Below, one piece after another: positions 1-64,000 of a stretch of DNA of 64,000 nucleotides. Below the pieces are notes generated by a model that searched no databases, had not been told where the DNA came from, and saw only the letters and a program-made list of their open reading frames with translations. The stretch covers positions 6,156 to 70,155 of the forward strand of contig CAWKAG010000012.1 in the NCBI GenBank assembly GCA_963847455.1, in the 5' to 3' direction. Numbering within the stretch: position 1 is the first letter of the stretch; each line of letters begins with the position of its first letter. This DNA comes from an uncultured Acidimicrobiia bacterium (lineage in GTDB: Bacteria > Actinomycetota > Acidimicrobiia > Spongiisociales > JAENVV01). The translations under genes were made by a program, and so were the position numbers.

Positions 1-461
1 GGTCCGATGACGATCCCGACCGATACGGTCGTTCCGATGAGGCCGAGCGCTTTACCTCGTTCTGTAGCCGGAAATGCAGCGGTGAGAATGGCCAGCCCAA
101 GCGACAGGATCATGGCCGCTCCGACTGCCTGGACGATCCGCCAGCCGATCAGCATGCCAACGGATTGAGCACTCGCCGCAGCCGCTGAGGCGGCTGTGAA
201 TGCCACAAACCCGGTGGTGTAGATGCGTTTCTTTCCGATCATGTCGCCGAGTCGGCCAAAGAGAAGTGACAAGGTCCCGAGCACGAGAAGATACGCGAGC
301 ACTACCCATTGCACCGACGAGAACGGTGCGCCGAACTCTTCCTGCAGGGTCGGGAGGGCGATGTTGACGATGGATCCGTCGATGGTGGCCAAGAAGACGC
401 CCATCGACACGGCCCACATTACGAACCATTTTCGCGAGAAGTCCACGTCGGTATCGGTCAT
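1..461 (-). CDS. MFS transporter, DHA2/EmrB-like (N-terminal part; gene runs off the left edge)
   Basis: Not in the ORF track because there is no stop inside the window. The reverse strand from the ATG at 459-461 reads MTDTDVDFSRKWFVMWAVSMGVFLATIDGSIVNIALPTLQEEFGAPFSSVQWVVLAYLLVLGTLSLLFGRLGDMIGKKRIY... It has hydrophobic TM segments plus LDxTIVNxALP-like and GRLGDxxGxK-like motifs typical of 14-TMS drug/H+ antiporter MFS proteins. Confidence 0.8.
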   Translation of the reverse strand, partial: MTDTDVDFSRKWFVMWAVSMGVFLATIDGSIVNIALPTLQEEFGAPFSSVQWVVLAYLLVLGTLSLLFGRLGDMIGKKRIYTTGFVAFTAASAAAASAQSVGMLIGWRIVQAVGAAMILSLGLAILTAAFPATERGKALGLIGTTVSVGIVIG

Positions 462-514
462 GACAACCGCCTCACACTACCGGCCGGGGAAGGTGGAGAC
501 GTTGTCGGGCGGTT

Positions 515-3500
515 GTGGCGATTCGCAGGACAGATGACAAGAACCGGAGTAGGTTTAGCTGCGTCGTCAAGATGCTCGGAAAGGGGCGGCCACCTGTCAT
601 GTCGTCGCCTTCAACAGGGCGCCCATCTCGACGCTCCGATGCACCGGGAGTTGATGTGGTCATTGACTTAGAGCAAGAGACAACTGCTGACCCCTATCAG
701 TCGTACTTGCCGCGCATCGTTTTGCACTGGGACGCGGACGCGCCTTCCAGCAATCATCAACAGATAGACGGGACGATGGTCTTCGTCGACATTTCCGGCT
801 TCACGGCGTTGTCCGAGCGGTTGGCGATGCTCGGCAAGGTAGGCGCTGAGGAAGTTACCGAGGTACTCGGCGGATGCTTCAAGGGCTTGCTCGCGGTTGC
901 CTATCCGCTCGGTGGGAGGCTCATCAAGTTCGGGGGCGATGCGCTCCTGTTGCTTTTTGACGGAGACGGTCACGAACATCGAGCAGTCAATGCAGCGATC
1001 GGCATGCAGCGGGCCATGAAGACGCTTGGAAAGGTCAAGACACCCGCTGGGAACATGACGTTGCGTATGTCAATCGGCGCCAACTCCGGTACGTTTCACT
1101 TCTTCCTGATTGGTGACTCTCACCGTGAGCTGATTCTCACCGGTTCGGCTGCCACGGCGACCGTAGCGATGGAAGGCTTTGCCGAAGCTACCGAGATCCT
1201 TGTGTCGAGGACGACCGCCGCCGCCCTGCCCTCTGAGGCCATCGGTGACGCGAAAGGACCGGGATTCCTCATTCGAGGATCAGTCCCTGAACTCGCCGGC
1301 GGGACGGTCGATGTGCGTCCGCCGGCAGGCGATCTTGAGCGATACATCCCGATAGCGGTCCGGCAGGCGGTCCAGGCTGGGTCCAACGAGCCAGAACACC
1401 GCCAGGTCACGGTGGCATTTCTCCAGTTCATGGGGGTTGACTCGATGCTGTACGAAGAAGGACCAGATGCAGTGAGCGCCGCCCTCACCGAGCTGGTCAC
1501 CCACGTCCAGGCAGCGGTTGATCCTCGTAACGTCGCTTTTCTGGCTACCGACATCTATGACGACGGCGGCAAGATCATCCTGTCTGCTGGAGCGCCGACC
1601 GCCACCGGTAACGACTCGGAACGGATGTTGTTGGCGCTGCGGGAGATCATCACACATCGCTATGCCTTGCCGATAAAGATCGGGGTGAATCGGGGTCACG
1701 TGTTTGCTGGTGACGTCGGTCCCAAGTACCGGCGCACCTATACGATCATGGGTGACGACGTGAACTTGGCCGCCCGCCTCATGTCGGCAGCAGCCCCAGG
1801 AACGATTTACGCCACGCCGGTGGTTCTCGAGAACTCTCGCACGCTGTTCGCAACGACCGCCCTCGAACCGTTTCCGGTGAAGGGCAAGACCGAGCCCGTT
1901 CAGGCGTTCGAGGTCGGTGAGGAGACAGGCATCCGCTCTGGCCGAGCCCGGGACGAGCTTCCGTTCACCGGGCGGGTCGACGAGTTGGCCAAGCTCTGCG
2001 ATGCCCTTGAGCAGGCCTGCAATGGCCTGGGCTCCGTAGTAGCGGTGGTTGGAGAGCGGGGCATCGGTAAAACTCGGCTTGTCCAAGAAGCCGTTGACCT
2101 CCAACCAGATATGCCCGCCGCGACCGTACGGGCTGAGCCCTATGGAACGGCGACTCCGTATCGACCCTTCCGAGACCCGGCTCGAACAATCCTGGGCGTA
2201 GAGCGCGCCGATCATGCATCCATGGCGCGCCAGATGGCACAAGCTGTCAAAAAGCTAGATCCTGAGTTGCTTCCGTTCCTACCGCTATTGGGAGACGTTG
2301 CACATGTCGAGGTCCCCTCCACACCTGAGGTCGATGCCATCGACCCGAGGTTCCGGAGCGAGCGGGTTGCCGACACTGTCATTCGTGTCCTTGAGCTGGC
2401 TTCGCCGGGGCCGTTGGTTATCGTCCTCGAGGAGGGACAGTGGATGGATGCGGCTTCGACCGAGCTTGCCGAGCGTTTGTGCCGGGCGACCAACGATCGT
2501 CCGTGGGCGGTCCTGACGACGAGAGTTACCGGTGAGGGTCGATTCGAGCCCGACGATGCTTCTACGATCGAACTTGGGCCTTTGAGTAACGATGAAGCGA
2601 CGTCGATTGTGCTGAGGGTCACCGACGACAAACCCCTGCTGCCACACGACGTTGATACGATCGTGCAGCGAGCGGGTGGCAACGCCTTGTTTCTAGAAGA
2701 GATCCTGGCGGTGGTGAAGGAGTCGGGTTCGCTCCGAGACCTACCCGACTCGCTCGACGCGCTCGTGAGCTCCCAGATCGACGCTTTACCTTCCCGGCCC
2801 AAACGTCTCCTACGGTACGCCAGCGTCCTGGGCCGCAGCTTCCGGCCGACGGTGCTTGCTGAGGTTCTCGGTGATGACGAACTCAGTATGGATGACGAAG
2901 CCCGTGATGCACTGCTCGGTTTCCTGGTAGACAACGGTCCTGACCGGCTGCGTTTTCGGCACGGTCTGCTCCGTGACGTGGCCTACGAAGGGTTGCCGTA
3001 TCGTCGCCGCCGGGAACTACATCGCCGAGCCGCGTACGCAACTGAGCGGCTGGCCGGCGACGATACGGATGCCGTAGCCGACCTCCTTTCGCTGCACTTC
3101 TCGCTTGCGCAGGAGTATGAGCCGACGTTGCGGTACCGCGCGGATCGCAGCCGACGATGCTCGCGACGCGTATTCCAACGTAGACGCGGCAGCTCAGTAC
3201 GCCCGGGCGATCGACGCAGCCAGGCGGTTGCCGGACGTTACTGATGATGAACGGGTCGGACTCCTAGCCGAACTCGGAGACGTCGAGTTGAAGGCCGGAA
3301 GGTTTAAAGAGGCGCTGTCTGCCTACCGGAGTGCCCTCCGGTTCGCAGCCCGGGACCCGATCGAGAAGGCGGAGCTGTTGCTCAGGCGAGCCCGGGCGCG
3401 CGAGCGCGCAGGCTCATTCTCAGTTGCTCTGCGTGACATCACGATCGCCTTGAAACTGATCGAAGCGGACAATACGGCCGAGGCACTCGCGATCAGAGCA

Positions 3501-4499
3501 CGATTAACTGCTCTCCGTGCCACCGTAAGGCAGGCCCAAGACCAACCCCGGGCCGCGCTCAAGCTGGCCGAACGGGCAGTTGAACAAGCCAAAGCAGCCA
3601 GGGAGGAAGAGGCGCTCGCCAAGGCGTACAACATCATGAACACGGCTTATCACATGCTCGGCCGATCCGGCGAGGCGGTCTATGCAGAGAAGTCCCTACG
3701 GCTGTATGAGAAGTTGGGAATGCTCGACGTGCAGGCGGAGATCACCGGGAACCTGGGGGCGGGCGCTTACTTTGCCGGGGACTGGGACGAGGCGCTTGAG
3801 TATTACGCAAAAGCCAAGGACATGGCAGCCCGCGCCGGCAACACGCTGCAGGCCGCAATAACCGGCTCCAATATGGGTGAAGTCTTTGTCAACCAGGGGA
3901 GGATGAAAGAAGCCCAGCCGCTGCTGCGTGAGGCGTCGCGGGTCATGCGAGCGGCCGGATTCGTCGACGGCGCAGTGTTTGCGGAGATTCATCTCGCCCG
4001 AGTGCTGGCTGATCGAGGCGAGGTCAATGAGGCGGAAGTACTACTTCGAGCTGCGATTGACGAGCTCAATCAGCTCGGTCGGTCTGGCAGCGCACTGGAG
4101 GCAGCGATCTACCTGGCGGAGTGCCGGTTGGAACGTGGCGACCCGCCGCAAGCGTTGGACATACTTGATCGGGCTGAGAAGGCGGCCGGGCGCGATCGGC
4201 TTTGGTACACGGCCGCGTTGGCGCGAGTCCGCGGCCAGGCTTTGAACGACGTCGGGAGGCGCCAGGAGTCTTTGCGGGCTATCGACGTTGGTTTGGCGGC
4301 TGCGTCGGACCAGGGCCTCGGCTACGAGGAAGCGCTCCTCGTTCTGACCCGTGAAACCATCGAAGGAGGAGCCGACCAGGTCGACTCCTCCTCCGTGCTT
4401 CGCGCTACTCAGCTCCTACATGACCTGGATGTTCGGCGTTTGCCGTGCACCCTGGCCTTTCTTGACTACCGAGCGAAGAATGGATCTCCGTTGCCGTAG
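515..4499 (+). pseudogene. Tandem class III nucleotidyl cyclase / STAND P-loop ATPase / TPR signalling protein; reading frame broken once (frameshift or assembly indel)
   Basis: Frame A (515-3244) has two cyclase homology domains (MVFVDISGFTALSERL...IKFGGDALLLLF, then IGVNRGHVFAGDVG...IMGDDVNLAARLM...FPVKGKTEPV) followed by Walker A GERGIGKT (2051-2074). Frame B (3105-4499) has TPR-like helical repeats. The frames join sensibly as ...EYEPTLRY / ARIAADDARDAYSN... near 3134-3143. The start is uncertain: GTG 515, ATG 572, or ATG 599 (the last preceded by GGAAAGGGG). Confidence 0.85.
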
Positions 4500-5644
4500 T
4501 AATACTCGGTGACCTGCATCTCACCGTCACCTGTGTAGCTCACGTCCTGGTCAAGCAGGCACCAGCTCGCACCGGAGGGAAGTGTCGGCGGACCCGAGAA
4601 CGCATAGGGGGGCGCTTCGTCGACCGTCAGCGTGCCATCCGGGTCCCGCTGGGGCGTTCCTTCGCACCACTGGACGTCTTCGGCGCCGCCGCCAAAGTCA
4701 ATCGACGTGACCGGGACGGGCAGCACTGCGCTCTCGGTCGGCCAAACGATCGTGGCGGTGAACTCGGCGTCGTCCTGACCGGTCGGCTCAAATGACGCAG
4801 TGGAGCCGAGAGCGTCATCGTTGTAGGGCTTGAGCTCACAGCCTTCCTGGCCACCACGGAAGACGGTTATTGCTGCGTCGTCTCCGCCACCTTCGGTCGG
4901 TGTCGAATCACCACAGTCGAGTTCCCCGTCGAACTCTTCAACGAGCTTGAAGGTTGAGGCGTTCGTGCCGAAGCTGTTGATGAGTAAGGGACCGTCCCCG
5001 CCGCCTTCCACAGAAATGGCGGGACTATTCGTGCCTGCCATGACGGGCGCGAACTTCAGCGACGTCGTGTACCTTGGGCCGTCGGCCGGAAGCCTCACGA
5101 TGTTGTTGTCATTCGGTCCCGAGTCGGGGCCGTTGTCGGAGGTATTCGAAAGGGTTCGAACTACCGTATCGTTGTCGGAATAGGTCACGCTGAGTTGGGC
5201 GTTACGCTTTCCTTCGATGTCGACTTCGGCGAATTCGATCCTCACATCAGAGCTGAAGAACGAGCCCAGGGAGATCGTCAGAGTTTGACCTTCGGCGACT
5301 TGGCCTTGGTCCGTCGAGCAATTGTTCTTTGTCTTGACCCCGAGGCCATGTGAGACGGCTCCTACCTTCCCGTTGCCTCCTGTAGTCGAGAGTGCGATCA
5401 AATCGGTTCCGGTAGGCGTGACGTCGCATTTGGCGTTGATGCTGAGGTTCTGAGTATGCGTCGAAGTGGACGACCCCGCTGGATACCATTTCACGGTGAA
5501 CCCAGAGTCGCCGGTGTGGAGGTCGAGGCGGCCCCGGTCTACGTACACGGGTGGTTCGCCAGCGGCGATGGCGGTGGTCGCAAATACCGCACCCAACATG
5601 GCGAGTACGACGACGAGAACGGAGATCTTTCTGTTACGGCGCAT
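4466..5644 (-). CDS. Secreted protein of unknown function (Gly/Ser/Thr/Asn/Asp-rich)
   Basis: ORF 4466-5668. I prefer the ATG at 5644 because AAGGAGGA lies about 11 nt upstream. The N-terminus MRRNRKISVLVVVLAMLGAVFATTAIAAGEPP is a signal peptide. I recognised no family. Its 3' end overlaps the convergent TPR gene by 34 nt. Confidence 0.6.
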   Translation of the reverse strand: MRRNRKISVLVVVLAMLGAVFATTAIAAGEPPVYVDRGRLDLHTGDSGFTVKWYPAGSSTSTHTQNLSINAKCDVTPTGTDLIALSTTGGNGKVGAVSHGLGVKTKNNCSTDQGQVAEGQTLTISLGSFFSSDVRIEFAEVDIEGKRNAQLSVTYSDNDTVVRTLSNTSDNGPDSGPNDNNIVRLPADGPRYTTSLKFAPVMAGTNSPAISVEGGGDGPLLINSFGTNASTFKLVEEFDGELDCGDSTPTEGGGDDAAITVFRGGQEGCELKPYNDDALGSTASFEPTGQDDAEFTATIVWPTESAVLPVPVTSIDFGGGAEDVQWCEGTPQRDPDGTLTVDEAPPYAFSGPPTLPSGASWCLLDQDVSYTGDGEMQVTEYYYGNGDPFFAR

Positions 5645-5874
5645 ATTTCCTACGATCCTCCTTGCCACACAGGTGACATGCAGCGGTTGCGAGGTGTGTG
5701 TTCAGACACGGGAACCGGACCGAGCCAAATCGCCCGGTCTCGAAATTAGCTGGTGCCTCCCGTAACGCTGAACCCAATCCCCTTTTGTGACTTAAGTCCT
5801 ATAGACACTGTCACACAGATAATCGAAGACGTAAAGTGCCATTTCTGGTGTGCGAGGTTTGTGCCCCAAAAGGA

Positions 5875-8049
5875 CTAGTTCTCTGGAAAGATGTGCGTTT
5901 TTTTGGGCAGTCGGTAACTTTCGAGGGAGGACCGTTGCCCGATAGCTATCTCGAGCGGGCGGCCAACAATGCCTGCCAGCAGCCGTTCGGCCGCCGCCTG
6001 GTCTGATTGGTCATGACGGTCGCCGTACGCTTCCCTGGTGATCGCTTCTCCGACTTGGCGCAGTCGCTCATCGGGAAGGGGACCGCTCATGAGCGCGCCG
6101 ACGTATTCGCGCACTGTTTCGTGGGGCTGGCGAGGGCGATCTCGGACCGCCCCATTGTGCTCCAGGTTCTCGGTCATGCACTCGACCCAGGTTCGACGGG
6201 CTTTCCGTCGCCGCTCGCCAATGATTCGGCCCGTCACGGATAGCAGCATGCCCCCAAAACCTCCGACGAGGACGACAGCCAGCGTGATGCCGAGACCGCG
6301 CCCGACCAACCCGGCGTTCTCACGAGCCCAGGCGGCTACCACTGCCCCGGCGTTGGCTGGTGGATCAAACTCCCCGGCCAGGGGAACCTGCGCAGTTGGG
6401 TCGAAGCCTTGCCATCCAATCCCGGGGAAGTAGACCTCCGCCCAGGAGTGAGCATCCGAGGCGCGGACTTCGTATAGGCCGGTGAGTGAGTTGCGTTCAC
6501 CTGGGATGAACCCGACCGCCAGGCGACTCGGCACGCCAAGCGACCGCAGCATGACGACCAGGCTCGTGCCGATCTGCTCGCAGAAGCCTTGACGGGTCTC
6601 AAATAGGTATTCGTCGACCGAATCAGCTCCCTCGGGCAGCGGAGGGATGTCCAAGCTGTAGGTAGTGTTCTGGGCCATCCAAGCTTCGAGCGCCTTGATC
6701 TTGTCATAGGTGGTGGGGGCGTCGGTGGTGACCTCGCGAGCCAGATCGAGAACTCGCTCGGGCACGTCGTCGGGGAGTTGGAGGAACGGGTCCAGGGAGA
6801 CGGGGAGGTCGCTTCGCAGAGGGTCGCTGACCGTTAGGAGGGCTTCGGTCACGTGGGGCCGCTCGCTGATCACGGTATAGACCGCACCTCTCCCGAGGTC
6901 TGAACCGGCCCGTAGTGCCCCGTCGGGTTGCTGGAATAGGAACCGCGAGTCGAAGTAGACCTCTGAAACCCGGTAGGCGCCGAAAACCAGGTTTGGTCCT
7001 GGTTGTTCAATATAGAAAGTCTGGATGAAGTCGTCGGCCGGCACCGGTGTATCCCCCACCGTGAGTGGAACCTGGATCGGGGCGGGACCGCTGAGGGTTG
7101 CCGACGTGTCATCCGAGGCGGTCCACGTGACTCCGTCCCACACATCAAACGTCTGGCCCCGCCAGAACGCAGGCGCCGACGCACGCACCCGCATGACCAA
7201 CGTGCCGTCAGGCCTTCCCCTGGCAGACGTGTCGAGTTGCTCGGCAAAGCCGAAGTAGCCCGAACTGGCTCCGCTGCCGGACGAGTCCTGTTGATTCTGG
7301 CTGCCCCGGTTGCCAAGAGACGGATTCGACAGCGAGCCGGGGGTACCCAGAGCATTCGATGACGGGAGATTCGCAGGAAACGTAAGTGCTCGCGACGCTC
7401 GCGCACTGGGGAGCGCCAGGAACACTGCGATCGCGATGATGGTGAGAATGCCGACAGCTTTGGCGCCTGCTCTCGCCGCTCCGTCGCCAATCGACGGACC
7501 TCGTTTTCCGAGGGCCGGCAAATCGGTGACCGAGCTGCGATAGGCGAGCAGCAATGAAATCATCAGTCCGCCTGCCCAGAGCAGGATAAAGGCCCCCAAC
7601 GTCGACGAGATCGATAGCGCGGCCGTGATAGCCATCATGGCGGCCGATGACGCCAGAGAAAACATGAGGTCACGACGGGCCGGGACGTGGAGAGAATGGA
7701 TTACCTGGACCCAGAGGAATAGTTCTGCGAGGGGAACTTGAATGTCGACGAGTCCCTCTTGGAACGACGAAACCAGCTCGCCAAAGAAGCCCACGACGGA
7801 CACGACAAGGGCTACGGCCAGGACTGCTTTCAGCTTGAGCGCGTCCGAATGGCGCATTCGATACGAGATTGCGAATCCGACGGGGATGCCGATGATGGCG
7901 ACGAGAGCGGGGGCCGTTCGAACAAATCCCTGCGCGATCAGAGCGACAACCGAAATCATCACGGTTGCTCCAACCGCGGCCCTCACGGAGATGAAGGGTT
8001 CCGGGTCGGTGGCGAGGTTGGCCTCCCGAATGGTGTCAGCCAACTTCAT
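5875..8049 (-). CDS. Transglutaminase-domain membrane protein (TgpA-like)
   Basis: ORF 5875-8367, trimmed to MKLADTIREANL... whose ATG (8047-8049) overlaps the upstream stop as ATGA. It has multiple N-terminal TM helices and a C-terminal transglutaminase core (...GFCEQIGTSLVVMLRSLGVPSRLAVGF...RASDAHSWAEVYFPGIGWQGFDPT). Confidence 0.85.
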   Translation of the reverse strand: MKLADTIREANLATDPEPFISVRAAVGATVMISVVALIAQGFVRTAPALVAIIGIPVGFAISYRMRHSDALKLKAVLAVALVVSVVGFFGELVSSFQEGLVDIQVPLAELFLWVQVIHSLHVPARRDLMFSLASSAAMMAITAALSISSTLGAFILLWAGGLMISLLLAYRSSVTDLPALGKRGPSIGDGAARAGAKAVGILTIIAIAVFLALPSARASRALTFPANLPSSNALGTPGSLSNPSLGNRGSQNQQDSSGSGASSGYFGFAEQLDTSARGRPDGTLVMRVRASAPAFWRGQTFDVWDGVTWTASDDTSATLSGPAPIQVPLTVGDTPVPADDFIQTFYIEQPGPNLVFGAYRVSEVYFDSRFLFQQPDGALRAGSDLGRGAVYTVISERPHVTEALLTVSDPLRSDLPVSLDPFLQLPDDVPERVLDLAREVTTDAPTTYDKIKALEAWMAQNTTYSLDIPPLPEGADSVDEYLFETRQGFCEQIGTSLVVMLRSLGVPSRLAVGFIPGERNSLTGLYEVRASDAHSWAEVYFPGIGWQGFDPTAQVPLAGEFDPPANAGAVVAAWARENAGLVGRGLGITLAVVLVGGFGGMLLSVTGRIIGERRRKARRTWVECMTENLEHNGAVRDRPRQPHETVREYVGALMSGPLPDERLRQVGEAITREAYGDRHDQSDQAAAERLLAGIVGRPLEIAIGQRSSLESYRLPKKTHIFPEN

Positions 8050-8975
8050 GGCACGTGCACGACGGTTGCGGCATCGCCGTCGTCCGGTGGGTTGCCCGGG
8101 TCGCCGCTCGTTGCGTAGGCGAGGCGTCGTCCGGCCTCGAGCATGGATCCAACCGAACCTGCATGCGGCCCGCTCTTCTCGGCCGTCAAGAGACGGACCG
8201 GAACCCCGGCGGTCAGTCCACGCTGCACATGTCCGTACGCCAGACTTGCCCGATGGTCGGCTTCGTCCGGCGAGCAGTTTAGATCGAGGCGTACCACGAG
8301 ATGCGGAGCGTCGGGAGACTCCAGTTCCTTGACAACCGGATGGTTCAACCGGGCGGTGGCCGGCCAATGAATCATTCGGAGGGAATCGCCCTGCTGGTAA
8401 TCGCGTATTGATCGAACCGTTTCACCGGCACCGGTCCGCCTGCCGACGGCTTCTGACCCCGTCGCCGGGCTTGAAGAAACCGTCGCAAAGGCCACCGATT
8501 CAACCCGGGGAGCGACCGCAATCGGCGGGTCGATGGCCACGGTGACCTGGCGGGTTGCCCAGACCAGCCCGATCGGAGACGCGGTCGCTAGTTCCACGAG
8601 CACCTGAGTGATGACTCCTCGTTTCGGGGCGATGGCTCGCACAGTTCCCGCGGTTGGAATGGTCGCCCCCACCCACTCGGATTCCGGCTTGAGCAGTCGC
8701 AGGCGCCCGGATTGGGGCCGTCCGTTCACACCGAGATGAATATCGAATGGCCGCCCGGCAACGGCATCGTCCGGCGCGTTGACCGTGACAACGAGGCGGC
8801 GAATGGCGAACCATGGCCCGATGAGACCCATAAGGAGAAGGCTCAGAGCGATAGCCAGCAGCACCGTCAGCCAGCCTGCACCGGTAGTGCGCGAAGCGAC
8901 CAGGAACGCCAGAGACAAGGCTCCGATGGTGTAGACACCTCGGGTGGGCCGAATCCGAACCCGCGTGTTAGCCAC
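8046..8975 (-). CDS. DUF58 domain protein (MoxR-associated)
   Basis: GTG start at 8975. It has two N-terminal TM helices and the DUF58-type motif IRDYQQGDSLRMIHWPATARLNHPVVKELE. It overlaps moxR by 8 nt and the transglutaminase gene by 4 nt. Confidence 0.85.
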   Translation of the reverse strand: MANTRVRIRPTRGVYTIGALSLAFLVASRTTGAGWLTVLLAIALSLLLMGLIGPWFAIRRLVVTVNAPDDAVAGRPFDIHLGVNGRPQSGRLRLLKPESEWVGATIPTAGTVRAIAPKRGVITQVLVELATASPIGLVWATRQVTVAIDPPIAVAPRVESVAFATVSSSPATGSEAVGRRTGAGETVRSIRDYQQGDSLRMIHWPATARLNHPVVKELESPDAPHLVVRLDLNCSPDEADHRASLAYGHVQRGLTAGVPVRLLTAEKSGPHAGSVGSMLEAGRRLAYATSGDPGNPPDDGDAATVVHVP

Positions 8976-9942
8976 GCGGTACAGGGACCGAACGCAACAA
9001 GTCGTCCATGATGGCCCTGGCAGCCGTGACGTTGGTTCCGCCCGACAGGATGATCCGATGGGACAACACGGCGCTCGCTACCGCTTTGACGTCGTCGGGT
9101 GTGACAAATCGCTGGCCGACTGTCGTCGCATGGCCCCTGGCTACTGCCAACATGCCAAGGCTGGCTCGAGGAGAAGCACCGAGTGAGATCTCCGGGTGCT
9201 GCCTGGTGGCGGTCACGATGTCGAGGATGTAGTTGGCGACCGACTCGCTGCAGTGAAGGCTGCGGACTTCCTTGATGGCTTTGGCGAGCGTTTCGGCAGT
9301 GACTACGGCTTGGAGGTCAGCTAGCTGACCAGCACCGCCGTCACCCATGAGCAAACCGATCTCGGTTTGACGGTCGGGAAGACCCATTTCAAAGATGGCG
9401 CTGAAACGATCCAGTTGGCCCTCGACAAGCGGGAAGGTACCGGCATGTTCAAAGGGATTCTGGGTCGCGATGAGAAAGAATGGTTCGGGTAGCGCATGGG
9501 TTGTTCCATCAACCGATACCTGCCGCTCCTCCATGGCTTCAAGGAGAGCAGCCTGGGTCCGGGGAGTGGCCCGGTTGATCTCGTCGACAATCACTACGTT
9601 TGCGAATAGCGGCCCCGGTCGAAAGTGCCACGACTCGGTGGACCGACGGTAGATCGCAACGCCGGTGAGGTCGGCGGGCAGTAGGTCGGGAGTGCCCTGG
9701 ACTCGACGAAACGTCCCGCCGATGGAGGCAGCCAGCGATTTGGCGAGCAGGGTTTTGCCAACGCCGGGAACGTCTTCGACCAGGATGTGGCCGCCGGACA
9801 GGAGCGTGGCGACAATCAGGCGCAGTTCGGCCGGCTTGCCACGGATGATTTTCGAGAGGTTGCCGAACAGTCTTGAAGCGACTTGTGACCCCAACGGGGC
9901 TCCAGTTGGGGCCGAAGGGACGGCGGGCGGCGCAGTTTGCAT
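8968..9942 (-). CDS. moxR: MoxR-family AAA+ ATPase
   Basis: Walker A GVPGVGKT, Walker B VVIVDEINRA, and a typical MoxR architecture (...GHILVEDVPGVGKTLLAKSLA...RVQGTPDLLPADLTG...). Confidence 0.9.
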   Translation of the reverse strand: MQTAPPAVPSAPTGAPLGSQVASRLFGNLSKIIRGKPAELRLIVATLLSGGHILVEDVPGVGKTLLAKSLAASIGGTFRRVQGTPDLLPADLTGVAIYRRSTESWHFRPGPLFANVVIVDEINRATPRTQAALLEAMEERQVSVDGTTHALPEPFFLIATQNPFEHAGTFPLVEGQLDRFSAIFEMGLPDRQTEIGLLMGDGGAGQLADLQAVVTAETLAKAIKEVRSLHCSESVANYILDIVTATRQHPEISLGASPRASLGMLAVARGHATTVGQRFVTPDDVKAVASAVLSHRIILSGGTNVTAARAIMDDLLRSVPVPRG

Positions 9943-9999
9943 AATGGTGTATCGGCACGGTTGTGGCGCTAATTTAGGATCGAATGCGCGGAATTAGGT

Positions 10000-10878
10000 T
10001 CAGACAGCCGGGATCAAATCGGGGGTCTGGTCCGAAGCGTTGGTCTGGATGATCGAGATCGCTCCGAGAATCATGACTCCGCCGATGATCTGCCCCAAAG
10101 TGAGCTGTTGAGCCAGGTACATCCAGGCAAGAATTGTTGCGACCAATGGCTCCCACGTCGCCGTAAGCCCGATGAGTGGAGCCGGGGCCATACCGAGTGC
10201 TTTGATTTCCAGAGCGAAGGGAAGAATGGTTCCGACCACCACCACTGCGGCCAGCTGCCACCAGCCAGTGCGGGAGATGTCGGTCGGGAAGGTCCAGATC
10301 GGGATAGCCGCAAGCCAGATCAGAGCGGCTACTCCAAATCCGTAGGCCATGATGGCGTATGAGCTCAGGTCCTTGCTGAGTTTCTCGGCCAGAGCCAGGT
10401 AAAACGCGAAGGAGATCGACGAAACGATCCCGGCCGCCAAGCCAGGGAGGTTCAGAGCGGCGCCGCTCCATGCCTGGGCGATCAGCGAAACTCCGATGAG
10501 CGCTGCGGCGGACGCCACCCACGCGGTTGGGGCAACACGATCACCCCGGACCCATCGGTTCCAGGCGAGCAGATAGACGGGTGCAATGAACTGGATTGTG
10601 GCTCCGGGTCCTACACCGATGAGGTCGATTGCCAGGTAGAACGAATAAGTGACCGTCGCGAGTGAGACGCCGAATGCGACGACGATCGGCCAGACTTTCC
10701 CCGGGAACTCTCGCTTCCAGAGCACATACGGCAAAAAGGCCATAGTGCCGCCGAGTGCTCGCACCTGGGCCACGCGCATCACCGGTATTTCGGCGAACAC
10801 GGCTGCTGCCAATGCTCCTGCGAGCCCCCACATCGTTGCGGCGACCAGTGCCAGAATGATGCCCGTACGAACTCGCAT
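10000..10878 (-). CDS. EamA/DMT-family transporter
   Basis: ORF 10000-10980, trimmed to MRVRTGIILALVAATMWGLAG... (ATG 10876-10878). About 10 hydrophobic helices form two EamA-like halves. Confidence 0.8.
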   Translation of the reverse strand: MRVRTGIILALVAATMWGLAGALAAAVFAEIPVMRVAQVRALGGTMAFLPYVLWKREFPGKVWPIVVAFGVSLATVTYSFYLAIDLIGVGPGATIQFIAPVYLLAWNRWVRGDRVAPTAWVASAAALIGVSLIAQAWSGAALNLPGLAAGIVSSISFAFYLALAEKLSKDLSSYAIMAYGFGVAALIWLAAIPIWTFPTDISRTGWWQLAAVVVVGTILPFALEIKALGMAPAPLIGLTATWEPLVATILAWMYLAQQLTLGQIIGGVMILGAISIIQTNASDQTPDLIPAV

Positions 10879-10957
10879 CGGATACAGAGTAGGTGATTGC
10901 ACGGTGGGTAGATTTCGTGCCCCGATCGACGGGTACCCTGGAATTTTGAGGAGGTAA

Positions 10958-12394
10958 GTGCTGGTGGCAGAGGATCTCAAGCTCTATTTGGCCGGCGAGT
11001 GGGTTGAGGGGACAAGCGGCGAACAGTATGAACTCATGTCGCCGGTGACCGGCGAACACATCGCCAATGTGCCGGTCGCCAGCCAGGCCGATATCGACCG
11101 GGCCGTTCTGGCCGCTCGCCAGGCCCAGGACGAGTACCGGCACTGGTCGGCATTTGAGCGAGCGGACCTGTGCTTGCGGGTCGCTGCTGAAATTGAACCG
11201 CTGATTAGCGAGATTGCCCGGATCCAGACCCTTGAGCAAGGCAAGCCCTATCACTCCGAATCCTTAGAAGACATAACCGAGGCGAATCAGTATTTCTACA
11301 ACGCTGCCGAGGATGTCAAGCGACTGATGGGCGACGTCATTCCGACCTCGTCTCGCACGAAGCGCATGTTTACGTTCCGTCGACCGGTCGGGGTGTGGGC
11401 AGCCATTACGCCATGGAACTTCCCGGTGACCATCCCGCTTGAGTACATCGGACCCGGGTTGGCCACCGGTAACGCAGTCATCACCAAACCGCCGTTCCAT
11501 ACGTCGTGGGGCTTGTTGAAACTTGCAGAGGCGTTCGATGCAGCCGGGGTTCCCAAGGGACTCCTGTCGATCATTCCTGGTGCGGGGGCCATTGGCGAAG
11601 CCCTCGTTACCCATGACGGCGTCGACGCAATCGGGTTCACGGGGTCGTCAGAGACTGGCCGCAAGATCATCTCGCAAATGGGCATAAAGCGCTCGATCAT
11701 GGAGATGTCAGGCAACGGCCCAACGATCGTTACCGCTGACGCCGACGTGGTGGCGGCGGCAGAAGCTGCTGTCTACGGGACCTATTACAACGCCGGTCAG
11801 GTGTGCTGTGCGACGGAGCGAGTGATCGTTGTCGACGAAGTGCACGATGAGTTCGTTGCCGCCAGCCTGGAGGCAGCCAAACTGGTGAAACTCGGGGATC
11901 CGTTCGACGAAACCACCAACATGGGCCCTCTCAACAACGAGCCGACTGCCGCCAAGATGGACCGGCACATTGCTGACGCTCGTTCGCGCGGCGGAGAAGT
12001 CCTCGTCGGCGGTAGTCGAGCCAGTGGCTTCCCAACCGGTCTGTATTACGAGTTCACCGTGATCGATCGGGTGCCTGAATCCAGCGACGTTTCAAAGGAG
12101 GAATCGTTCGGTCCGGTGATGCCGATCTTGTCCGCGAAGTCCGACGAGGAGGCTGTGGGGCTAGCCAATCGATCGAATCTCGGGCTCCAGGCTGCCGTGT
12201 TTACCAACTCGCTACAGAAAGCGTTCTGGTATGCCGACCGGATTCGCTCCGGCACGGTCGTGGTTAACGACTCGACAGACTTCTGGGAGACATTTCAACC
12301 GTTCGGGGGAGCGGCCGGCACGGACACCGGCTGGGGGCGAGGGTCGATTGAAGAATTCACCGATCTTCAGACCCTCGTCATCGACATCGGCTGA
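10958..12394 (+). CDS. Aldehyde dehydrogenase family protein
   Basis: GTG start. ALDH motifs are present: FTGSSETGRKI, EMSGNGPTIV, catalytic Cys in GQVCCATERVIV, and EESFGPV. Confidence 0.9.
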   Translation: MLVAEDLKLYLAGEWVEGTSGEQYELMSPVTGEHIANVPVASQADIDRAVLAARQAQDEYRHWSAFERADLCLRVAAEIEPLISEIARIQTLEQGKPYHSESLEDITEANQYFYNAAEDVKRLMGDVIPTSSRTKRMFTFRRPVGVWAAITPWNFPVTIPLEYIGPGLATGNAVITKPPFHTSWGLLKLAEAFDAAGVPKGLLSIIPGAGAIGEALVTHDGVDAIGFTGSSETGRKIISQMGIKRSIMEMSGNGPTIVTADADVVAAAEAAVYGTYYNAGQVCCATERVIVVDEVHDEFVAASLEAAKLVKLGDPFDETTNMGPLNNEPTAAKMDRHIADARSRGGEVLVGGSRASGFPTGLYYEFTVIDRVPESSDVSKEESFGPVMPILSAKSDEEAVGLANRSNLGLQAAVFTNSLQKAFWYADRIRSGTVVVNDSTDFWETFQPFGGAAGTDTGWGRGSIEEFTDLQTLVIDIG

Positions 12395-12412
12395 ATTTCG
12401 GAACGAGCCTCG

Positions 12413-14050
12413 TTATGACTTGTGTCGGTAGAACCCGGCCTCCGATGGCGGCAGTGGGTCATTGCCGAGGATCAAGTCCGCGGCCTTTTCCGCCAGCATC
12501 ATGACCGGCGCATAGATGTTGCCGTTGGTGACGTAGGGCATTACCGATGCGTCGACGACGCGTACGCCTTCCACGCCTTTGACCTTCATCGTGAGTGGAT
12601 CGACAACGGCGTCTGGCCCCGTTCCCATTTTCGCCGTGCCGCACGGATGGAGGGCGGTTTCGGCGTCGTGCCGAACCCATTCAAGAATCTCCTCGTCGGT
12701 TGATACCGTGGGGCCTGGGGATAGTTCGCCGCCGTTGAAAGGGTCGAAGGCAGGTTGGGTCAAGATGGACCGGGCGGCACGAACTGCCTCTTTCCACTCG
12801 CGCCGATCCTGGTCGGTCGATAGGTAGTTGAACCGCAAGGCTGGTTTGTCTTTGGGGTCGGTTGATTTGATCTTCACCGACCCGCGCGCATCAGAGAACA
12901 TGGGTCCGATGTGGACCTGGTAGCCGTGGCCCTTGGTTGGCACGGTTCCGTCATACCGGATCGCGATGGGCAGGAAGTGGAACATCAGATTCGGCCACTC
13001 GACCTCGTCGTTGGAACGAATGAAGCCGCCCGCCTCGAAGTGATTGGTTGCCGCCGCCCCCTTGCGTCGGAACAGCCAGTCAAAGCCGATCTTGGGTCGG
13101 CGCCACCAGTCAAGGGCCGGCGACATGGATACGGGTTGGGTGCAGGCGTACTGGATGTATACCTCAAGATGATCTTGCAGGTTTTCGCCAACGCCTGGTA
13201 CGTCGGCAACAACCGGGATCCCCAACTCCTCCAGGTCGGCCGGGTTCCCGATCCCGGACAGTTGCAGGAGTTGCGGCGTATTGATGGACCCCGCCGAGCA
13301 GATAACTTCCCGGGCCGGCGCGAAGTGCTGTTTGCCGGCCTTGGTGTACTCGACGCCAACGGCGGTCGTACCCTCAAAACGGATCTTCGTGGTCATGGCC
13401 CTGGTGACGATGGTCAGGTTGGGTCGGTCCATCACCGGATGCAGATAAGCCCGGGCTGCTGAAAGCCTGCGACCACGGTGGATGTTGCGATCGAACCTCG
13501 CAAAGCCCTCCTGCCGGTAACCGTTGACGTCATCCGTCAGTGGATACCCGGCTTGAACTACCGCATCGAAGAAGGCATCGAACAGGGGGTTGACTGCCGG
13601 GCCGCGTTCCATCGCGAGGGGACCGTCGTCGCCGCGCCAGTCGTCGCCGCCTGCCAGGCAGTTTTCCATCCGCTTGAAGTAGGGAAGGCAGTGGGAGTAG
13701 TCCCAGCTCTCCATGCCCGGGTCGGCCGCCCATCGCTCGTAGTCCATCGCGTTGCCACGTTGAAAGATCATCCCGTTGATGCTGCTCGATCCGCCCAGCA
13801 CCTTGCCGCGGGCGTGATAGACACGGCGGCCGCCCATCTCCGGTTCGGGTTCGGACTCGTACTTCCAGTCATACAGTCGGTTGCCGATCGGGATTGAGAA
13901 GGCTCCCGGCATGTGGATAAAGATGTCCCACTTACGATCCGGACGTCCAGCTTCAAGGACGAGTACCTGGTGGTCCGGGTTGGCGCTCAGTCGATTGGCA
14001 AGCGCCGACCCGGCCGAACCGCCGCCGACAATCACATAGTCATAGGTCAT
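12413..14050 (-). CDS. GMC-family FAD oxidoreductase (choline dehydrogenase-like)
   Basis: N-terminal [22 protein letters not shown] (GxGxxG), [11 protein letters not shown], and a C-terminal GMC signature region (...HPCGTAKMG...VVDASVMP). It is convergent with the ALDH at 10958-12394. Confidence 0.9.
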
Positions 14051-14248
14051 AGTTGCTCCGGCCGAGGATATCGTCGAGACCCTATCAGTCTTCGGTGTTT
14101 CGAGGCCATCAACGACCGTTATGAAGCTCGAAGGTTGCGCCGATTTGGGTTGTTGAACGTTGAGCGCCGCGACGTCACCACGACGCCGAGGATTCTTGGT
14201 CGGAGTCGCGAATCTCTATGCGATCGAGGGATCGAGCCAGGACAATCG

Positions 14249-14277
14249 TTGACGATCACACGTTGATCGTGTATAAA
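14249..14277 (+). promoter_or_regulatory. Sigma-70/SigA-type promoter, probable leaderless transcript
   Basis: TTGACG (14249-14254), a 17-nt spacer, then TATAAA (14272-14277). The ATG of the next gene is only 6 nt after the -10 element and has no Shine-Dalgarno sequence. The spacer contains the inverted repeat GATCA-cacgt-TGATC. Confidence 0.5.
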
Positions 14278-14283
14278 CTTATC

Positions 14284-14478
14284 ATGAAGCAGATCAGCAT
14301 CCAGATCACCAACGAAACTGCCCGCCAAATCGCCGATCTCGCCGTGCTCTGGGGCTTGCCGAAGCAACGTCACAACACATCAGTGATCGAGCGGACTGTG
14401 GCGACGATCTACATGCTCGAAATCGGATACGACGAGTATCGGCAACGGTACGAAGCGCTCACCCAGGAGGAGCAATGA
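14284..14478 (+). CDS. Small ribbon-helix-helix-like protein (64 aa)
   Basis: Part of ORF 14218-14478. I prefer the start at ATG 14284 (MKQISIQITNETARQIADLAVLWG...NTSVIERTVATIYMLE). The pattern is beta-strand, helix, helix, as in CopG/Arc-type RHH proteins. The stop overlaps the next ATG as ATGA. Confidence 0.5.
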   Translation: MKQISIQITNETARQIADLAVLWGLPKQRHNTSVIERTVATIYMLEIGYDEYRQRYEALTQEEQ

Positions 14479-14766
14479 CATCGACCGTCGATAGCGTGGA
14501 GTTGTTCCGAACGCTTGAACAAGCTCTGAGAGCCGGCTTCAGTTTGCGCCAGGGGTTGGCGAGGGCAGCCCACGACTTTGACGATGCGCAGTTGACGGCC
14601 GTCGCGACCGGCGATGAAGGGTGCCCCGTTGACGAGCCTGTTCACTGGTTGGGATGACCCCGATATTGACTTGCTGGCGGGCGCGGTGCAGCTTCAGATC
14701 GAGGCGGGGGCGAACCTCGCCGATACGCTTTCTGTGCTCCACCTCGTTATGGTCCGGCGACCCTGA
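14475..14766 (+). pseudogene. T2SSF/TadB-like domain fragment without TM segments; frame broken once
   Basis: A strong RBS (GGAGGAG) precedes ATG 14475. Frame 0 reads VELFRTLEQALRAGFSLRQGLARAA... and frame +1 (to TGA 14764-14766) reads ...LFTGWDDPDIDLLAGAVQLQIEAGANLADTLSVLHLVMVRR. Together these resemble the cytoplasmic helical T2SSF domain of TadB/TadC/GspF. No hydrophobic segments are present. Confidence 0.5.
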
Positions 14767-14965
14767 CCGCCGGTGATCGGCTCAGCGCATCGGGACTTCG
14801 TTGGGAAGTGTGATCTGCCTAATCTCGTCAGTCGATGACATGGACCATGATTCGGACTGGTATGTGGGCGACTTTCTACCTTGCATTTGGGGGCTCCTTG
14901 AGACGGGGCGAGTTCGTGCACAACCTCCCCGGGCAGCTCCGTGATTGGCGCATGTTCGTGACACC

Positions 14966-15688
14966 ATGATCGTATCTGGCGGGCAAGCCACGTTCGACGT
15001 CGACGCCATTGTCTTCGACAAGGATGGGACGCTCATCGACCTCGACAGTACGTGGTTTGGAATCACCGAGGCTTGGATCGAGGCGGTCGCAGTCGAACCC
15101 GGCGAGATCGAAATCTTGAAACAGTCCCTCGGCCTCGACAACCGGGGGTTCCTGATACCGGGCGGCGTGGCCGCTACCGGTACCTTCCGGGAGATCGAGC
15201 ACGCCACCCGGCACACCCTGGGTGCCAACACGTCAACTATCGACGACCGGCTCGAAGCAGCCCGTGAGATAGTCGCCAGGGCGATCCCCAACTTGCCGGT
15301 CCATCCGATCGGCGACGTTCGCGCCACGATGCGCCGATTGGCCGAGCATGGGCTGGTTCTCTGTGTGGCTTCGAGCGACGACGAAGCAACGATTGTGCGG
15401 CATCTCGATCAGCTGCAGATCGCGGAGTTTGTTTCGGCGCTGATCGGGGGAGACGGACCGGTGACGCCCAAGCCCCATCCAGCCAGCTTGTGGTACCTCA
15501 GCGAGCAGGTCGATATCGCCACAGAACGAATGCTGATGGTTGGCGACTCATTCACTGATCTTGGCGCAGCCCGAGGCGCCGGGGCGGCTGGGATCCTGGC
15601 GGTCGCGCCTCGCCACCATCCGAGCCCGATCGAAGAGCTCTCCGACGGACTCATTGGTTCGATTCAAGAAATCGTCGTGACCGGCTGA
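14966..15688 (+). CDS. HAD-superfamily hydrolase (phosphatase-like)
   Basis: ORF 14945-15688 has a TTG start, and an ATG lies at 14966. HAD motif I is VFDKDGTLID and motif IV is MVGDSFTDLGAARGAGA. Confidence 0.8.
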   Translation: MIVSGGQATFDVDAIVFDKDGTLIDLDSTWFGITEAWIEAVAVEPGEIEILKQSLGLDNRGFLIPGGVAATGTFREIEHATRHTLGANTSTIDDRLEAAREIVARAIPNLPVHPIGDVRATMRRLAEHGLVLCVASSDDEATIVRHLDQLQIAEFVSALIGGDGPVTPKPHPASLWYLSEQVDIATERMLMVGDSFTDLGAARGAGAAGILAVAPRHHPSPIEELSDGLIGSIQEIVVTG

Positions 15689-16281
15689 GCGGTTACGGCT
15701 CCCGAGGTTGCTTCGCGTATCGCGTCCACAAACTCGATGGCCGATCCGGCCCGGACCGATGCGACCACACGAACTTCTTCTCCGTAGTCAGACTCGACGA
15801 TTGACGCTGCAAAGGTGGCCAGCACCCGGGTGATTGGTGATGAGAGTCCGTAGGGATACACGAGTTCCAACTCGCTCAGGATCGGTCGGCTCACGATGGT
15901 GGCGGCTTTGAGCACCCCTGCCGCTGCGCCGCCATACGCCCGGATCAGGCCGCCAGTTCCCAGGTTGGTTCCGCCGTAGTACCGGGTGACGACGACAACG
16001 ATGTCGTGCAGATCGGCTCCCTGAATCCTGCGCAGAATTGGCGGCCCGGCCGTCCCACCCGGTTCGCCATCATCAGAGCTTCGCTCCCGCCCGTCACTCA
16101 GCCGATACGCCCAGCAGTGGTGTGTCGCCCCCGGTTCTTGCTGCTTGATGGAATCCACCAACGCCAGGCACTCCTGCTCGTTGGTCGCCGGTGCTGCATC
16201 AGCGATAAACCGAGAGCCATTGATCTTGTCGATCTCGTGACGAGTCGGCCGTTCGATCGTTTGGATCTCGTCGTTGTTCAT
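15664..16281 (-). CDS. YigZ/IMPACT-family protein (UPF0029)
   Basis: KINGSRFIADAAP...HHCWAYRL...DDGEPGGTAGPPIL...VVVTRYYGGTNLGTGGLIRAYG. These are typical IMPACT N-terminal domain motifs. Confidence 0.85.
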   Translation of the reverse strand: MNNDEIQTIERPTRHEIDKINGSRFIADAAPATNEQECLALVDSIKQQEPGATHHCWAYRLSDGRERSSDDGEPGGTAGPPILRRIQGADLHDIVVVVTRYYGGTNLGTGGLIRAYGGAAAGVLKAATIVSRPILSELELVYPYGLSSPITRVLATFAASIVESDYGEEVRVVASVRAGSAIEFVDAIREATSGAVTAQPVTTIS

Positions 16282-16364
16282 CTGGTGGAACGTTAGCGAT
16301 GGGTGCGGTTCCTACTGGCCGGGGATGTGCTTCGTCTATGTTGGTGCACAGCGAGGAGGGCTAC

Positions 16365-16856
16365 ATGGTCAAGTTTTCCGACGGCCCGGAGATCGAAGTT
16401 GTGGTGGATATTGCGGCCGCACCGGAACGGGTTTGGGAACTCATCTCGGACATCAATCTGCCAGCACGGTTTCAGAACGAGTTCAAACGGGCCGAGTGGG
16501 TGACTGAAGGTCCCGCTCTCGGAGCCGAGTTCACGGGCTACAACGAACGTAAGGGCTTCGAGTGGGACACCTCATCGTGGGTCGTTGAGTACGAACCGTT
16601 GCAGTCGTTCGGGTGGGCCGTATCCGATCCGGTGAACCCGGGAGCCACCTGGACCTATCGGCTGGCTGAAACTGCTGTCGGCTGCCGCTTGGTCTTTCAT
16701 CGACGCCTCGGTCCTGGCCCCAGCGGAATCACCTCGATCATTGGCAGGCATCCCGAAGATGAGGAAGCGATCATCGCGGCGCGTGACGCTGAGCAGACTC
16801 GCAACATGCAGGGTGTCGTCGACGGGATAAAGCATCTCGCCGAAACGCCTGATTGA
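16365..16856 (+). CDS. SRPBCC-family protein (polyketide cyclase/START-like)
   Basis: ORF 16299-16856, trimmed to ATG 16365, which is preceded by GAGGAGGG. IEVVVDIAAAPERVWELISDINLPARF is a typical SRPBCC N-terminus. Confidence 0.75.
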   Translation: MVKFSDGPEIEVVVDIAAAPERVWELISDINLPARFQNEFKRAEWVTEGPALGAEFTGYNERKGFEWDTSSWVVEYEPLQSFGWAVSDPVNPGATWTYRLAETAVGCRLVFHRRLGPGPSGITSIIGRHPEDEEAIIAARDAEQTRNMQGVVDGIKHLAETPD

Positions 16857-16863
16857 TCGGGCG

Positions 16864-18291
16864 TTAGGCGTTCGCCCCGAAGATCGACTTGACCTCGAGG
16901 AACTCCTCGAAGCCATGCTCGCCCCACTCGCGGCCATTGCCGGACTGTTTGTAGCCGCCGAACGGCGCATTCGGGTCGCCTAGGGCTCCGTTCACGTGAA
17001 CCATTCCGGTCCGGATCTGGCGGGCAACCCTGCGAGCCCGGTCCTGGTCGCCCGACGACACATAGCCGGACAACCCGTACTGGGTGTCGTTGGCGATGCG
17101 AATCGCATCAGCTTCGTCCTCGTAGCCGATGATGGAGACGACAGGGCCGAAGATCTCCTCCCGGGCAATGGTCATGTCGTTCGTCACGTTGGCAAACACG
17201 GTTGGCTTGATGAAGTAGCCGCGATCGTGGCCCTCGGCACGGCCCGTGCCACCGGTCACGAGTTCGGCACCTTCGGCGATGCCCGTTTCGATCAATGCCT
17301 GGATCTTGTTGTATTGCGCCTCGGAAACCACCGGACCGATCGCCGTGGCCTCGTCGCCGGGATGGCCAACCACGATGTTTTCTGCCGCTGCTTTGGCGTA
17401 GCCGGCAGCTTCGGCCATCCGGGCCTGCGGCACGAGGATCCTCGTTCCGGCATTGCACGACTGACCCGAGTTACGGCACATACCCTTGACGTCACGGGCA
17501 ATGACAGCTCCCAGGTCGGCGTCGTCGAGGACGATATTTGCCGACTTGCCCCCGAGTTCCTGGGCAACTCGCTTCACCGTCGGAGCCGCGTTCTTGGCGA
17601 CTTCGACACCGGCGCGGGTGGAGCCAGTGAACGAAACCATGTCGACCTCAGGATGCGAAGAGAGTGGAACCCCGACGTTGATTCCGTCGCCCTGGATGAG
17701 GTTGAAGACCCCGGCCGGCACACCGGCTTCGTCGAGGATCTCGGCGAAGATGATGGCGTTCAAGGGAGCCAGTTCCGAAGGTTTCAGGACCATCGTGCAG
17801 CCTGCCGCCAGGGCCGGTGCGACCTTCGTAGCGATCTGGTTGAGCGGCCAGTTCCACGGTGTGATCAAGGCACAAACCCCGACCGGTTCTTTGACCACGA
17901 GCGTCGTGCCGATCTCCTCTTCGAACTCATAGCTCTCGAGTACCCGGCGCACGGTCTTGAAGTGGTTCAAACCAGACGGCACTTGAGCCCGCGATGAAAG
18001 GGAAAACGGTGCGCCCATCTCGTCGCTGACCGCCGAGATGAGGTCATCCATGCGGGTCTTGTACACCGAGATTATTGAATCGAGGAGCTCCATGCGCTCC
18101 TCCCGGGTGGTCTCTCCATAGGTTGCGAAAGCGGCTCTGGCTGCGGTGACCGCTGCGTCGACGTCGGCCGGTCCGCCCATGGCGATGGTGGTGAGGACCT
18201 CTTCCGTCGCCGGGTTGATGACTTCGAGGGTTGTCGTGGCCGAGGGCGCCACCCACTGGCCATTGATGTAGAACTCGTGTTTGTGCTGCAT
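16864..18291 (-). CDS. NAD(P)-dependent aldehyde dehydrogenase
   Basis: ORF 16864-18519, trimmed to MQHKHEFYINGQWVAP (ATG 18289-18291). The upstream extension is just the translated intergenic repeat. Motifs: FTGSTRAG, ELGGKSANIV, catalytic Cys in GQSCNAGTRILV, EEIFGPV. Confidence 0.9.
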   Translation of the reverse strand: MQHKHEFYINGQWVAPSATTTLEVINPATEEVLTTIAMGGPADVDAAVTAARAAFATYGETTREERMELLDSIISVYKTRMDDLISAVSDEMGAPFSLSSRAQVPSGLNHFKTVRRVLESYEFEEEIGTTLVVKEPVGVCALITPWNWPLNQIATKVAPALAAGCTMVLKPSELAPLNAIIFAEILDEAGVPAGVFNLIQGDGINVGVPLSSHPEVDMVSFTGSTRAGVEVAKNAAPTVKRVAQELGGKSANIVLDDADLGAVIARDVKGMCRNSGQSCNAGTRILVPQARMAEAAGYAKAAAENIVVGHPGDEATAIGPVVSEAQYNKIQALIETGIAEGAELVTGGTGRAEGHDRGYFIKPTVFANVTNDMTIAREEIFGPVVSIIGYEDEADAIRIANDTQYGLSGYVSSGDQDRARRVARQIRTGMVHVNGALGDPNAPFGGYKQSGNGREWGEHGFEEFLEVKSIFGANA

Positions 18292-18342
18292 ATCCGGAAT
18301 CGTAGCGTCAAGTTGACCGCTCAGTTCCCCCCTTTTCACGGG

Positions 18343-18461
18343 ACGAGTGTGCTTACGGTTCGCTATATCGAGCCTGGATGCACACTCGTTGGGAACCGTC
18401 CGGGACCGAACCAGACGAGTGTGCTTACGGTTCGCTATATCGAGCCTGGATGCACACTCGT
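18343..18461 (-). repeat. Tandem pair of identical 47-nt hairpin-ended intergenic elements (18343-18389, 18415-18461)
   Basis: Two identical copies of acgagtgtgcttacggttcgctatatcgagcctggatgcacactcgt, with a 72-nt period. Each is bounded by the perfect 10-bp inverted repeat ACGAGTGTGC/GCACACTCGT. The same family occurs at 46899-47005. Confidence 0.9.
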
Positions 18462-18473
18462 CGCAGAAGGGGG

Positions 18474-18791
18474 TTACTTCTTGTTGGCGTTGGCTACCGC
18501 GACTGCACGTCTTGCCCAAGACAGGAGTTCCGCAGGGTCACCCATGACGCCTGAGGGAACCAACCAGTAAGGCATGCCGTGCTTATGTGATCCGGCGGCC
18601 TCGAAGATCGCGTCCGTGGTCTCGTCCGACCTGAGAAAGACGGCGCCTTGTTTGTCGATGATTGTGAACATCACCCCATCGCAGAAGAGTCCGATGCCTC
18701 CGAACATGCGCTTGAACGTCACCTGCCCGAGCGGAGTCCATTCCTCAGTGAGTACGTCGGCAACTTCGGCAGGAGTTCCAGCAATGCGCAT
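18474..18791 (-). CDS. TfoX N-terminal domain protein
   Basis: FKRMFGGIGLFCDGVMFTIIDKQGAVFLR and ...MPYWLVP... match the TfoX_N pattern. Confidence 0.8.
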   Translation of the reverse strand: MRIAGTPAEVADVLTEEWTPLGQVTFKRMFGGIGLFCDGVMFTIIDKQGAVFLRSDETTDAIFEAAGSHKHGMPYWLVPSGVMGDPAELLSWARRAVAVANANKK

Positions 18792-18795
18792 GCCA

Positions 18796-19620
18796 TTACT
18801 CTACGGTTTTGCGATACGACCGGACCGCGAACGGTGCCGCCACCGCAACGATCCCGACTATCCAGGCCAGGGAGAGGAGTACCAGCGATCCGATTGTCGC
18901 TCCGCTGGCGGCGAGGTGTGGTTCTCCGGCAATGTAGGCGTCGCCAAGGATCAGTGCTCTGGCGGTGTTGGCGAGAACCGTCACCGGCTGGTTTTCAGCA
19001 AACGAGGCCAGCCACGACGGCATCGTCGACGTCGGGACGAAGACTGAACTAGCAAATACCAACGGAAAAATCGGCAAGAAGCCGGCTGTTTGAGCGGCTT
19101 CGGGCGTCTTTACCTTCAGACCTACCCAGGCCATGACCCATGACATCGAGTATCCGAAACCGAGGGCGAGCACGACGGCGAGCACCAGAGAGAAGAACCC
19201 GTTGAGCGGACGAAACCCGATCAGGTAGCCAACTGCGGTCATCAGGCTTATGACGAATGCCGCTCGACCTACGTCGGCGAACGTCCGTCCGGCCAAAACT
19301 GCCGATCGTGCCATCGGTAGCGACCGGAAGCGGTCGATAACCCCGGCTTGGAGGTCTTCGGTGAGCCCGACGGCGGTCGCCGTAGCCGCGAATACAACGT
19401 TCTGGACGATGATCCCGGGTAACAAGTAATTGATGTAGTCACCGAAAATCGGAGGAATGGACCGGGCGATTGAGCCTCCGAAGACGTAGTTGAACAACAG
19501 CAGGAACATGACGGGCTGAACCGTCGAGAACAACAACAGTTGTGGGAGTCGGATGTTTCGGAGCAGGTTACGGCGGGTGATGATTCCAACGTGGCTGGCG
19601 GTTTGTGAGAGGGTGGTCAT
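18796..19620 (-). CDS. ABC-2 type transporter permease
   Basis: Six hydrophobic helices and a DrrB/ABC-2-like organisation. The ATG overlaps the ATPase stop as ATGA. Confidence 0.85.
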   Translation of the reverse strand: MTTLSQTASHVGIITRRNLLRNIRLPQLLLFSTVQPVMFLLLFNYVFGGSIARSIPPIFGDYINYLLPGIIVQNVVFAATATAVGLTEDLQAGVIDRFRSLPMARSAVLAGRTFADVGRAAFVISLMTAVGYLIGFRPLNGFFSLVLAVVLALGFGYSMSWVMAWVGLKVKTPEAAQTAGFLPIFPLVFASSVFVPTSTMPSWLASFAENQPVTVLANTARALILGDAYIAGEPHLAASGATIGSLVLLSLAWIVGIVAVAAPFAVRSYRKTVE

Positions 19621-20600
19621 CGTGACCTCCTGCCTTTCTGCTTTTCATTAGCGGGAGTTTCTTCGGTTGCTTTGCCCGTCAACGTCAAGAAGACGTCGTC
19701 GAGGGTCGGTCTCCGAAGCGCAATGTCGTGAACTTCGATGCCTGCATCGTCCAGAACCCGGACGGCTTCCAGCAAGGAAGTCGCGGCTCTCGGGGCGGGG
19801 ATGGTGACGGTCTTACGGGCGGCACTGATGATGGGTTCGGCAATGGAGCCCCTACGTAGGGCATCGGCCACCGAGGCGAGTTCGTCGCCGGTGTGAATCT
19901 CGATGACGTCGCCGCCGACCTGAGTCTTGAGCTGGTCGGCCGTGCCTTCGGCGATCAGCTTGCCATGATCAATTACCCCGATCCGGGTGGCGAGGCGGTC
20001 GGCCTCTTCAAGGTACTGGGTGGTCAGCAGCAGCGTGGTTCCGTCCGCCACGAGCTCGTTGATGATCTCCCAGAGACCAAGCCGCGACCGAGGGTCGATG
20101 CCAGTAGTTGGTTCGTCGAGGAACAGAACCTCGGGACGGCCGACGATGGAGGCGGCCAGGTCGAGGCGTCGCTTCATGCCGCCCGAGTAGGTCGTTACCT
20201 GCCGGTGGGCAGCGTCGGTGAGGTTGATTCTTTCCAAAACATCGTCAGCCCGCTCCTTCGCCTGCTTCTTCGACAGGTTGTAGAGCCGGCCGACCATGAT
20301 GAGGTTCTCGCGTCCGGTTTGATAACCGTCGACGGCGGCGTTCTGGCCAGCCAATCCGATCTTTTCGCGGGCGCCCTTGGCGTCTTTTATGACGTCGATC
20401 CCTGCCACATACGCCGAACCGGAGTCTGGTTTGAGCAGGGTGGTCAGAACTCGAATGAGAGTGGTCTTGCCCGCCCCGTTCGGTCCGAGCAGTCCGTAGA
20501 TGATTCCTCGCTCGAACGAGACGGAGATGTCGTCGAGTGCCTTTACCGTGCCGCCGAAAGTGTGAACGATGTTGTCAGCTTGGACGATGATGTCAGTCAT
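19617..20600 (-). CDS. ABC transporter ATP-binding protein (DrrA-like)
   Basis: Walker A GPNGAGKTT, signature YSGGMKRRL, Walker B LFLDEPTTGID. Confidence 0.9.
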   Translation of the reverse strand: MTDIIVQADNIVHTFGGTVKALDDISVSFERGIIYGLLGPNGAGKTTLIRVLTTLLKPDSGSAYVAGIDVIKDAKGAREKIGLAGQNAAVDGYQTGRENLIMVGRLYNLSKKQAKERADDVLERINLTDAAHRQVTTYSGGMKRRLDLAASIVGRPEVLFLDEPTTGIDPRSRLGLWEIINELVADGTTLLLTTQYLEEADRLATRIGVIDHGKLIAEGTADQLKTQVGGDVIEIHTGDELASVADALRRGSIAEPIISAARKTVTIPAPRAATSLLEAVRVLDDAGIEVHDIALRRPTLDDVFLTLTGKATEETPANEKQKGRRSR

Positions 20601-20674
20601 AGCTTCTCCCTGAGGCAGCAGGTTGCGGCCAAGATCGTGAAGTTTACGACAGCGTGTCGTTAAGGATCAATTGG

Positions 20675-20989
20675 CTAGAACATGGCGTTTAGGGTCCAAA
20701 GCGTGACGAGGCCTGCGACCATCGTCAGCGAAAGATTCTTGGTTCGATAGCCGACCAGGCCGGCGATGATCGCGGCGTAGATCCGATGGTTGTCGAAAGC
20801 GATTGCGTAGCTGCCATCAATGAGCAATACCGCGGGTAGGGCGATGGCCGGAAATACGGCCGCGGGTACGAAGCGAAGCGCTCGCTGCAACGCTGGCGGA
20901 ATGCTGCCTGGACCAAGAAGAGCCAGGAAGGAGCCGCGTAGGAGAATTGTCCCAGCTCCGATGGCGACCACGAGCAACCACGGATTCAT
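20675..20989 (-). CDS. azlD: AzlD-family branched-chain amino acid transport protein
   Basis: ORF 20675-21277, trimmed to MNPWLLVVAIGAGTILLRGSFLAL... (104 aa, hydrophobic). Its ATG overlaps the azlC stop as ATGA. Confidence 0.75.
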   Translation of the reverse strand: MNPWLLVVAIGAGTILLRGSFLALLGPGSIPPALQRALRFVPAAVFPAIALPAVLLIDGSYAIAFDNHRIYAAIIAGLVGYRTKNLSLTMVAGLVTLWTLNAMF

Positions 20990-21687
20990 GTCGGGCGATC
21001 CACGACTACGCCTACGGTGATGCCGACCACTGCCGCGACCAACAGACCGAGATTGAACGGCAAGGTCGCGGCTGCAATTGCCGTAAAGCCTGAGGCGGCG
21101 GCCGCCGCATAAGTAGCCCGATCCACCAGCGCCGGAAACGTCAATCCGATGAAGATAAGCGGTGCTGCGAACGTGAGCCCCCATGAAGCCGGAACGCTGG
21201 CACCGATAACCGCCCCGGCCGAAGTCGCCGTCATCCAAACCACCCAGAGCGTCACGCCGATGGCCGCCGAATACCATTGGAGCTGCGGGTGGTCCTCGCC
21301 ATCATTCGACCGGGTAACGGTCAGCGCGAATAGCTGGTCGACCATCAGATATGAGAGAAACCAGCGCCATGCTCTGGGCAGATGTCCGAGGGGTTGCACG
21401 AGCGTCGCTGAGTACATGACGTGGCGGGCGTTGATCACCAGGGTGGTCCCGATGATCGTGGGCCAGGCCGCCCCGGCGCCAAGCAGGGTCATGGCGGCGA
21501 TCTGGGCCGCCCCGGCGAAGATGAGACCCGACGAGGCGATAGCCAATGTCGTCGACACTCCGGCACCGACCGCGGCTACCCCGACCACGAACCCAAATGG
21601 CGTGACGGCCAGCAGCAAAGGGAGAGTGTCAATGAGGCCCGAACGAATCTCTTGTCGACGGGTTGGCTGGGGACTAGACGGAGTCAC
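20986..21687 (-). CDS. azlC: AzlC-family branched-chain amino acid permease subunit
   Basis: GTG start. It is a polytopic membrane protein with ...SSGLIFAGAAQIAAMTLLG..., which is AzlC-like. It overlaps the upstream stop as GTGA. Confidence 0.85.
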   Translation of the reverse strand: MTPSSPQPTRRQEIRSGLIDTLPLLLAVTPFGFVVGVAAVGAGVSTTLAIASSGLIFAGAAQIAAMTLLGAGAAWPTIIGTTLVINARHVMYSATLVQPLGHLPRAWRWFLSYLMVDQLFALTVTRSNDGEDHPQLQWYSAAIGVTLWVVWMTATSAGAVIGASVPASWGLTFAAPLIFIGLTFPALVDRATYAAAAASGFTAIAAATLPFNLGLLVAAVVGITVGVVVDRPT

Positions 21688-23366
21688 GAGCCGATCGGTC
21701 GCGGGCGGATCTCGGATGCTACCGGGAACCAGCGCAGGGCCTCGGCTTCGAGTTCGAGACCGGGTTCTGGGTCGCAGGGCGGTTCGTCGAGCGCACGGTC
21801 GAGCAAGACCCGCGCCTCGTCGAGGTAGTCGGTAAGGGCGGTGCTGTCGGCGGTCCTGCGCCGATCGGGATAGACCATCGCTCCCGACTCGTAGCTGATC
21901 TCAGACAAGGCCATCGCGGTTCGTTCGGGCGCGTCTCGGTGTCGCCAACTGCCGGTGTGGGCATCGAATCGGTAGCAGGCGAGCAGTTTCCAGCCTTCGT
22001 TGGCGATGAGATGAACCGCATCGACAATGAACCGGAACGTCTCCTCGGCGAGGAAGTAGTTGAAGTTCACGCGCACCCAACCAGGCTTGATCCCCTCGCA
22101 ACCCCGCAGAATCTCCTGTTCGTATTGATGCGAGGTGTCCATGTCGATGCCGAGTAGTCGATGCCCATACGGGCCGGCACATGAACACCCTCCCCGGCTC
22201 TGAATCCCGAACAGGTCATTGAGGAGTGCAACGACAAAGTTGTGGTGGAGGTACCGGCCTTCGTACCGAATCACGAATGACACGATCGAGAGTCGGTCGG
22301 CGTCAGGATTGCCGAGTATCTCTATGTTCGGATTGGCTTGCCAGGAGGCAATCGCCCGCTTGATGAAAGCATGCTCGAGGGAACGGATACGGTCCGACCC
22401 GACAGCCAGCTTCAATTGGAACACCAGTCCCGCCCGGATGGATTCGATGATGGCCGGCGTGCCGCCCTCCTCGCGGTGTTCAATGTCGGTCAGGTAAAGA
22501 TGCTCTTCAGTATTCACATAGGCCACGGTGCCACCGCCGGGCACGGCCGGGACCTTGTTCTTGAAGAGCTCCTTTCGGGCCACCAGGACCCCGGGAGTAC
22601 CGGGACCTCCGATGAACTTGTGGGGGCTGATGAAGATGGCGTCCTTATGGGCATCGTTGGGTCCGCCCGGGTCCATGTCGATGCCGATGTAAGGAGCCGC
22701 GGCCGCGTAGTCCCAGAACGAAAGAGCGCCGTATCGATGGAGCAGAGATGCCACCGCGGCGTGGTCGGTGATGATGCCGGTGACGTTGGAAGCTGCCGAG
22801 AAACTGCCGATCTTGAGCGGGCGGGCTTCGTATTCTTTGAGCGCCACTTCGAGCGCCGCTAGATCAATGTGCCCATCGCGGTCCTCGGGGATCCGGACAA
22901 CGTCCGCTATCGATTCGCGCCAGGGGAGCTCGTTCGAATGATGTTCATAGGGACCACAGAATACGACCGGGCGTTCTTCGGCAGGAATACGGTCGCTAAG
23001 TCCGTACTGCTCGTCGAGCTCGGCAGGGATTCGTAAGCCGAGCACCCGGATCATGAGGTCGACGGCGCCCGTCGATCCCGAACCGACAAACAGGACTGCA
23101 TCATCCTCGGTTGCTCCGACCCCCTCACGGACCAGACGCCTAGCATCGTCGCGGAACCTGGTTGTTTGGCGTCCGGTACCAGATGTTTCGGTGTGGGTAT
23201 TGGCATACAGCGGTAGGACTTCATGCCGGATGAAGTCCTCGATAAACGTCAGTGAGCGCCCTGATGCGGTGTAGTCGGCGTAGGTGACGAGGCGAGGACC
23301 GAACGGTCCGTCGACGACATCGTTGTCACCGATGACCGATGACCGGATGGTTTCGATGATGTCCAT
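21684..23366 (-). CDS. Aminotransferase class V-fold PLP-dependent enzyme
   Basis: YADYTASGRSLTFIEDFIRHEVLPLYANTHTE, plus the PLP-lysine context ISPHKFIGGPGTPGVLV. At 560 aa the length fits the long class-V family. Confidence 0.8.
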   Translation of the reverse strand: MDIIETIRSSVIGDNDVVDGPFGPRLVTYADYTASGRSLTFIEDFIRHEVLPLYANTHTETSGTGRQTTRFRDDARRLVREGVGATEDDAVLFVGSGSTGAVDLMIRVLGLRIPAELDEQYGLSDRIPAEERPVVFCGPYEHHSNELPWRESIADVVRIPEDRDGHIDLAALEVALKEYEARPLKIGSFSAASNVTGIITDHAAVASLLHRYGALSFWDYAAAAPYIGIDMDPGGPNDAHKDAIFISPHKFIGGPGTPGVLVARKELFKNKVPAVPGGGTVAYVNTEEHLYLTDIEHREEGGTPAIIESIRAGLVFQLKLAVGSDRIRSLEHAFIKRAIASWQANPNIEILGNPDADRLSIVSFVIRYEGRYLHHNFVVALLNDLFGIQSRGGCSCAGPYGHRLLGIDMDTSHQYEQEILRGCEGIKPGWVRVNFNYFLAEETFRFIVDAVHLIANEGWKLLACYRFDAHTGSWRHRDAPERTAMALSEISYESGAMVYPDRRRTADSTALTDYLDEARVLLDRALDEPPCDPEPGLELEAEALRWFPVASEIRPRPIGS

Positions 23367-23375
23367 CGTGGAAGG

Positions 23376-24068
23376 TTACTTGACTGGCCGCGACGCCACT
23401 GCCCGCACCAGTGCCTGGATCGTGAAGATGCCGATGATGATTGGTGCAAAAGTGAAGCCGCGTTGATAGAGCAAATAGGCCACGGCTGCGCCGACCAGCA
23501 GTCCAATGATGGCTCCGTGCAACCGACCGGACCCCGGCAATGCCTTCTCGATCAACTCGCTCATGATCGTTCCCCCATCCAGACCCCCGATGGGAAGGAG
23601 GTTGAACGCACCGATGACCGTATTTGCCCACACGAACACGGCAAGGAAAAACACGACCGAGTCACCCGCGTTCAGCGCATCTCCGAGGTAGACCCGCCAG
23701 GGAGTGTCGAGGACCAGTTCTGCCAGACTTCCGAAAGCGCCCACCGACGCTGCCAGCCAAAGCAGGACGCCGATCGTGATCGACGTAACCGATCCGGCTG
23801 CCGCAACGGCGATGCGCGGCCACCCGGTATTACGGCCGCCCACCCAGCGTGTGACGCCTCCCAATCCGTGAAGTGTGATGCCCTGGACCTCGCCGCCAAG
23901 CGCCCTGGCCACGAACGCGTGGCCGAGTTCGTGCACGAGGATTGACAGAACGGCAGCAAGTCCGGCGACGACGGCGACGGCCGGTTCGAAGCCCTGGCCA
24001 ACGAAATAGAAGAGCAACAACAAGGTGATGTTGAACTCGATCGGAAACCCGAACAGTCGAAACCGCAT
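23376..24068 (-). CDS. M50/site-2-protease-family membrane metalloprotease
   Basis: HExxH motif in VHELGHAFVARALGG within a polytopic membrane protein. The start abuts the upstream stop with a 0-nt gap. Confidence 0.8.
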   Translation of the reverse strand: MRFRLFGFPIEFNITLLLLFYFVGQGFEPAVAVVAGLAAVLSILVHELGHAFVARALGGEVQGITLHGLGGVTRWVGGRNTGWPRIAVAAAGSVTSITIGVLLWLAASVGAFGSLAELVLDTPWRVYLGDALNAGDSVVFFLAVFVWANTVIGAFNLLPIGGLDGGTIMSELIEKALPGSGRLHGAIIGLLVGAAVAYLLYQRGFTFAPIIIGIFTIQALVRAVASRPVK

Positions 24069-25076
24069 TTAGTAGTCCTCGTCGGGGCGCCGCTGCTTTG
24101 AGGGCTGGACCCGAGGAGGCTCGCCGGGTTGTTTGGGATAGTGGGGAGGCCACGGAGCATCGCCGATTCCGTTGTCTTCGTCCCGTGCCATCCACTCCAG
24201 CAAGGTCGTTATCGAACCGGCGTGGTCGTCCATGTTGGCAGTGAGCTCGCCGACATCGGCGTATCGGTTGGCGAATGTGTCCATCGGGAATCGCTCGATC
24301 GAGATGTCGTCCAATTCGGCCCAATCGAATGGAGTCGAGACGAATCCGGTCGGTCGGACGCCGTAGGCAGAGGAAACCGTTTTGTCGCGGGCCATTTGAT
24401 TGAAATCGATGAAAACGCCGGACCGCTCTTCTTTCCACCATTTCGTAGTTACTGCACCTGGCATCCGCCGCTCCAGTTCCCTGGCGAAAGCGAGAACGGC
24501 CCGTCGCACCTGAAAGAAATCCCAGATCGGCTCGATCCGCACATACACATGAATGCCCCGACTGCCGGATGTTTTTGGCCAGCTGACCAGGCCGACCTCA
24601 TCAAAGAGATCCTTGGCGCCGCGAGCGGCAGCCCGCACGTCATCGAATCCGAATCCGTCCGTTGGGTCGAGGTCGATCCGCAACTCGTCCGGATGATCGA
24701 TGTCCTCAGCCCGAACGGGCCATGGATGAAAATCAAGACAGCCGAGTTGGGCCAGTCGTAAGACGTCCGCTTCGGTTCTGGGAACGTTCATGATCCCGGG
24801 ACGTTGGGACGGGAAACGGATCTCGACGGTTTCGAACGGCGAGTTGTTGGCGGCGCGTTTGTGATAGACGGGTGGTTCATTGACGCCTTTCATGTACCGC
24901 TTCAACATGGTCGGCCGACCGAAGATCCCGTTGATGGCACCTTCGGCAACGAGAGCAAAGTGATTGGCGACGTCCAGCTTGGTCCACCCCCGATCGGGGA
25001 AGACGATTCGATCGGGCGAGGAAATCCGCACCGTCTCGACGTCGACGTCGATGAAGGCTTCTTTAGCCATTGGCAA
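24069..25076 (-). CDS. Stand-alone LigD-type primase-polymerase domain protein (Prim-Pol)
   Basis: TTG start at 25076, with an alternative ATG at 25070. Archaeo-eukaryotic primase motifs are present: ...DELRIDLDP... and ...KTSGSRGIHVYVRI... Confidence 0.85.
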   Translation of the reverse strand: MPMAKEAFIDVDVETVRISSPDRIVFPDRGWTKLDVANHFALVAEGAINGIFGRPTMLKRYMKGVNEPPVYHKRAANNSPFETVEIRFPSQRPGIMNVPRTEADVLRLAQLGCLDFHPWPVRAEDIDHPDELRIDLDPTDGFGFDDVRAAARGAKDLFDEVGLVSWPKTSGSRGIHVYVRIEPIWDFFQVRRAVLAFARELERRMPGAVTTKWWKEERSGVFIDFNQMARDKTVSSAYGVRPTGFVSTPFDWAELDDISIERFPMDTFANRYADVGELTANMDDHAGSITTLLEWMARDEDNGIGDAPWPPHYPKQPGEPPRVQPSKQRRPDEDY

Positions 25077-26088
25077 TCATGTCCGAAAAGCCCAGCCCAT
25101 CGGGGCGTTCGAGTTGGTCCATCGTGCAGTCCTTGGCGTCTTTGTCAGGACGCCATCGATGGAACCGTGTGGCGTGACGGAATCGGTAGCCCTCTAATTG
25201 GTCGTAGCTGATCTCGATGACGACGCCCGGCACGATCGGCACCCATGAAAGGTCCTTGCCTGTCGACCATCTGCTCTCGCCGCCAGGAGCCCTGGCTTCG
25301 TCGCCGAAGGACTCGTCCGACTTCAATGCTTCGAATTGAGCGAGCATATCGACGCGATCCGCGTCCTGGAACCCCGAACAGTGACCGATGAAGTGCAGTT
25401 CACCATCATCGTTGTACAGGCCGAGGAGCAGCGATCCGATTTTGTCGCCGTCCTTGTGTATCCGGTATCCGCCGACAACGCAGTCGACAGTACGCCGATG
25501 CTTGATCTTGATCACCGCCCGCTTCCCGTGGATGTAGGCCTGGTCGAGGGGCTTGGCGATGATGCCGTCACAGCCGGTCGGTTCAAACTCGTCGAACCAC
25601 CGCTTGGCGAGTTCCTCGTCGGTCGTGGATGGCGTGAGATTCCACGGATTGTCGAGTCCGGCGAGCAGCTGTTCAAGGCGAACCCGGCGCTCATGGAATG
25701 GAAGCGCACGTAAGTCTTCTCCGCGGTCGGCGAGTAGATCGAAGGCCACCAACTGCGCCGGGATCTCTCCCGACAACTTCTCCACACGGGAGGAGGCCGG
25801 ATGGAGTCGGAGTTGCAGCGTGTCGAAACTTGTTTCGTCGTCGATCACCACCACGATCTCGGCATCGACCACGGTTCCTTCCGGGAGCTGAGCGATTGCG
25901 GGAGCGAGCTCAGGGAAGTACCTGAGGAGTGGCCGTTGGTTGCGCGAGTCGATGCGCCCTTCCGGGTTCGACCATACGACGGCGCGGAAACCGTCCCACT
26001 TTGGCTCGTAGGCGAACGAGCCTTTCGGCCACTTTTCGGAAACCTTGGCTTCCATGGTTTCGATCGGGGGAGGAAAGGGCCACGTCAT
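25063..26088 (-). CDS. ATP-dependent DNA ligase (LigC-like)
   Basis: ORF 25063-26130, with my preferred start at ATG 26088 (MTWPFPPPIETMEAKV...). The adenylation motif I is YEPKWDGFRAVV. It overlaps the Prim-Pol gene by 8-14 nt. Confidence 0.85.
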   Translation of the reverse strand: MTWPFPPPIETMEAKVSEKWPKGSFAYEPKWDGFRAVVWSNPEGRIDSRNQRPLLRYFPELAPAIAQLPEGTVVDAEIVVVIDDETSFDTLQLRLHPASSRVEKLSGEIPAQLVAFDLLADRGEDLRALPFHERRVRLEQLLAGLDNPWNLTPSTTDEELAKRWFDEFEPTGCDGIIAKPLDQAYIHGKRAVIKIKHRRTVDCVVGGYRIHKDGDKIGSLLLGLYNDDGELHFIGHCSGFQDADRVDMLAQFEALKSDESFGDEARAPGGESRWSTGKDLSWVPIVPGVVIEISYDQLEGYRFRHATRFHRWRPDKDAKDCTMDQLERPDGLGFSDMIANG

Positions 26089-26151
26089 GATGCAATACAA
26101 GCACGCAACACCATTTGTGAATAGCAACACACGGCCGGTACGCTCTACCGG

Positions 26152-26952
26152 GTGTCTGTGGCGGACAAGGCATCCATTCGTGCAGTTCTTGCACTTCTAC
26201 TCACCGGATTGATCTTCGGGCTTATTTGGCTCACCGGTGGCGCGAACGCGCGTGTACGGGATGCGTCGGCGGCTGCGGCTCTTCCCTCTACCTCGATTGC
26301 TACGGCCTCGACCGTCAATATTCCGGCCGACCCGCCCCTTGAAGCCGGCATGCTGATCGAGCTAGATGTTCTCACGGAACCGAAGGAAGGCGCCGCCTTC
26401 GCGGCACTGGCCGCCCCTGCTACAACCATGGAAGTAGTTCCGACCACTCCGCCTCCAACCACCCAGCTGTCAACTACGAGTACCGAACCGTCGACGACCA
26501 CCACCGCCCAGGTCGAGACAACCACCACCGTCGAAGCGACCACGACTACCACCGTTGCGGACACGACCACCACGACGGAAGCCCCGACGACGACCACAAC
26601 GGTTGCTTCGACGACGACCACAACCGAGCCACCTACGACGACCACCACGACCGGTGGTGATTATTCGGGAGTGCTTACCGAGTCCGAAGCACGGGATCTG
26701 TTCGGTCAGTACTTCTCGGGTGACGATGTCGAGGTGGCGCTGCGCATCGCGATCTGCGAGAGCAGCCTCAACACCAATGCGTACAACCCGGCCGGATACG
26801 GCGGGCTCTTCCAACACTCGATCGCCTACTGGGATAGCCGGGCGGCCGCGGCGGGGTGGGCCGGCGCCAGCATCTACGATGGAGCAGCAAACACGGCCGT
26901 CGCCTACTGGCTTTATAGCCAGAGCGGCTGGTCGCCCTGGCCGAACTGTTGA
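26152..26952 (+). CDS. Secreted lysozyme-like (SLT/transglycosylase-type) protein with Thr/Pro-rich linker
   Basis: GTG start. It has an N-terminal TM/signal segment (AVLALLLTGLIFGLIWLTGGANA), a poly-Thr linker, and a C-terminal IAICESSLNTNAYNPAGYGGLFQHSIAYW (ES...GLxQ motif). Confidence 0.7.
   Translation: MSVADKASIRAVLALLLTGLIFGLIWLTGGANARVRDASAAAALPSTSIATASTVNIPADPPLEAGMLIELDVLTEPKEGAAFAALAAPATTMEVVPTTPPPTTQLSTTSTEPSTTTTAQVETTTTVEATTTTTVADTTTTTEAPTTTTTVASTTTTTEPPTTTTTTGGDYSGVLTESEARDLFGQYFSGDDVEVALRIAICESSLNTNAYNPAGYGGLFQHSIAYWDSRAAAAGWAGASIYDGAANTAVAYWLYSQSGWSPWPNC
26440..26652 (+). repeat. Low-complexity Thr/Pro-rich coding tract
   Basis: The tract encodes TTPPPTTQLSTTSTEPSTTTTAQVETTTTVEATTTTTVADTTTTTEAPTTTTTVASTTTTTEPPTTTTTT. 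The ACC/ACG-rich DNA creates a spurious poly-Val antisense ORF. Confidence 0.8.
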
Positions 26953-26961
26953 GAGGATCGT

Positions 26962-27513
26962 GTGGCTGCAGTTGACATCGCCGGGTTCGTCGCCGACCTA
27001 AAAAGCCATGCGATGGATCATGGTTTCCACGTTCACGACGAACGCCATTTCATCGAGACGTACTCACTGAGCCAGATGTGGGAGATTGATGTGCATCCGG
27101 AGCAGACGTGTGGTGGGGCATTGGACCTCCATATGGCCCTCGATGTAGATCCCCGCGTTCTCCTCGATTTCGAAGACCACGTTCGCGATCTCCCGGTCGA
27201 TGTGGATGGGCCGGACGACGTGTTCGGGCTTACGCTTGGTTTCAACTGGGGTTTGCCTCCCCTCGAACAACAGCCGGACCTGCTGGTGCTCGCCACAGAA
27301 CTGGCCGGTATCGGCGGCATGAAGTTTCCAGTTGAGGTATCGGCGATTGACTCGTTCGGGGCCGTTACCGACGCGGCCGAGCGCCGCGTGGTGGTCGTCG
27401 GACGGATCGGTATCTCGCTGGCCGACATTTTCATGGGCAATGAGCAGCTTTGTGATGAGCTGGACCTTGCCCACGACATCAGCATTTATCTGAACGATCT
27501 CCTGGTGAGCTGA
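26962..27513 (+). CDS. Hypothetical acidic cytoplasmic protein
   Basis: 183-aa ORF with a GTG start, 9 nt after the preceding stop. Codon bias matches its neighbours. I recognised no family. Confidence 0.5.
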   Translation: MAAVDIAGFVADLKSHAMDHGFHVHDERHFIETYSLSQMWEIDVHPEQTCGGALDLHMALDVDPRVLLDFEDHVRDLPVDVDGPDDVFGLTLGFNWGLPPLEQQPDLLVLATELAGIGGMKFPVEVSAIDSFGAVTDAAERRVVVVGRIGISLADIFMGNEQLCDELDLAHDISIYLNDLLVS

Positions 27514-27575
27514 ACGGGCCAAGGACTGGTTCGGGAAGGTACCCTCAGATCGGCGACCCGCGGAACGAGCGAAAC

Positions 27576-28058
27576 ATGGACGATTACACCTTCTTGACCA
27601 CGATGGGCAACGTGGCAGCGTCGGTGACCGTAGTCACGACCTTTGACGCATCTGGCAAACCCACCGGCCTGACTGTGAGCGCTTTTTCTTCGGTGAGTCT
27701 TGATCCACCCCTCGTACTGGTGTGTTTAGGTAAGGAGGCGTCATCGCTGGAAGCCATTCGGCAGCGAGGTGGTTATTCGGTGAACTTTATGGCTGCTGGA
27801 ACCGGTGACCTGGCGCTCGCCATGGCTCTGCGATCCGACGATCGCTTCACAGGTGTCGCCTACGACAGTCCATCGACCGGAGTGGGCGGGCCGATCCTCA
27901 CCGATTCGATATTCGCCTATTTCGAGTGTGCTTTGGAGACGGAGGTCGACGCGGGAGATCACGTGATCTTCATCGGCCGGGTCCTCGCCGGCGAGTTCCT
28001 TCGCGAGCGTGAACCGCTTGTTTACTGGCGGCGCGGGTTTGCCGAAGTGTCACACTGA
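27576..28058 (+). CDS. Flavin reductase-like (FMN-binding split-barrel) protein
   Basis: FLTTMGNVAASVTVVTT...LTVSAFSSVSLDPPLVLVCL is a typical flavin reductase domain pattern. Confidence 0.8.
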   Translation: MDDYTFLTTMGNVAASVTVVTTFDASGKPTGLTVSAFSSVSLDPPLVLVCLGKEASSLEAIRQRGGYSVNFMAAGTGDLALAMALRSDDRFTGVAYDSPSTGVGGPILTDSIFAYFECALETEVDAGDHVIFIGRVLAGEFLREREPLVYWRRGFAEVSH

Positions 28059-28438
28059 TGGCTTTGGGACCGGTGTGGCCGGCCGGGGTTCTGGTCTTCA
28101 CGAGTTCTGACCGCTTCGAGGAGATGGCCCGGTTCTATCGGGATGCCCTGGCGCTACCGGTCAGATCGGATCGGCCCGGCTTCATCAATTTTGCCTTTGG
28201 TGATCAACGCTTGACGGTGGCAATCCACTCCGAGGTGAGCGGATCTTCTCGGGACCCGGACCGGATCATGATCAACTTTTCCACGGATGACGTGGCGTCG
28301 GCGGTGGCGCACTTGACCGAAGTCGGGGTCGACATCGTGCGGTACGCCGAACGCGAAAAGTGGGGTGGTTGGGTGGCGACTTTCCGGGATCCCGATGGGA
28401 ACCTGCTCCAACTGCTGGAGTTGCCGCCGGTGACCTAG
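28058..28438 (+). CDS. VOC/glyoxalase-family protein
   Basis: 126 aa, ending ...WGGWVATFRDPDGNLLQLLE, a typical VOC C-terminal strand pattern. It overlaps the upstream gene as TGATG. Confidence 0.7.
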   Translation: MALGPVWPAGVLVFTSSDRFEEMARFYRDALALPVRSDRPGFINFAFGDQRLTVAIHSEVSGSSRDPDRIMINFSTDDVASAVAHLTEVGVDIVRYAEREKWGGWVATFRDPDGNLLQLLELPPVT

Positions 28439-29613
28439 GCGAAGCCATCCAGACGGGCGAGGACTTGCAGCATGACTTCGTCCGCCCCGCCACCGATTGA
28501 GCCCAAACGAGCGTCGCGCACGTATCGGGAGGTCCAGGTCTCCTCCATATAACCAACGCCCCCATGGAACTGGAGGCACCAGTCTCCAACCTCCCTCGCC
28601 AACCGACCCGACTTGAGTTTGGCGATCGTCGCCATGCGAACCGGGTTCTCCTGGCGCATGTGGGCGGCGGCCAGGGCATAGTTGTAATGGCGCAGTAGGT
28701 CGACCTCGGCGGCCAGTTCAGCGAGTTTGTACTGGATGTACTGATTCTTGATGAGCGGCTTTCCGAACACCTCTCGCTCGTGCAGGTACTGCTTGGTCCG
28801 CTCAAGCGCCAGGTCCATGCCGCCGACGGCCGAGTAGGACGCCCACATTCGCTCCACGACGAACTGAGCCATTTGTTGTTGGAATCCGCTCCCGATCGTA
28901 CCGATCGTGTTGGCAACCGGAACCCGCATGTCGGTGAACGTCAAGAACCCGGTGTCCGAGGCGCGGATGCCGAGCTTGTCGAGTTTCTTTGAGACTTCAA
29001 AGCCCGGGGTGTCGGTCTCGACGATCACCTGGGACATTCCCTCGTATCCGCCCTCGCCTGAGGTCCGTACGAGCACACACAACCAGTCGGCCTGCAGGCT
29101 GTTCGTTATGTACATCTTCGATCCATTGATTACCCACTCATCGCCATCGCGGACCGCCCGGGTTTTGATGCCGGCCACGTCCGATCCGGCGTCTGGTTCG
29201 GTTACCGCCACGCCGCAAACGACATCGCCGCGCAGCGCCGGCGCAAGGAATTGCTCCTTTTGTTCGGCGGTGCCGAAGTTCCCAAGGGAAGGAGTGGCCA
29301 TGTCGGTCTGCACCCCGAGCGCCATGCCGATCGACCCGTTGTGGGCTCGTCCGGCCTCTTCGGCGAGGACGACGGTAAAGAGATGGTCGGCTCCCTGGCC
29401 ACCAAACTCCGGATCGTGTTCAAGTCCGAGGAAGCCCAGGTCACCCATCTGCTTGAAGAGGGTATGGAGCGGCATCATGCCCGCCTCCTCCCACTCTGCT
29501 ACATGCGGATTGATCTCCCGCTCGAAGAATTCACGGACGACCTTTCGGAACTGGTGGTGTTCGTCCGTGAACTGTTTGGCGGGGAGTGGTGTGGTGCTAT
29601 TCCGCGACGTCAT
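28435..29613 (-). CDS. Acyl-CoA dehydrogenase
   Basis: 392 aa. It contains ...CGVAVTEPDAGSDVAGIKTRA... and a C-terminal QFHGGVGYMEETWTSRYVRDARLGSIGGGADEVM. Confidence 0.9.
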   Translation of the reverse strand: MTSRNSTTPLPAKQFTDEHHQFRKVVREFFEREINPHVAEWEEAGMMPLHTLFKQMGDLGFLGLEHDPEFGGQGADHLFTVVLAEEAGRAHNGSIGMALGVQTDMATPSLGNFGTAEQKEQFLAPALRGDVVCGVAVTEPDAGSDVAGIKTRAVRDGDEWVINGSKMYITNSLQADWLCVLVRTSGEGGYEGMSQVIVETDTPGFEVSKKLDKLGIRASDTGFLTFTDMRVPVANTIGTIGSGFQQQMAQFVVERMWASYSAVGGMDLALERTKQYLHEREVFGKPLIKNQYIQYKLAELAAEVDLLRHYNYALAAAHMRQENPVRMATIAKLKSGRLAREVGDWCLQFHGGVGYMEETWTSRYVRDARLGSIGGGADEVMLQVLARLDGFA

Positions 29614-29729
29614 GGGCTGATCCTAGAAGCTGCCTGCACTGCTTCTGCTTCGGAGGTCTCCCTCGATGATCCGGTTTGAATCCTCCCGCTGCAGGGTATG
29701 GTTCGAGCCAATGAGGTCGAGGAGGAGCT

Positions 29730-30080
29730 ATGTCCGAAGAGATTGAGGTTTGTCCAACCGCTGAGCTAACGCCGGGCAAGATTGTCGGTGCTGGCCCGTA
29801 TGCGGTCGGCAACTCCCAGGACGAACTGTTTGGGGTGACCCGTCGCTGTCGGCACCTGCTCGCTGATCTGGCCGATGGCTCAATCGCCTCAGACGGTTGC
29901 CTGGTGTGTCCGTGGCATGGCGCCAAGTACGACGTGGACACCGGTCGGATGGTGCGTGGACCGCAGGGGATCTTCGCCAAGATTCCGTTCCTCGGAACAA
30001 CTTACAAGATCCTCACGACAGTGTTGCCGCTCCGGCGTGGCAAGGTTTCCGAACGGAACGGTACGGTCTACGTCGAGTAG
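29730..30080 (+). CDS. Rieske (2Fe-2S) domain protein
   Basis: CxH...CxxH ligands are present: RRCRHLLADL and LVCPWHGAKYD. The RBS GGAGGAG precedes the ATG. Confidence 0.85.
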   Translation: MSEEIEVCPTAELTPGKIVGAGPYAVGNSQDELFGVTRRCRHLLADLADGSIASDGCLVCPWHGAKYDVDTGRMVRGPQGIFAKIPFLGTTYKILTTVLPLRRGKVSERNGTVYVE

Positions 30081-30184
30081 TTGGGACTGCGCCATGGGCC
30101 ATCGGATGGGTCAACGGATCCGGATTCGGGTGTCATCCGGGTAGTCTTTGGGTTAACCAACTGATCGGGAAGGAGCCCGCACCC

Positions 30185-31228
30185 ATGGGCGTATTCTCCT
30201 CAGACGACCGTGACGGGCATACCCACGTCCTCTACGGCGCTGATGACATAAGCGGCCTCAAGGCCATTGTTGCCATTCACTCGACGGCCCTCGGGCCGGC
30301 CCTCGGTGGAACCCGGTTCTTCCCTTACGAATCCGAAGACGAAGCTCTCCATGACGTGCTTCGCCTGTCGCAAGGGATGACACTCAAGAATGCCGCAGCC
30401 GGACTTGACCACGGCGGCGGGAAGGCCGTCATCATCGGGGATCCGCGGATGATTAAGACGGAGGCGCTCATGCGCGCCTATGGGCGGCTGATCGAGTCGT
30501 TGGGTGGGCGTTACGTGACAGCTGAGGACGTCGGAACCACGGCCCAAGACATGGAGTGGGTAAGTGGCGAGACCAGGTGGGTCACCGGGACCTCGACTGC
30601 TCACGGTGGGTCAGGCGATCCGTCTCCGGCGACCGCGTTGGGGGTCTTTTCTTCACTGGTGGCTGCAGTCGGATACACATTCGGATCCCCGGATCTTGCC
30701 GGTCGGAGAGTGGCCGTGCAAGGCGTAGGCAAGGTCGGCCATGCGTACGTAGGCCTGCTCGTCGCAGCCGGAGCCGAGGTACTCGTGGCCGACGTGTGGG
30801 AACCGGCGGTCGATCGAGTGGTGGAAGACTTCGGGGTGAAGGCGGTTCCTCATGAGGAGATCCTGTTTGCCGATGTTGATGTCGTCTCTCCCTGTGCGAT
30901 GGGCGAGGTGCTCAACGCCGACACGATTGGACGGCTGCATTGCCGACTTGTGGTCGGTTCGGCGAACAACCAGCTCGCCCACGATGAGGACGCGGATCGT
31001 CTTCTCGCTAGGGACATTGTCTATGTCCCCGACTTCGTAGCGAACGCCGGCGGCGTTATCAATGTCGCCGACGAGCTACACGGCTATGACGCGGAGCGGG
31101 TGATGCGCAGGGTGCGAGGCCTCGGTGAGCGCACGAAAAAGGTCCTCGAATCTGCGAGGACCCTGTCGATCACCCCGAATGAAGCGGCCATCCGAATGGC
31201 CATGGCCCGGATTGAAGCAGCCAGCTAG
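30185..31228 (+). CDS. Leu/Val/Phe (Glu/Leu/Phe/Val family) amino-acid dehydrogenase
   Basis: ORF 29897-31228, trimmed to ATG 30185, which is preceded by GGAAGGAG. Motifs: GPALGGTRFFPY, catalytic Lys context LDHGGGKAVIIGDP, and Rossmann VAVQGVGKVG. Confidence 0.85.
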   Translation: MGVFSSDDRDGHTHVLYGADDISGLKAIVAIHSTALGPALGGTRFFPYESEDEALHDVLRLSQGMTLKNAAAGLDHGGGKAVIIGDPRMIKTEALMRAYGRLIESLGGRYVTAEDVGTTAQDMEWVSGETRWVTGTSTAHGGSGDPSPATALGVFSSLVAAVGYTFGSPDLAGRRVAVQGVGKVGHAYVGLLVAAGAEVLVADVWEPAVDRVVEDFGVKAVPHEEILFADVDVVSPCAMGEVLNADTIGRLHCRLVVGSANNQLAHDEDADRLLARDIVYVPDFVANAGGVINVADELHGYDAERVMRRVRGLGERTKKVLESARTLSITPNEAAIRMAMARIEAAS

Positions 31229-31265
31229 AGCGGGGCGCCAATGGGTCGGGTTGAGAACCCTGCCG

Positions 31266-31523
31266 TCATGAAGGCGGGGTTTCGTTCCGATCTTCGATGG
31301 TCATGAGTGACTCCCGGCATTCCTCGACAAGGTCGGGATCCTCCGTGGCGTCATCGGCAACCTGATTGAGCGCAGCCGCTGCCTCGGGTTGATCAGAAGC
31401 GCCGAGATCCATCGCCGCGTCGTGGCGGTCGCCGAAAGGGGCCTTGCGGTCAAGCAAAACCGAGATCAGGCCAGCTGGCTGATGTGAGTCCTTGCCTGGT
31501 CCCAGTCGTCGATTCCTTGGCAT
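31266..31523 (-). CDS. Hypothetical small acidic protein
   Basis: Part of ORF 31266-31667, trimmed to MPRNRRLG... so that it does not overlap the rhodanese start. No recognisable family, so support is weak. Confidence 0.3.
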   Translation of the reverse strand: MPRNRRLGPGKDSHQPAGLISVLLDRKAPFGDRHDAAMDLGASDQPEAAAALNQVADDATEDPDLVEECRESLMTIEDRNETPPS

Positions 31524-31598
31524 GGTTGCGACTCTAGCTCCCGATGGTGGTGGCCTCTTAAGCCGATGCCACGACTGCGCGCCCCCTAACATGATCGG

Positions 31599-32006
31599 GT
31601 GCCAGACATCGACTCCAACCCGGTGACGGCTGTTCCGCCGGCTAGCCACGAAGATGCCCTCGCCCATTTCAAGTCCCTATTGACGTTTGAGACAGATTGC
31701 TGGGATGTGCATGAGGCCAGCAGCACTCGTGAGGAGAAGGGTTTTGTGCTGCTCGATGTGCGGAGTCCGGCATTGTTCGATTCCGGGCACATTCCAGGAG
31801 CGGTCAACCTCCCGCACGGGCGAATCTCTGACCGGAATCTTGCCGAGTATCAACCCGGCACGGTCTTCGTGGTCTACTGCGCCGGACCGCATTGCAATGG
31901 CGCGGACCGCGCCGCGATTCGGCTCGCTCGGCTCGGTCGGCCCGTCAAGAAGATGGTCGGTGGAGTCGAAGGCTGGAAGGACGAGGGGTTCTCGCTGGCG
32001 CGGTGA
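31599..32006 (+). CDS. Rhodanese-domain sulfurtransferase
   Basis: GTG start. It contains LLDVRSPALFDSGHIPGAVNLP and the active-site loop VVYCAGPHCNGADRAA. Confidence 0.85.
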   Translation: MPDIDSNPVTAVPPASHEDALAHFKSLLTFETDCWDVHEASSTREEKGFVLLDVRSPALFDSGHIPGAVNLPHGRISDRNLAEYQPGTVFVVYCAGPHCNGADRAAIRLARLGRPVKKMVGGVEGWKDEGFSLAR

Positions 32007-32105
32007 CGGAGACAGCATCGCCTAGCCTCTTCCGCCTGTGGTTGGCGCATAACGGTTTATCACAGCGGCTCGCCTCTTCAAGACAATCAGAATGCGCCTC
32101 GGCGC

Positions 32106-32552
32106 ATGCGCGACCACCAGGTTTACCACCAGACCGATCATGGTTGGCCAGACCTTGCGTATCACTACGTCGTTGATCGCAATGGGCACGTCTATGAAGG
32201 TCGTCCGGTTTGGGCGGTCGGCGACTCCAACACTGATTACGACCCGACCGGTCATTTTCTGATTTGTTGTGAGGGTGAGTTCAACGATCAGGTTCCAACC
32301 AAAGACCAACTTGACGCCGCCGCCGGACTGGCTGCCTGGGCTTCGGCCAGTCACGGCGTCGGCCTGGATACGGTCAAGGGCCATCGGGACATGGCCAGCA
32401 CGTCATGTCCCGGGGATACACTCTATGCGGAGTTGGATGCGGTCGTCGCCCGGGCGCATCGCTTGTGCGATGGCCCGGGTGTTGACCTCTTGTTTCTGGA
32501 CGACCAATCCGCACTCGGCCTGGTGGCCGACATCGAAAATGGCCGGGTTTAA
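32106..32552 (+). CDS. N-acetylmuramoyl-L-alanine amidase (Amidase_2/PGRP domain); true 5' end unresolved
   Basis: GWPDLAYHYVVDRNGHVYEGR...GHFLICCEGEF...VKGHRDMASTSCPG. The conserved first motif (WRITVYHSGSP, carrying the first Zn-ligand His) lies in the same frame upstream of the first ATG (32043-32075). No canonical start codon precedes it. Confidence 0.75.
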   Translation: MRDHQVYHQTDHGWPDLAYHYVVDRNGHVYEGRPVWAVGDSNTDYDPTGHFLICCEGEFNDQVPTKDQLDAAAGLAAWASASHGVGLDTVKGHRDMASTSCPGDTLYAELDAVVARAHRLCDGPGVDLLFLDDQSALGLVADIENGRV

Positions 32553-32558
32553 GCGAAC

Positions 32559-33476
32559 CTATCGGGGGGTAGCCGGATCGGTCTCGCCGTATACATCGGG
32601 GCTGTTCTCATAGGCGCTGGCTTCCAAGGCAAGGGCCTTGGAGCGAACCTCCGCCAGTCCCGCTTCGTCGAGCATGATGATCTCTATGAGTTCGAGTTCC
32701 TCCTGTGTGGCGTCGTTGTCGCGGAACCCGACCTTTATGTTGCCGACGCCTTCGGCGTAGTACTTGAGCTGCACGCCGAGGTCACGTTCGTCGAGCGCCC
32801 ATTCGGCGATGATGAGCGTGTTCGGATAGCAACCGGTCGCCACGCATGTCTCGCCGCCGAGGGTGTCGATCTGGCCCCGGTCGGTCCATTCGACGGCTGG
32901 CCCCCATCCTTGGGCGTAGCTAGGCGTTCCTGTTTGTGGATCCGCCTTCATGATGTATCCGGCCTGAGCGCCTTCCAATCCGGCCAGCCATGCCGGGGCC
33001 AGCACCATTTCGCCTTCTTCGTACTCTTCGGGGTACTCCCCAAGATGCCACACGTTGCCGTCGTCGTCCTGCGCGAAAAACGCCAACTCTGCTTCGACAA
33101 GTTCGCCGTCGCTATAGTCCTCGTCCCAGCGGACCACTACCGGAACCCCATCAATCGTCTTGGTCAGGTCGGTAACGGTGAACACGATGCGATGATGGAC
33201 CTCTTCGCCCTCATCCATGGTGTTGCCCTCGAAGACCAGTTGGGTACCCGGGGTGAGCGGAAACCACGGATTGTCGACATTCAGCGGATCGCTGAACGTC
33301 GCCGTCCCGATATCGGGTAGATCTTCTCCCTCATCGGGGATGTCAACAGTGTCGGTTCCGCCGGTCGTTGTTTCGGTCGACGTTCCAGTATCCGGTACTG
33401 GATCGGCTTCTCCGCCACATCCAGCCAAGACCAGCACCATGCCCACCGCTATTAAGACAAAACGTACAAGTTTCAT
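32559..33476 (-). CDS. Lipoprotein of unknown function
   Basis: The signal peptide plus lipobox reads MKLVRFVLIAVGMVLVLAGCGGE. The mature part is acidic, and I recognised no family. Confidence 0.65.
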   Translation of the reverse strand: MKLVRFVLIAVGMVLVLAGCGGEADPVPDTGTSTETTTGGTDTVDIPDEGEDLPDIGTATFSDPLNVDNPWFPLTPGTQLVFEGNTMDEGEEVHHRIVFTVTDLTKTIDGVPVVVRWDEDYSDGELVEAELAFFAQDDDGNVWHLGEYPEEYEEGEMVLAPAWLAGLEGAQAGYIMKADPQTGTPSYAQGWGPAVEWTDRGQIDTLGGETCVATGCYPNTLIIAEWALDERDLGVQLKYYAEGVGNIKVGFRDNDATQEELELIEIIMLDEAGLAEVRSKALALEASAYENSPDVYGETDPATPR

Positions 33477-33632
33477 CAGTCCCTCCCTTTGTTCCTCGGA
33501 GCTTATCTGACTCGACCACTATCTGCGCGATGGATCTCGTACATTTCTCGACGAATTCGAGTTCCTCAACTGTTCACCTGGTTCGGGGAAGGTAGGCGGA
33601 AGTCCCGTGGTTGAATCGGATGGAGGTAGTAA

Positions 33633-34214
33633 ATGAGAAAACTATTGAAGCGCCCGTCCGTTCGCTGGGTGATAGGAATTGGGTTTGTCGCCGGGTTGGC
33701 GGCCGCCTGGTATTTGATCTCGCCATTGTTCATCACCAATGAGGTCGATGATGCGTTCCCCATGGCCGCCACGGCTCAAGTTCCCGATGACATGACCCGC
33801 GCCGAGGTGGAAGCCGAGATGGTTAAAGCGGCGGATTCGCCTTCGGTCGAGGCCACCGATGCGATGCCGGCGGAGACGCCTACGGTGCTCGCCACTGGCA
33901 CGTTTATGGACGCGGACAACTTCCACAAGGGCAGTGGCACTGCGACGCTCTACACACTGGCCGACGGATCGAACGTTGTGCGCCTTGAGGACTTCGAGGT
34001 CACCAATGGCCCCGACTTGCATGTACTGCTCTCAACCAGTGACGATCCGGCCGCCGACCTCGGTGAATACGTTGACCTCGGTTCACTGAAGGGGAATGTC
34101 GGCAACCAGAATTATGAGATTCCAGCCGGTGTAGACGTCTCTCTCTATCAGTCGGTGATCATCTACTGCGAGCCGTTCCATGTGTTGTTCGCGAGTGCGA
34201 TTCTCTCCGGTTAG
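33633..34214 (+). CDS. DM13 domain protein
   Basis: An N-terminal TM anchor is followed by GTFMDADNFHKGSGTATLYTLADGSNVVRLEDFEVTNGPDLHVLL...YQSVIIYCEPFHVLFASA, a DM13 pattern. Confidence 0.8.
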   Translation: MRKLLKRPSVRWVIGIGFVAGLAAAWYLISPLFITNEVDDAFPMAATAQVPDDMTRAEVEAEMVKAADSPSVEATDAMPAETPTVLATGTFMDADNFHKGSGTATLYTLADGSNVVRLEDFEVTNGPDLHVLLSTSDDPAADLGEYVDLGSLKGNVGNQNYEIPAGVDVSLYQSVIIYCEPFHVLFASAILSG

Positions 34215-34654
34215 CTCTGTTGTGCTGATTTGGCGGTGGCGATGAAAGACTCCATCGACATGGAGGCGATGGCATCTCCGACGACTTCCAGGGGTAATTC
34301 GTCTAGGCGCCGAAACCGCACGCAGCTCTTGCCACAGTCATAACGTTTCCCGGTGGCCGCGTATGCTGCCTCGAACCTGGCGCGGTGAGAATCCGAACCG
34401 TAGATAGCCGACAGGTAGACCGCCATATGGTTCTTCTGGTTGGCCAAGGCGGCGTACATCAGTGGCTGCTTGTTGTAGGTGTCCGGGTAGGTCTCAAGCG
34501 GAACGACGTAACTGATCATCCCGAAGCCCATCGTTTCTTCGTAACCTTCCGGCAACCGCCTGAGAATCTCGTCTCGGACCGTCTCTATGGCCTCACGGCG
34601 ATCAGGTGGCAATTCGGCCAGATAGGCGGACACTGATGTTGCTGCCGACTTCAT
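34211..34654 (-). CDS. DUF1801 (YdhG-like) domain protein
   Basis: SVSAYLAELPPDRREAIETVRDEILRRLPEGYEE...KNHMAVYL is a typical DUF1801 pattern. Confidence 0.75.
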   Translation of the reverse strand: MKSAATSVSAYLAELPPDRREAIETVRDEILRRLPEGYEETMGFGMISYVVPLETYPDTYNKQPLMYAALANQKNHMAVYLSAIYGSDSHRARFEAAYAATGKRYDCGKSCVRFRRLDELPLEVVGDAIASMSMESFIATAKSAQQS

Positions 34655-34663
34655 GAGTCGACA

Positions 34664-35827
34664 CTACGCCGGTCGCGGCAGCCCACGCAACCGAACGACG
34701 CCCACCAGGGCTGCTGCAATCAGGAGACTCACGCCGGTAACCGTCCACGCGGTCTGGTAGGAGCGATTCTCGATGAGCCAACCGAACAGGGCCGGTCCGG
34801 CGCCCGCCCCGACGAAGATGCCCGCCTGCGTGATGGCCGTAGACCCGGCTGGTCGACCGGCATTGGCTCGGACCACTCCATAGGTGAGCAGTCCTGGCCA
34901 TGCCCACCCGGTCGCGAAAGCCGCCAGGGTGACGATCGCGAACCAGGTGGAACGGGTGGTTCCGAGAATGAAGAAGCAGATCGCACCGAGGCTTGCGAGC
35001 CAGATCATGAATCCAAGCCCGCTTGCGCCTGAACGGTCGGCAAGGAAGCCGTAGGTTGCCCTGGCGACGATGGTTGTCAATGAGGCCGCCGCCAAGAGGG
35101 TCCCCGCATCTGCCTCGGAAAAGCCATACGTGATTGCCGCGTCAACGTGGAACGTTCCGAGAATACCGGCTGCCAGCGTGGCGAAGCCGCTCCCAAGACC
35201 GAGAACCGCCAGCCATCGAGAAGTCATCTTCCCGGGCGGCGCAGAGCCAATAAATTCGAACGTGCGGCCACGATCGGCCGGTATGAGCCAGAAAACCCCG
35301 ACCGCGATCACCGCTCCGAGCGCATAGGCCCAACGCCATCCGAGGGTGAGTATGACCGCCGGAACGGCGATCCCGGCCAGCAAACTGGCCGTCGGTATGC
35401 CGGCATGCTTCAGCCCGAACACCAGGCCTCGTCGGTCCTCGGGAATGTGTCGGGCTAGCGCCAGGTTGGCGGCGGGATTGGCGGCGCCATATATCGCCGC
35501 AGTCGCAGCGAGTACGAGCCCCAGCGACCAGATATTGCGCACCGCGGTGGCGATCATCATCAGCATGAAGGCGGCGGCGACGGCATTGAAGCGCATCGTC
35601 CGGCGCCAGCCGATCCGTTCGACGAGACTCCCAACGCGCGAAGAGGATACGGCTGCTGTCAGGAAGTAGATCGAGGTGAGGAGTCCAAGTTCTTGAGCTC
35701 CGTAGCCGAGGTCAGGTCCGGCCTGAGCGATGGCGGCGGCCGTGATGAAGGCCGGCAGTGTCGAAACGGTCACCACCAGAACTGCGCTGGCGATGAGGCG
35801 CCAATCGAGGGCGGATACAGCTGTCAC
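34664..35827 (-). CDS. MFS transporter
   Basis: GTG start, 387 aa, about 12 hydrophobic helices, with a GSLVERIGWRR-type loop motif. Confidence 0.85.
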   Translation of the reverse strand: MTAVSALDWRLIASAVLVVTVSTLPAFITAAAIAQAGPDLGYGAQELGLLTSIYFLTAAVSSSRVGSLVERIGWRRTMRFNAVAAAFMLMMIATAVRNIWSLGLVLAATAAIYGAANPAANLALARHIPEDRRGLVFGLKHAGIPTASLLAGIAVPAVILTLGWRWAYALGAVIAVGVFWLIPADRGRTFEFIGSAPPGKMTSRWLAVLGLGSGFATLAAGILGTFHVDAAITYGFSEADAGTLLAAASLTTIVARATYGFLADRSGASGLGFMIWLASLGAICFFILGTTRSTWFAIVTLAAFATGWAWPGLLTYGVVRANAGRPAGSTAITQAGIFVGAGAGPALFGWLIENRSYQTAWTVTGVSLLIAAALVGVVRLRGLPRPA

Positions 35828-35927
35828 TTCGATAGTCTCGCCGGAAGGGGGCGGGAAGCCGAATTTGTCCGGTTGTGGCTGTCTGGAGGTCCCCCAGATC
35901 AGCCTTGACGGCCGGTAGCCTGCCGAC

Positions 35928-36941
35928 GTGTCCCTTTTCCGGGCCTTGACGGCCCTGCTTGTTTGTGTGCTAATCGCGGCGTCTTTGCCGACCGTTCTGG
36001 TGGCGAACGCCGAAACAGAACTTGAAAAAGCGGAGCGCCTGGCGGCTGAGACCCAACGAAGTAGGAACGTTGCCGAGTCGGCCTATGTCACTGATCGGGC
36101 AACCGCCTCCGACCTCGAGATACGCCTCAGCGTGACGTTGGAGACGTACCAACGGGTCAACGCTGAGCTGGAGACGCTCGGTTTGCAGCTGGCCGGGGAG
36201 CGAGCCGACATGGACGTGATCCGCGCAGAAGTAATCGCGCTGGACAACGAAGCTCAAGAGAGGGCAGTCGGTGCCTACATTCGGAGTCTGGCGGCACCTG
36301 GGAGCTCGATGTTTCTCACTGGCACGTTTGAATCATTGTCCGTCGCCAATGAGACGATCAAACGAGCCACCGAACTCGATGAGAGTCTGTTTGAGCAACT
36401 GGACAGCCGGCGGGCGGATCTGGCTGAGCATACGATTGAGTTGCAGTCAGCGTTGGATGAGCTCGCAGCCCTGAACGATGAGCTCGCTGCCGCTCGCATC
36501 GAGCTCGACGAACTATTCACTCTCGCCGACGCCCGGGTAGCCGAGGCCTTTCGAAATCTAGAAGCCGCCGATGAGGAATACCGGGCGGCTCAGGCCGACC
36601 TGAAGGAAGCCCAAGCCAAGTATCGGTGGACGGGATCGGTTGAACAGTGGCGGTGGTTGGTCGAGACGTACTTTCCGGCTGATCGGGTTGATGAGGCGCT
36701 GCGGGTGATGGCTTGTGAATCGCGCGGAAACCCCAATGCCAAGAACCCCAGCTCGAGTGCCACCGGTCTGTTTCAGTTCCTTGATGGCACCTGGGCATGG
36801 ATGAGCGTGATGTCTGGCTGGGGTGGCTATTCACGTCTCGATCCCGAAGCTAATACCGCCGTAGCGGCATATCTCATGAACTTCTCGATTCGAAGCGGCC
36901 ACCCGGGCGGAGCCTGGGGTCACTGGGAGTGCAAACCCTAA
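35928..36941 (+). CDS. Secreted coiled-coil protein with C-terminal SLT/lysozyme-like domain
   Basis: GTG start. It has a signal peptide, about 220 aa of heptad-rich Ala/Glu/Leu sequence, then ALRVMACESRGNPNAKNPSSSATGLFQFLDGTW (ES...GLxQ). Confidence 0.7.
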   Translation: MSLFRALTALLVCVLIAASLPTVLVANAETELEKAERLAAETQRSRNVAESAYVTDRATASDLEIRLSVTLETYQRVNAELETLGLQLAGERADMDVIRAEVIALDNEAQERAVGAYIRSLAAPGSSMFLTGTFESLSVANETIKRATELDESLFEQLDSRRADLAEHTIELQSALDELAALNDELAAARIELDELFTLADARVAEAFRNLEAADEEYRAAQADLKEAQAKYRWTGSVEQWRWLVETYFPADRVDEALRVMACESRGNPNAKNPSSSATGLFQFLDGTWAWMSVMSGWGGYSRLDPEANTAVAAYLMNFSIRSGHPGGAWGHWECKP

Positions 36942-37825
36942 GCCAGGGCCGCCGCCGGATCACGCTCAAATGACTTTTGGCATCCAGCTGCGCAGAAGTA
37001 GTACGTCGCACCGTGCCATTCGGTCGTGAATGCGGCTGCTGCAACATCAACCGTCATCTGACATATCGGGTCGATGGCGGTTTCCGGAGCATCAGTCTCG
37101 ACCACCTGGGCGCCGGCACCGGACGCCTTGAGCGCGACCAATTCGGCGAGGATGGCCACGGCGATCTCTTCATGTTCTGTTGAGCCAAGGTTGATCCCGG
37201 CAGGTGCCCGTAATCGGGATAGCTGCTCGTCGGTCAACCCCCGATCACTAAGCCATTCCCGAACGGACGAGGCCCGTTTTTCAGAAGCAACCAGTCCGAT
37301 GTATCCGGCTCTGGTCATCAAGGCGCGTTCGAGTTCTGGCTCGTCAGCATGCCCCTGCGTAGCAATCACGACGTACGAGCGATCGCTGACTTCTTCGCCC
37401 TCGAGAGATTCGACCAGGCGACCACGCCACCCCATCACATCGGCCAAGCCAGCAAGACGCGCACACATGGGGGAGTTCCCAACGATGACGACTTCCGGGG
37501 TGATCAAGATCGGTTCCACATATACCTCCATTGCACCTTCGCTGGCACAGGCCATTGCGACAGTCGTTACCCCGTGGCGGTGGTCTTCGTCACCAATAAC
37601 CAGAAGGCGGGGGTGACCGTCGGCCAGTGCATCAAGTGCTTGGCGGACCACGGTTGGCCTTGCGCAGGCGCCACCGAGCCAGCCTTCGACCCGTCCATCG
37701 GGGTGAATGATCGCCTTCGAGCCACGTTTGCCGGAGGACGGTCCTCGTCGCCACGTCACCGTCGCCAGGACAAACGGGCGGCCCTCTTCAATGAGGTGAG
37801 CCGCCCGAATGAGCGTGGTTTGCAT
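36938..37825 (-). CDS. XdhC/CoxI-family maturation protein fused to a C-terminal YHS domain
   Basis: The N-terminus is an XdhC pattern (FVLATVTWRRGPSSGKRGSKAIIHPDGRVEGWLGGAC). The C-terminus IDPICQMTVDVAAAAFTTEWHGATYYFCAAGCQKSFERDP matches the YHS/TRASH pattern. It overlaps the coxL stop as TGATG. Confidence 0.8.
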   Translation of the reverse strand: MQTTLIRAAHLIEEGRPFVLATVTWRRGPSSGKRGSKAIIHPDGRVEGWLGGACARPTVVRQALDALADGHPRLLVIGDEDHRHGVTTVAMACASEGAMEVYVEPILITPEVVIVGNSPMCARLAGLADVMGWRGRLVESLEGEEVSDRSYVVIATQGHADEPELERALMTRAGYIGLVASEKRASSVREWLSDRGLTDEQLSRLRAPAGINLGSTEHEEIAVAILAELVALKASGAGAQVVETDAPETAIDPICQMTVDVAAAAFTTEWHGATYYFCAAGCQKSFERDPAAALA

Positions 37826-40193
37826 CAGGGCTTGACGTCGACGCCGTTGAGAGCCCCCCAGACCCGGTGTGGCAGAACTGGCATATCGATGTTCGTAACA
37901 CCCCTTGACCAGAGCGCATCCACGACTGCGTTGACGTACGCCGCCGGAGACCCGACGGTGGCCGACTCGCCGACACCTTTGGCGCCGATCGGGTGATGCG
38001 GAGAGGGTGTGACCGTTTCGCCCAGCTTGAACTTCGGTGTCTCCCAGGCTGTCGGGACCAGGTAGTCCATGAAGTTCGAACCGATACAGTTCCCATTGTC
38101 GTCGAAGCTAATCCACTGCATGTTTGCTTTGGCAAAGCCCTCCGTGAGCCCACCGGTAGATCTGACCGTCGACGATCATCGGATTGATGCGCACCCCGCA
38201 GTCGTCTACAGCGACCATGTCGACCACTTCCCAGGTCCCGTCCTCCTGGTCGACCTCGACGACGACGATGTAGGTACCGAACGGGTATGTCATGTTGGGC
38301 GGGTCGTAGTAGTGCACACCTTCCAGAGCCGGCTTCCATTCCCTCGGGATGGTTGGTGTAGGCCGCAAACGCGATGTCCTGAATCGTGACGAACGACTCA
38401 GGCGAACCCTTCACGCTGAATTTACCTACTTCCCATTCGAGATCATCCTCCGACGCCTCAAGGAGATGGGCGGCCAGCTTGCGAGCCTTCTCACGTAGCT
38501 TGCGCGCCACCATCGAGGTCGCCGCTCCGCCGACCGGAGTTGACCGGGACGCATAGGTACCAAGGCCGTACGGTGTGTTGTCCGTGTCACCTTCGATGAC
38601 CTTGATGTCGTTGGCCGGGATGCCGAGTTCCTCAGCCACGATCTGGGCAAAGGTCGTTTCGTGACCCTGTCCTTGTGACTTCACGCCGAGCTTGAGGATT
38701 GCTTTACCTGTTGGGTGAATCCGAAGCTCCGCCGAGTCGAACATCTTGAGTCCGACGATGTCGTAGTCCTTCGAAGGCCCAGCACCTACCACTTCGGTGA
38801 ACGAAGCGATGCCGATGCCGATGAGCTTGCCGTTCGGGTCCTGGTTCCGCTGCTTCTCGCGCCAGCCGTCGTAGTCGATCATCTCTTTGGCCAGCGTCAT
38901 GGCACCGTGGTAGTCGCCCGAGTCGTAGACGAATCCGGTGGGAGAGTGATAGGGGAACTGTTCCTTCTTTATGAAGTTGAGTTCCCGGAACTCGGCCGGG
39001 TCCATCCCGATCTCGTGGGCTGCCTTATCGGCGAGACGTTCAATGAGATAGGACGCTTCGGTAACCCGGAACGAACACCGGTACGCTACACCCCCCGGCG
39101 CTTTGTTGGTGAAAGCTCCCTTGGCGGTGACGTGAGCTGCCCCGAAGTCGTATGAACCCGTGCAAATGTGAAACAGGCCAGCCTTGAACTTGGTCGGTTG
39201 GGCATCGGCATAGAACGCGCCTTGATCGGACAGAATCCCGGCACGCATCCCCGTTATCCGGTTGTTCTCATCGAGCGCCAACGATCCAGTCATGTGATAG
39301 TCGCGACCGAACCCGGTGGAGATGATGTTCTCGGATCGGGATTCGACCCACTTGACGGGCTTGCCGATGACGAGCGACGCCGCCGTTGCGACAACGTAAC
39401 CCGGATAGATGGGCACCTTGTTGCCGAATCCGCCACCGATGTCCGGGGATATGATGCGGATTTTCTCCTCGGGGAGACCAGCTACCAGCGCAAACAGCGT
39501 CCGGTGGGCGTGGGGGGCTTGTGACGTCAGGTAGATCGTCACCTGGCCGGTGATCGGATTGACGTCCGAGACGCAACCGCACGTTTCGAGCGGTGAAGGA
39601 TGTGAGCGCGGATAATGGCTTTCCAAGCTGACGACCCGATGGGCGGCTGCGAAAGCGGCGTCGGTGATCGCCGCATCGCCGGCTTCCCAGGTGTACGCGA
39701 CGTTATCGGTTTGGCCTTCCTTTTCGTCGCGAATCAGCGTCTCGGTCAACAGCGACTGTTGGGGAGTGGTGATCGCTTCCAGCTCTTCGTAATCGACAAA
39801 GATCGCGGCCAGGGCGTCCTTGGCGATGTAGGGGTCGGTCGCAATTACGGCGGCAACTTCCTGGCCCTGGTAGCGCACCTTGTCGGTCGCCAGAACCGCC
39901 TGGGTGTCACCCGAAAGCGTGGGCATCCAAGCCAGGTTGTATCCCTCGAGCATGGCCCCGGTCACGACCGCTACGACGCCTTCCATCGCCTCGGCCTCGC
40001 TGGCATCGATTCCCAGGATTCGAGCGTGAGCAACCGGCGATCGGAGGATCGCCATGTGAAGCATGCCCTTGAGGACAATGTCGTCGACGTAATTGCCGGC
40101 ACCTTGGACAAACCGATCGTCTTCTTTTCGAAGTACCGAGTGTCCGACTCCTCCGACTTCAAAAGTTGTGATTGGCTCGTGAGTCGTTGTCAT
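37825..40193 (-). pseudogene. coxL: Aerobic CO dehydrogenase large subunit, form I signature; reading frame broken twice
   Basis: The protein is spread over three ORF-track pieces on the minus strand: 40193-..., 38368-38108 and 38121-37825. It carries the active-site loop GGVAYRCSFR (39066-39086). The frames rejoin as ...PEGMEAG/LEGVHYYDPP... (about 38333-38343) and ...VDGQIY/GGLTEGFAKANMQWISFDD... (about 38151-38158). Confidence 0.9.
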
Positions 40194-40194
40194 A

Positions 40195-40659
40195 TCAGTT
40201 CCCCTCGATTGCTGCGCCGGCGGCCTGGATGGACTTCACGATGTTGGTATAGCCCGTGCACCGGCACAGGTTTCCGCTGATCGCCCACCGGACTTCGTCG
40301 TCGGTAGGGCTCGTGTTCTTCTCCAAGAGCGCCTTTCCCACCAGCATCATCCCCGGGGTGCAGAAGCCGCATTGCAGTCCGTGGTTCTGCTTGAACGACA
40401 CCTGCAATGGGTGTAACTCGCCGTTCTTGAGACCCTCCACGGTCTGCACCTCGTGTCCATCCGCCGAGGCCGCAAACATGGTGCACGACTTGATCGGAGT
40501 TCCATCAAGAAGCACCGTGCACGCTCCGCAGGATGTTGTGTCGCACCCGATGTGGGTGCCAGTCATGCCGAGTTCTGTGCGGATGAAGTCCACCAGAAGC
40601 TTGCGCGGTTCGATGTCGGCCGATTGGGCCGTGCCATTGATCGTGACGGTCACTTTCAT
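40195..40659 (-). CDS. coxS: CO dehydrogenase/xanthine dehydrogenase-family small subunit, (2Fe-2S)-binding
   Basis: [16 protein letters not shown] and [10 protein letters not shown] are the two [2Fe-2S] motifs. Confidence 0.9.
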
Positions 40660-41534
40660 GACGCACCTCCCTGAGCCTGAGCGAGGGCTTTCGACAGGCC
40701 CCGTTTTGTGTAGGCATTGATGACGGCCCGCTTGTATTCGGCCGGGCCTCGAACGTCACTCTCGGGATCGCAGGCGGCCGCGGCGACGGCGGCAGCTTCG
40801 GCGAATAACTCGAGCGAAGGCGTCTGCCCGATCAGCATTTGTTCTGCCTCGGTGACTTTGAGGTTCTTCGACGCCACTGCGGTCAAGGCGATGCCGGCGC
40901 TGGTGATGGTCCCATCCTTGGCCAGATCCAGGAACGTGGCTACCGCGGCCGTGGCGTAGTCGCCGATCTTTCGTTCGAGTTTGAGGTAAGCCCCTCCAGC
41001 CGAACCGGTTGGCCGGGGGATCCGTACCTCGGTAACCATCTCGCCTTCGGCGAGTGAGTTGGTAAAGAAGTCAACGACGAAGTCGCCGATCGGGATGACC
41101 CGTTGTCCGGACGTCGAACTCGCTACGACGGACGCTCCAACCGCAAGCATTACGGAGTTCCAATCGCCTTCGGGATCGCAATGAGCGATAGATCCGGCGA
41201 CGGTCCCTCGATTGCGGACCAGAGGATCAGCTACCCAGGGCGCCGCGGATGCCATGGTTGGGCTAATCGTTTTGACGTGATCGTTGTCGACCACGTCGGC
41301 GTGTCGAGCCAAGGCGCCAATGGCCAGGTGGCCGTTGTCCGCTCGTACGTAGGCCAGGTCGGTGACGTTGTTGATATCTACAAGGTTGGCTGGCGAGGCG
41401 AGGCGCAGCTTCATCATGGGAATGAGACTTTGCCCTCCTGCCAGAACTCGTCCGTCGTGTCCGAGTTCCTGGAGCTTCGAGAGCGCTTCGTCGAGCGACT
41501 TCGGGGACCAGTACTCGAAGGCGGGGGGATACAT
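40656..41534 (-). CDS. coxM: CO dehydrogenase/xanthine dehydrogenase-family FAD-binding medium subunit
   Basis: ORF 40656-41549, with ATG 41534 preceded by GGAGGAGG. It contains [16 protein letters not shown] and a C-terminal CO-DH flavoprotein domain. It overlaps coxS as ATGA. Confidence 0.9.
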
Positions 41535-41617
41535 ACGCGCCTCCTCCAAAGGTGGTTACCTACGGAAACTACCTGCTTGCGCCATCACGTGGACCAGATA
41601 GCGGGATTCGTTTTCTC

Positions 41618-42085
41618 CTACCCTTCGGCAAGATGAGCAGGAAAGCCACCGCGCGAGATCGGTCCCCATGAATCGATGGTGATTCGGATTAGCACCTTGC
41701 CCTGATCGATCATTGCCTGGCGATATTCGTTCCAATCGGAATGTTCGCCGGAAATGACGCGGAAGTACTCGACCAGCGGTTCGACGGCGGGCCGTCCCCC
41801 AAGGACCTCGGCGATCCCATCGATCTGAACCCACTCACCGCCAAAGTCGTCAGACAGCACACATACCGACACTTGAGGCTCCCGGAGCGCGTTGATTGCC
41901 TTGGCTCGGTGGGGATATGAGGCAATAACGATTCTGCCGTCGACGTCGAGGCCCATGGTCACGGGTGACATCTGGGGGCGGCCCTCAAGGCGAGTCGTCG
42001 ATAGGATCCCGTTATGGCGCGGTCTGATGAAATCGTCTAGGACGGCTCTTGATACCGACCGGTTGGTTGCCACCTGCCGAGCCAT
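41618..42085 (-). CDS. PPOX-class (pyridoxamine 5'-phosphate oxidase-like, probably F420-dependent) protein
   Basis: 155 aa, with ...HNGILSTTRLEGRPQMSPV... and ...GGEWVQIDG..., typical of a split-barrel PPOX family member. Confidence 0.7.
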   Translation of the reverse strand: MARQVATNRSVSRAVLDDFIRPRHNGILSTTRLEGRPQMSPVTMGLDVDGRIVIASYPHRAKAINALREPQVSVCVLSDDFGGEWVQIDGIAEVLGGRPAVEPLVEYFRVISGEHSDWNEYRQAMIDQGKVLIRITIDSWGPISRGGFPAHLAEG

Positions 42086-42468
42086 CAGACGCCCTCACTA
42101 GCCGCGAGTCGGATGCCCATCTCACGTCGAAGAGCGTCGACGGCGTTAGGCGGGCGGATTACAACCTCCAGATCGGTGATCTTGCCGTCCTGGAGCGTGA
42201 TCAGGTCCACACCTTTGAGGGCGAGGTTCCCAATCCGAGCTGTGAACTCGAGAGCCCAGTCGTTTTCGTCGATCCATTGGCGGTGATATTCGAAGTCTTC
42301 GAAAACCCCCATCACAACGGAAAGGATCAACAATGTTATGGATTTGCCAGTCCTGGGCTTCCAATAGGCCGGGGACCGGAACGTGACGTCGTCGGCGAGC
42401 AGGTCGTCAAGGAGGTTGACGTCGCGATCGGTTATGAACTGGTGCCAGCGGTCGAGGGGATTCGTCAT
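42085..42468 (-). CDS. SnoaL-like/NTF2-family protein
   Basis: 127 aa. The N-terminus WHQFITDRDVNLLDDLLADDVTFRSP is a typical NTF2-like pattern. Confidence 0.65.
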   Translation of the reverse strand: MTNPLDRWHQFITDRDVNLLDDLLADDVTFRSPAYWKPRTGKSITLLILSVVMGVFEDFEYHRQWIDENDWALEFTARIGNLALKGVDLITLQDGKITDLEVVIRPPNAVDALRREMGIRLAASEGV

Positions 42469-42477
42469 TGGGTAACC

Positions 42478-43224
42478 CTATAGCCTGGTCGACAGACTGC
42501 CGGCGTTGAGCCGCCACATGTAGAGGCCGATGCCGACCGAGGCTGCCAGATTGATGCTTGAGACGCCCGGCCGCATGGGAAAGGAGATCAGGCGATCTGC
42601 GGCAGCCTTGATGCTTTCAGTCAAGCCGGTTCGCTCGCTTCCGAAAGCCAGGATCGCATCATCGGGAGGGACGAAACCGCTGGCATCGTCGCCGTCGGGA
42701 TCAAAAGCAATCATCGGGCGATCGATCGATGGCAGGGTTGTGACCTGGATCGTTGGCAGGGCGAAGTGCAGTCCCGCCGATCCCCGGATGGCCGCCGGGT
42801 GCCACGGGTCCACGTCGCCGATTGTGACGATGCCGGACGCCCCACCTGCTGCGCAGATCCGGACCGTCGCTCCGATGTTGCCGAGGTGTCTTGGGTCGTC
42901 GAGCAGGACGATCGGAGCGCTTCGGTCAATTCTGGCGAGCTCAATCGGGTTCGACCGGCGAGCGACTGCGGCCAGACCGGTTGGGTGAGGATGACGAAAG
43001 AGTGAGGAAAACGTCTCACCGGATACCGGTTCGGCGGTGTCGAGTACATCGAGCATGTCCGGTGCGACGGTCGCCGCCAGATCTCGGAGTGATCGATCTG
43101 GAGCCTGGATAACAGCGAGAATCTCAGCTCCGAATCGGTGGGCGTGCTTGACGGCGTGAAAGCCCTCCAGGACGACGAGGGACGCGTCCGAACTCGCTCG
43201 CTCAAACCATTCGATCATGGCCAT
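42478..43224 (-). CDS. TrmH/SpoU-family RNA 2'-O-methyltransferase
   Basis: ORF 42478-43410, trimmed to MAMIEWFE... SpoU motifs: LLDDPRHLGNIGATVR, AILAFGSERTGL, ISFPMRPGVSSINLAASVGIGLY. Confidence 0.8.
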   Translation of the reverse strand: MAMIEWFERASSDASLVVLEGFHAVKHAHRFGAEILAVIQAPDRSLRDLAATVAPDMLDVLDTAEPVSGETFSSLFRHPHPTGLAAVARRSNPIELARIDRSAPIVLLDDPRHLGNIGATVRICAAGGASGIVTIGDVDPWHPAAIRGSAGLHFALPTIQVTTLPSIDRPMIAFDPDGDDASGFVPPDDAILAFGSERTGLTESIKAAADRLISFPMRPGVSSINLAASVGIGLYMWRLNAGSLSTRL

Positions 43225-43228
43225 TCGA

Positions 43229-43480
43229 TCATGTAGCGAGGCGGACCGAAGTGAGATGTGCCTCGCGGACCCACACGGGACGTGGTCGGCGCTCGTCGAC
43301 AACGAGGTAGAGGGTGCCCACCGGGTCGTGATCGGGGTCGTCGGCGGCGCCCGGTTGGACCCACCATCCCAACGAGATGACATGGCCGGCGATCGGACCA
43401 TAACCATCACCCGGATCGGCGCTGGTGGTGACGAGTAGGTGTTGGGTGAGCGCTACGGCGAAGTCGGCATGATGTTCCAT
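43229..43480 (-). CDS. Hypothetical small protein
   Basis: 83-aa ORF that exactly fills the gap between the synthetase stop and the trmH start. No family recognised, so support is weak. Confidence 0.3.
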   Translation of the reverse strand: MEHHADFAVALTQHLLVTTSADPGDGYGPIAGHVISLGWWVQPGAADDPDHDPVGTLYLVVDERRPRPVWVREAHLTSVRLAT

Positions 43481-43482
43481 TG

Positions 43483-45375
43483 TTACCCCCGAGGGTATCC
43501 GATCGTGCCGAGCGCTTCGCCGATCTCGTCAAGGATGATTGGATCATCGATCGTGGCCGGGACCGACCACTCGTCGGCGTCGGCCATCTTGCGCATTGTC
43601 GATCGAAGGATCTTTCCCGATCGGGTCTTTGGCAACCGCGCCACAACCGTCGCGTGTTTGAACGAAGCGACCGGGCCGATGCGGGCACGCACCGAGGCGA
43701 TGAGTTCGGCGACGATTTCGGCGTGATCTCGAACGACTCCGGTCTTGAGCACCACAAATCCAACCGGTACTTGGCCTTTGAGGTCGTCGGCCACTCCGAC
43801 AACGGCACACTCGGCGACGTCAGGATGATCCGAGAGGATTTCTTCCATGGCGCCAGTGGACAACCGGTGTCCGGCCACGTTGATAATGTCGTCGATCCGA
43901 CTCATGATCGATAGGTAGCCGTCGGCGTCTTTGAATCCGGCGTCTCCGGTCAGGTAATAGCCAGGGTATCGGGAGAGGTAAGAGGACTCGTATCCAGCAT
44001 CGTTGTTCCAAAGGGTGGGGAGCGTCCCCGGAGGCATTGGCAGGCGGATGACGACTGACCCGATGTCGCCTGCCGGGACGATCGTGCCTTCATCGTCCAC
44101 AACGTCGACGCGATAGCCGGGAACCGGCACCCCGGCCGAGCCGGGTTTGACGGGCAGGAGTCCGAGTCCGAGCGGGTTTCCGGCGACCGGCCACCCCGTT
44201 TCGGTCTGCCACCAATGGTCGAGCACGGGAACGTCGAGCTTGTCGGCTGCCCAGTTCAGTGTGTCAGGATCGCAACGTTCGCCGGCGAGGAAGAGGGCGG
44301 CCAGAGAAGTGATGTCGTAGTTGCCGAGGTAGCTGCCGGTTGGGTCATCCCGCTTAATGGCGCGAAAGGCGGTCGGAGCGGTAAACAGCACTTTGACACG
44401 GTGGTTGTCGATGACCCGCCAGAAGGTACCTGGATCGGGAGTCCCGACCGGCTTTCCCTCGAACAACACCGTCGTGCATCCATGAAGCAGCGGGCCGTAC
44501 ACGATGTAGGAATGGCCGACCACCCAACCAACGTCCGAGGCTGCCCAAAACGTGTCGCCCGGATCGACGCCGTAGAAGTTCTGCATCGACCACTTCAGCG
44601 CCACGGCATGTCCGCCGTTGTCGCGTACGACGCCTTTCGGTACTCCGGTGGTCCCGGATGTATAGAGGATGTAGAGCGGGTCGGTCGCCAGCATGGCAAC
44701 GCACTCGGTCGGCTCGGCTCCCGCGATTGCCTCGGCCCAGGTGAGGTCCCGTCCGTTGATGAGGCTCGCTTCGAGTTCGGGTCGCTGCAGGATGATGCAG
44801 GCCGCCGGTTCGTGGGTCGCTAATTCCAGGGCGTCATCGAGAAGCGGCTTGTACGCGACGGTCCGACCCGGCTCGAGGCCGCATGAGGCGGCGACGATGA
44901 CCGTCGGCCTGGCATCGTCGATGCGGGTGGCAAGTTCTTTTGAGGCAAAACCTCCAAAGACGACCGAATGGATGGCTCCGATCCTGGCGCAAGCCAACAT
45001 CGCGACCACGGCCTCCGGCACCATTGGCATGTAGATGATTACCCGGTCCCCTTTTTCGACGCCCAGCCCTCTCAGGGCTCCTGCGAACTGAGCAACCCGT
45101 TCCAGCAGGTTGGCGTATGTGATGGTCTGGACCTGACCCGTCATCGGACTGTCGTAGATGAGCGCAGCCTGATCGGCTCGTCCCCCGACGACATGGCGGT
45201 CGAGGGCGTTGTAACAGGTGTTCATAACACCACCACTAAACCAGCGATAGAAAGGTTGTCGGGTGTCGTCGAGGACTACCTCATAGGGGATGAACCAGTC
45301 AATGTCTTCCGCAGCTCTCGCCCAGAACGCCGACGGGTCCCTTTGGGATGCTTCGTAGGTCCGTGCGTAAGACAT
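43483..45375 (-). CDS. Acyl-CoA synthetase (acetate/propionate-CoA ligase family)
   Basis: ORF 43483-45396, with ATG 45375 preceded by GGAGGA. It has the AMP-binding motif YTSGTTGVPKGV, an N-terminus PSAFWARAAEDIDW typical of Acs/PrpE, and a C-terminal PKTRSGKILR. Confidence 0.9.
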   Translation of the reverse strand: MSYARTYEASQRDPSAFWARAAEDIDWFIPYEVVLDDTRQPFYRWFSGGVMNTCYNALDRHVVGGRADQAALIYDSPMTGQVQTITYANLLERVAQFAGALRGLGVEKGDRVIIYMPMVPEAVVAMLACARIGAIHSVVFGGFASKELATRIDDARPTVIVAASCGLEPGRTVAYKPLLDDALELATHEPAACIILQRPELEASLINGRDLTWAEAIAGAEPTECVAMLATDPLYILYTSGTTGVPKGVVRDNGGHAVALKWSMQNFYGVDPGDTFWAASDVGWVVGHSYIVYGPLLHGCTTVLFEGKPVGTPDPGTFWRVIDNHRVKVLFTAPTAFRAIKRDDPTGSYLGNYDITSLAALFLAGERCDPDTLNWAADKLDVPVLDHWWQTETGWPVAGNPLGLGLLPVKPGSAGVPVPGYRVDVVDDEGTIVPAGDIGSVVIRLPMPPGTLPTLWNNDAGYESSYLSRYPGYYLTGDAGFKDADGYLSIMSRIDDIINVAGHRLSTGAMEEILSDHPDVAECAVVGVADDLKGQVPVGFVVLKTGVVRDHAEIVAELIASVRARIGPVASFKHATVVARLPKTRSGKILRSTMRKMADADEWSVPATIDDPIILDEIGEALGTIGYPRG

Positions 45376-45443
45376 ACCGTTTCCTCCACGGCCCACGGTA
45401 CCGACTTGTTCGTCGGTCTGCCTTGGACGGTGGCCTTAAATCG

Positions 45444-46262
45444 TTACGGGCAGAGTCCGATATCGGTGATGCCTCGACCGCACATCTCTTGCTGTTCAAT
45501 GCTCTTGAGCGTGAACCCGTCCGATGAAGGCGTGCCGAAGATGTGCAAGCGAATACCGAACAACGCGTCGTCTCCGAGTCCGACGACGTCGATGGTGATT
45601 TCTCCGAGATCGCCCTCCGAGGGAGCGACCGTGACCGTAACGCGGGACGGCGGATCCTCGGACTTGGCTACCTCAGCCACGAGCATGCCGAGTTCGAGCA
45701 TGGTTGCCGCGCTTGGCGTAGTCCCGCCGAAACCGTTCGCTATGTACCGAGCAGTGGCGTCGTCGACAGTCCCGAGGTAGGCCATGAACGATGAGTTCGC
45801 CCATCCGGTTCTGCCGTCAACCACGATCTCGTTCCATATCGACCGGGTCAAGAGGCGGTGCCGTCCCGTTGCGACTATCTGGTCGAAGAGCGGATCGAGC
45901 GTAGCGACGATTGGCTGGTTCGTCCCAGGTCCGGATCGGACGTTCAGTACATCGTCAAAGGCGACGCCGACGACCCCCAGCACGTCACCTTCCGCTGGCC
46001 CAAGGTCGAAGGGCTCGCCTGCCAGCGTCGTACTCGTAGTGGTCGCCGCGATCGTGGTGGTGGTCGTAGTTGTCGTGGCGACGGTTGTTGAGGTCAATGG
46101 CTCTGGGATCGTCGTCGTACCCACCGACGTCGCTGGGGATAGAGGTGTCGATGTGGTCGTCGATTCGATCCCAGGGGTCGGCGTGACGGTTGTGGATGGC
46201 GACGCATCTGAGCAGGCGAAGGCCGTAAAAGTGAGTACGGCAAGCACGGTGGTTCGATACAT
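45444..46262 (-). CDS. Secreted/lipoprotein-type protein with Thr-rich linker and SH3b-like domain
   Basis: The signal reads MYRTTVLAVLTFTAFACSD. It is followed by a poly-Thr tract and then VLNVRSGPGTNQPIVATL...VVDGRTGWANSSFMAYL, a bacterial SH3 pattern. The RBS GGAGGG is present. Confidence 0.6.
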   Translation of the reverse strand: MYRTTVLAVLTFTAFACSDASPSTTVTPTPGIESTTTSTPLSPATSVGTTTIPEPLTSTTVATTTTTTTTIAATTTSTTLAGEPFDLGPAEGDVLGVVGVAFDDVLNVRSGPGTNQPIVATLDPLFDQIVATGRHRLLTRSIWNEIVVDGRTGWANSSFMAYLGTVDDATARYIANGFGGTTPSAATMLELGMLVAEVAKSEDPPSRVTVTVAPSEGDLGEITIDVVGLGDDALFGIRLHIFGTPSSDGFTLKSIEQQEMCGRGITDIGLCP

Positions 46263-46364
46263 AAGTCGCCCTCCTGGTGGACGCTTCTATCTAGTTCCTA
46301 ACCCGGAGCGTACGCCCTGAACGTGGGTTATTCAGGCGATTCGATTGCCATCTTCTTCGAGGTG

Positions 46365-46387
46365 TGTAATGATGTAATACATATTAC
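46365..46387 (+). promoter_or_regulatory. AT-rich repeat/palindrome upstream of 46406 gene (candidate operator or -10 region)
   Basis: TGTAAT-ga-TGTAAT-aca-TATTAC, which includes the perfect palindrome GTAATA-ca-TATTAC (46374-46387). It lies 19 nt upstream of the ATG and just before the RBS GAAGGAG. Confidence 0.35.
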
Positions 46388-46405
46388 GACTTCGAAGGAG
46401 CAGCA

Positions 46406-46894
46406 ATGAACGACGTAAAAGCCTGGTTTGTTGGACGACTTCCTGAGGACTGGTTCGAAGACTTCACGATTACCGGTGATCGCGACGAGATCGTGGTGAT
46501 GGGTCGTTTGGCGCCGCCGGCGGCAGGCGATCTCGACGGTGATCAGATGGCCGTCGCCGAACGCAGCCGGATTGATGGATTCCGTGAAGACACGCGATCG
46601 CAACGCATGAAGATCGCCGATCAAGCCCAGCGGACCTTTGAGCGGAAGGTCTCCTGGGGCGCGAGTTGTGGTGACACTCAGGTGCTCTTCACTCACCTGG
46701 CCGTTCCGGCCATGACGAGGCTCCGGCTCAAAGAGCGGGCGTTGCTCGATACGCTCATTGACGGCGGCGTGGCACGGAGTCGCAGCGAGGCTCTGGCCTG
46801 GTGTGTACAGCTCGTCGGTCAGCACGAAGCCGATTGGCTGGCAGATCTTCGTGAGGCATTGGCGAACGTAGAGGCAGTCCGCGACCGCCAATAG
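46406..46894 (+). CDS. Hypothetical protein with C-terminal ribbon-helix-helix-like domain
   Basis: 162 aa. The C-terminal MTRLRLKERALLDTLIDGGVARSRSEALAWCVQLV shows a strand-helix-helix pattern. The N-terminal about 100 aa is unassigned. Confidence 0.6.
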   Translation: MNDVKAWFVGRLPEDWFEDFTITGDRDEIVVMGRLAPPAAGDLDGDQMAVAERSRIDGFREDTRSQRMKIADQAQRTFERKVSWGASCGDTQVLFTHLAVPAMTRLRLKERALLDTLIDGGVARSRSEALAWCVQLVGQHEADWLADLREALANVEAVRDRQ

Positions 46895-47006
46895 CCGGAC
46901 GAGTGTGCATCCAGGTCGAGTATTCCGAACCGTAAGCACACTCGTTTCCAACGCCCGGACGAGTGTGCATCCAGGTCGAGTATTCCGAACCGTAAGCACA
47001 CTCGTT
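46895..47006 (+). repeat. Tandem pair of identical 47-nt hairpin-ended intergenic elements (46899-46945, 46959-47005)
   Basis: Two identical copies of acgagtgtgcatccaggtcgagtattccgaaccgtaagcacactcgt, each preceded by ccgg, with a 60-nt period. The terminal 10-bp inverted repeat is the same as at 18343-18461. The array starts 5 nt after the stop at 46894 and ends 31 nt before ATG 47037. Confidence 0.9.
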
Positions 47007-47036
47007 CAGGAAATGGGGGTGGGGTAGTCTCGGACC

Positions 47037-48611
47037 ATGGCGACGTACGACTTCATCATTGTTGGGGCCGGCTCGGCCGGTTCGGTTCTCGCCAATCGGC
47101 TCTCGGTCGATCCAGATATCCGGGTGCTCGTTCTCGAGGCGGGCGGCTCGAACAAACACATCAATGTCGATACGCCGGCCGCCTTCTCGAAGCTTTTCCA
47201 AACCAAGCGGGACTGGAACTACTTCACCCAACCCGAGCCGGATGCCGACGACCGGCAGCTCTATCTGCCGCGCGGCAAGATGCTCGGGGGAAGCTCTTCT
47301 ATGAACGCCATGATCTATATCCGGGGCAATCGGATCGACTACGACGGATGGGCAGCCGACGGATGTAAGGGGTGGTCGTACGAAGAGGTTCTCCCGTACT
47401 TCAAGAAGTCCGAGCACAACGAACGCGGAGCGGACACGTTTCACGGGGTGGATGGCCCGCTCAATGTGGCCGACCAGCGATCGATCAATGAACTGTCCCG
47501 GGCGTTTGTTGAAGCGGCGGTCGAGCGCGGATATCCCCGTAATCGTGACTTCAACGGAGCCGACCAGGTGGGGGTGGGTCCGTACCAGGTCACCCAGAAA
47601 AAGGGCGCCCGGTGGAGTACCGCTGACGCCTATCTCGGGCCAGCGATGGGTCGTTCGAACCTGACGATCTGCTCGGATGCGCATGCCCACCGGATCGTTA
47701 TTGAGCAGGGTCGAGCGGTGGGGGTGGAGTATCGACAGGACGGCGAGGTGAAAACCGCCCGGGCGGATGGCGAGGTCATCGTTTCTGGTGGGGCTTACAA
47801 CTCGCCGCACTTGCTCATGTTGTCGGGAATCGGGCCAGCGGAGCATCTGTCCGAGTTTGGTATCGACGTAGCCGTCGACAACCCCAACGTTGGTGACCAT
47901 CTGCAAGATCATCCGGTCATCATGAACACCTTCCACGTTCACAAGAAGGTGAGCTTGGCCCACGCCGAAAAGCCGGCCCGGCTGGCTGAGTATCTTCTCT
48001 TCAAGAAGGGCATGTTGTCGTCGAACGTCGGCGAAGCGGGTGGTTTCATTCATACCCGCGACGGGCTGGACGGCCCGGATATCCAGTTCCACTTCGCGCC
48101 GGGTTATTTCAATCGGCACGGGTTCGACGTGATCGATGGAGACGCCATGACCGTTGGGCCGACGCTTGTTGCGCCAAAGAGCCGTGGCCACATTCGGCTG
48201 CGCAGCACCAACCCGGAGGTCCACCCGGACATTCTCACGCGGGCGCTGAGCCATCCCGACGATGTCCAATCGCTGGTCGATGGCCTCAAGGTCACGAGAG
48301 ATATTGCCCACTCGAAGGTCTTCGATGAATACCAGGGTGGAGAACTGCACCCCGGCGACGACGCCAAGACCGATGATGAGTTGGTCGAATACATCCGACG
48401 AAAAGCGGAGTTGCTCTATCACCCGTCCGGAACGGCACGCATGGGGACGGACCCCGCTTCTGCAGTGGTTGATCCGAAGTTGCGGGTGTTCGGCGTTGAG
48501 GGCCTGCGAGTCGTCGACGCATCGATCATGCCGACCGTGGTGCGTGGCAACACGAATGCTCCGACCATCATGATCGCCGAGAAGGCGGCCGACCTGATTC
48601 TTAGTGACTGA
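47037..48611 (+). CDS. GMC-family FAD oxidoreductase (choline dehydrogenase-like)
   Basis: MATYDFIIVGAGSAGSVLANRLS, GGSSSMNAMIY, and the C-terminal HPSGTARMG...VVDASIMP. Confidence 0.9.
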   Translation: MATYDFIIVGAGSAGSVLANRLSVDPDIRVLVLEAGGSNKHINVDTPAAFSKLFQTKRDWNYFTQPEPDADDRQLYLPRGKMLGGSSSMNAMIYIRGNRIDYDGWAADGCKGWSYEEVLPYFKKSEHNERGADTFHGVDGPLNVADQRSINELSRAFVEAAVERGYPRNRDFNGADQVGVGPYQVTQKKGARWSTADAYLGPAMGRSNLTICSDAHAHRIVIEQGRAVGVEYRQDGEVKTARADGEVIVSGGAYNSPHLLMLSGIGPAEHLSEFGIDVAVDNPNVGDHLQDHPVIMNTFHVHKKVSLAHAEKPARLAEYLLFKKGMLSSNVGEAGGFIHTRDGLDGPDIQFHFAPGYFNRHGFDVIDGDAMTVGPTLVAPKSRGHIRLRSTNPEVHPDILTRALSHPDDVQSLVDGLKVTRDIAHSKVFDEYQGGELHPGDDAKTDDELVEYIRRKAELLYHPSGTARMGTDPASAVVDPKLRVFGVEGLRVVDASIMPTVVRGNTNAPTIMIAEKAADLILSD

Positions 48612-49317
48612 ACCTCCGCGGCGGGGGATTCTCGTCCTCGGCCGCCGACTCCGCAGCCAGGTTCGACGAGCGACCAGGATCGGTCGGCTGCTCATGAGTG
48701 GCCGATTCCGGAAGTGGGGGATTGCGACCCTGCGAGAGCCGTCCAATCCAGTCGCCGAGACCCAACGGGCCGAGTGGCTTAAGGCTGACGGATCTGTGGG
48801 CAAGCATTCAATCCGGGTGCTTACAGAAAGGGCTAGCAAAGACGTTCACGCTGATCGGTTGCTCGCTGCGTTGGTGCGCAGCCGGAGGCCGAGCCTTGTG
48901 ATCGAACTTGGTACCAACGTCGGGCTTAGCGGTACCTATCTGGCGGGTGCCTTGCCAGATGATGGGCGGTTGAAAACAATCGATCAGTCCGGGGAGCGGC
49001 AGAGGCTTGCCAGACGGCTTTTTGACGCTGCAGGCGTCGCCGATCGGATTGATGTCATCACTGGGTCATTCGTTGACTCCTTGGATGATGCGGCCCGTGA
49101 CGGTTTCGAGATCGCTTTCATCGATGGCGATCACACCTACGACGCCACCTTGTGGCTGATGGACAGCTTGCTTTCCTACGCGGCTCGGGGGTCGGTGCTG
49201 GTGCTGGACGACATCAACCATTCGCCCCAAATGCGTCGCGTCTGGCGCGATCTCCGCAGGCGGCCCGGGTTGGCGAGCCTGGCGTTGACTGACCTGGGAG
49301 TTCTGGAGGTTATCTAA
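48604..49317 (+). CDS. Class I SAM-dependent methyltransferase (O-methyltransferase family 3-like)
   Basis: GTG 48604 overlaps the GMC stop, and an alternative ATG lies at 48694. Motif I is LVIELGTNVGLSGTYLA, and FIDGDHTYD is also present. Confidence 0.7.
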   Translation: MTEPPRRGILVLGRRLRSQVRRATRIGRLLMSGRFRKWGIATLREPSNPVAETQRAEWLKADGSVGKHSIRVLTERASKDVHADRLLAALVRSRRPSLVIELGTNVGLSGTYLAGALPDDGRLKTIDQSGERQRLARRLFDAAGVADRIDVITGSFVDSLDDAARDGFEIAFIDGDHTYDATLWLMDSLLSYAARGSVLVLDDINHSPQMRRVWRDLRRRPGLASLALTDLGVLEVI

Positions 49318-49320
49318 GAC

Positions 49321-51069
49321 CTAGCCACGAACTGCTGCGGCAAGAATGGGCGCTAATGACAGTGCCGACGGTTGGGCTTCCATGGCTACCAGACCTTTGG
49401 CAATCTTGTGTGACTGTTTGTTGGATGCGAACCACAGCGGTTTGAGCGGTTGTCGGAACGGCCCGCGGATGACGGACTTCTGAGGTTCGTTGAACATAAG
49501 CGTGTTGTGGACGACGCCCCGCCCGGATCGGATGTCGTTGAGCGGATGACCGGGAAACGCTCCCCACGTAGTGCTCATGAACGCGAATCCGAGTCCCGTC
49601 CACACGTTCACCCCGACGGTCCCATAGCGGAGGTCGGCGACGGCCTGTTCAACAGCCGTGGCGACTTCTGGATCCTTCAGCGAGGCCGGGTGGACGATGA
49701 GCGACGCGCCGAGCGTTCCCCAGGCAGTTTCGTTGGCGAACCGGACGGCATCCTCGATGAAGGCGACCACTGACCGTTCGCTCTTGAGCGGCGCCTCTCC
49801 GAAGATCCCTGCAAATGCCTCGACGGCAAAACATGAGTGTTCAGGGTCTTCGCTGTCGAGATCATGGATCAGTGTCCACGGCACGGCACCGTCATGGTGT
49901 TTGCCGTGATTACGAACGGATGGATGCGACGCTTGGAAGTGTTCCCACCGTTCCCTGGCGCCCGGGTAGTACGGGTCGCGATCGGGTGTGGCATGAAGGG
50001 CATCGGAAATCGCATCCAGTAGCCGTTCACGCTGGTTCCACTGCTCATGGGTTATGACGACCCGGGTTGCGATGCAATTGAAGCCGGCGTTGTGGGTAAG
50101 CATGCCGGCGATGTTCTCCCCCTGATAGGTGAGGTCCTTCTCGGACCACGGACCTGGGACGACGATGACGGGACTCACATTGCCGAGTTCTGACGAGATC
50201 GGCTTTGTGAGAAGGGGTTCATTGGCGGCCTTACGGGCGGGCGCATCTGGTCCCGATCCGAACACGATCGCGTCATGGGTCTTGTCTGACCCGGTGATGT
50301 GGACCGAGTCCACCTTGGGATGGTTCGCCAGATGGCTGCCCACGTCGGATCCGCCGTAGACAACGCCCATGAAGTCACGACCGATAAGCCCGGCGAAAAC
50401 CTGTTCGAGGAACGGTCCGATGTACTCGTTGACCGGGTTCATCTTCAAGATGACGACGGCATCTTCGACGAACATCTTGTAGAGCGTGTCGGTGGGGGCG
50501 ATCGAAGCTATGTTGCCTGCCCCAAGGACCAGCGCCAATTCCGGAGTTCGCTTTGCGTGTGGTTGATAGAGGGTGGCCATGGTCGAGCTGAGGTTTCCAG
50601 GCGTTACCCCTGGCTGCATCCAAACTTCACCTGAGTACCCCTGCCACAGAACCTTGTCCCAGTTGTCCACCGGAAAGACCTGAACGACGGTCTGCCCGTT
50701 GGGCCGGGTCGTGACTGGTCCGGGGATCGTGGGCTGGCCCGTTTCGCGGATCGCTTGAAGGGACCGGATCAGCAGGCGGGCGTTGCGAATCGTCAGCACC
50801 GGCCCGGCATGCCACTCCTCACCGGCGACGGGGTCATCCATGGAGATCCCCTTCGCGTCGCAGGCGGCCGCTACCCATGCCTCACCGACCGTCTGAGCGT
50901 TTTCGATCACCGATTGCAGAAGCGCGATTCGCTCGTCGATGTTGACATCGATCCAAGCTTGTCGGAACTCGCTCAAGACATTGACAAGTCCGTCGAGTTC
51001 CTCGATCGGGGTCGGTTGAATGTGTGAAGCGCCCTCAGGCTTGATGATGCTGCCGGCCAGTGCGGTCAT
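49321..51069 (-). CDS. Aldehyde-dehydrogenase-superfamily protein (long, atypical subgroup)
   Basis: ORF 49321-51117, with ATG 51069 preceded by GGAGGAAG. It contains LVLGAGNIASIAP, HITGSDKTHDAIVFG, and a Cys in NAGFNCIATRVVIT. Confidence 0.8.
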   Translation of the reverse strand: MTALAGSIIKPEGASHIQPTPIEELDGLVNVLSEFRQAWIDVNIDERIALLQSVIENAQTVGEAWVAAACDAKGISMDDPVAGEEWHAGPVLTIRNARLLIRSLQAIRETGQPTIPGPVTTRPNGQTVVQVFPVDNWDKVLWQGYSGEVWMQPGVTPGNLSSTMATLYQPHAKRTPELALVLGAGNIASIAPTDTLYKMFVEDAVVILKMNPVNEYIGPFLEQVFAGLIGRDFMGVVYGGSDVGSHLANHPKVDSVHITGSDKTHDAIVFGSGPDAPARKAANEPLLTKPISSELGNVSPVIVVPGPWSEKDLTYQGENIAGMLTHNAGFNCIATRVVITHEQWNQRERLLDAISDALHATPDRDPYYPGARERWEHFQASHPSVRNHGKHHDGAVPWTLIHDLDSEDPEHSCFAVEAFAGIFGEAPLKSERSVVAFIEDAVRFANETAWGTLGASLIVHPASLKDPEVATAVEQAVADLRYGTVGVNVWTGLGFAFMSTTWGAFPGHPLNDIRSGRGVVHNTLMFNEPQKSVIRGPFRQPLKPLWFASNKQSHKIAKGLVAMEAQPSALSLAPILAAAVRG

Positions 51070-51165
51070 TGCTTCCTCCGTGTCGCCCCTACCGTATCGT
51101 ATTCGGTGGCGGTACACACCCTGTGGAGCGCTAACGTTTCGGACTCAATTAGCAAGGATTCGTAG

Positions 51166-52251
51166 ATGCAGGCCGGAATCGTGGGACTCCCCAACGTGGG
51201 CAAGTCGACCCTCTTCAACGCGCTCACTGCCGCAGGGGCAGAGGCTGCCAACTATCCGTTCGCCACCATCGAACCCAACGTCGGGATTGTCCCGGTACCC
51301 GATGAGCGCCTTGAGCGACTCCATTCAGTGATCGATACCAAGAAAGTGATCCCGGCTGCGGTTGAGATTGTCGACATAGCCGGATTGGTGAGAGGGGCCT
51401 CAGAGGGCGAGGGTCTTGGAAACCAGTTTCTCGGACACATCAGATCAGTCGATGCCGTGCTGCATGTCGTCAGGTGTTTCGACTCCGATGACATCACGCA
51501 CGTGGAAGGCAGCGTCGATCCGCGCCGTGACATCGAAACTATCGATACCGAATTGATCCTGGCCGACCTCGCCGTGGCCGACCGGAGAAGAGATCGGTTG
51601 GCAAAGGCGGTTCGCGTCGGCGACAAGGAAGCCGCCCTCGGCCTGGAAGTTACCGATCGATTGATCACGTCGCTCAACGAGGGAATCCCGGCCCGAGCCG
51701 TCACCTTCACTGCCGAGGAACGTGCCACCCTCTGGGACTCACAACTCATAAGCATGAAACCAGTCCTCTACGTCTGCAACGTCGACGAGGCAGGATTGGG
51801 AGGCAACGAACACACGGCCGTCGTAGAGGCGATCGCTGCCGAACAAGGCGCCGGTTGCATCATTTTGTGCGCCCAGGCCGAGGCTGATATTGCGGAGCTG
51901 CCTGAGGAAGAACGACCGGAATTCTTGGCCGAGCTAGGGCTTGAAGAGCCAGGCCTGGCGGTCCTCGCCAGGGCTGCGTACTCCCTGCTGGGACTCGAGA
52001 CGTATTTTACGGCTGGCGAAAAAGAGATCCGGGCGTGGACGGTCAAAGCGAGGACCAAGGCTCCGCAGGCGGCCGGCGTCATCCACTCCGATTTTGAGCG
52101 AGGATTCATTCGGGTCGAGGTCTATCGCATCGATGACATGCTGGCGCTCGGCTCTGAAGTCGCTCTGAAAGCCGCGGGCAAGATGCGGGTCGAGGGTAAG
52201 GATTACATCGTTGCAGATGGCGACGTGATGCACTTTCGCTTCAACGTCTGA
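51166..52251 (+). CDS. ychF: Redox-regulated ribosome-binding ATPase YchF
   Basis: MQAGIVGLPNVGKSTLFNALT..., a C-terminal TGS-like ...FIRVEVY..., and a length of 361 aa. Confidence 0.95.
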   Translation: MQAGIVGLPNVGKSTLFNALTAAGAEAANYPFATIEPNVGIVPVPDERLERLHSVIDTKKVIPAAVEIVDIAGLVRGASEGEGLGNQFLGHIRSVDAVLHVVRCFDSDDITHVEGSVDPRRDIETIDTELILADLAVADRRRDRLAKAVRVGDKEAALGLEVTDRLITSLNEGIPARAVTFTAEERATLWDSQLISMKPVLYVCNVDEAGLGGNEHTAVVEAIAAEQGAGCIILCAQAEADIAELPEEERPEFLAELGLEEPGLAVLARAAYSLLGLETYFTAGEKEIRAWTVKARTKAPQAAGVIHSDFERGFIRVEVYRIDDMLALGSEVALKAAGKMRVEGKDYIVADGDVMHFRFNV

Positions 52252-52265
52252 GTAGCTTGGCACCT

Positions 52266-53063
52266 ATGCGCAAGACCCTTTTCCTTTGTTTCGTCGTGCT
52301 CGGCGCTTGTACACCGGCCGTAACCAACACCACGCCGGTGGTTGACACATCGGTCCTCGTTCCACCAACGACCGCGGCTGCATCAACGACGGTTCCGGAC
52401 AACGCTTCAACGACTTCGACGGTACAACCGACTGCCGGAGATGGGCCGGAGACCGCCGGGCCGCCGACTGGCGACGTCTTCCTGAAGACCGACCTGGAGC
52501 GGTTCCGGTCGTCGACGGACATCTTGCTCAGCCGGGACGAAGCAGGCAATGACGTGATCATCTCATCGAGTGTCGAAGCGGCATACGTGCGAAGCCCGGA
52601 GAGCATCGAGGCCACCATCACGTCGGGTGAACGGGTGGCGCATGTCATAGGTATCGACAATAGGTTCTGGCTAGATGACGGGACGGGTTGGCAGGAGACT
52701 CCCGCCGCCGCCCAACTGCTGAGCCTGACGAGCGTTACGGCGCTTACCCCAGAGACGCTGGCCCCAATTCTCGACCAGCTCACCAATGTTGGTGTCGAGG
52801 ACGTCAATGGGCGACCGGCCATTCACTACCAAGGCGGTACCGCGGACATCCAAACCTGGCTGGGCGGATCCCCTGAGCTTGACCAGTTCTCGACGCTCGA
52901 CGTCGGTTCCATCGACGTTTGGATCGACGAGGCCGGATTCGTTACCAAGGCAGTCTATGTGTTTGGGGGGACCCGCTTGAACTCATCGGCGACGGAGTAC
53001 TACCGGGCAGCATTCGAACTGCTCGATTTCGATGCCGAATTCGAAATCGTCCCGCCGCTGTAG
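52266..53063 (+). CDS. Lipoprotein of unknown function
   Basis: ORF 52257-53063 has a TTG start. ATG 52266 gives MRKTLFLCFVVLGACTPA (signal plus lipobox LGAC), followed by a Thr-rich linker. Confidence 0.6.
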   Translation: MRKTLFLCFVVLGACTPAVTNTTPVVDTSVLVPPTTAAASTTVPDNASTTSTVQPTAGDGPETAGPPTGDVFLKTDLERFRSSTDILLSRDEAGNDVIISSSVEAAYVRSPESIEATITSGERVAHVIGIDNRFWLDDGTGWQETPAAAQLLSLTSVTALTPETLAPILDQLTNVGVEDVNGRPAIHYQGGTADIQTWLGGSPELDQFSTLDVGSIDVWIDEAGFVTKAVYVFGGTRLNSSATEYYRAAFELLDFDAEFEIVPPL

Positions 53064-53065
53064 GC

Positions 53066-53851
53066 CTACCGGCCCGAATAGTTCGGGGGTCTCTTCTCAA
53101 CAAATGCCGCAATGCCCTCTGCCGTGTCGTGGCTCCGCGCCATGTCGGCGATGTTGCGCGCCTCGGTTTCCATCTGAGTTTCCAGGGACTCGCCGAAGGT
53201 GCTGAGGAGCATGCGTTTGACCCGTCCGTAAGCCAGGGTCGGTCCGCTCGCTAGTTCGTGCCCCAACGCCGTTGCGTCGGCGAGGAGGTCCTCGTCAGGC
53301 ACCACCCTGGTGACGAGCTGCCAGTCAAGGGCTTCTTGGGCGCTCAGCACCCGGTTGGTCAACATCAACTCCGCAGCGCGACGTAGCCCAATCGCCCTGG
53401 GGAGGAAATACGTCGAGCTGCCATCAGGGGACAGGGCCGATCGGGTGTACGCCGCAACGAACTTGGCGGACGCCGCGCTAATCACCAGGTCGCCTGCCAT
53501 CGCGAGGCTAAACCCGCCTCCCGCCGCCGTTCCGTTCACCGCCACTACCAACGGTGGGTCCATCCGTGAGAAGCGCGAGATGGCGCCATGAAGGTGCAGC
53601 GTCATCTCCTTGAGTAGGTGCGGCATACTCTCGGCGGCCATAAACGCCTTGATGTCACCACCGGCCGAAAACATCTTGCCAGATCCGGTGATGAGGACCG
53701 CTCGGATTTCGGGGTTCTCGTCACATTCGATGGCGGCAGTCATGAGTTCCTGGCTCATCGTCAGGTTGAGCGCATTTGCGTCGTCGGGACGATTGAGGGT
53801 GATGGTGGCGAGGCCGTCTGAAACGGCGAACAGGAGGGTTGAGAAGTCCAT
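53066..53851 (-). CDS. Enoyl-CoA hydratase/isomerase (crotonase family)
   Basis: Starts at MDFSTLLFAVSDGLATITLNRPDDANAL (ATG 53849-53851). It contains ITGSGKMFSAGGDIKAF. The ORF track merges it with the upstream TetR only because of a frame error in the TetR gene. Confidence 0.9.
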   Translation of the reverse strand: MDFSTLLFAVSDGLATITLNRPDDANALNLTMSQELMTAAIECDENPEIRAVLITGSGKMFSAGGDIKAFMAAESMPHLLKEMTLHLHGAISRFSRMDPPLVVAVNGTAAGGGFSLAMAGDLVISAASAKFVAAYTRSALSPDGSSTYFLPRAIGLRRAAELMLTNRVLSAQEALDWQLVTRVVPDEDLLADATALGHELASGPTLAYGRVKRMLLSTFGESLETQMETEARNIADMARSHDTAEGIAAFVEKRPPNYSGR

Positions 53852-53874
53852 GACCAGGAACTTAGCCCGGCGCG

Positions 53875-54439
53875 TTAGGGCGTGGTGGACAACTCGTCGA
53901 CCATCAAGCTGGCGTGCGCGGAGATGTCGAACGTGGGATCGATCGACCAGCGGATGCTCAGTCCGTTGAGAGCCCCGAGCAGAATTTCCATACGATGTCC
54001 AGCAAGGTTCGAAGGCACTGCCGGGTGTTCGCGGCACATAAGCGGCCGTGAAACGCTCGACCCGTTGTTCGTGGTGGCGTTGGATTCTCCGGGCTAGGTG
54101 TTCCTGGGTTAGGGCCGCCGTGACTGCCATCTGGGCGTACACCCGACCGAGTTCCAGGTCTTTCGTGACGAAGCCCGTGTAAGCGTTGACCAGGCTCTCA
54201 ACGGTGTCGTTTCCGGCTCCATCCGGGTCAGGGTCGAATGAGCTGATGGCGTCGCGAACCACCGTGAGGACAGCCTCGTCCTTCGTGGCAAAGAGGTTGT
54301 AGAACGAACCGGCCTGGATCCCAGCCTGGGCACAGATGGCCTTGACGGTAATCGCCTCAAAACCCACTTCGCTGAGAAGACGGCGAGTGGCCTCGAGGAT
54401 CTTGCCCTGGGTTTCCAGTCCGACCTTGTAGCGCGCCAT
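53875..54439 (-). pseudogene. TetR-family transcriptional regulator; reading frame broken once
   Basis: The N-terminal HTH reads ILEATRRLLSEVGFEAITVKAICAQAGIQAGSFYNLFATKDEAV. After about 54014-54040 the sensible continuation is in the +1 frame: ...EHPAVPSNLAGHRMEILLGALNGLSIRWSIDPTFDISAHASLMVDELSTTP, ending at TAA (53875-53877). Confidence 0.8.
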
Positions 54440-54498
54440 AAGAAGTTCATCGTAGGTGGTTCAGCCTGGCTGTGCATGTGCCGATAACTGATTTAGAG

Positions 54499-54559
54499 AA
54501 TTTGATCATCATGATAAATTTGAATTGGTTCTCAAAATTGAGTGTATACTAAAAATTGA
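54499..54559. promoter_or_regulatory. AT-rich divergent promoter/operator region between tetR and the acyl-CoA dehydrogenase gene
   Basis: The motif AATT(T)GA recurs four times: 54499-54505, 54517-54523, inverted as TCAAAATT at 54532-54539, and 54554-54559. The palindrome ATCATGAT lies in between. TATACT (54545-54550) is a candidate -10 element. Confidence 0.4.
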
Positions 54560-54584
54560 CCGTATCGCCGAGTGAAGGCCAGCC

Positions 54585-56385
54585 ATGAGCCACTACAAAG
54601 CCAACTTGCGAGATCAAGAATTCAACCTCTTTGAGGCGAACCCGATCACCGAGTACCTCGAGTCTTTCGGCGGAATGGACGAGGACACCGCCCGAATGAT
54701 TCTTCGCGAAGTTGAGCGGTTCGCCGTGGGGCCGTGGGGCGACTCGTTCGTCGCGTCCGATCGTCACGAGCTGAAACTGGTCGACGGTGTAGTGGTCCTC
54801 CCTGATGAAATGAAGAAATCGATTGACGCTTATCGAGAAGCAGGCTGGGCTCGCCTATCCATGCCGGCGGAACTCGACGGAGCGGGAGCTCCACCGTCCG
54901 TTGTCATCGCCACACTCGAACTCATGACCGGATCGCAACCGACCGCCTATTTCTACGCATCGGGTGAGTTGATGGCCCGGGTGCTCTTCTGATGAGGGTA
55001 CGGAGGACCAGCGCAAGATCGCCCGGTACATGATGGATCGCAACTGGGGCGGCACGATGGTTCTGACCGAACCTGATGCAGGTTCCGACGTCGGCGCCGG
55101 CACGACCAAAGCAGTGCAACTCGACGGTGATATGTATGCCATCGAAGGCGTCAAGCGTTTCATCACCTCCGGAGAATTCGATCACGCCGAGAACATTATT
55201 CATCTCGTTCTCGCCCGCCCGGAAGGCGCCGGCCCTGGCACCAAGGGCCTGTCGCTGTTCATGGTTCCGAAATTCCTTATCAACGACGACGGTTCACTCG
55301 GCGAGCGTAACGGCGTTTACGCCACCAACATCGAAAAGAAGATGGGCATCAAGGGCTCGGCAACCTGCGAGTTGAGCTTTGGTATCGAGACCCCCGCCTA
55401 CGGGTGGCTGGTCGGTTCGAAACATGACGGAATCCGCCAGATGTTCCAGGTCATAGAACATGCCCGGATGCTCATCGGCACGAAGTCGACTGCCACGCTG
55501 TCGACCGGGTATCTCAATTCGCTGGCCTACGCCAAAGAACGCGTTCAGGGGCCGGACCTGACCATGGCGACCGACAAGACCGCTCCCCGGGTCGAGATCA
55601 TCCGGCATCCGAACGTGCGCAGGATGCTGATGCTGCAGAAGGCCTATTCCGAAGGCTTGCGAGCTCTGGTCATGTATACGGCCTGGGTCCAGGATCAAAT
55701 TGTCCTGCATCCCGATGACGAATATCTTGAGGCGCTCAACGATCTCCTGCTTCCAATGGTCAAGGGCTACTCGTCCGAAAAGGCCTACGAACTTCTGTCC
55801 ACGTCTCTGCAGGTGTTTGGCGGATCTGGTTTCACCATGGACTATCCGATCGAGCAGTACATCCGTGACGCCAAGATTGACACGGTGTACGAAGGAACGA
55901 CAGGGATCCAGGCCATGGATCTGTTCTTCCGCAAGATCGCTCGGGATCAGGGGGCGACTCTGACCCGGATGGCCAGTCAGATCGTGGAGTTCGTCAAAGG
56001 CGGCGGGGACGACGATGTTCTTTCGTCTGAACGCGAGTTGCTCGGTAAAGCGCTCGATGACGTGCAAGGTCAGCTCGGAGTTCTCGTTGGCTACCTGATG
56101 GCGTCCGTGCAAGACCGTCCGGAGATCTACAAGGCCGGGCTGCATCTGGACGGATTACTCAAGTCGCTTTCGGAAGTCGTCATCGGTTGGCTGCTCCTCC
56201 GGCACGCCGAGATTGCCGCAGCCAAGCTGCCGACCGCCAGCGGGGATGACCTTTTCTTCTACGAAGGGAAGATCGCCAGTGCCCGGTTCTTCGTCAGGGA
56301 CGCGTTGCCGAACGTGGCGGTTCGTCGAGCAGCTGCCGAGGGCGAAAATGGGGCGCTCATGTCCTTGCCCGACGAGGCTTTCTAG
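54585..56385 (+). pseudogene. Large (about 600 aa) acyl-CoA dehydrogenase (FadE-type with C-terminal extension); reading frame broken once
   Basis: ORFs 54585-54992 and 55030-56385 are two halves of one protein. They read ...ASGELMARVL then, in the +1 frame, SDEGTEDQRKIARYMMDRNWGGTMVLTEPDAGSDVGAG... The frame break is at about 54975-54992. Confidence 0.85.
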
Positions 56386-57953
56386 CGGTCCGAATAGGTA
56401 GGGGCGGGCTCGAGACTGGTCAGGATGGCCAGCGCCTGGTTCCGGGCAGCTTCATCCGCTTGGGATCCGATCGCGCTGACGACTTCCAGTGGTACGCCGT
56501 TGTAGACCAGGGTCTCGACGCGGATTTGAGCGTCGACACCTTCCAGGCAACTTGATCCATAGTCCGGAACGATCGGGCCAAGCTGGCCCTCATCGAAATA
56601 CGACGGCCACTGCCGATCTGCTCGTGCCTGACTTACGGTGACGGACAGAACGACATCGTCGGGTCCCATGTTCCTTATTGCCGCCGCCGGGAACCGCCTG
56701 CATGTTTGGCCGTCGTCCAACGGGGATTCGAAAGTCGCCACCGCCAGGATGTTGGCGCGATCGGGATTCTGGTCTGGTGCACTCCAACCGGGTGGTGAGG
56801 CGAATTGCCAGCCGCCCGTGGTGCGATTTGTCCACTGCGTCGCCGGAACGGAGAGCATCTCGACCCGGGCGGAGTATTGATCGTCAACCAGAAGCTCGAT
56901 GTCAGCACCGGTCGAAACGATGTTGACCGTTGACGGGGCAGTGAAGGGTTCGCCAGGGACCTGCCGGTGACGTCGAGCACTCTGGCCGTCAGGGGAGTTG
57001 TTGCCAGCGATGCCAGGCTTGGAGTAGTAGCTCAGCGGGGGACTGAGATCCACCACCAGATTCCCACGAATGTCCGTTGGAGTGATGAGCTGACCGACTT
57101 CCTCTGGACTCAGCTGCGAATCTTCAGGCACCTTCAAGACGAAGCTGTAGAAGCCTCCGATGATGCGGACGGTCCTGTCTTCGACCTCGACGCGAGGAGC
57201 CCGTCGGTGCGGTGAGATCGACCAGAGTTGGCGACCAAACGGTTGGTCGGGACCTAGGGAGATGGCCGAGCCGACATCGAGATAGTCCTGCTGGGGGAGG
57301 CCACCTATGGCATACATTGCCCCATCGCCGAGCCAGCCCACGATCGGGGTGATAAGCGGGGCCGGGCAAACCTTGCCGAACTCCCGGTCGTACAGCGAGT
57401 CCTTGGTCAGGTCGACGGCCGTGCAACCACCGAACAACAGGTCGTCGGTCTTGTAGGCGGTTCCGGCTTCGGTATTCAAGACGAGGATGGGTTCGTCGAG
57501 ATCGGGCGAGGCGACCTCGTTCAACAGGTCTTTCATCGTCAGTGGTACCTCGTCCCATGTGATGGTGGGACCACCGGAACTGAGAACCAGATCGATCTCG
57601 TCGTAGTCGAATACTTCCGCACCGGCCGGCGGTGTCTGGGCCGATACGGTTCCGACCTTCACTTGCGGGTTGGCGATCCAACTGGCCCGCTCTACCGCTT
57701 TCCGATCGAGGCCGGCATCTCGGAGTTGGTTCCCGGCACCGATCAGGCTGCTCCCCCGCAGATCGGGCATTACCGCGATTGCGAGCCGCGGCGGTGTCGT
57801 TAGCTCAGCCGGGTTCGGGGTGGGTGACTCAATTGAGCCAAGGAGTATCCAGGCGGCGACAAGGGCACAACCGGCCGCGACGAGCAGAGAACCGGTAGGT
57901 CCTCGGCGAGCAGGGGGTTCCTCGTCGTACAGGATCCTTGTTTGGTCGGCCAT
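56382..57953 (-). CDS. Single-pass membrane protein: PASTA domain plus about 390-aa uncharacterised extracytoplasmic domain (paralog 1)
   Basis: A TM helix (LLVAAGCALVAAWILLG) is followed by a PASTA-like segment MPDLRGSSLIGAGNQLRDAGL...VSAQTPPAGAEVFDYDEIDLVLSSGGP. The rest is unassigned. The C-terminal region aligns along its length with the next gene. Confidence 0.7.
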   Translation of the reverse strand: MADQTRILYDEEPPARRGPTGSLLVAAGCALVAAWILLGSIESPTPNPAELTTPPRLAIAVMPDLRGSSLIGAGNQLRDAGLDRKAVERASWIANPQVKVGTVSAQTPPAGAEVFDYDEIDLVLSSGGPTITWDEVPLTMKDLLNEVASPDLDEPILVLNTEAGTAYKTDDLLFGGCTAVDLTKDSLYDREFGKVCPAPLITPIVGWLGDGAMYAIGGLPQQDYLDVGSAISLGPDQPFGRQLWSISPHRRAPRVEVEDRTVRIIGGFYSFVLKVPEDSQLSPEEVGQLITPTDIRGNLVVDLSPPLSYYSKPGIAGNNSPDGQSARRHRQVPGEPFTAPSTVNIVSTGADIELLVDDQYSARVEMLSVPATQWTNRTTGGWQFASPPGWSAPDQNPDRANILAVATFESPLDDGQTCRRFPAAAIRNMGPDDVVLSVTVSQARADRQWPSYFDEGQLGPIVPDYGSSCLEGVDAQIRVETLVYNGVPLEVVSAIGSQADEAARNQALAILTSLEPAPTYSDR

Positions 57954-57982
57954 TGCCTGTCGATTGTATGGCGAATCGCCCT

Positions 57983-59518
57983 TTACCGGTTATCGAGGTA
58001 GTCCGGCAGCGGCTCAAGACTGTCGAGGATCGCGAACGCCTGTTGGCGCGTCTCTCGGTCGATGTCGGGTCCGAATCCGATGACGATGTCGAGTGATCTT
58101 CCGTCATAAAATCGGCTGCTCGTTCTGATTTCGGCATCGAGGCCCTCAAGGCAATCGAGGTCGGGGTCCAGTGCAGAAACGGGTCCGACATCCTCGGGGT
58201 CAAAGTGCTCCAGCCATACTCTGAAGTCGAGGGAACTGCCGTGCGCCACGTAGACGAGGGCGTCCGTTGGGCCCACCTGGCGGAGTAAACCGACGGGGTA
58301 GAGGCCGCACCGTTCCCCGGTAGCGGTTGGCGCAAAAGTGGTGGCGCTGACCAGTTCCCTCTCCGACAACTGGCCCGACTGCCATACCCCCGGCAGGGCG
58401 TGCTGCCATTCGGTGTCTGCGGAATCGACGCGCTGCCAGGTGGAAGGTATCAGCGTGGTCACTTCCGTGCTGTCGATAAACGCCGGGCTGATCGTGATCG
58501 ATGACTCGGTTTCGCTGGCGATAACGTCTGCGTTGTCGAACCGTACGAGGGCGCTGCCGAAGTCCGACTCGACGAGTCCTGGGTGGCCAAACGTCAATGG
58601 TTCGGTCAGGTTCAAGACCAGGTTCCCGCGAATGTCGATCGGTTCGATGAGTGAGGAGAGCTGGCTGGCGAGTTCAACCTGGCCGGCGGTCCACACGAAA
58701 TACTCGTCATAGCCACCGACGATCCGGATCCCGTTGGCCTCGATCGTGACAGCCGGAAGGCGACGCACACTGCCAACGACCGACTGGATGTCCCAGAACT
58801 GCTCGTCGAGTTGCAGGAGTGCCGAAGACGACTTGTGGCCCTGGCGGGGAAGCCCTTCGATCGCAAACATGCCTCCGTTCGGCGTCCATCCGACGATGGT
58901 TTCGGGCGGACCGACCTTGCAGAGACCGTCAAAAACTCGATCATAAAAGGCGTTCTGCGCCAGCTCAACGGCGTTGCATGGCCCAAACAGGAGTGCGTCG
59001 GTCTTGTACACACGACCTGACCCGGTCTCGACCACCAAAACAGGCTCCGAACGGTCCGGGGTGTATTGGGTAGCGATGAGTTCCTGCAGGTCTATCGGTA
59101 CGTCGTCCCAGCTGATTACCGGACCGCCGGCGCTCATCACAAGGGTCACGACGTTGATGTCAAAGACCTCTGTGCCGGCGGGAGGAGACTGCAAGTAGGC
59201 CGCTCCGGCAGGGACCTCCGGATTGGCCAGCCACCTGGCCTGGCTGACGATGGTCGAGTCGAGCCCGGCATCTCGGAGGAGATCCACGACTTCAATGAGG
59301 TCCCGGCCGACGAGATCCGGCATGATCGCCAGCGGCTGCTGGGGAGGAGCAGTGATGTCTGGCAGGGAATCGGATGGTACGTCGACTGGTGAACCCACCG
59401 AACCAAGGAGCGCCATCGCCGCGATCACGGTCACCGCAGCCGCGATGAGTGTTCCGATTTTGGCCGCAGGACGTTCGGTCTGGTCCTCGAGAACGATGCG
59501 ATCGTCGTCTGCGCTCAC
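57983..59518 (-). CDS. Single-pass membrane protein: PASTA domain plus about 380-aa uncharacterised extracytoplasmic domain (paralog 2)
   Basis: GTG start. A TM helix (IGTLIAAAVTVIAAMALLG) is followed by a PASTA-like segment MPDLVGRDLIEVVDLLRDAGL...YLQSPPAGTEVFDINVVTLVMSAGGP. Conserved blocks shared with paralog 1 include YKTD.LLFG.C.AV, IVGW, DIRGNLV and CLEG.DA.IR. Confidence 0.7.
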   Translation of the reverse strand: MSADDDRIVLEDQTERPAAKIGTLIAAAVTVIAAMALLGSVGSPVDVPSDSLPDITAPPQQPLAIMPDLVGRDLIEVVDLLRDAGLDSTIVSQARWLANPEVPAGAAYLQSPPAGTEVFDINVVTLVMSAGGPVISWDDVPIDLQELIATQYTPDRSEPVLVVETGSGRVYKTDALLFGPCNAVELAQNAFYDRVFDGLCKVGPPETIVGWTPNGGMFAIEGLPRQGHKSSSALLQLDEQFWDIQSVVGSVRRLPAVTIEANGIRIVGGYDEYFVWTAGQVELASQLSSLIEPIDIRGNLVLNLTEPLTFGHPGLVESDFGSALVRFDNADVIASETESSITISPAFIDSTEVTTLIPSTWQRVDSADTEWQHALPGVWQSGQLSERELVSATTFAPTATGERCGLYPVGLLRQVGPTDALVYVAHGSSLDFRVWLEHFDPEDVGPVSALDPDLDCLEGLDAEIRTSSRFYDGRSLDIVIGFGPDIDRETRQQAFAILDSLEPLPDYLDNR

Positions 59519-59597
59519 CGCCGATCTTAGGGGCGGTTCGCGCTAAAAGGAACCGAAGTGCGTGCCTGGCGACGTTCTTGATCGGGCCGGCGGTCGG

Positions 59598-59996
59598 TCA
59601 GCGTGTGGCGGCTTTGCTCTGCACCATGATGCAAGGACCCGCCAGATACTCGAACTCGTTTGCTTCGAGGTATTCGATGATGGCCGAGCTTTCGCTGCCC
59701 GGCTGATACCAGATTCGTTTGTAACCCAGCTCGTTGGCCTGTTCCGCGATCGTGATGCCGACGTCGGCCGGGACAACAACATCGATGATGTCGGGCTGGC
59801 TAGGCAGGTCTGCCAGCGTCGCAAAGGCTGGATCGCCGTCGACCGTCTGCCTGGTCAGGTTCACTGGAAAAACGCGATAGCCCTTTCGCTTCAGATCCCG
59901 GTAGATTTTGCCACCGAATTTGAAGGGATCGTCGGTGGCACCGACGACCGCGATAGTTGAGTTGTGGTCGGCAAGCAGATCCTCAAAAGCACTCAT
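59598..59996 (-). CDS. CoA-binding domain protein (YccU/YneT-like)
   Basis: ORF 59598-60116, trimmed to MSAFEDLLADHNSTIAVVGATDDPFKFGGKIYRDLKRKGYRVFPVN, a CoA_binding_2 pattern. Confidence 0.8.
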   Translation of the reverse strand: MSAFEDLLADHNSTIAVVGATDDPFKFGGKIYRDLKRKGYRVFPVNLTRQTVDGDPAFATLADLPSQPDIIDVVVPADVGITIAEQANELGYKRIWYQPGSESSAIIEYLEANEFEYLAGPCIMVQSKAATR

Positions 59997-60009
59997 ATTG
60001 CGAGCCAGG

Positions 60010-60865
60010 CTAGCGATATTGTTGAACGAACTCGGCAAGGAATTCGAGATGCTCGGCAACTTCGGCCGGTTCTCCTTGAGGCAGCCCGAACAATGCTCGA
60101 GCAAAACCCGCCTCAATAAGCGGGTCGACGTACTTCACTTCTGGTCGAATCTGGAAGACGCCAAGTTCGATACTCGCCGGGTCGCGTCCGGCGTCCTCGG
60201 ATGCTCTCCGGAGGTGGGTTACCTGTTCGAGGACGGGGGTGCGACTGGCGATCGGCATCCAGCCGTCGCAGAATTCGATGATGTGCTGGAACGTCTTGGG
60301 CCCGCCTGACGAACCAAGTATCACCGGCGGGTGAGGCTTGGTGGTCGGTTTGGGCCACGACCAGCTCGAAGAGAAGTTGACGTGATCGCCGGCGAAGGCA
60401 GCTTCGTCCTTGGTCCACAACTCTTTCATGGCGAGGATCTTTTCTCGGACCACGGCCCGCCGTTCGGCGTATTGCACTCCGTGGTGAGCCATCTCCTCCT
60501 TGTTCCAGCCGTATCCGATGCCGAACAGGAGGCGACCGCCCGAGATCATGTCGAGCGAAGCGACTTCCTTCGCCAGCCAGATCGGGTCGCGCTGGGCGAC
60601 CAGGGTGATGCCGGTCCCTAGCTTGAGGGTGGTGGTGACGGCGGCGGCCGCCGCCAGCGCTACAAATTGATCGTGGGTGCGCCAGTATTGCTCGGGTAGC
60701 GGCGGCGCTCCCTGCTCTCCCGCCCCACGGCGTGGTGCGATCGGTGGGGATGTGGCTGTGCTCGGGAAACCACAGCGACTCAAAGCCGAGTTCCTCGGTA
60801 CGTTTGGCCAGATCCATCGGCTGCATGGTCGTATCGGTCGGGAAGATATTCACACCAAAATCCAT
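60010..60865 (-). pseudogene. LLM-class (luciferase-like, probably F420-dependent) oxidoreductase; reading frame broken once
   Basis: ORF 60113-60865 makes sense only for MDFGVNIFPTD...LWFPEHSHIPTDRTTPWG. ORF 60010-60783 carries the rest: ...QGAPPLPEQYWRTHDQFVALAAAAAVTTTLKLGTGITLVAQRDP... The join is at a C/G run at about 60710-60730. Confidence 0.8.
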
Positions 60866-60897
60866 CCCGCCACCCTACCAACCAACCTGATCGCTGG

Positions 60898-60920
60898 AAC
60901 CCTGGGTTTAACCCAGGGTT
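60898..60920. promoter_or_regulatory. Perfect 10-bp palindrome in divergent promoter region (candidate operator)
   Basis: AACCCTGGGT-tta-ACCCAGGGTT. It lies 33 nt upstream of the LLM gene ATG (60865, minus strand) and 115 nt upstream of the molybdopterin oxidoreductase ATG (61036). Neither side has a gene to terminate. Confidence 0.4.
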
Positions 60921-61035
60921 GCTACACGCGGATTCCGATAGTTGTGGCCCCGAGAATGGGTCGGTTGGGTGGCTGGTGCCCAGCGTGGGACGTCGTTTCA
61001 GCTCGTCCGGCGCTGACGAGCGCTACCGTTGACGC

Positions 61036-63246
61036 ATGACTACTACGTCGATCAGGACTTGCCCGCTCTGTGAGGCCACCTGCGGTCTCGAGCTGACTAT
61101 CGACGAAGGCTCGGTCAAGGTCATTCGGGGCGACAAGGACGATGTTTTCTCCCACGGGTTTATCTGCCCGAAGGGCACAACGCTCGGCCGACTACATGAG
61201 GATCCCGACCGACTCCGGATGCCGCTCATCAAGAAGAAGGGCGAGTTTGTCGAGGTGGGATGGGATGAGGCTATCGCCGCGGCCGGAGCAGGGCTTCGCC
61301 GCATCATTGACGAACACGGTGCATCGGCCACGGCCGCTTATGTCGGGAATCCCAACGTCCACAATCTCGCCGGCAGCCTGTACCTGCGACCGCTCCTCAA
61401 AGCCCTCGGCAGCCCGAACGTCTTCTCTGCTTCGACCGTCGATCAGATGCCCAAACACGTGTCGAGTGGTGCCATGTTTGGTAACCCTGATCTGATCCCG
61501 GTTCCTGACATCGATCGAACCGACTATCTCCTCATGCTCGGCGCCGATCCTCACGAATCAAACGGGTCTTTGGCGACGGCGCCGGATTGGCCGGGTCGCA
61601 TGGCGGCGATCCAGGAACGGGGTGGCAGGATCGTCACCGTCGACCCTCGAAAGTCCAAGACGGCCAAGGCCTCAGACGAGCATCTCTTCATCCGCCCAGG
61701 GACTGACGCCGCCTGGTTGGCTGCCCTGATCACGACTGTCCTTGAGGCGGGGGATCCTGAGCTGCCCGAATTCATGATCGGGCTGGCCGATGCCAAAGTG
61801 GCTCTGGCCGAGTTCACAGCCGAGTCGGTCGCCGCTGCTACGTCGATTCCCGCCGAGACCACTCGCCGCATTGCTGCCGAGTTCACGAACGCGCCTACCG
61901 CCGTCGCCTACGGGCGGATGGGCACCCACACAACGGAGTTCGGGACCCTCGCCTCCTGGCTGGCCGACCTCCTCAACGCGGTTAGCGGCAACCTTGATAC
62001 TCCTGGCGGTGCCATGTTCCCCCTGGCCGCCATCGTGACTCCCAAGACCGACCCCGGTGGGCGGGGATTCCAGACCGGTCGTTACCGATCCCGGGTTGGC
62101 AACCATCCAGAAGTGCGCGGCGAAATGCCTTCGGCCGCCCTGGTCGGCGAAATCGAAACGCCGGGCGAAGGTCAGGTCCGGGCGTTGGTGGTCGTCGGTG
62201 GCAATCCAGCCCGTTCCATCCCTGATTCGGCACGAGTCGAAGCCGCGCTCGACCAGCTGGAATTCATGGTGGCGGTAGACGTCTATCTGACCGAAACCGC
62301 CCGCCACGCCGACGTTGTGTTGCCGCCACCCTCGGTTCTCGAGCGTGCCCATTTCGATGTGGCGTTCACTTCGCTGATGGTGCGTAACACCGCCAATTAT
62401 TCACCACCTACGTTCGACAAGCCCGATGATCATCCAGCCGAATGGGAAATCCTCCTCGGTCTGACCGCCGCCATCCAGGGGAACGATCTGCCCGTCGATC
62501 ACATGGACGAAGCCGGGGCAGCAGCTCTCTTGGCCAAGGCGCTCACCAATCCGGCGTCGCCGGCATTTGGCACGGACCAGGTCGTCGCATGGGATGCGGT
62601 ATCGCGCTTCACGGGTCCGCAACGAATTCTCGACATACGCCTCCGGACCGGGCCATATGGCGACGGATTCGGATCCAACCCGGATGGACTCAGCCTTCAG
62701 AAGCTGATTGACAAACCGCATGGTATTGACCTTGGGCCTCTCGAACCCCGGCTCCCGCTGGCTTCCAACTGCACCGATGGCCAGGTCCACCTTGCCCCAC
62801 CCCAGTTCGTCGCCGATGTGCCCCGGTTGGCGGCGATCCTCGAGCGGACAGCGGATCCGTTCGTCCTGGTCGGGCGGCGGCAGCTTCGGTCGAACAACTC
62901 GTGGATGCACAACGTGGAAGTGCTCGTTAAAGGCAAAGACCGGTGCACGCTGATGATGAACCCGTCCGATGCCCACGCGCTGGGAGTCGAGGCGGGAGGC
63001 TCGGTGACCGTTAAGTCAGAGGCCGGTCAAGTCGATGCCCCGGTCGAGGTGTCCGACGACATCATGCCCGGCGTGGTTTCGCTGCCGCATGGCTGGGGCC
63101 ACGACGATGACCAGGCCCGGCTTCAGGTGGCGGCGAGGCGTCCGGGAGTAAATTCCAATATCCTCTCGGATCGATCCGCTTTGGACCCCCTCTCCGGTAA
63201 TGCTCGTCTCAACGGCATCCCTGTATCGCTTGCCAGGGTTGGCTGA
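61036..63246 (+). CDS. Molybdopterin (bis-MGD) oxidoreductase, formate dehydrogenase/nitrate reductase-like
   Basis: The N-terminal 4Fe-4S Mo/W-bisMGD motif is CPLCEATCGLEL...HGFICPKG. The protein is 736 aa with a C-terminal molydopterin-dinucleotide-binding barrel (...VSDDIMPGVVSLPHGWGH...). Confidence 0.9.
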   Translation: MTTTSIRTCPLCEATCGLELTIDEGSVKVIRGDKDDVFSHGFICPKGTTLGRLHEDPDRLRMPLIKKKGEFVEVGWDEAIAAAGAGLRRIIDEHGASATAAYVGNPNVHNLAGSLYLRPLLKALGSPNVFSASTVDQMPKHVSSGAMFGNPDLIPVPDIDRTDYLLMLGADPHESNGSLATAPDWPGRMAAIQERGGRIVTVDPRKSKTAKASDEHLFIRPGTDAAWLAALITTVLEAGDPELPEFMIGLADAKVALAEFTAESVAAATSIPAETTRRIAAEFTNAPTAVAYGRMGTHTTEFGTLASWLADLLNAVSGNLDTPGGAMFPLAAIVTPKTDPGGRGFQTGRYRSRVGNHPEVRGEMPSAALVGEIETPGEGQVRALVVVGGNPARSIPDSARVEAALDQLEFMVAVDVYLTETARHADVVLPPPSVLERAHFDVAFTSLMVRNTANYSPPTFDKPDDHPAEWEILLGLTAAIQGNDLPVDHMDEAGAAALLAKALTNPASPAFGTDQVVAWDAVSRFTGPQRILDIRLRTGPYGDGFGSNPDGLSLQKLIDKPHGIDLGPLEPRLPLASNCTDGQVHLAPPQFVADVPRLAAILERTADPFVLVGRRQLRSNNSWMHNVEVLVKGKDRCTLMMNPSDAHALGVEAGGSVTVKSEAGQVDAPVEVSDDIMPGVVSLPHGWGHDDDQARLQVAARRPGVNSNILSDRSALDPLSGNARLNGIPVSLARVG

Positions 63247-63704
63247 AAATCACTCGACTCAAAACTGCGGTCACGATCTCGGCCGTCTTCCTTAGCGCCA
63301 CCGGGTGTAGTGCCGCCGACCCCGATCGCATTGAGGCGCGGTGGCTGCTGGATTCGGTAGCGGTTGACGGTGTGTTCCGTGATCTCGAGCCGGATTTGTC
63401 ATCGCAAAACGCGCTGGGAGTTCCCGCCTGGTTTGAGTTCGAGCCGGACGGGAGTTTCGAAGGGAGCGGACCGTGTAATGACATCTCTGGTTCGTATGAC
63501 TTCGATGGCACAACGCTCGTGGCAATCGATGCCGTTCAGAGCGCTACAGCGTGTTCCACCGAAGACGTTTCTATGGAAGAATTCATGTCCTTGGAGAACC
63601 TGGTTTTCGAGGCCCTGATCGGGGTTGAAGTGCACTTCTCCAGTGACATCCGAATGCAGTGGCAAGGCGAGAACGCCATCGTGACTTTTCGGCGCCAACC
63701 ATGA
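63243..63704 (+). CDS. META (HslJ-like) domain lipoprotein; apparent non-canonical CTG start
   Basis: The ORF track starts it at GTG 63372. The same frame upstream encodes a complete lipoprotein signal, (L/M)KITRLKTAVTISAVFLSATGCSAADP. The only start-like codon there is CTG 63243, which overlaps the upstream TGA. The META motif is FEGSGPCNDISGSYDFDG...ATAC. Confidence 0.7.
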   Translation: MKITRLKTAVTISAVFLSATGCSAADPDRIEARWLLDSVAVDGVFRDLEPDLSSQNALGVPAWFEFEPDGSFEGSGPCNDISGSYDFDGTTLVAIDAVQSATACSTEDVSMEEFMSLENLVFEALIGVEVHFSSDIRMQWQGENAIVTFRRQP

Positions 63705-64000
63705 GATTCGAAGCGTCCGCGCGGTGGGTCAAGAAGCGGGCAGTCAGCTTGATCGTTCTAGTCCTTGCACTCATCATTGCGACCGCGGTCCTCATCGGCG
63801 TCTTCTGGGTTGTCAATGGCGAACTCCCGCCAGTCCTGGATCCCGAGCGAGCCGGGGTGAAGGCCCAGCTTGCCGACTTTTCTGTGAGCACGGACCTGCT
63901 GTTTGCCTACAACAGTGCTGAACTCGAAGCGGACGCTGTTCAGCGCCTCGATTCGATCGCCGGATACCTGGTTGACCACCCCACCTATCCGATCGTGGTT
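63701..64000 (+). CDS. OmpA/MotB-domain membrane protein (N-terminal part; runs off the right edge)
   Basis: Not in the ORF track because there is no stop in the window. ATG 63701 overlaps the previous stop as ATGA. The sequence MRFEASARWVKKRAVSLIVLVLALIIATAVLIGVFWVV forms a TM helix, and LLFAYNSAELEADAVQRLDSIAGYL is the start of an OmpA-like domain. Confidence 0.7.
   Translation, partial: MRFEASARWVKKRAVSLIVLVLALIIATAVLIGVFWVVNGELPPVLDPERAGVKAQLADFSVSTDLLFAYNSAELEADAVQRLDSIAGYLVDHPTYPIVV

Follow-up and report, generated by a model that had tools for sequence, protein, structure and literature searches.

A dispersed family of small palindromic intergenic repeats, probably REP/MITE-like, in uncultured Acidimicrobiia

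Known repeat families and the two loci of the window

In Proteobacteria, small palindromic repeats have effects on the stability of mRNA, on operon polarity and on genome rearrangement. Neisseria (Correia/NEMIS) and Stenotrophomonas (SMAG) carry small MITEs with terminal inverted repeats, and mycobacterial interspersed repetitive units (MIRUs), reportedly described by Supply and colleagues in 1997, are used as VNTRs. To our knowledge, small palindromic repeats are essentially undescribed in the Acidimicrobiia, an abundant and largely uncultured class. The REP, BIME and REPIN elements of Proteobacteria are short palindromic extragenic repeats with many copies, mostly located 3' of ORFs, between co-directional and convergent genes, and they are often clustered, vertically persistent and linked to rearrangements (PMC3733652, PMC3116915). 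Head-to-tail dimers of REPs are absent or rare and inverted dimers dominate, and in the REP survey of eight phyla the word 'Actinobacteria' has 0 occurrences (PMC3733652).

The window analyzed here is a 64-kb stretch of DNA from an uncultured Acidimicrobiia bacterium. A pattern search of the window for the arms ACGAGTGTGC and GCACACTCGT separated by 27 nt gives four matches (18343-18389, 18415-18461, 46899-46945 and 46959-47005), with 0 matches in 100 shuffles. The density of the element is therefore two loci per 64 kb. At locus 1, the repeat finder reports two 48-nt copies that are 100% identical (18342-18389 and 18414-18461, 72-nt period), and each unit is bounded by a perfect 10-bp inverted repeat, ACGAGTGTGC...N27...GCACACTCGT. 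The two methods agree with each other and with the initial annotation of this DNA, in which tandem identical hairpin-ended units with such an inverted repeat had been recognized. The short internal stem proposed there is also recovered, as the 47-mers fold into an outer stem of 10 bp that encloses a short, imperfect second one (RNA folding -20.6 to -25.1 kcal/mol, z about -5.4 to -5.8; DNA folding -11.9 and -14.7 kcal/mol for the two copies folded).

Locus 1 lies between a TfoX-like gene upstream (18474-18791, minus strand) and an aldehyde dehydrogenase gene downstream (16864-18291, minus strand). Pfam identifies these flanking genes, which are context outside the element, as TfoX_N and Aldedh, in keeping with their first assignment. 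Read on the minus strand, the TAA stop codon of the TfoX_N gene (18474-18476) is separated from the first core by a C-rich 'head' of 12 nt (18462-18473, CCCCCTTCTGCG). This is followed by core copy 1 (18415-18461), adjoining the TfoX_N stop, a 25-nt spacer (18390-18414), core copy 2 on the aldehyde dehydrogenase side (18343-18389, 100% identical to copy 1) and, after the second core, a G-rich 'tail' of 16 nt (18327-18342, CCCGTGAAAAGGGGGG). Each 47-nt palindromic core of this locus has the minus strand reading ACGAGTGTGC ATCCAGGCTCGATATAGCGAACCGTAA GCACACTCGT, and AAGGGGG in the tail complements CCCCCTT in the head.

The same family had been noted to recur 28 kb away, and locus 2 is indeed an identical pair there, on the plus strand (46899-46945 and 46959-47005), of subtype GGTCGAGTATTCC. 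Its spacer (46946-46958, plus strand) is unusually short at 13 nt and gives a 60-nt period, making locus 2 an atypical short variant. Copy 1 begins 4 nt past the TAG stop of an unannotated 162-aa ORF (46406-46894, plus strand), and copy 2 ends 31 nt 5' of the ATG (47037) of a GMC oxidoreductase gene identified with Pfam (47037-48611, plus strand; context). A methyltransferase gene (48604-49317) belongs to the same block as the GMC oxidoreductase gene. Loci 1 and 2 are mutually inverted on the plus strand, so that at both of them the element is oriented alike with respect to the gene downstream.

The units are non-coding, and the duplicated peptide strings seen in the ORF translations are spurious ORF extensions through the repeats, as had been supposed. 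Rfam searches return nothing relevant, either at gathering thresholds over the whole window or at permissive E-values over 18200-18600, and the tRNA/tmRNA scan returns none. At both window loci, the elements have no match to the intrinsic-terminator consensus and no T/U tract after the stem; thus, canonical intrinsic termination is unlikely. A search of the two loci with the sigma-70 promoter consensus also finds nothing at the elements.

Size, conservation and genomic setting of the family

Family members were collected with two scans. Scan A (exact arms, 20-40-nt gap, one genome per species) yielded at least 108 stretches, and scan B (metagenomes, with only the inner shoulders specified, GCATCCAGG N9-15 GAACCGTAAGC) yielded 44 more. 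Fetched loci are referred to below by L-numbers. A profile search of all fetched DNA finds at least 121 copies in at least 84 clusters, of which at least 85 are distinct when flanks are counted and at least 64 are distinct as cores. This sample is exact-match ascertained and consists mostly of MAG and metagenome contigs, in which repeats can give rise to chimeras. Among the matches listed, the 47-nt matches of scan A that have a window-like interior are all in Acidimicrobiia MAGs. Family matches occur on at least 15 contigs of one MAG (JAOUMT01), at least nine contigs of CAJQPD01, at least five of CAWIFX01 and at least three of JAHEDI01, and are also seen in CBDTUI01 and JAGXFS01. At least seven Acidimicrobiia MAGs carry the family, and viral contigs and plasmids have no copy of the element. 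As far as sampled, the family thus appears from its sequence matches to be limited to a clade of uncultured Acidimicrobiia. Literature searches by name and by sequence find no paper on it and only chance primer matches, and the best reading is that the family is previously undescribed.

The family consensus is ACGAGTGTGC ATCCAGGCTCGATATWNCGAACCGTAA GCACACTCGT, with a second subtype, GGTCGGNTAT, to which window locus 2 belongs. The 47-nt core has an invariant foot of 9-10 bp, (A)CGAGTGTGC...GCACACTCG(T), semi-conserved shoulders, ATCCAGG ... CGAACCGTAA, and a variable centre. In the profile of 85 distinct copies, positions 2-15 and 34-46 are essentially invariant and positions 16-33 are variable. 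The first and last bases swap between A and T without covarying, so the foot is really 9 bp. Conservation extends weakly into the flanks in the same profile (C at -5, R at -1, Y at +1, G at +5), which are C-rich from -8 to -15 and G-rich from +7 to +16. The full unit is therefore about 72 nt long, with a head of about 12 nt, the 47-nt core and a tail of about 12 nt, the flanks being degenerate and C- or G-rich. The per-position pairing of the flanks is at the shuffle expectation, and the duplex energy is only marginally better for matched than for mismatched 5' and 3' flanks (p = 0.07). Thus, the C-rich and G-rich flanks are compositional and do not covary, and an extended stem through copy-specific flank complementarity is ruled out on the same two grounds.

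Although the arms are not demanded in scan B, (A/T)CGAGTGT...ACACTCG(T/A) is still present in all 47 of its family hits, with five substitutions in the arms of these hits, none of them compensated. RNAalifold on 40 distinct cores predicts the outer stem only (8 invariant pairs, 0 compensatory changes), and there is no covariation in the inner stem. The arms are constant across genomes whose coding DNA differs by 10-25%. Invariance without compensation indicates that the sequence of the arms is conserved, and not merely their pairing. This speaks for a foot that is recognized by a protein, or for copies that are continually replaced, more than for a free-folding RNA selected for its structure.

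By gene calls made with a codon-usage model trained on the fetched loci, all copies are intergenic, among the matches listed. In the first sample, again among the matches listed, 21 clusters lie between co-directional genes, eight between convergent and four between divergent genes, with six having no assigned context. The asymmetric interior of the element is oriented with transcription in nine co-directional contexts and against it in 12. The element is nearer to upstream stops than to downstream starts, with a median gap from stop codon to core of 13.5 nt (54 cluster sides facing a gene 3' end), and several stop codons overlap the first base of the core. The stop-to-core gap is 46% C and carries a CCC run in 35 of the 54 cases. 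CCC is found within 14 nt of the stop at 67% of 21 element-associated stops, compared with 22% of 178 element-free stops, and TAA is over-represented among the former.

The neighbor genes are mutually unrelated, diverse and ordinary. They include Aldedh, GMC oxidoreductase, TfoX_N, ABC-2 permease, LacI, MnmA, GNAT and GH5, as well as glucose/sorbosone dehydrogenase (GSDH), TauE, Rrf2, an Rv2466c-like nitroreductase, an EtfA-like protein and DUF559. In L036, a gene of the DUF559/Vsr-like nuclease type has a pair of elements on each side. The initial annotation had entertained a locus-specific element and had proposed a wider pattern scan as a check. With at least 85 distinct copies beside diverse genes and in both orientations, locus specificity does not hold, and the element is instead a generic REP-like repeat. 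It has no specific tie to the TfoX-like gene or to either oxidoreductase gene, and there is no evidence among the census contexts for special regulation of the aldehyde dehydrogenase or GMC oxidoreductase of the window. Of the earlier suggestion that the unit is functional or mobile, the behavior of a proliferating or mobile repeat is thus retained, and a link to TfoX, aldehyde dehydrogenase or oxidoreductases is not.

Arrays, orthologous sites and gene content

Head-to-tail direct arrays are found in 17 of the 39 clusters of the first sample, among the matches listed, with periods of 71, 72 or 73 nt. They are pairs, plus one triple, and a second triple is found in the metagenome set. Similarity between copies is higher within an array than between loci. 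The array spacers (24-26 nt) keep their length across the family but not their sequence. They are unrelated to one another and share only a make-up of a G-rich half followed by a C-rich half, which is what would be expected of two abutting units of head, core and tail. In the L105 triple the two spacers are identical, a result that unequal exchange between the two cores of a pair would produce.

At sites orthologous to window locus 1, L001 has one copy in the same orientation (flank identity about 85%), and L006 and L008 have one copy that is inverted or symmetrized, the TfoX_N gene being absent (flank identity 77-83%). At sites orthologous to locus 2, one copy of the same subtype is found in L086 (flank identity about 90%) and in L075 (about 82%). 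Among genomes with 77-90% identity, both the element and its subtype are thus retained at orthologous sites, and copy number is one versus two at four orthologous sites (the two window loci and two others). The single copies at orthologous sites indicate that the duplications in the window are recent and local, which explains 100% identity within a locus together with differences between loci. Local duplication had been proposed from the identity within loci, and the comparison of sites bears this out.

One clean presence/absence site was found, filled in L133 and L123 and empty in L044, with 8 nt of the empty site replaced by about 73 nt in the filled one. This length equals the array period and agrees with a unit size of about 72 nt. 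At this sole filled/empty site, where the flanks are 20-30% diverged, a target-site duplication is not evident. L111, a 98.5% identical contig with another spacer and unrelated DNA past the pair, was set aside as evidence for recombination at the repeat, as a 1.2-kb metagenome contig may be a mis-join at the repeat.

An HUH/Y regular expression and Pfam on a few ORFs, both weak tests, detected no transposase or RAYT-like gene in the fetched loci, which amount to about 1.3 Mb. Approximate IS200/RAYT queries run with phmmer, also a weak test, gave one weak match (E = 0.034, L076), which was rejected as a RAYT because it is an antisense ORF inside an alcohol dehydrogenase (ADH) gene. There is no RAYT among the repeat-flanked genes searched with Pfam, and no parent insertion sequence with matching ends, nor any orphan half-site, in the fetched DNA.

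To compare gene content, gene junctions were examined inside orthologous alignments and indels were counted if at least 250 nt long. Such an indel abuts 18 of 31 element-bearing junctions and 22 of 197 element-free junctions, or 13 of 78 when only element-free junctions at least 60 nt long are considered. The corresponding odds ratios of about 11 (all) and about 7 (at least 60 nt) are indicative only, since the counts include non-independent events and boundaries fall naturally in large intergenic regions. The L085 pair corresponds to an element, a 1.8-kb GH5-like gene and another element in L091, and the L067 pair to an element, 2.7 kb and a pair in L042. The GMC oxidoreductase/methyltransferase block of the window is missing at the orthologous site in L135. 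REPs are recombination and insertion hot spots, and thus the association with indels fits this class of repeat.

Nature of the element and its significance

The element acts like a REP or small MITE, yet fails three defining tests of classical REPs (tag, inverted dimers and interior size). It resembles REP/BIME/REPIN in all the general properties given above. However, its 47-nt core has a 27-nt interior, compared with the 2-20-nt loop of REPs, the unpaired GTAG/CGTC tag is absent from its flanks in the position profile, and its arrays (at least 17) are all direct and head-to-tail with a 71-73-nt period, where REPINs and BIMEs are inverted dimers. A RAYT gene flanked by the repeats, as would be expected of a REP system, was not found with the weak tests above in the approximately 1.3 Mb of fetched loci. 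MIRUs are likewise direct tandem intergenic repeats of about 50-80 nt between operon genes of an actinobacterial host, with copy number varying among related genomes. However, MIRUs are not known to be strong palindromes and carry short ORFs whose ends overlap the stop and start codons of the genes on either side, whereas the element is a hairpin and its periods of 71, 72 or 73 nt are not tied to multiples of three. With MITEs, the element shares terminal inverted repeats around a variable centre, an intergenic location and filled/empty sites. MITEs are co-transcribed with neighbor genes, as the element would be too. It is, however, much shorter than typical MITEs, with no recognized target-site duplication and, in the fetched DNA, no parent insertion sequence or orphan half-sites.

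Overall, the window units are probably ordinary members of a dispersed family of small palindromic, REP/MITE-like intergenic repeats that have been duplicated locally. The units sit just 3' of stop codons, singly or head-to-tail in twos and threes, in arrays that would grow and shrink locally. They may have spread via a transposition-like or recombination-based process, possibly catalyzed by a protein that acts in trans and recognizes the invariant foot. By analogy with REPs, the hairpin would be transcribed into 3' UTRs and intercistronic RNA, where it could protect 3' ends or attenuate in either orientation. The breaks and joins that accompany gene gain and loss may also fall preferentially at the repeats. 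Stable retention of the element at orthologous sites with invariant arms is at least as compatible with selection on a protein-binding sequence as with a purely selfish element.

This last point is shared with a different explanation, in which the element is not mobile DNA but a selected structural signal (a terminator lacking a U-tract, a 3'-end stabilizer or an operon insulator) whose foot is bound by a host protein. Strong hairpins, stop codons closely adjoining at a median of 13.5 nt, the tolerance of either orientation, subtypes that are stable at orthologous loci, and invariant arms and retention at the orthologous sites of 77-90% identical genomes would all be in line with such a signal. 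We nevertheless consider it unlikely, as no T/U tract follows the stem and the terminator consensus is not matched, structure alone needs no identical sequence at dozens of loci, compensatory changes number zero, and the filled/empty site and the copy-number changes show gain or loss of whole blocks of about 72 nt. It also overlaps with the REP/MITE-like reading, in that an exapted repeat can do both. Less probable again is a recombination site edging exchangeable gene blocks in the manner of an integron attC, with a site-specific recombinase acting on the foot. Like attC, the element is an imperfect palindrome with conserved ends and a variable centre, directly 3' of ORFs and associated with variable gene content. 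Gene-content indels are 7- to 11-fold enriched at element-bearing junctions, a pair corresponds to an element-gene(s)-element arrangement in two cases (L085 versus L091 and L067 versus L042), and orthologous sites elsewhere lack the TfoX_N gene and the GMC oxidoreductase/methyltransferase block next to the elements of the window. However, the ends ACGAGTGTGC/GCACACTCGT are not R''/R' core sites (RYYYAAC/GTTRRRY), orientation relative to the adjacent ORF is not fixed, and polarity is mixed. No integrase or recombinase is found nearby, among Pfam-scanned neighbors, and there are no cassette arrays, the element being dispersed among syntenic housekeeping genes, with conserved synteny for most flanked genes. 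In addition, two elements, not one site, make up the 'empty' state, and the indel counts are non-independent, with repeat-sized intergenic regions being natural indel boundaries.

Both window pairs are 5' of oxidoreductase genes in the same relative orientation, which would suit a locus-specific cis-regulator (a tandem riboswitch, attenuator or operator) co-regulating aldehyde dehydrogenase and GMC oxidoreductase. Such a regulator is very improbable, and is already contradicted by the census of contexts, where neighbors are many and unrelated and 12 of the 21 co-directional cases have the opposite orientation. L006 and L008 have an inverted or symmetrized element at the orthologous aldehyde dehydrogenase site, upstream stops are nearer than downstream starts, and there is neither covariation nor an Rfam match. 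A riboswitch or attenuator is ruled out by the orientations (9 same, 12 opposite), the 0 compensatory pairs and the lack of an Rfam match. Near-identical repeats with spacers of constant length and unrelated sequence also recall degenerate CRISPR-like mini-arrays, here with 47-nt repeats and 24-26-nt spacers. This is extremely improbable for dozens of scattered loci that have one to three repeats each, mostly singletons, and no cas genes nearby, and the two identical spacers of the L105 triple and the G-rich then C-rich halves of the spacers, as from abutting unit flanks, are further evidence against it.

The foot of the REP/MITE-like repeats is also seen in matches from outside the clade, where interiors are wholly different and usually perfectly palindromic. 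Foot-closed hairpins are multi-copy in Leucobacter luti (at least seven copies in four loci) and, among the matches listed, in Nocardioides terrigena (at least four copies) and Aldersonia (at least two). L098, from the Acidimicrobiaceae, has a foot-closed tandem pair with a 60-nt period, and L029 and L090, from the Acidimicrobiia, have single copies. In Nocardia, a foot-closed hairpin about 60 nt past the ctaD stop is kept in about 45 species, among the matches listed. Any long hairpin is estimated to contain a given 10-mer by chance at about 1e-6 per position, giving tens of chance matches; thus, singletons, including the Nocardia ctaD hairpin, are unproven relatives. Multi-copy foot families seem more numerous than would be expected for an arbitrary foot. 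It is conceivable, if doubtful, that the foot is the recognition site of a conserved actinobacterial protein and defines an Actinomycetota-wide foot-tagged super-family, similar to the GTAG/CGTC ones. If true, the repeats of this super-family would be markers of gene gain and loss at the junctions where they lie, and might also mediate it.

The value of the element is that of an uncatalogued repeat family in an understudied class, with practical uses in annotation, assembly and strain typing. Once the family is catalogued, annotation pipelines can avoid spurious ORF extensions through the repeats. The family provides natural markers of variable copy number for strain tracking in metagenomes, and flags contig positions that are prone to wrong assembly breaks or joins. 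With its invariant arms and gene-content enrichment, it also offers a tractable case for asking what maintains such repeats.

Gene content at sites that carry the repeat

At locus 2, the orthologous site in a metagenome contig (L135:2771-2853, against window 46899-49321) lacks the GMC oxidoreductase together with its neighbour, the methyltransferase (~2.4 kb in all), and carries a single repeat copy between unchanged outer neighbours. The window also differs from L086, the orthologous stretch for locus 2, by a 4.7-kb block (36955-41627) encoding a CoxS/M/L-type molybdopterin dehydrogenase (domains Fer2_2, FAD_binding_5/CO_deh_flav_C and MoCoBD) and XdhC. This block is missing from L086, where position 2028 is joined to 2042, although the two are ~90% identical elsewhere. 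No repeat copy is found at either edge of the block.

The TfoX_N gene of locus 1 (window 18474-18791) is found in the window, in L001 (an orthologous site) and in L111, a 1.2-kb metagenome contig. In two related MAGs the orthologous ABC-2 to aldehyde dehydrogenase junction lacks TfoX_N (L006:2183-2293 and L008:1118-1146). This junction holds one repeat copy, inverted or symmetrised, the first base of which is overlapped by the ABC-2 stop codon TGA. L111 is 98.5% identical to the window over TfoX_N and ABC-2. In L111:1-324, compared with window 18342-18461, the spacer between the cores is wholly different and the sequence past the pair is unrelated; either the repeat was a site of recombination or the contig was mis-joined during assembly.

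A DUF559/REase_MTES_1575 gene (Vsr-like endonuclease fold) in another fetched stretch (L036:6317-7652) is the sole nuclease-like gene observed between repeats; it has tandem repeat pairs on both sides, all in one orientation. Its orthologue (L114:8146-8838) has an internal deletion of ~640 nt.

Stop codons and leaders near the repeats

Among stop codons preceding repeats of the family, TAA and a C-run directly after the stop are enriched. Compared directly, 67% of repeat-associated stops have a CCC run no more than 14 nt away, versus 22% of stops without a repeat. One example of a stop with its C-run, TAACCCCCTTCG, occurs at three non-orthologous sites; the stretch concerned in the window is 18462-18476. 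The C-run may belong to the element itself or may reflect a preferred target.

On the side of the oxidoreductase genes, the leader GACGCTACGATTCCGGRT (window 18292-18311) abuts the aldehyde dehydrogenase ATG and is conserved in 4 genomes, and TTGGGGGTGGGGTAGTCTCGG (window 47013-47033) precedes the GMC oxidoreductase start and is conserved in 3 genomes. Both are kept at the nucleotide level across orthologues, amid intergenic DNA that has diverged; neither resembles a standard Shine-Dalgarno at standard spacing.

Hairpins sharing the foot

The inverted repeat closing each core (the foot), (A)CGAGTGTGC...GCACACTCG(T), is identical in further multi-copy hairpin repeats with interiors unrelated to the family. 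These are found in Leucobacter luti (L016, L027, L093, L102), where the element also contains an extra half-copy in direct orientation and has a CCTCCAC tail that is conserved, Nocardioides terrigena (L013, L025, L094, L100) and Aldersonia (L095, L106), and at L098:1272-1376, L029:3024 and L090:3428. In Nocardia, a perfect 40-42-nt hairpin with the same 10-bp foot is conserved between species ~60 nt 3' of the stop codon of ctaD, encoding cytochrome c oxidase subunit I (L003:1147-1187 and ~45 other Nocardia loci). The multi-copy repeats that share the foot may constitute a foot-tagged super-family in Actinomycetota, or the sharing may be coincidental.

Open reading frames through the repeats

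The initial annotation attributed duplicated peptide strings to the repeats and regarded the corresponding ORF extensions as artefacts. Five mechanical ORFs cross repeats: 16864-18519 (-), 18277-18570 (+) and 18347-18547 (+) at locus 1, and 46328-46999 (-) and 46755-48839 (-) at locus 2. Such ORFs would extend proteins falsely at the N-terminus, or predict overlapping hypothetical proteins, with duplicated peptide strings.

Follow-up and report, generated by a model that had tools for sequence, protein, structure and literature searches.

Two pairs of short hairpins, each standing directly before an oxidoreductase gene, raise the question of whether they form a control element shared by the two enzymes or belong to something more general. 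In the window (the whole stretch of DNA that was analysed, 64,000 nt) a 47-nt unit occurs four times, twice on the + strand and twice on the - strand. At locus B (+) it has the form ACGAGTGTGCATCCAGG-TCGAGTATTCC-GAACCGTAAGCACACTCGT and lies at 46899-46945 and 46959-47005 with a period of 60 nt, and at locus A (-) it reads ACGAGTGTGCATCCAGG-CTCGATATAGC-GAACCGTAAGCACACTCGT, at 18461-18415 and 18389-18343, with a period of 72 nt. The left and right arms are the same in all four units and the central 11 nt differ between the loci. Each arm pattern gives four matches in the window, against 0.25 and 0.00 expected from shuffles. A first-pass annotation had described tandem pairs at two loci with conserved arms and a diverged centre; its coordinates and sequence are confirmed. 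A covariance-model search of the window revealed no further or degenerate units beyond these four, and isolated 8-9-mer half-sites at 10120/10161, 27923 and 43805, considered as degenerate copies, were dismissed as coding or chance.

The two loci in the window

The units, their flanks and the neighbouring genes are as follows.

46406..46894, + strand: AbmR-family transcription factor gene, upstream of locus B (NF058631, E = 3.6e-68, 228 bits against a cutoff of 160)
46899..46945, + strand: unit B1, 47-nt hairpin repeat with loop variant 2 (GGTCGAGTATTCCGAACC); fold -22.3 kcal/mol, covariance-model score 67 bits
46946..46958, + strand: B1-B2 spacer of 13 nt (TTCCAACGCCCGG), a diverged copy of the upstream gene's end that stems from the 60-nt tandem duplication
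46959..47005, + strand: unit B2, identical to B1; covariance-model score 66.3 bits
47006..47024, + strand: G-rich 3' flank of locus B (TCAGGAAATGGGGGTGGGG), generic in arrays of the hairpin family and conserved in the orthologue L020
47037..48611, + strand: GMC oxidoreductase of the choline-dehydrogenase subfamily, downstream of locus B (GMC_oxred_N and GMC_oxred_C; PRK02106, 637 bits against a cutoff of 605)
18474..18791, - strand: TfoX_N-domain protein, upstream of locus A (PF04993, E = 8.6e-22)
18462..18473, - strand: C-rich 5' flank of locus A (CCCCCTTCTGCG), immediately past the TfoX_N gene's TAA stop and able to pair with the G-rich 3' flank
18415..18461, - strand: unit A1, 47-nt hairpin repeat with loop variant 1 (GGCTCGATATAGCGAACC); fold -21.4 kcal/mol, covariance-model score 78.9 bits
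18390..18414, - strand: A1-A2 spacer of 25 nt, without similarity to the outer flanks
18343..18389, - strand: unit A2, identical to A1; covariance-model score 78.1 bits
18322..18342, - strand: G-rich 3' flank of locus A, with the sequence CCCGTGAAAAGGGGGGAACTG
16864..18291, - strand: aldehyde dehydrogenase, downstream of locus A (PF00171, E = 3.4e-159)

Between the stop (46894) and unit B1 lie 4 nt, and between B2 and the GMC ATG (47037) 31 nt; at locus A the corresponding gaps are 12 nt from the TfoX_N stop to A1 and 51 nt from A2 to the ATG (18291). These distances agree with those first recorded. The 60-nt repeat of locus B is a tandem duplication that takes in the last 11 nt of the upstream gene (46888-46946 against 46948-47006, 95% identical). 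The flanks of the two locus A units show no similarity to each other. In a close strain, L034, with 98.5% identity, the sequence downstream of unit A1 is different.

The fold of each unit comprises a perfect outer stem of 10 bp, an internal loop that is asymmetric (AUCCA / GUAA), an inner stem that is short and imperfect, and a loop of 6-7 nt. The RNA folding energy of the window units is -21 to -22 kcal/mol, with z about -5, and as DNA the units fold at -12 to -15 kcal/mol. For one unit folded as RNA, the + strand gave -22.3 kcal/mol and the - strand -24.3 kcal/mol.

The genes upstream of both loci had been described as small and regulatory in type. The TfoX_N assignment at locus A (PF04993) stands, and the ribbon-helix-helix assignment at locus B falls: the 162-aa protein encoded there gave no match in Pfam, ribbon-helix-helix included, and is instead an equivalog of AbmR (NCBIfam NF058631). 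In M. tuberculosis the AbmR site consists of four ATGN5 repeats in an AT-rich region 5' of its own gene (bioRxiv 10.1101/2021.09.03.458936). This published site is unlike the unit, so that the suggestion that the protein upstream of locus B acts on the repeats as their regulator was abandoned and AbmR is an unlikely unit-binding protein. An AT-rich stretch similar to the region of the AbmR site is also found 5' of the abmR-like gene in the window. In M. tuberculosis, mcr11 and abmR are divergent, with mcr11 on the upstream and not the downstream side of abmR. The sole promoter-like site in 46200-47200 is upstream of the abmR-like gene, from which it follows that the locus B units are probably intercistronic, and there is none between these units and the GMC start. 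When betaine-aldehyde dehydrogenase models were run on the aldehyde dehydrogenase of locus A, their scores fell below the respective cutoffs.

Both window arrays lie in sense orientation, just 5' of an oxidoreductase gene and just 3' of a small regulator-type gene, and they combine a stable hairpin with a conserved internal-loop sequence. These features would suit a shared cis-regulatory element, either a riboswitch-like 5' UTR RNA or an operator for an AbmR- or TfoX-like protein, that co-regulates the GMC and aldehyde dehydrogenase genes. The first-pass annotation had proposed a common operator or structured 5' UTR coordinating these genes. Its other proposal was a small structured intergenic repeat family with a positional preference. 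No unit accompanies the second GMC paralogue of the window (12413-14050), which speaks against co-regulation, as does the AbmR site described above. What decides between the two proposals is the distribution of the unit in other genomes.

A dispersed intergenic family in Acidimicrobiia

An exact pattern anchored on the unit's inner part only, TGCATCCAGGN{6,24}AACCGTAAGCA, was scanned against 185,579 species-representative genomes (one genome per species) and yielded 31 loci, 25 of which belong to three Acidimicrobiia MAGs. One of these MAGs, the fragmentary JAOUMT01, contains about 23 arrays with at least 38 units. The remaining 6 of the 31 loci are in other phyla, mostly have different gap lengths and lack the outer stem; six matches in unrelated phyla is about the number that chance predicts. 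The outer-stem bases, left free by the pattern, were nearly invariant. With a covariance model built from 26 distinct units we recovered 47 units from the genome loci, all scoring 64-82 bits; degenerate copies were absent. The mean column identity is 89%, and 32 of the 53 alignment columns are invariant, the scan pattern itself fixing 21 of those. Scanning metagenomes gave more copies, and scanning a viral-contig collection gave none. At gathering thresholds Rfam produced no match in the whole window; in E-value mode (E up to 10) the region 46860-47045 returned only generic miRNA-precursor hairpins, plus Guanidine-III below gathering (11.5 bits against a gathering score of 36). A literature search with the unit sequence matched no paper.

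A second scan, of metagenomes, fixed only the outer stem (ACGAGTGTGCN{26,28}GCACACTCGT). The main family was among its matches, together with sequences in which ATCCA is paired with TGGAT (L043, L049, L055, L058 and L072) or ATCAAT with ATTGAT (L051), and with a different interior in L033, where at least three tandem units follow each other with a 60-nt period. Since other interiors occur within the same outer stem, what a wider group of repeats has in common appears, from the sequences collected, to be this stem. Some of the single perfect palindromes among the second-scan matches may be due to chance.

Within the main family the nearly invariant 10-bp stem is ACGAGTGTGC / GCACACTCGT. The conserved unpaired stretches are ATCCA(GG) and (GAACC)GTAA, and the central loop evolves freely. 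The unit termini, (A/T)CGAG...CTCG(T/A), are paired with each other; CTCGTC is present in some copies only, inside the stem. Arrays comprise 1, 2 or 3 units, always head-to-tail, with periods of about 60 or 71-73 nt and spacers of 13-26 nt that are common to several loci (for example L003 and L023, and two arrays in L007). A CRISPR origin was rejected because of these low unit numbers per locus and the length and sharing of the spacers. Over 28 arrays read in the orientation of the unit, C makes up 39% of the 30-nt left flank and G 43% of the 30-nt right flank, and complementarity between the left and right flanks is obvious at many loci, such as CCCACCCCCT / GGGGGTGGG in L030 and TTCCTGCG / CGCAGGAA in L001. 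Pairing specific to each locus was rejected: duplexes between the two flanks of one locus gave -19.3 kcal/mol and those between flanks of different loci -19.4 kcal/mol (p = 0.53), and this equality marks the flanks as a generic, degenerate outward extension of the palindrome. Single units are flanked by no direct duplication, there are no terminal inverted repeats beyond the hairpin itself, and no T-run follows the units.

Covariation was assessed on 62 distinct units. Seven of the 10 outer pairs never vary, and among the outer pairs changes on both sides are confined to the terminal pair (38 A-U, 5 U-A and 19 unpaired). Breaks in the inner stem are frequent and uncompensated, as in L036. With a stem so close to invariant, covariation is of no use; it speaks neither for nor against the fold, and the conserved feature, as far as these alignments go, is the sequence. 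A count of G.U against A.C mismatches for the transcribed strand comprised only a few events.

To describe the genomic context, 2.8-15 kb of sequence around each match was used; genes were called by a codon-position GC heuristic, and the neighbours were verified with Pfam for the window and six other loci. All 38 arrays examined are intergenic, lying between called genes. Where both neighbours were resolved, nine arrays are antisense in co-directional gaps, seven are sense in co-directional gaps (five by the heuristic and the two window loci by Pfam), five are in convergent gaps and one is in a divergent gap. The arrays are mostly placed just past stop codons, by a few to tens of nt, in co-directional or convergent gaps. 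The Pfam-checked neighbours of antisense units include BPA (bacterial proteasome activator), Rrf2, an Rv2466c-like nitroreductase, Cys_Met_Meta_PP (a PLP enzyme), a zinc ADH, a cation efflux protein, an MrfA-type helicase and a class II ribonucleotide reductase; an electron-transfer flavoprotein, read from its ORF outside the Pfam scan, is also found beside an array. In all, more than 30 further intergenic sites carry the unit next to functionally unrelated genes.

Taken together, these multi-copy, intergenic arrays support the second proposal. The most probable reading, to which we assign a probability of about 0.78, is that the 47-nt unit represents a REP-like family of dispersed intergenic hairpin repeats in a clade of uncultured Acidimicrobiia. 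Co-regulation of the GMC and aldehyde dehydrogenase genes by a shared element has become highly improbable. Copies adjoin unrelated genes at more than 30 other sites, in antisense and convergent positions too, and such copies are about as many as those that are sense and upstream, with no orientation preference relative to genes. No Rfam family matches the unit, no covariation is seen past the terminal pair of the nearly invariant stem, the inner stem is broken in L036 without compensation, and orthologous sites have one unit and not two. Given the unrelated neighbours and mixed orientation that the census revealed, the co-orientation with oxidoreductases is a coincidence of two loci. For annotation, this means that tandem hairpins beside enzyme genes in these genomes are not to be read as riboswitches or operators.

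Constancy of the stem at orthologous sites

Both loci lie in sequence that is syntenic between the window and JAOUMT01 and 82-86% identical, and the orthologous sites in JAOUMT01 each hold one unit at the same position, as opposed to two in the window. One loop base differs in the unit of locus A and three in that of locus B, the arms being identical in both cases, and the loop variant (1 or 2) is kept at both orthologous loci. Over the approximately 35 kb that could be aligned no locus was gained or lost, the same two loci alone being present in both genomes. Unit number at orthologous sites also differs between L019 (one) and L023 (three). With one unit each at orthologous sites, the idea that two units are a functional requirement falls away; the paired identical units in the window are a local, recent duplication or conversion. 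Unit number is locally variable in a manner that is, by analogy, that of MIRU-type loci, and could mark strains in metagenomes.

The fetched loci also supplied orthologous pairs more distant than these. We calculated substitution rates from 11 orthologous unit pairs, whose flanks are 72-85% identical. The stem arms have 0.036 and 0.018 substitutions per site, all at the terminal pair, and stem positions 2-10 and 38-46 have zero changes at orthologous sites. The rate is 0.013 substitutions per site in ATCCAGG and 0.081 in GAACCGTAA, and it rises to 0.256 for the 11 central nt. With flanks 72-85% identical, the last value means that the centre changes about as fast as the DNA around it, and on these comparisons the stem and the 5' unpaired stretch appear frozen while the centre drifts about neutrally. 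The rates carry a partial ascertainment bias from the retrieval of loci by patterns that fix the unit's inner or outer part, and the comparison of the window with JAOUMT01 is the least affected. The stable orthologous positions and the unchanged arms argue against recent spread and for a constraint on the sequence itself, and the family is best read as passed on vertically, with its sequence under constraint. There is a small probability that concerted evolution through gene conversion, instead of purifying selection, caused this constancy; the retention of the loop variant at both orthologous loci counts against it.

The near-identity of copies within a genome, none of them degenerate, might alternatively reflect youth and not selection, if the unit were a currently mobile, purely selfish MITE or REPIN recently spread by a transposase. 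Such an element would fit the metagenomic units that have other interiors within this outer stem, as though the stem were the target of a single enzyme, as well as the difference of L034 downstream of A1 and the presence in L007 of a DUF559 endonuclease-fold gene flanked by arrays. It would not explain why orthologous sites are occupied, with unchanged arms, despite flanks only 72-86% identical, why no locus was gained or lost in about 35 kb, or why the loop variant is kept at orthologous loci, and neither target-site duplication nor terminal inverted repeats beyond the hairpin accompany the units. No transposase was seen next to any copy in the fetched loci, and the viral contigs were negative. 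The DUF559 gene occurs at one locus only and is truncated in L036, and it was rejected as the mobilising enzyme. A unit-flanked RAYT gene was looked for by eye, in the loci with two close arrays among about 600 kb of fetched loci, and none was found. The sole inverted unit pair (L045, about 540 nt apart) encloses an 83-aa ORF only, and it was discarded as the site of a hidden RAYT. We therefore regard recent mobility as improbable. Whatever their origin, the repeats are likely assembly and recombination break points, of which L034 is an example.

For the vertically inherited hairpin family, the folding models suggest a role of the unit as a hairpin at the RNA level. Because either strand is equally stable and copies lie past stops in both orientations, a transcribed unit would be an orientation-independent 3' or intercistronic stem-loop, which may shield the RNA upstream of it against 3' exonucleases or cause partial termination of transcription. 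At locus B the stem-loop would act between the abmR-like gene and the GMC gene, and any termination there would be partial, since the GMC gene lacks its own promoter-like site.

Factor-independent terminators that lack a U-tract are believed to operate in Actinobacteria. If the units were terminators of this type, single or in tandem, their sequence similarity would be incidental to hairpin strength. The position of the copies a few to tens of nt past stops, often between convergent genes, the stability of the hairpins on both strands and the single copy in a divergent (promoter) gap would all agree with this. A terminator, however, needs structure and not a fixed sequence, yet the stem and the unpaired bases are invariant and compensatory changes are lacking; nor does a T-run follow the units. 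In addition, the GMC start lies 31 nt downstream at locus B with no promoter-like site between, and at L003, L009 and L029 the downstream start is 8-28 nt from the unit, so that full termination would silence those genes. We consider it quite improbable that terminator function accounts for the family.

The constraint on individual bases of the stem and the unpaired stretches, for which a hairpin requirement alone is insufficient, points instead to recognition by a protein. Judged from its pattern of conservation, the unit is probably a protein recognition site, at which the stem and internal-loop bases would be read; a RAYT-like HUH enzyme and a nucleoid or RNA-binding protein are candidates. 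A bolder version, which we hold to be rather unlikely, is that the invariant 9-bp stem and the two unpaired stretches might be the docking site of a dedicated protein of this clade. The protein would use it at gene ends throughout the genome, for instance to protect or process RNA 3' ends or to organise the chromosome. The occurrence of the same stem with other interiors in L033, L043 and L051 is compatible with such a docking site, as are positions held since the divergence of genomes whose flanks are about 72% identical. If it were true, the family would be a selected host system and no passenger, possibly served by a non-RAYT enzyme. What takes the family beyond the routine, besides its head-to-tail arrangement, is the clean contrast, at the same orthologous sites, between a frozen stem and internal loop and a neutrally drifting loop. 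This frozen-stem signature makes it a convenient case for studying what maintains such repeats, whether a binding protein, RNA stability or conversion.

Comparison with known repeat systems

Tandem cis-regulatory RNAs exist, for example the glycine and guanidine-II riboswitches. The 47-nt family resembles them in the two adjacent similar hairpins, the conserved unpaired nucleotides and the location 5' of enzyme genes in the window, but differs in having no consistent orientation or gene class, no Rfam match, no covariation in its nearly invariant stem, and single units at orthologous sites. MIRUs are units of 40-100 bp that occur in direct tandem at many intergenic loci of an actinobacterial host with varying copy number. 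They are co-oriented with the flanking operon, and their short ORFs overlap the neighbouring stop and start codons. The 47-nt family shares with them the dispersed intergenic direct tandems of 1-3 units and an orthologous copy number of 1 against 2. It does not share their co-orientation, with nine antisense arrays against seven sense ones in co-directional gaps, or their ORF coupling, given that among the periods of 60, 71, 72 and 73 nt, 71 and 73 are no multiples of three. The terminal inverted repeats and target-site duplication of a MITE are absent from the family.

The closest resemblance is to REPs. The generic definition describes these as extragenic, palindromic, short (14-40 nt in E. 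coli) and present in many highly similar copies (PMC12306157), and a length of 20-40 bp has also been given (PMC3733652). The 47-nt family is likewise extragenic, forms a stem-loop and has many similar copies, but it is longer, with a unit of 47 nt and a period of about 72 nt when the degenerate flanks are included. As with REPs and BIMEs, its copies are mostly 3' of genes, in co-directional and convergent gaps, sometimes in tandem, and vertically persistent (PMC3733652, PMC12306157); REP families are found mostly beyond stops and are rare in divergent gaps (PMC3733652). Some REPs are embedded in short GC-rich palindromes, such as GTAG-23 of T. roseum within CCGSSCC..GGSSCGG (PMC3733652), and this embedding is comparable to the C-rich and G-rich flanks seen here. 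The tagged REP superfamilies carry an unpaired GTAG or CGTC at one end, with stems of 5-13 or 8-9 bp and a simple loop (PMC3733652), whereas the 47-nt family has no conserved unpaired tetranucleotide tag and, in place of the simple loop of REPs and BIMEs, a structured and partly conserved interior of 27 nt. Head-to-tail arrays are negligible in the CGTC families, and head-to-head dimers dominate both tagged superfamilies (PMC3733652). In contrast, the 47-nt family is arranged head-to-tail only, with no head-to-head or tail-to-tail dimers. The host is a further difference, being Acidimicrobiia here, and Actinobacteria are without mention in the main text of PMC3733652.

With the REPIN-RAYT system the family has in common a dominant master sequence and long vertical persistence (PMC3116915, PMC3337134, bioRxiv 10.1101/2022.05.22.493013), and in both the stem sequence may be the recognition element. 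REPINs are inverted REP doublets, whereas the units described here are direct repeats or singletons. In kind the 47-nt hairpin family is ordinary, being a new family within an already known class of bacterial repeats; it adds to that class a REP-like element from a poorly studied actinobacterial class, with an unusual head-to-tail organisation.

Interiors and mismatches of the outer stem

The nearly invariant 10-bp outer stem of the 47-nt hairpin unit, ACGAGTGTGC / GCACACTCGT, surrounds different interiors in the following metagenome contigs.

L033, 3706-3839: other interior within the outer stem
L043, 4591-4637: other interior within the outer stem
L049, L051, L055, L058 and L072: other interiors within the outer stem

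For one alternative interior, three or more units follow one another in tandem, spaced at a 60-nt period, and several alternative-interior units have the stem lengthened by ATCCA/TGGAT or ATCAAT/ATTGAT. Because a single 10-bp outer stem holds various interiors, the sequences suggest a wider repeat group that would be defined by this stem. Mismatches within it are rare and mostly A.C on the unit strand, equivalent to G.U on the opposite strand.

L016, 4606-4652: unit with outer-stem mismatch
L030, 2579-2625: unit with outer-stem mismatch
L014, 5836-5882: unit with outer-stem mismatch
L013, 6607-6653: unit with outer-stem mismatch

The neighbouring gene lies on the G.U strand in two of these cases. 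This bias would fit preservation of pairing in a transcript, the events being too few for a conclusion.

Genes and breaks between units

Two inverted units about 540 nt apart flank an 83-aa ORF with a hydrophobic segment, and this arrangement is kept in three species with flanks 72-85% identical.

L045, 463-1090: inverted pair
L054, 219-866: inverted pair
L010, 6157-6203, with L014, 5765-5882: inverted pair

A further gene lies between units at locus L007.

L007, 6477-7448, minus strand: DUF559 / REase_MTES_1575 gene, Vsr-like endonuclease fold

It is bracketed by two 2-unit arrays (6317-6435 and 7534-7652) in direct orientation and with like spacers. At the orthologous locus of another species (L036, 8148-8838) the gene, also between units, is cut to its first 137 codons; it is absent from all other fetched loci.

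Metagenome contig Ga0265303_10345229 (L034), compared with window positions 18342-19311, is 98.5% identical upstream of and through unit A1, the first unit before the aldehyde dehydrogenase gene. Past this unit it departs from the window, with another spacer, another second unit and unrelated downstream sequence, reflecting either recombination at the repeat or chimeric assembly at that point.

Genes related to or beside locus B

The GMC oxidoreductase gene downstream of the locus B units (47037-48611) has a paralogue in the window.

12413-14050, minus strand: second GMC oxidoreductase, with long inverted similarities to the first (12969-13037 with 48032-48100; 12537-12577 with 48492-48532)
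46406-46894, plus strand: AbmR equivalog (NCBIfam NF058631), 162 aa, upstream of locus B

The paralogue has no adjoining repeat unit in the window. Directly upstream of the AbmR equivalog gene, an AT-rich stretch, GTGTAATGATGTAATACATATTACG (46345-46395), contains ATG and ATTA repeats, and the sole promoter-like match in 46200-47200 falls at 46345-46373. These repeats resemble the site bound by M. tuberculosis AbmR upstream of its own gene.
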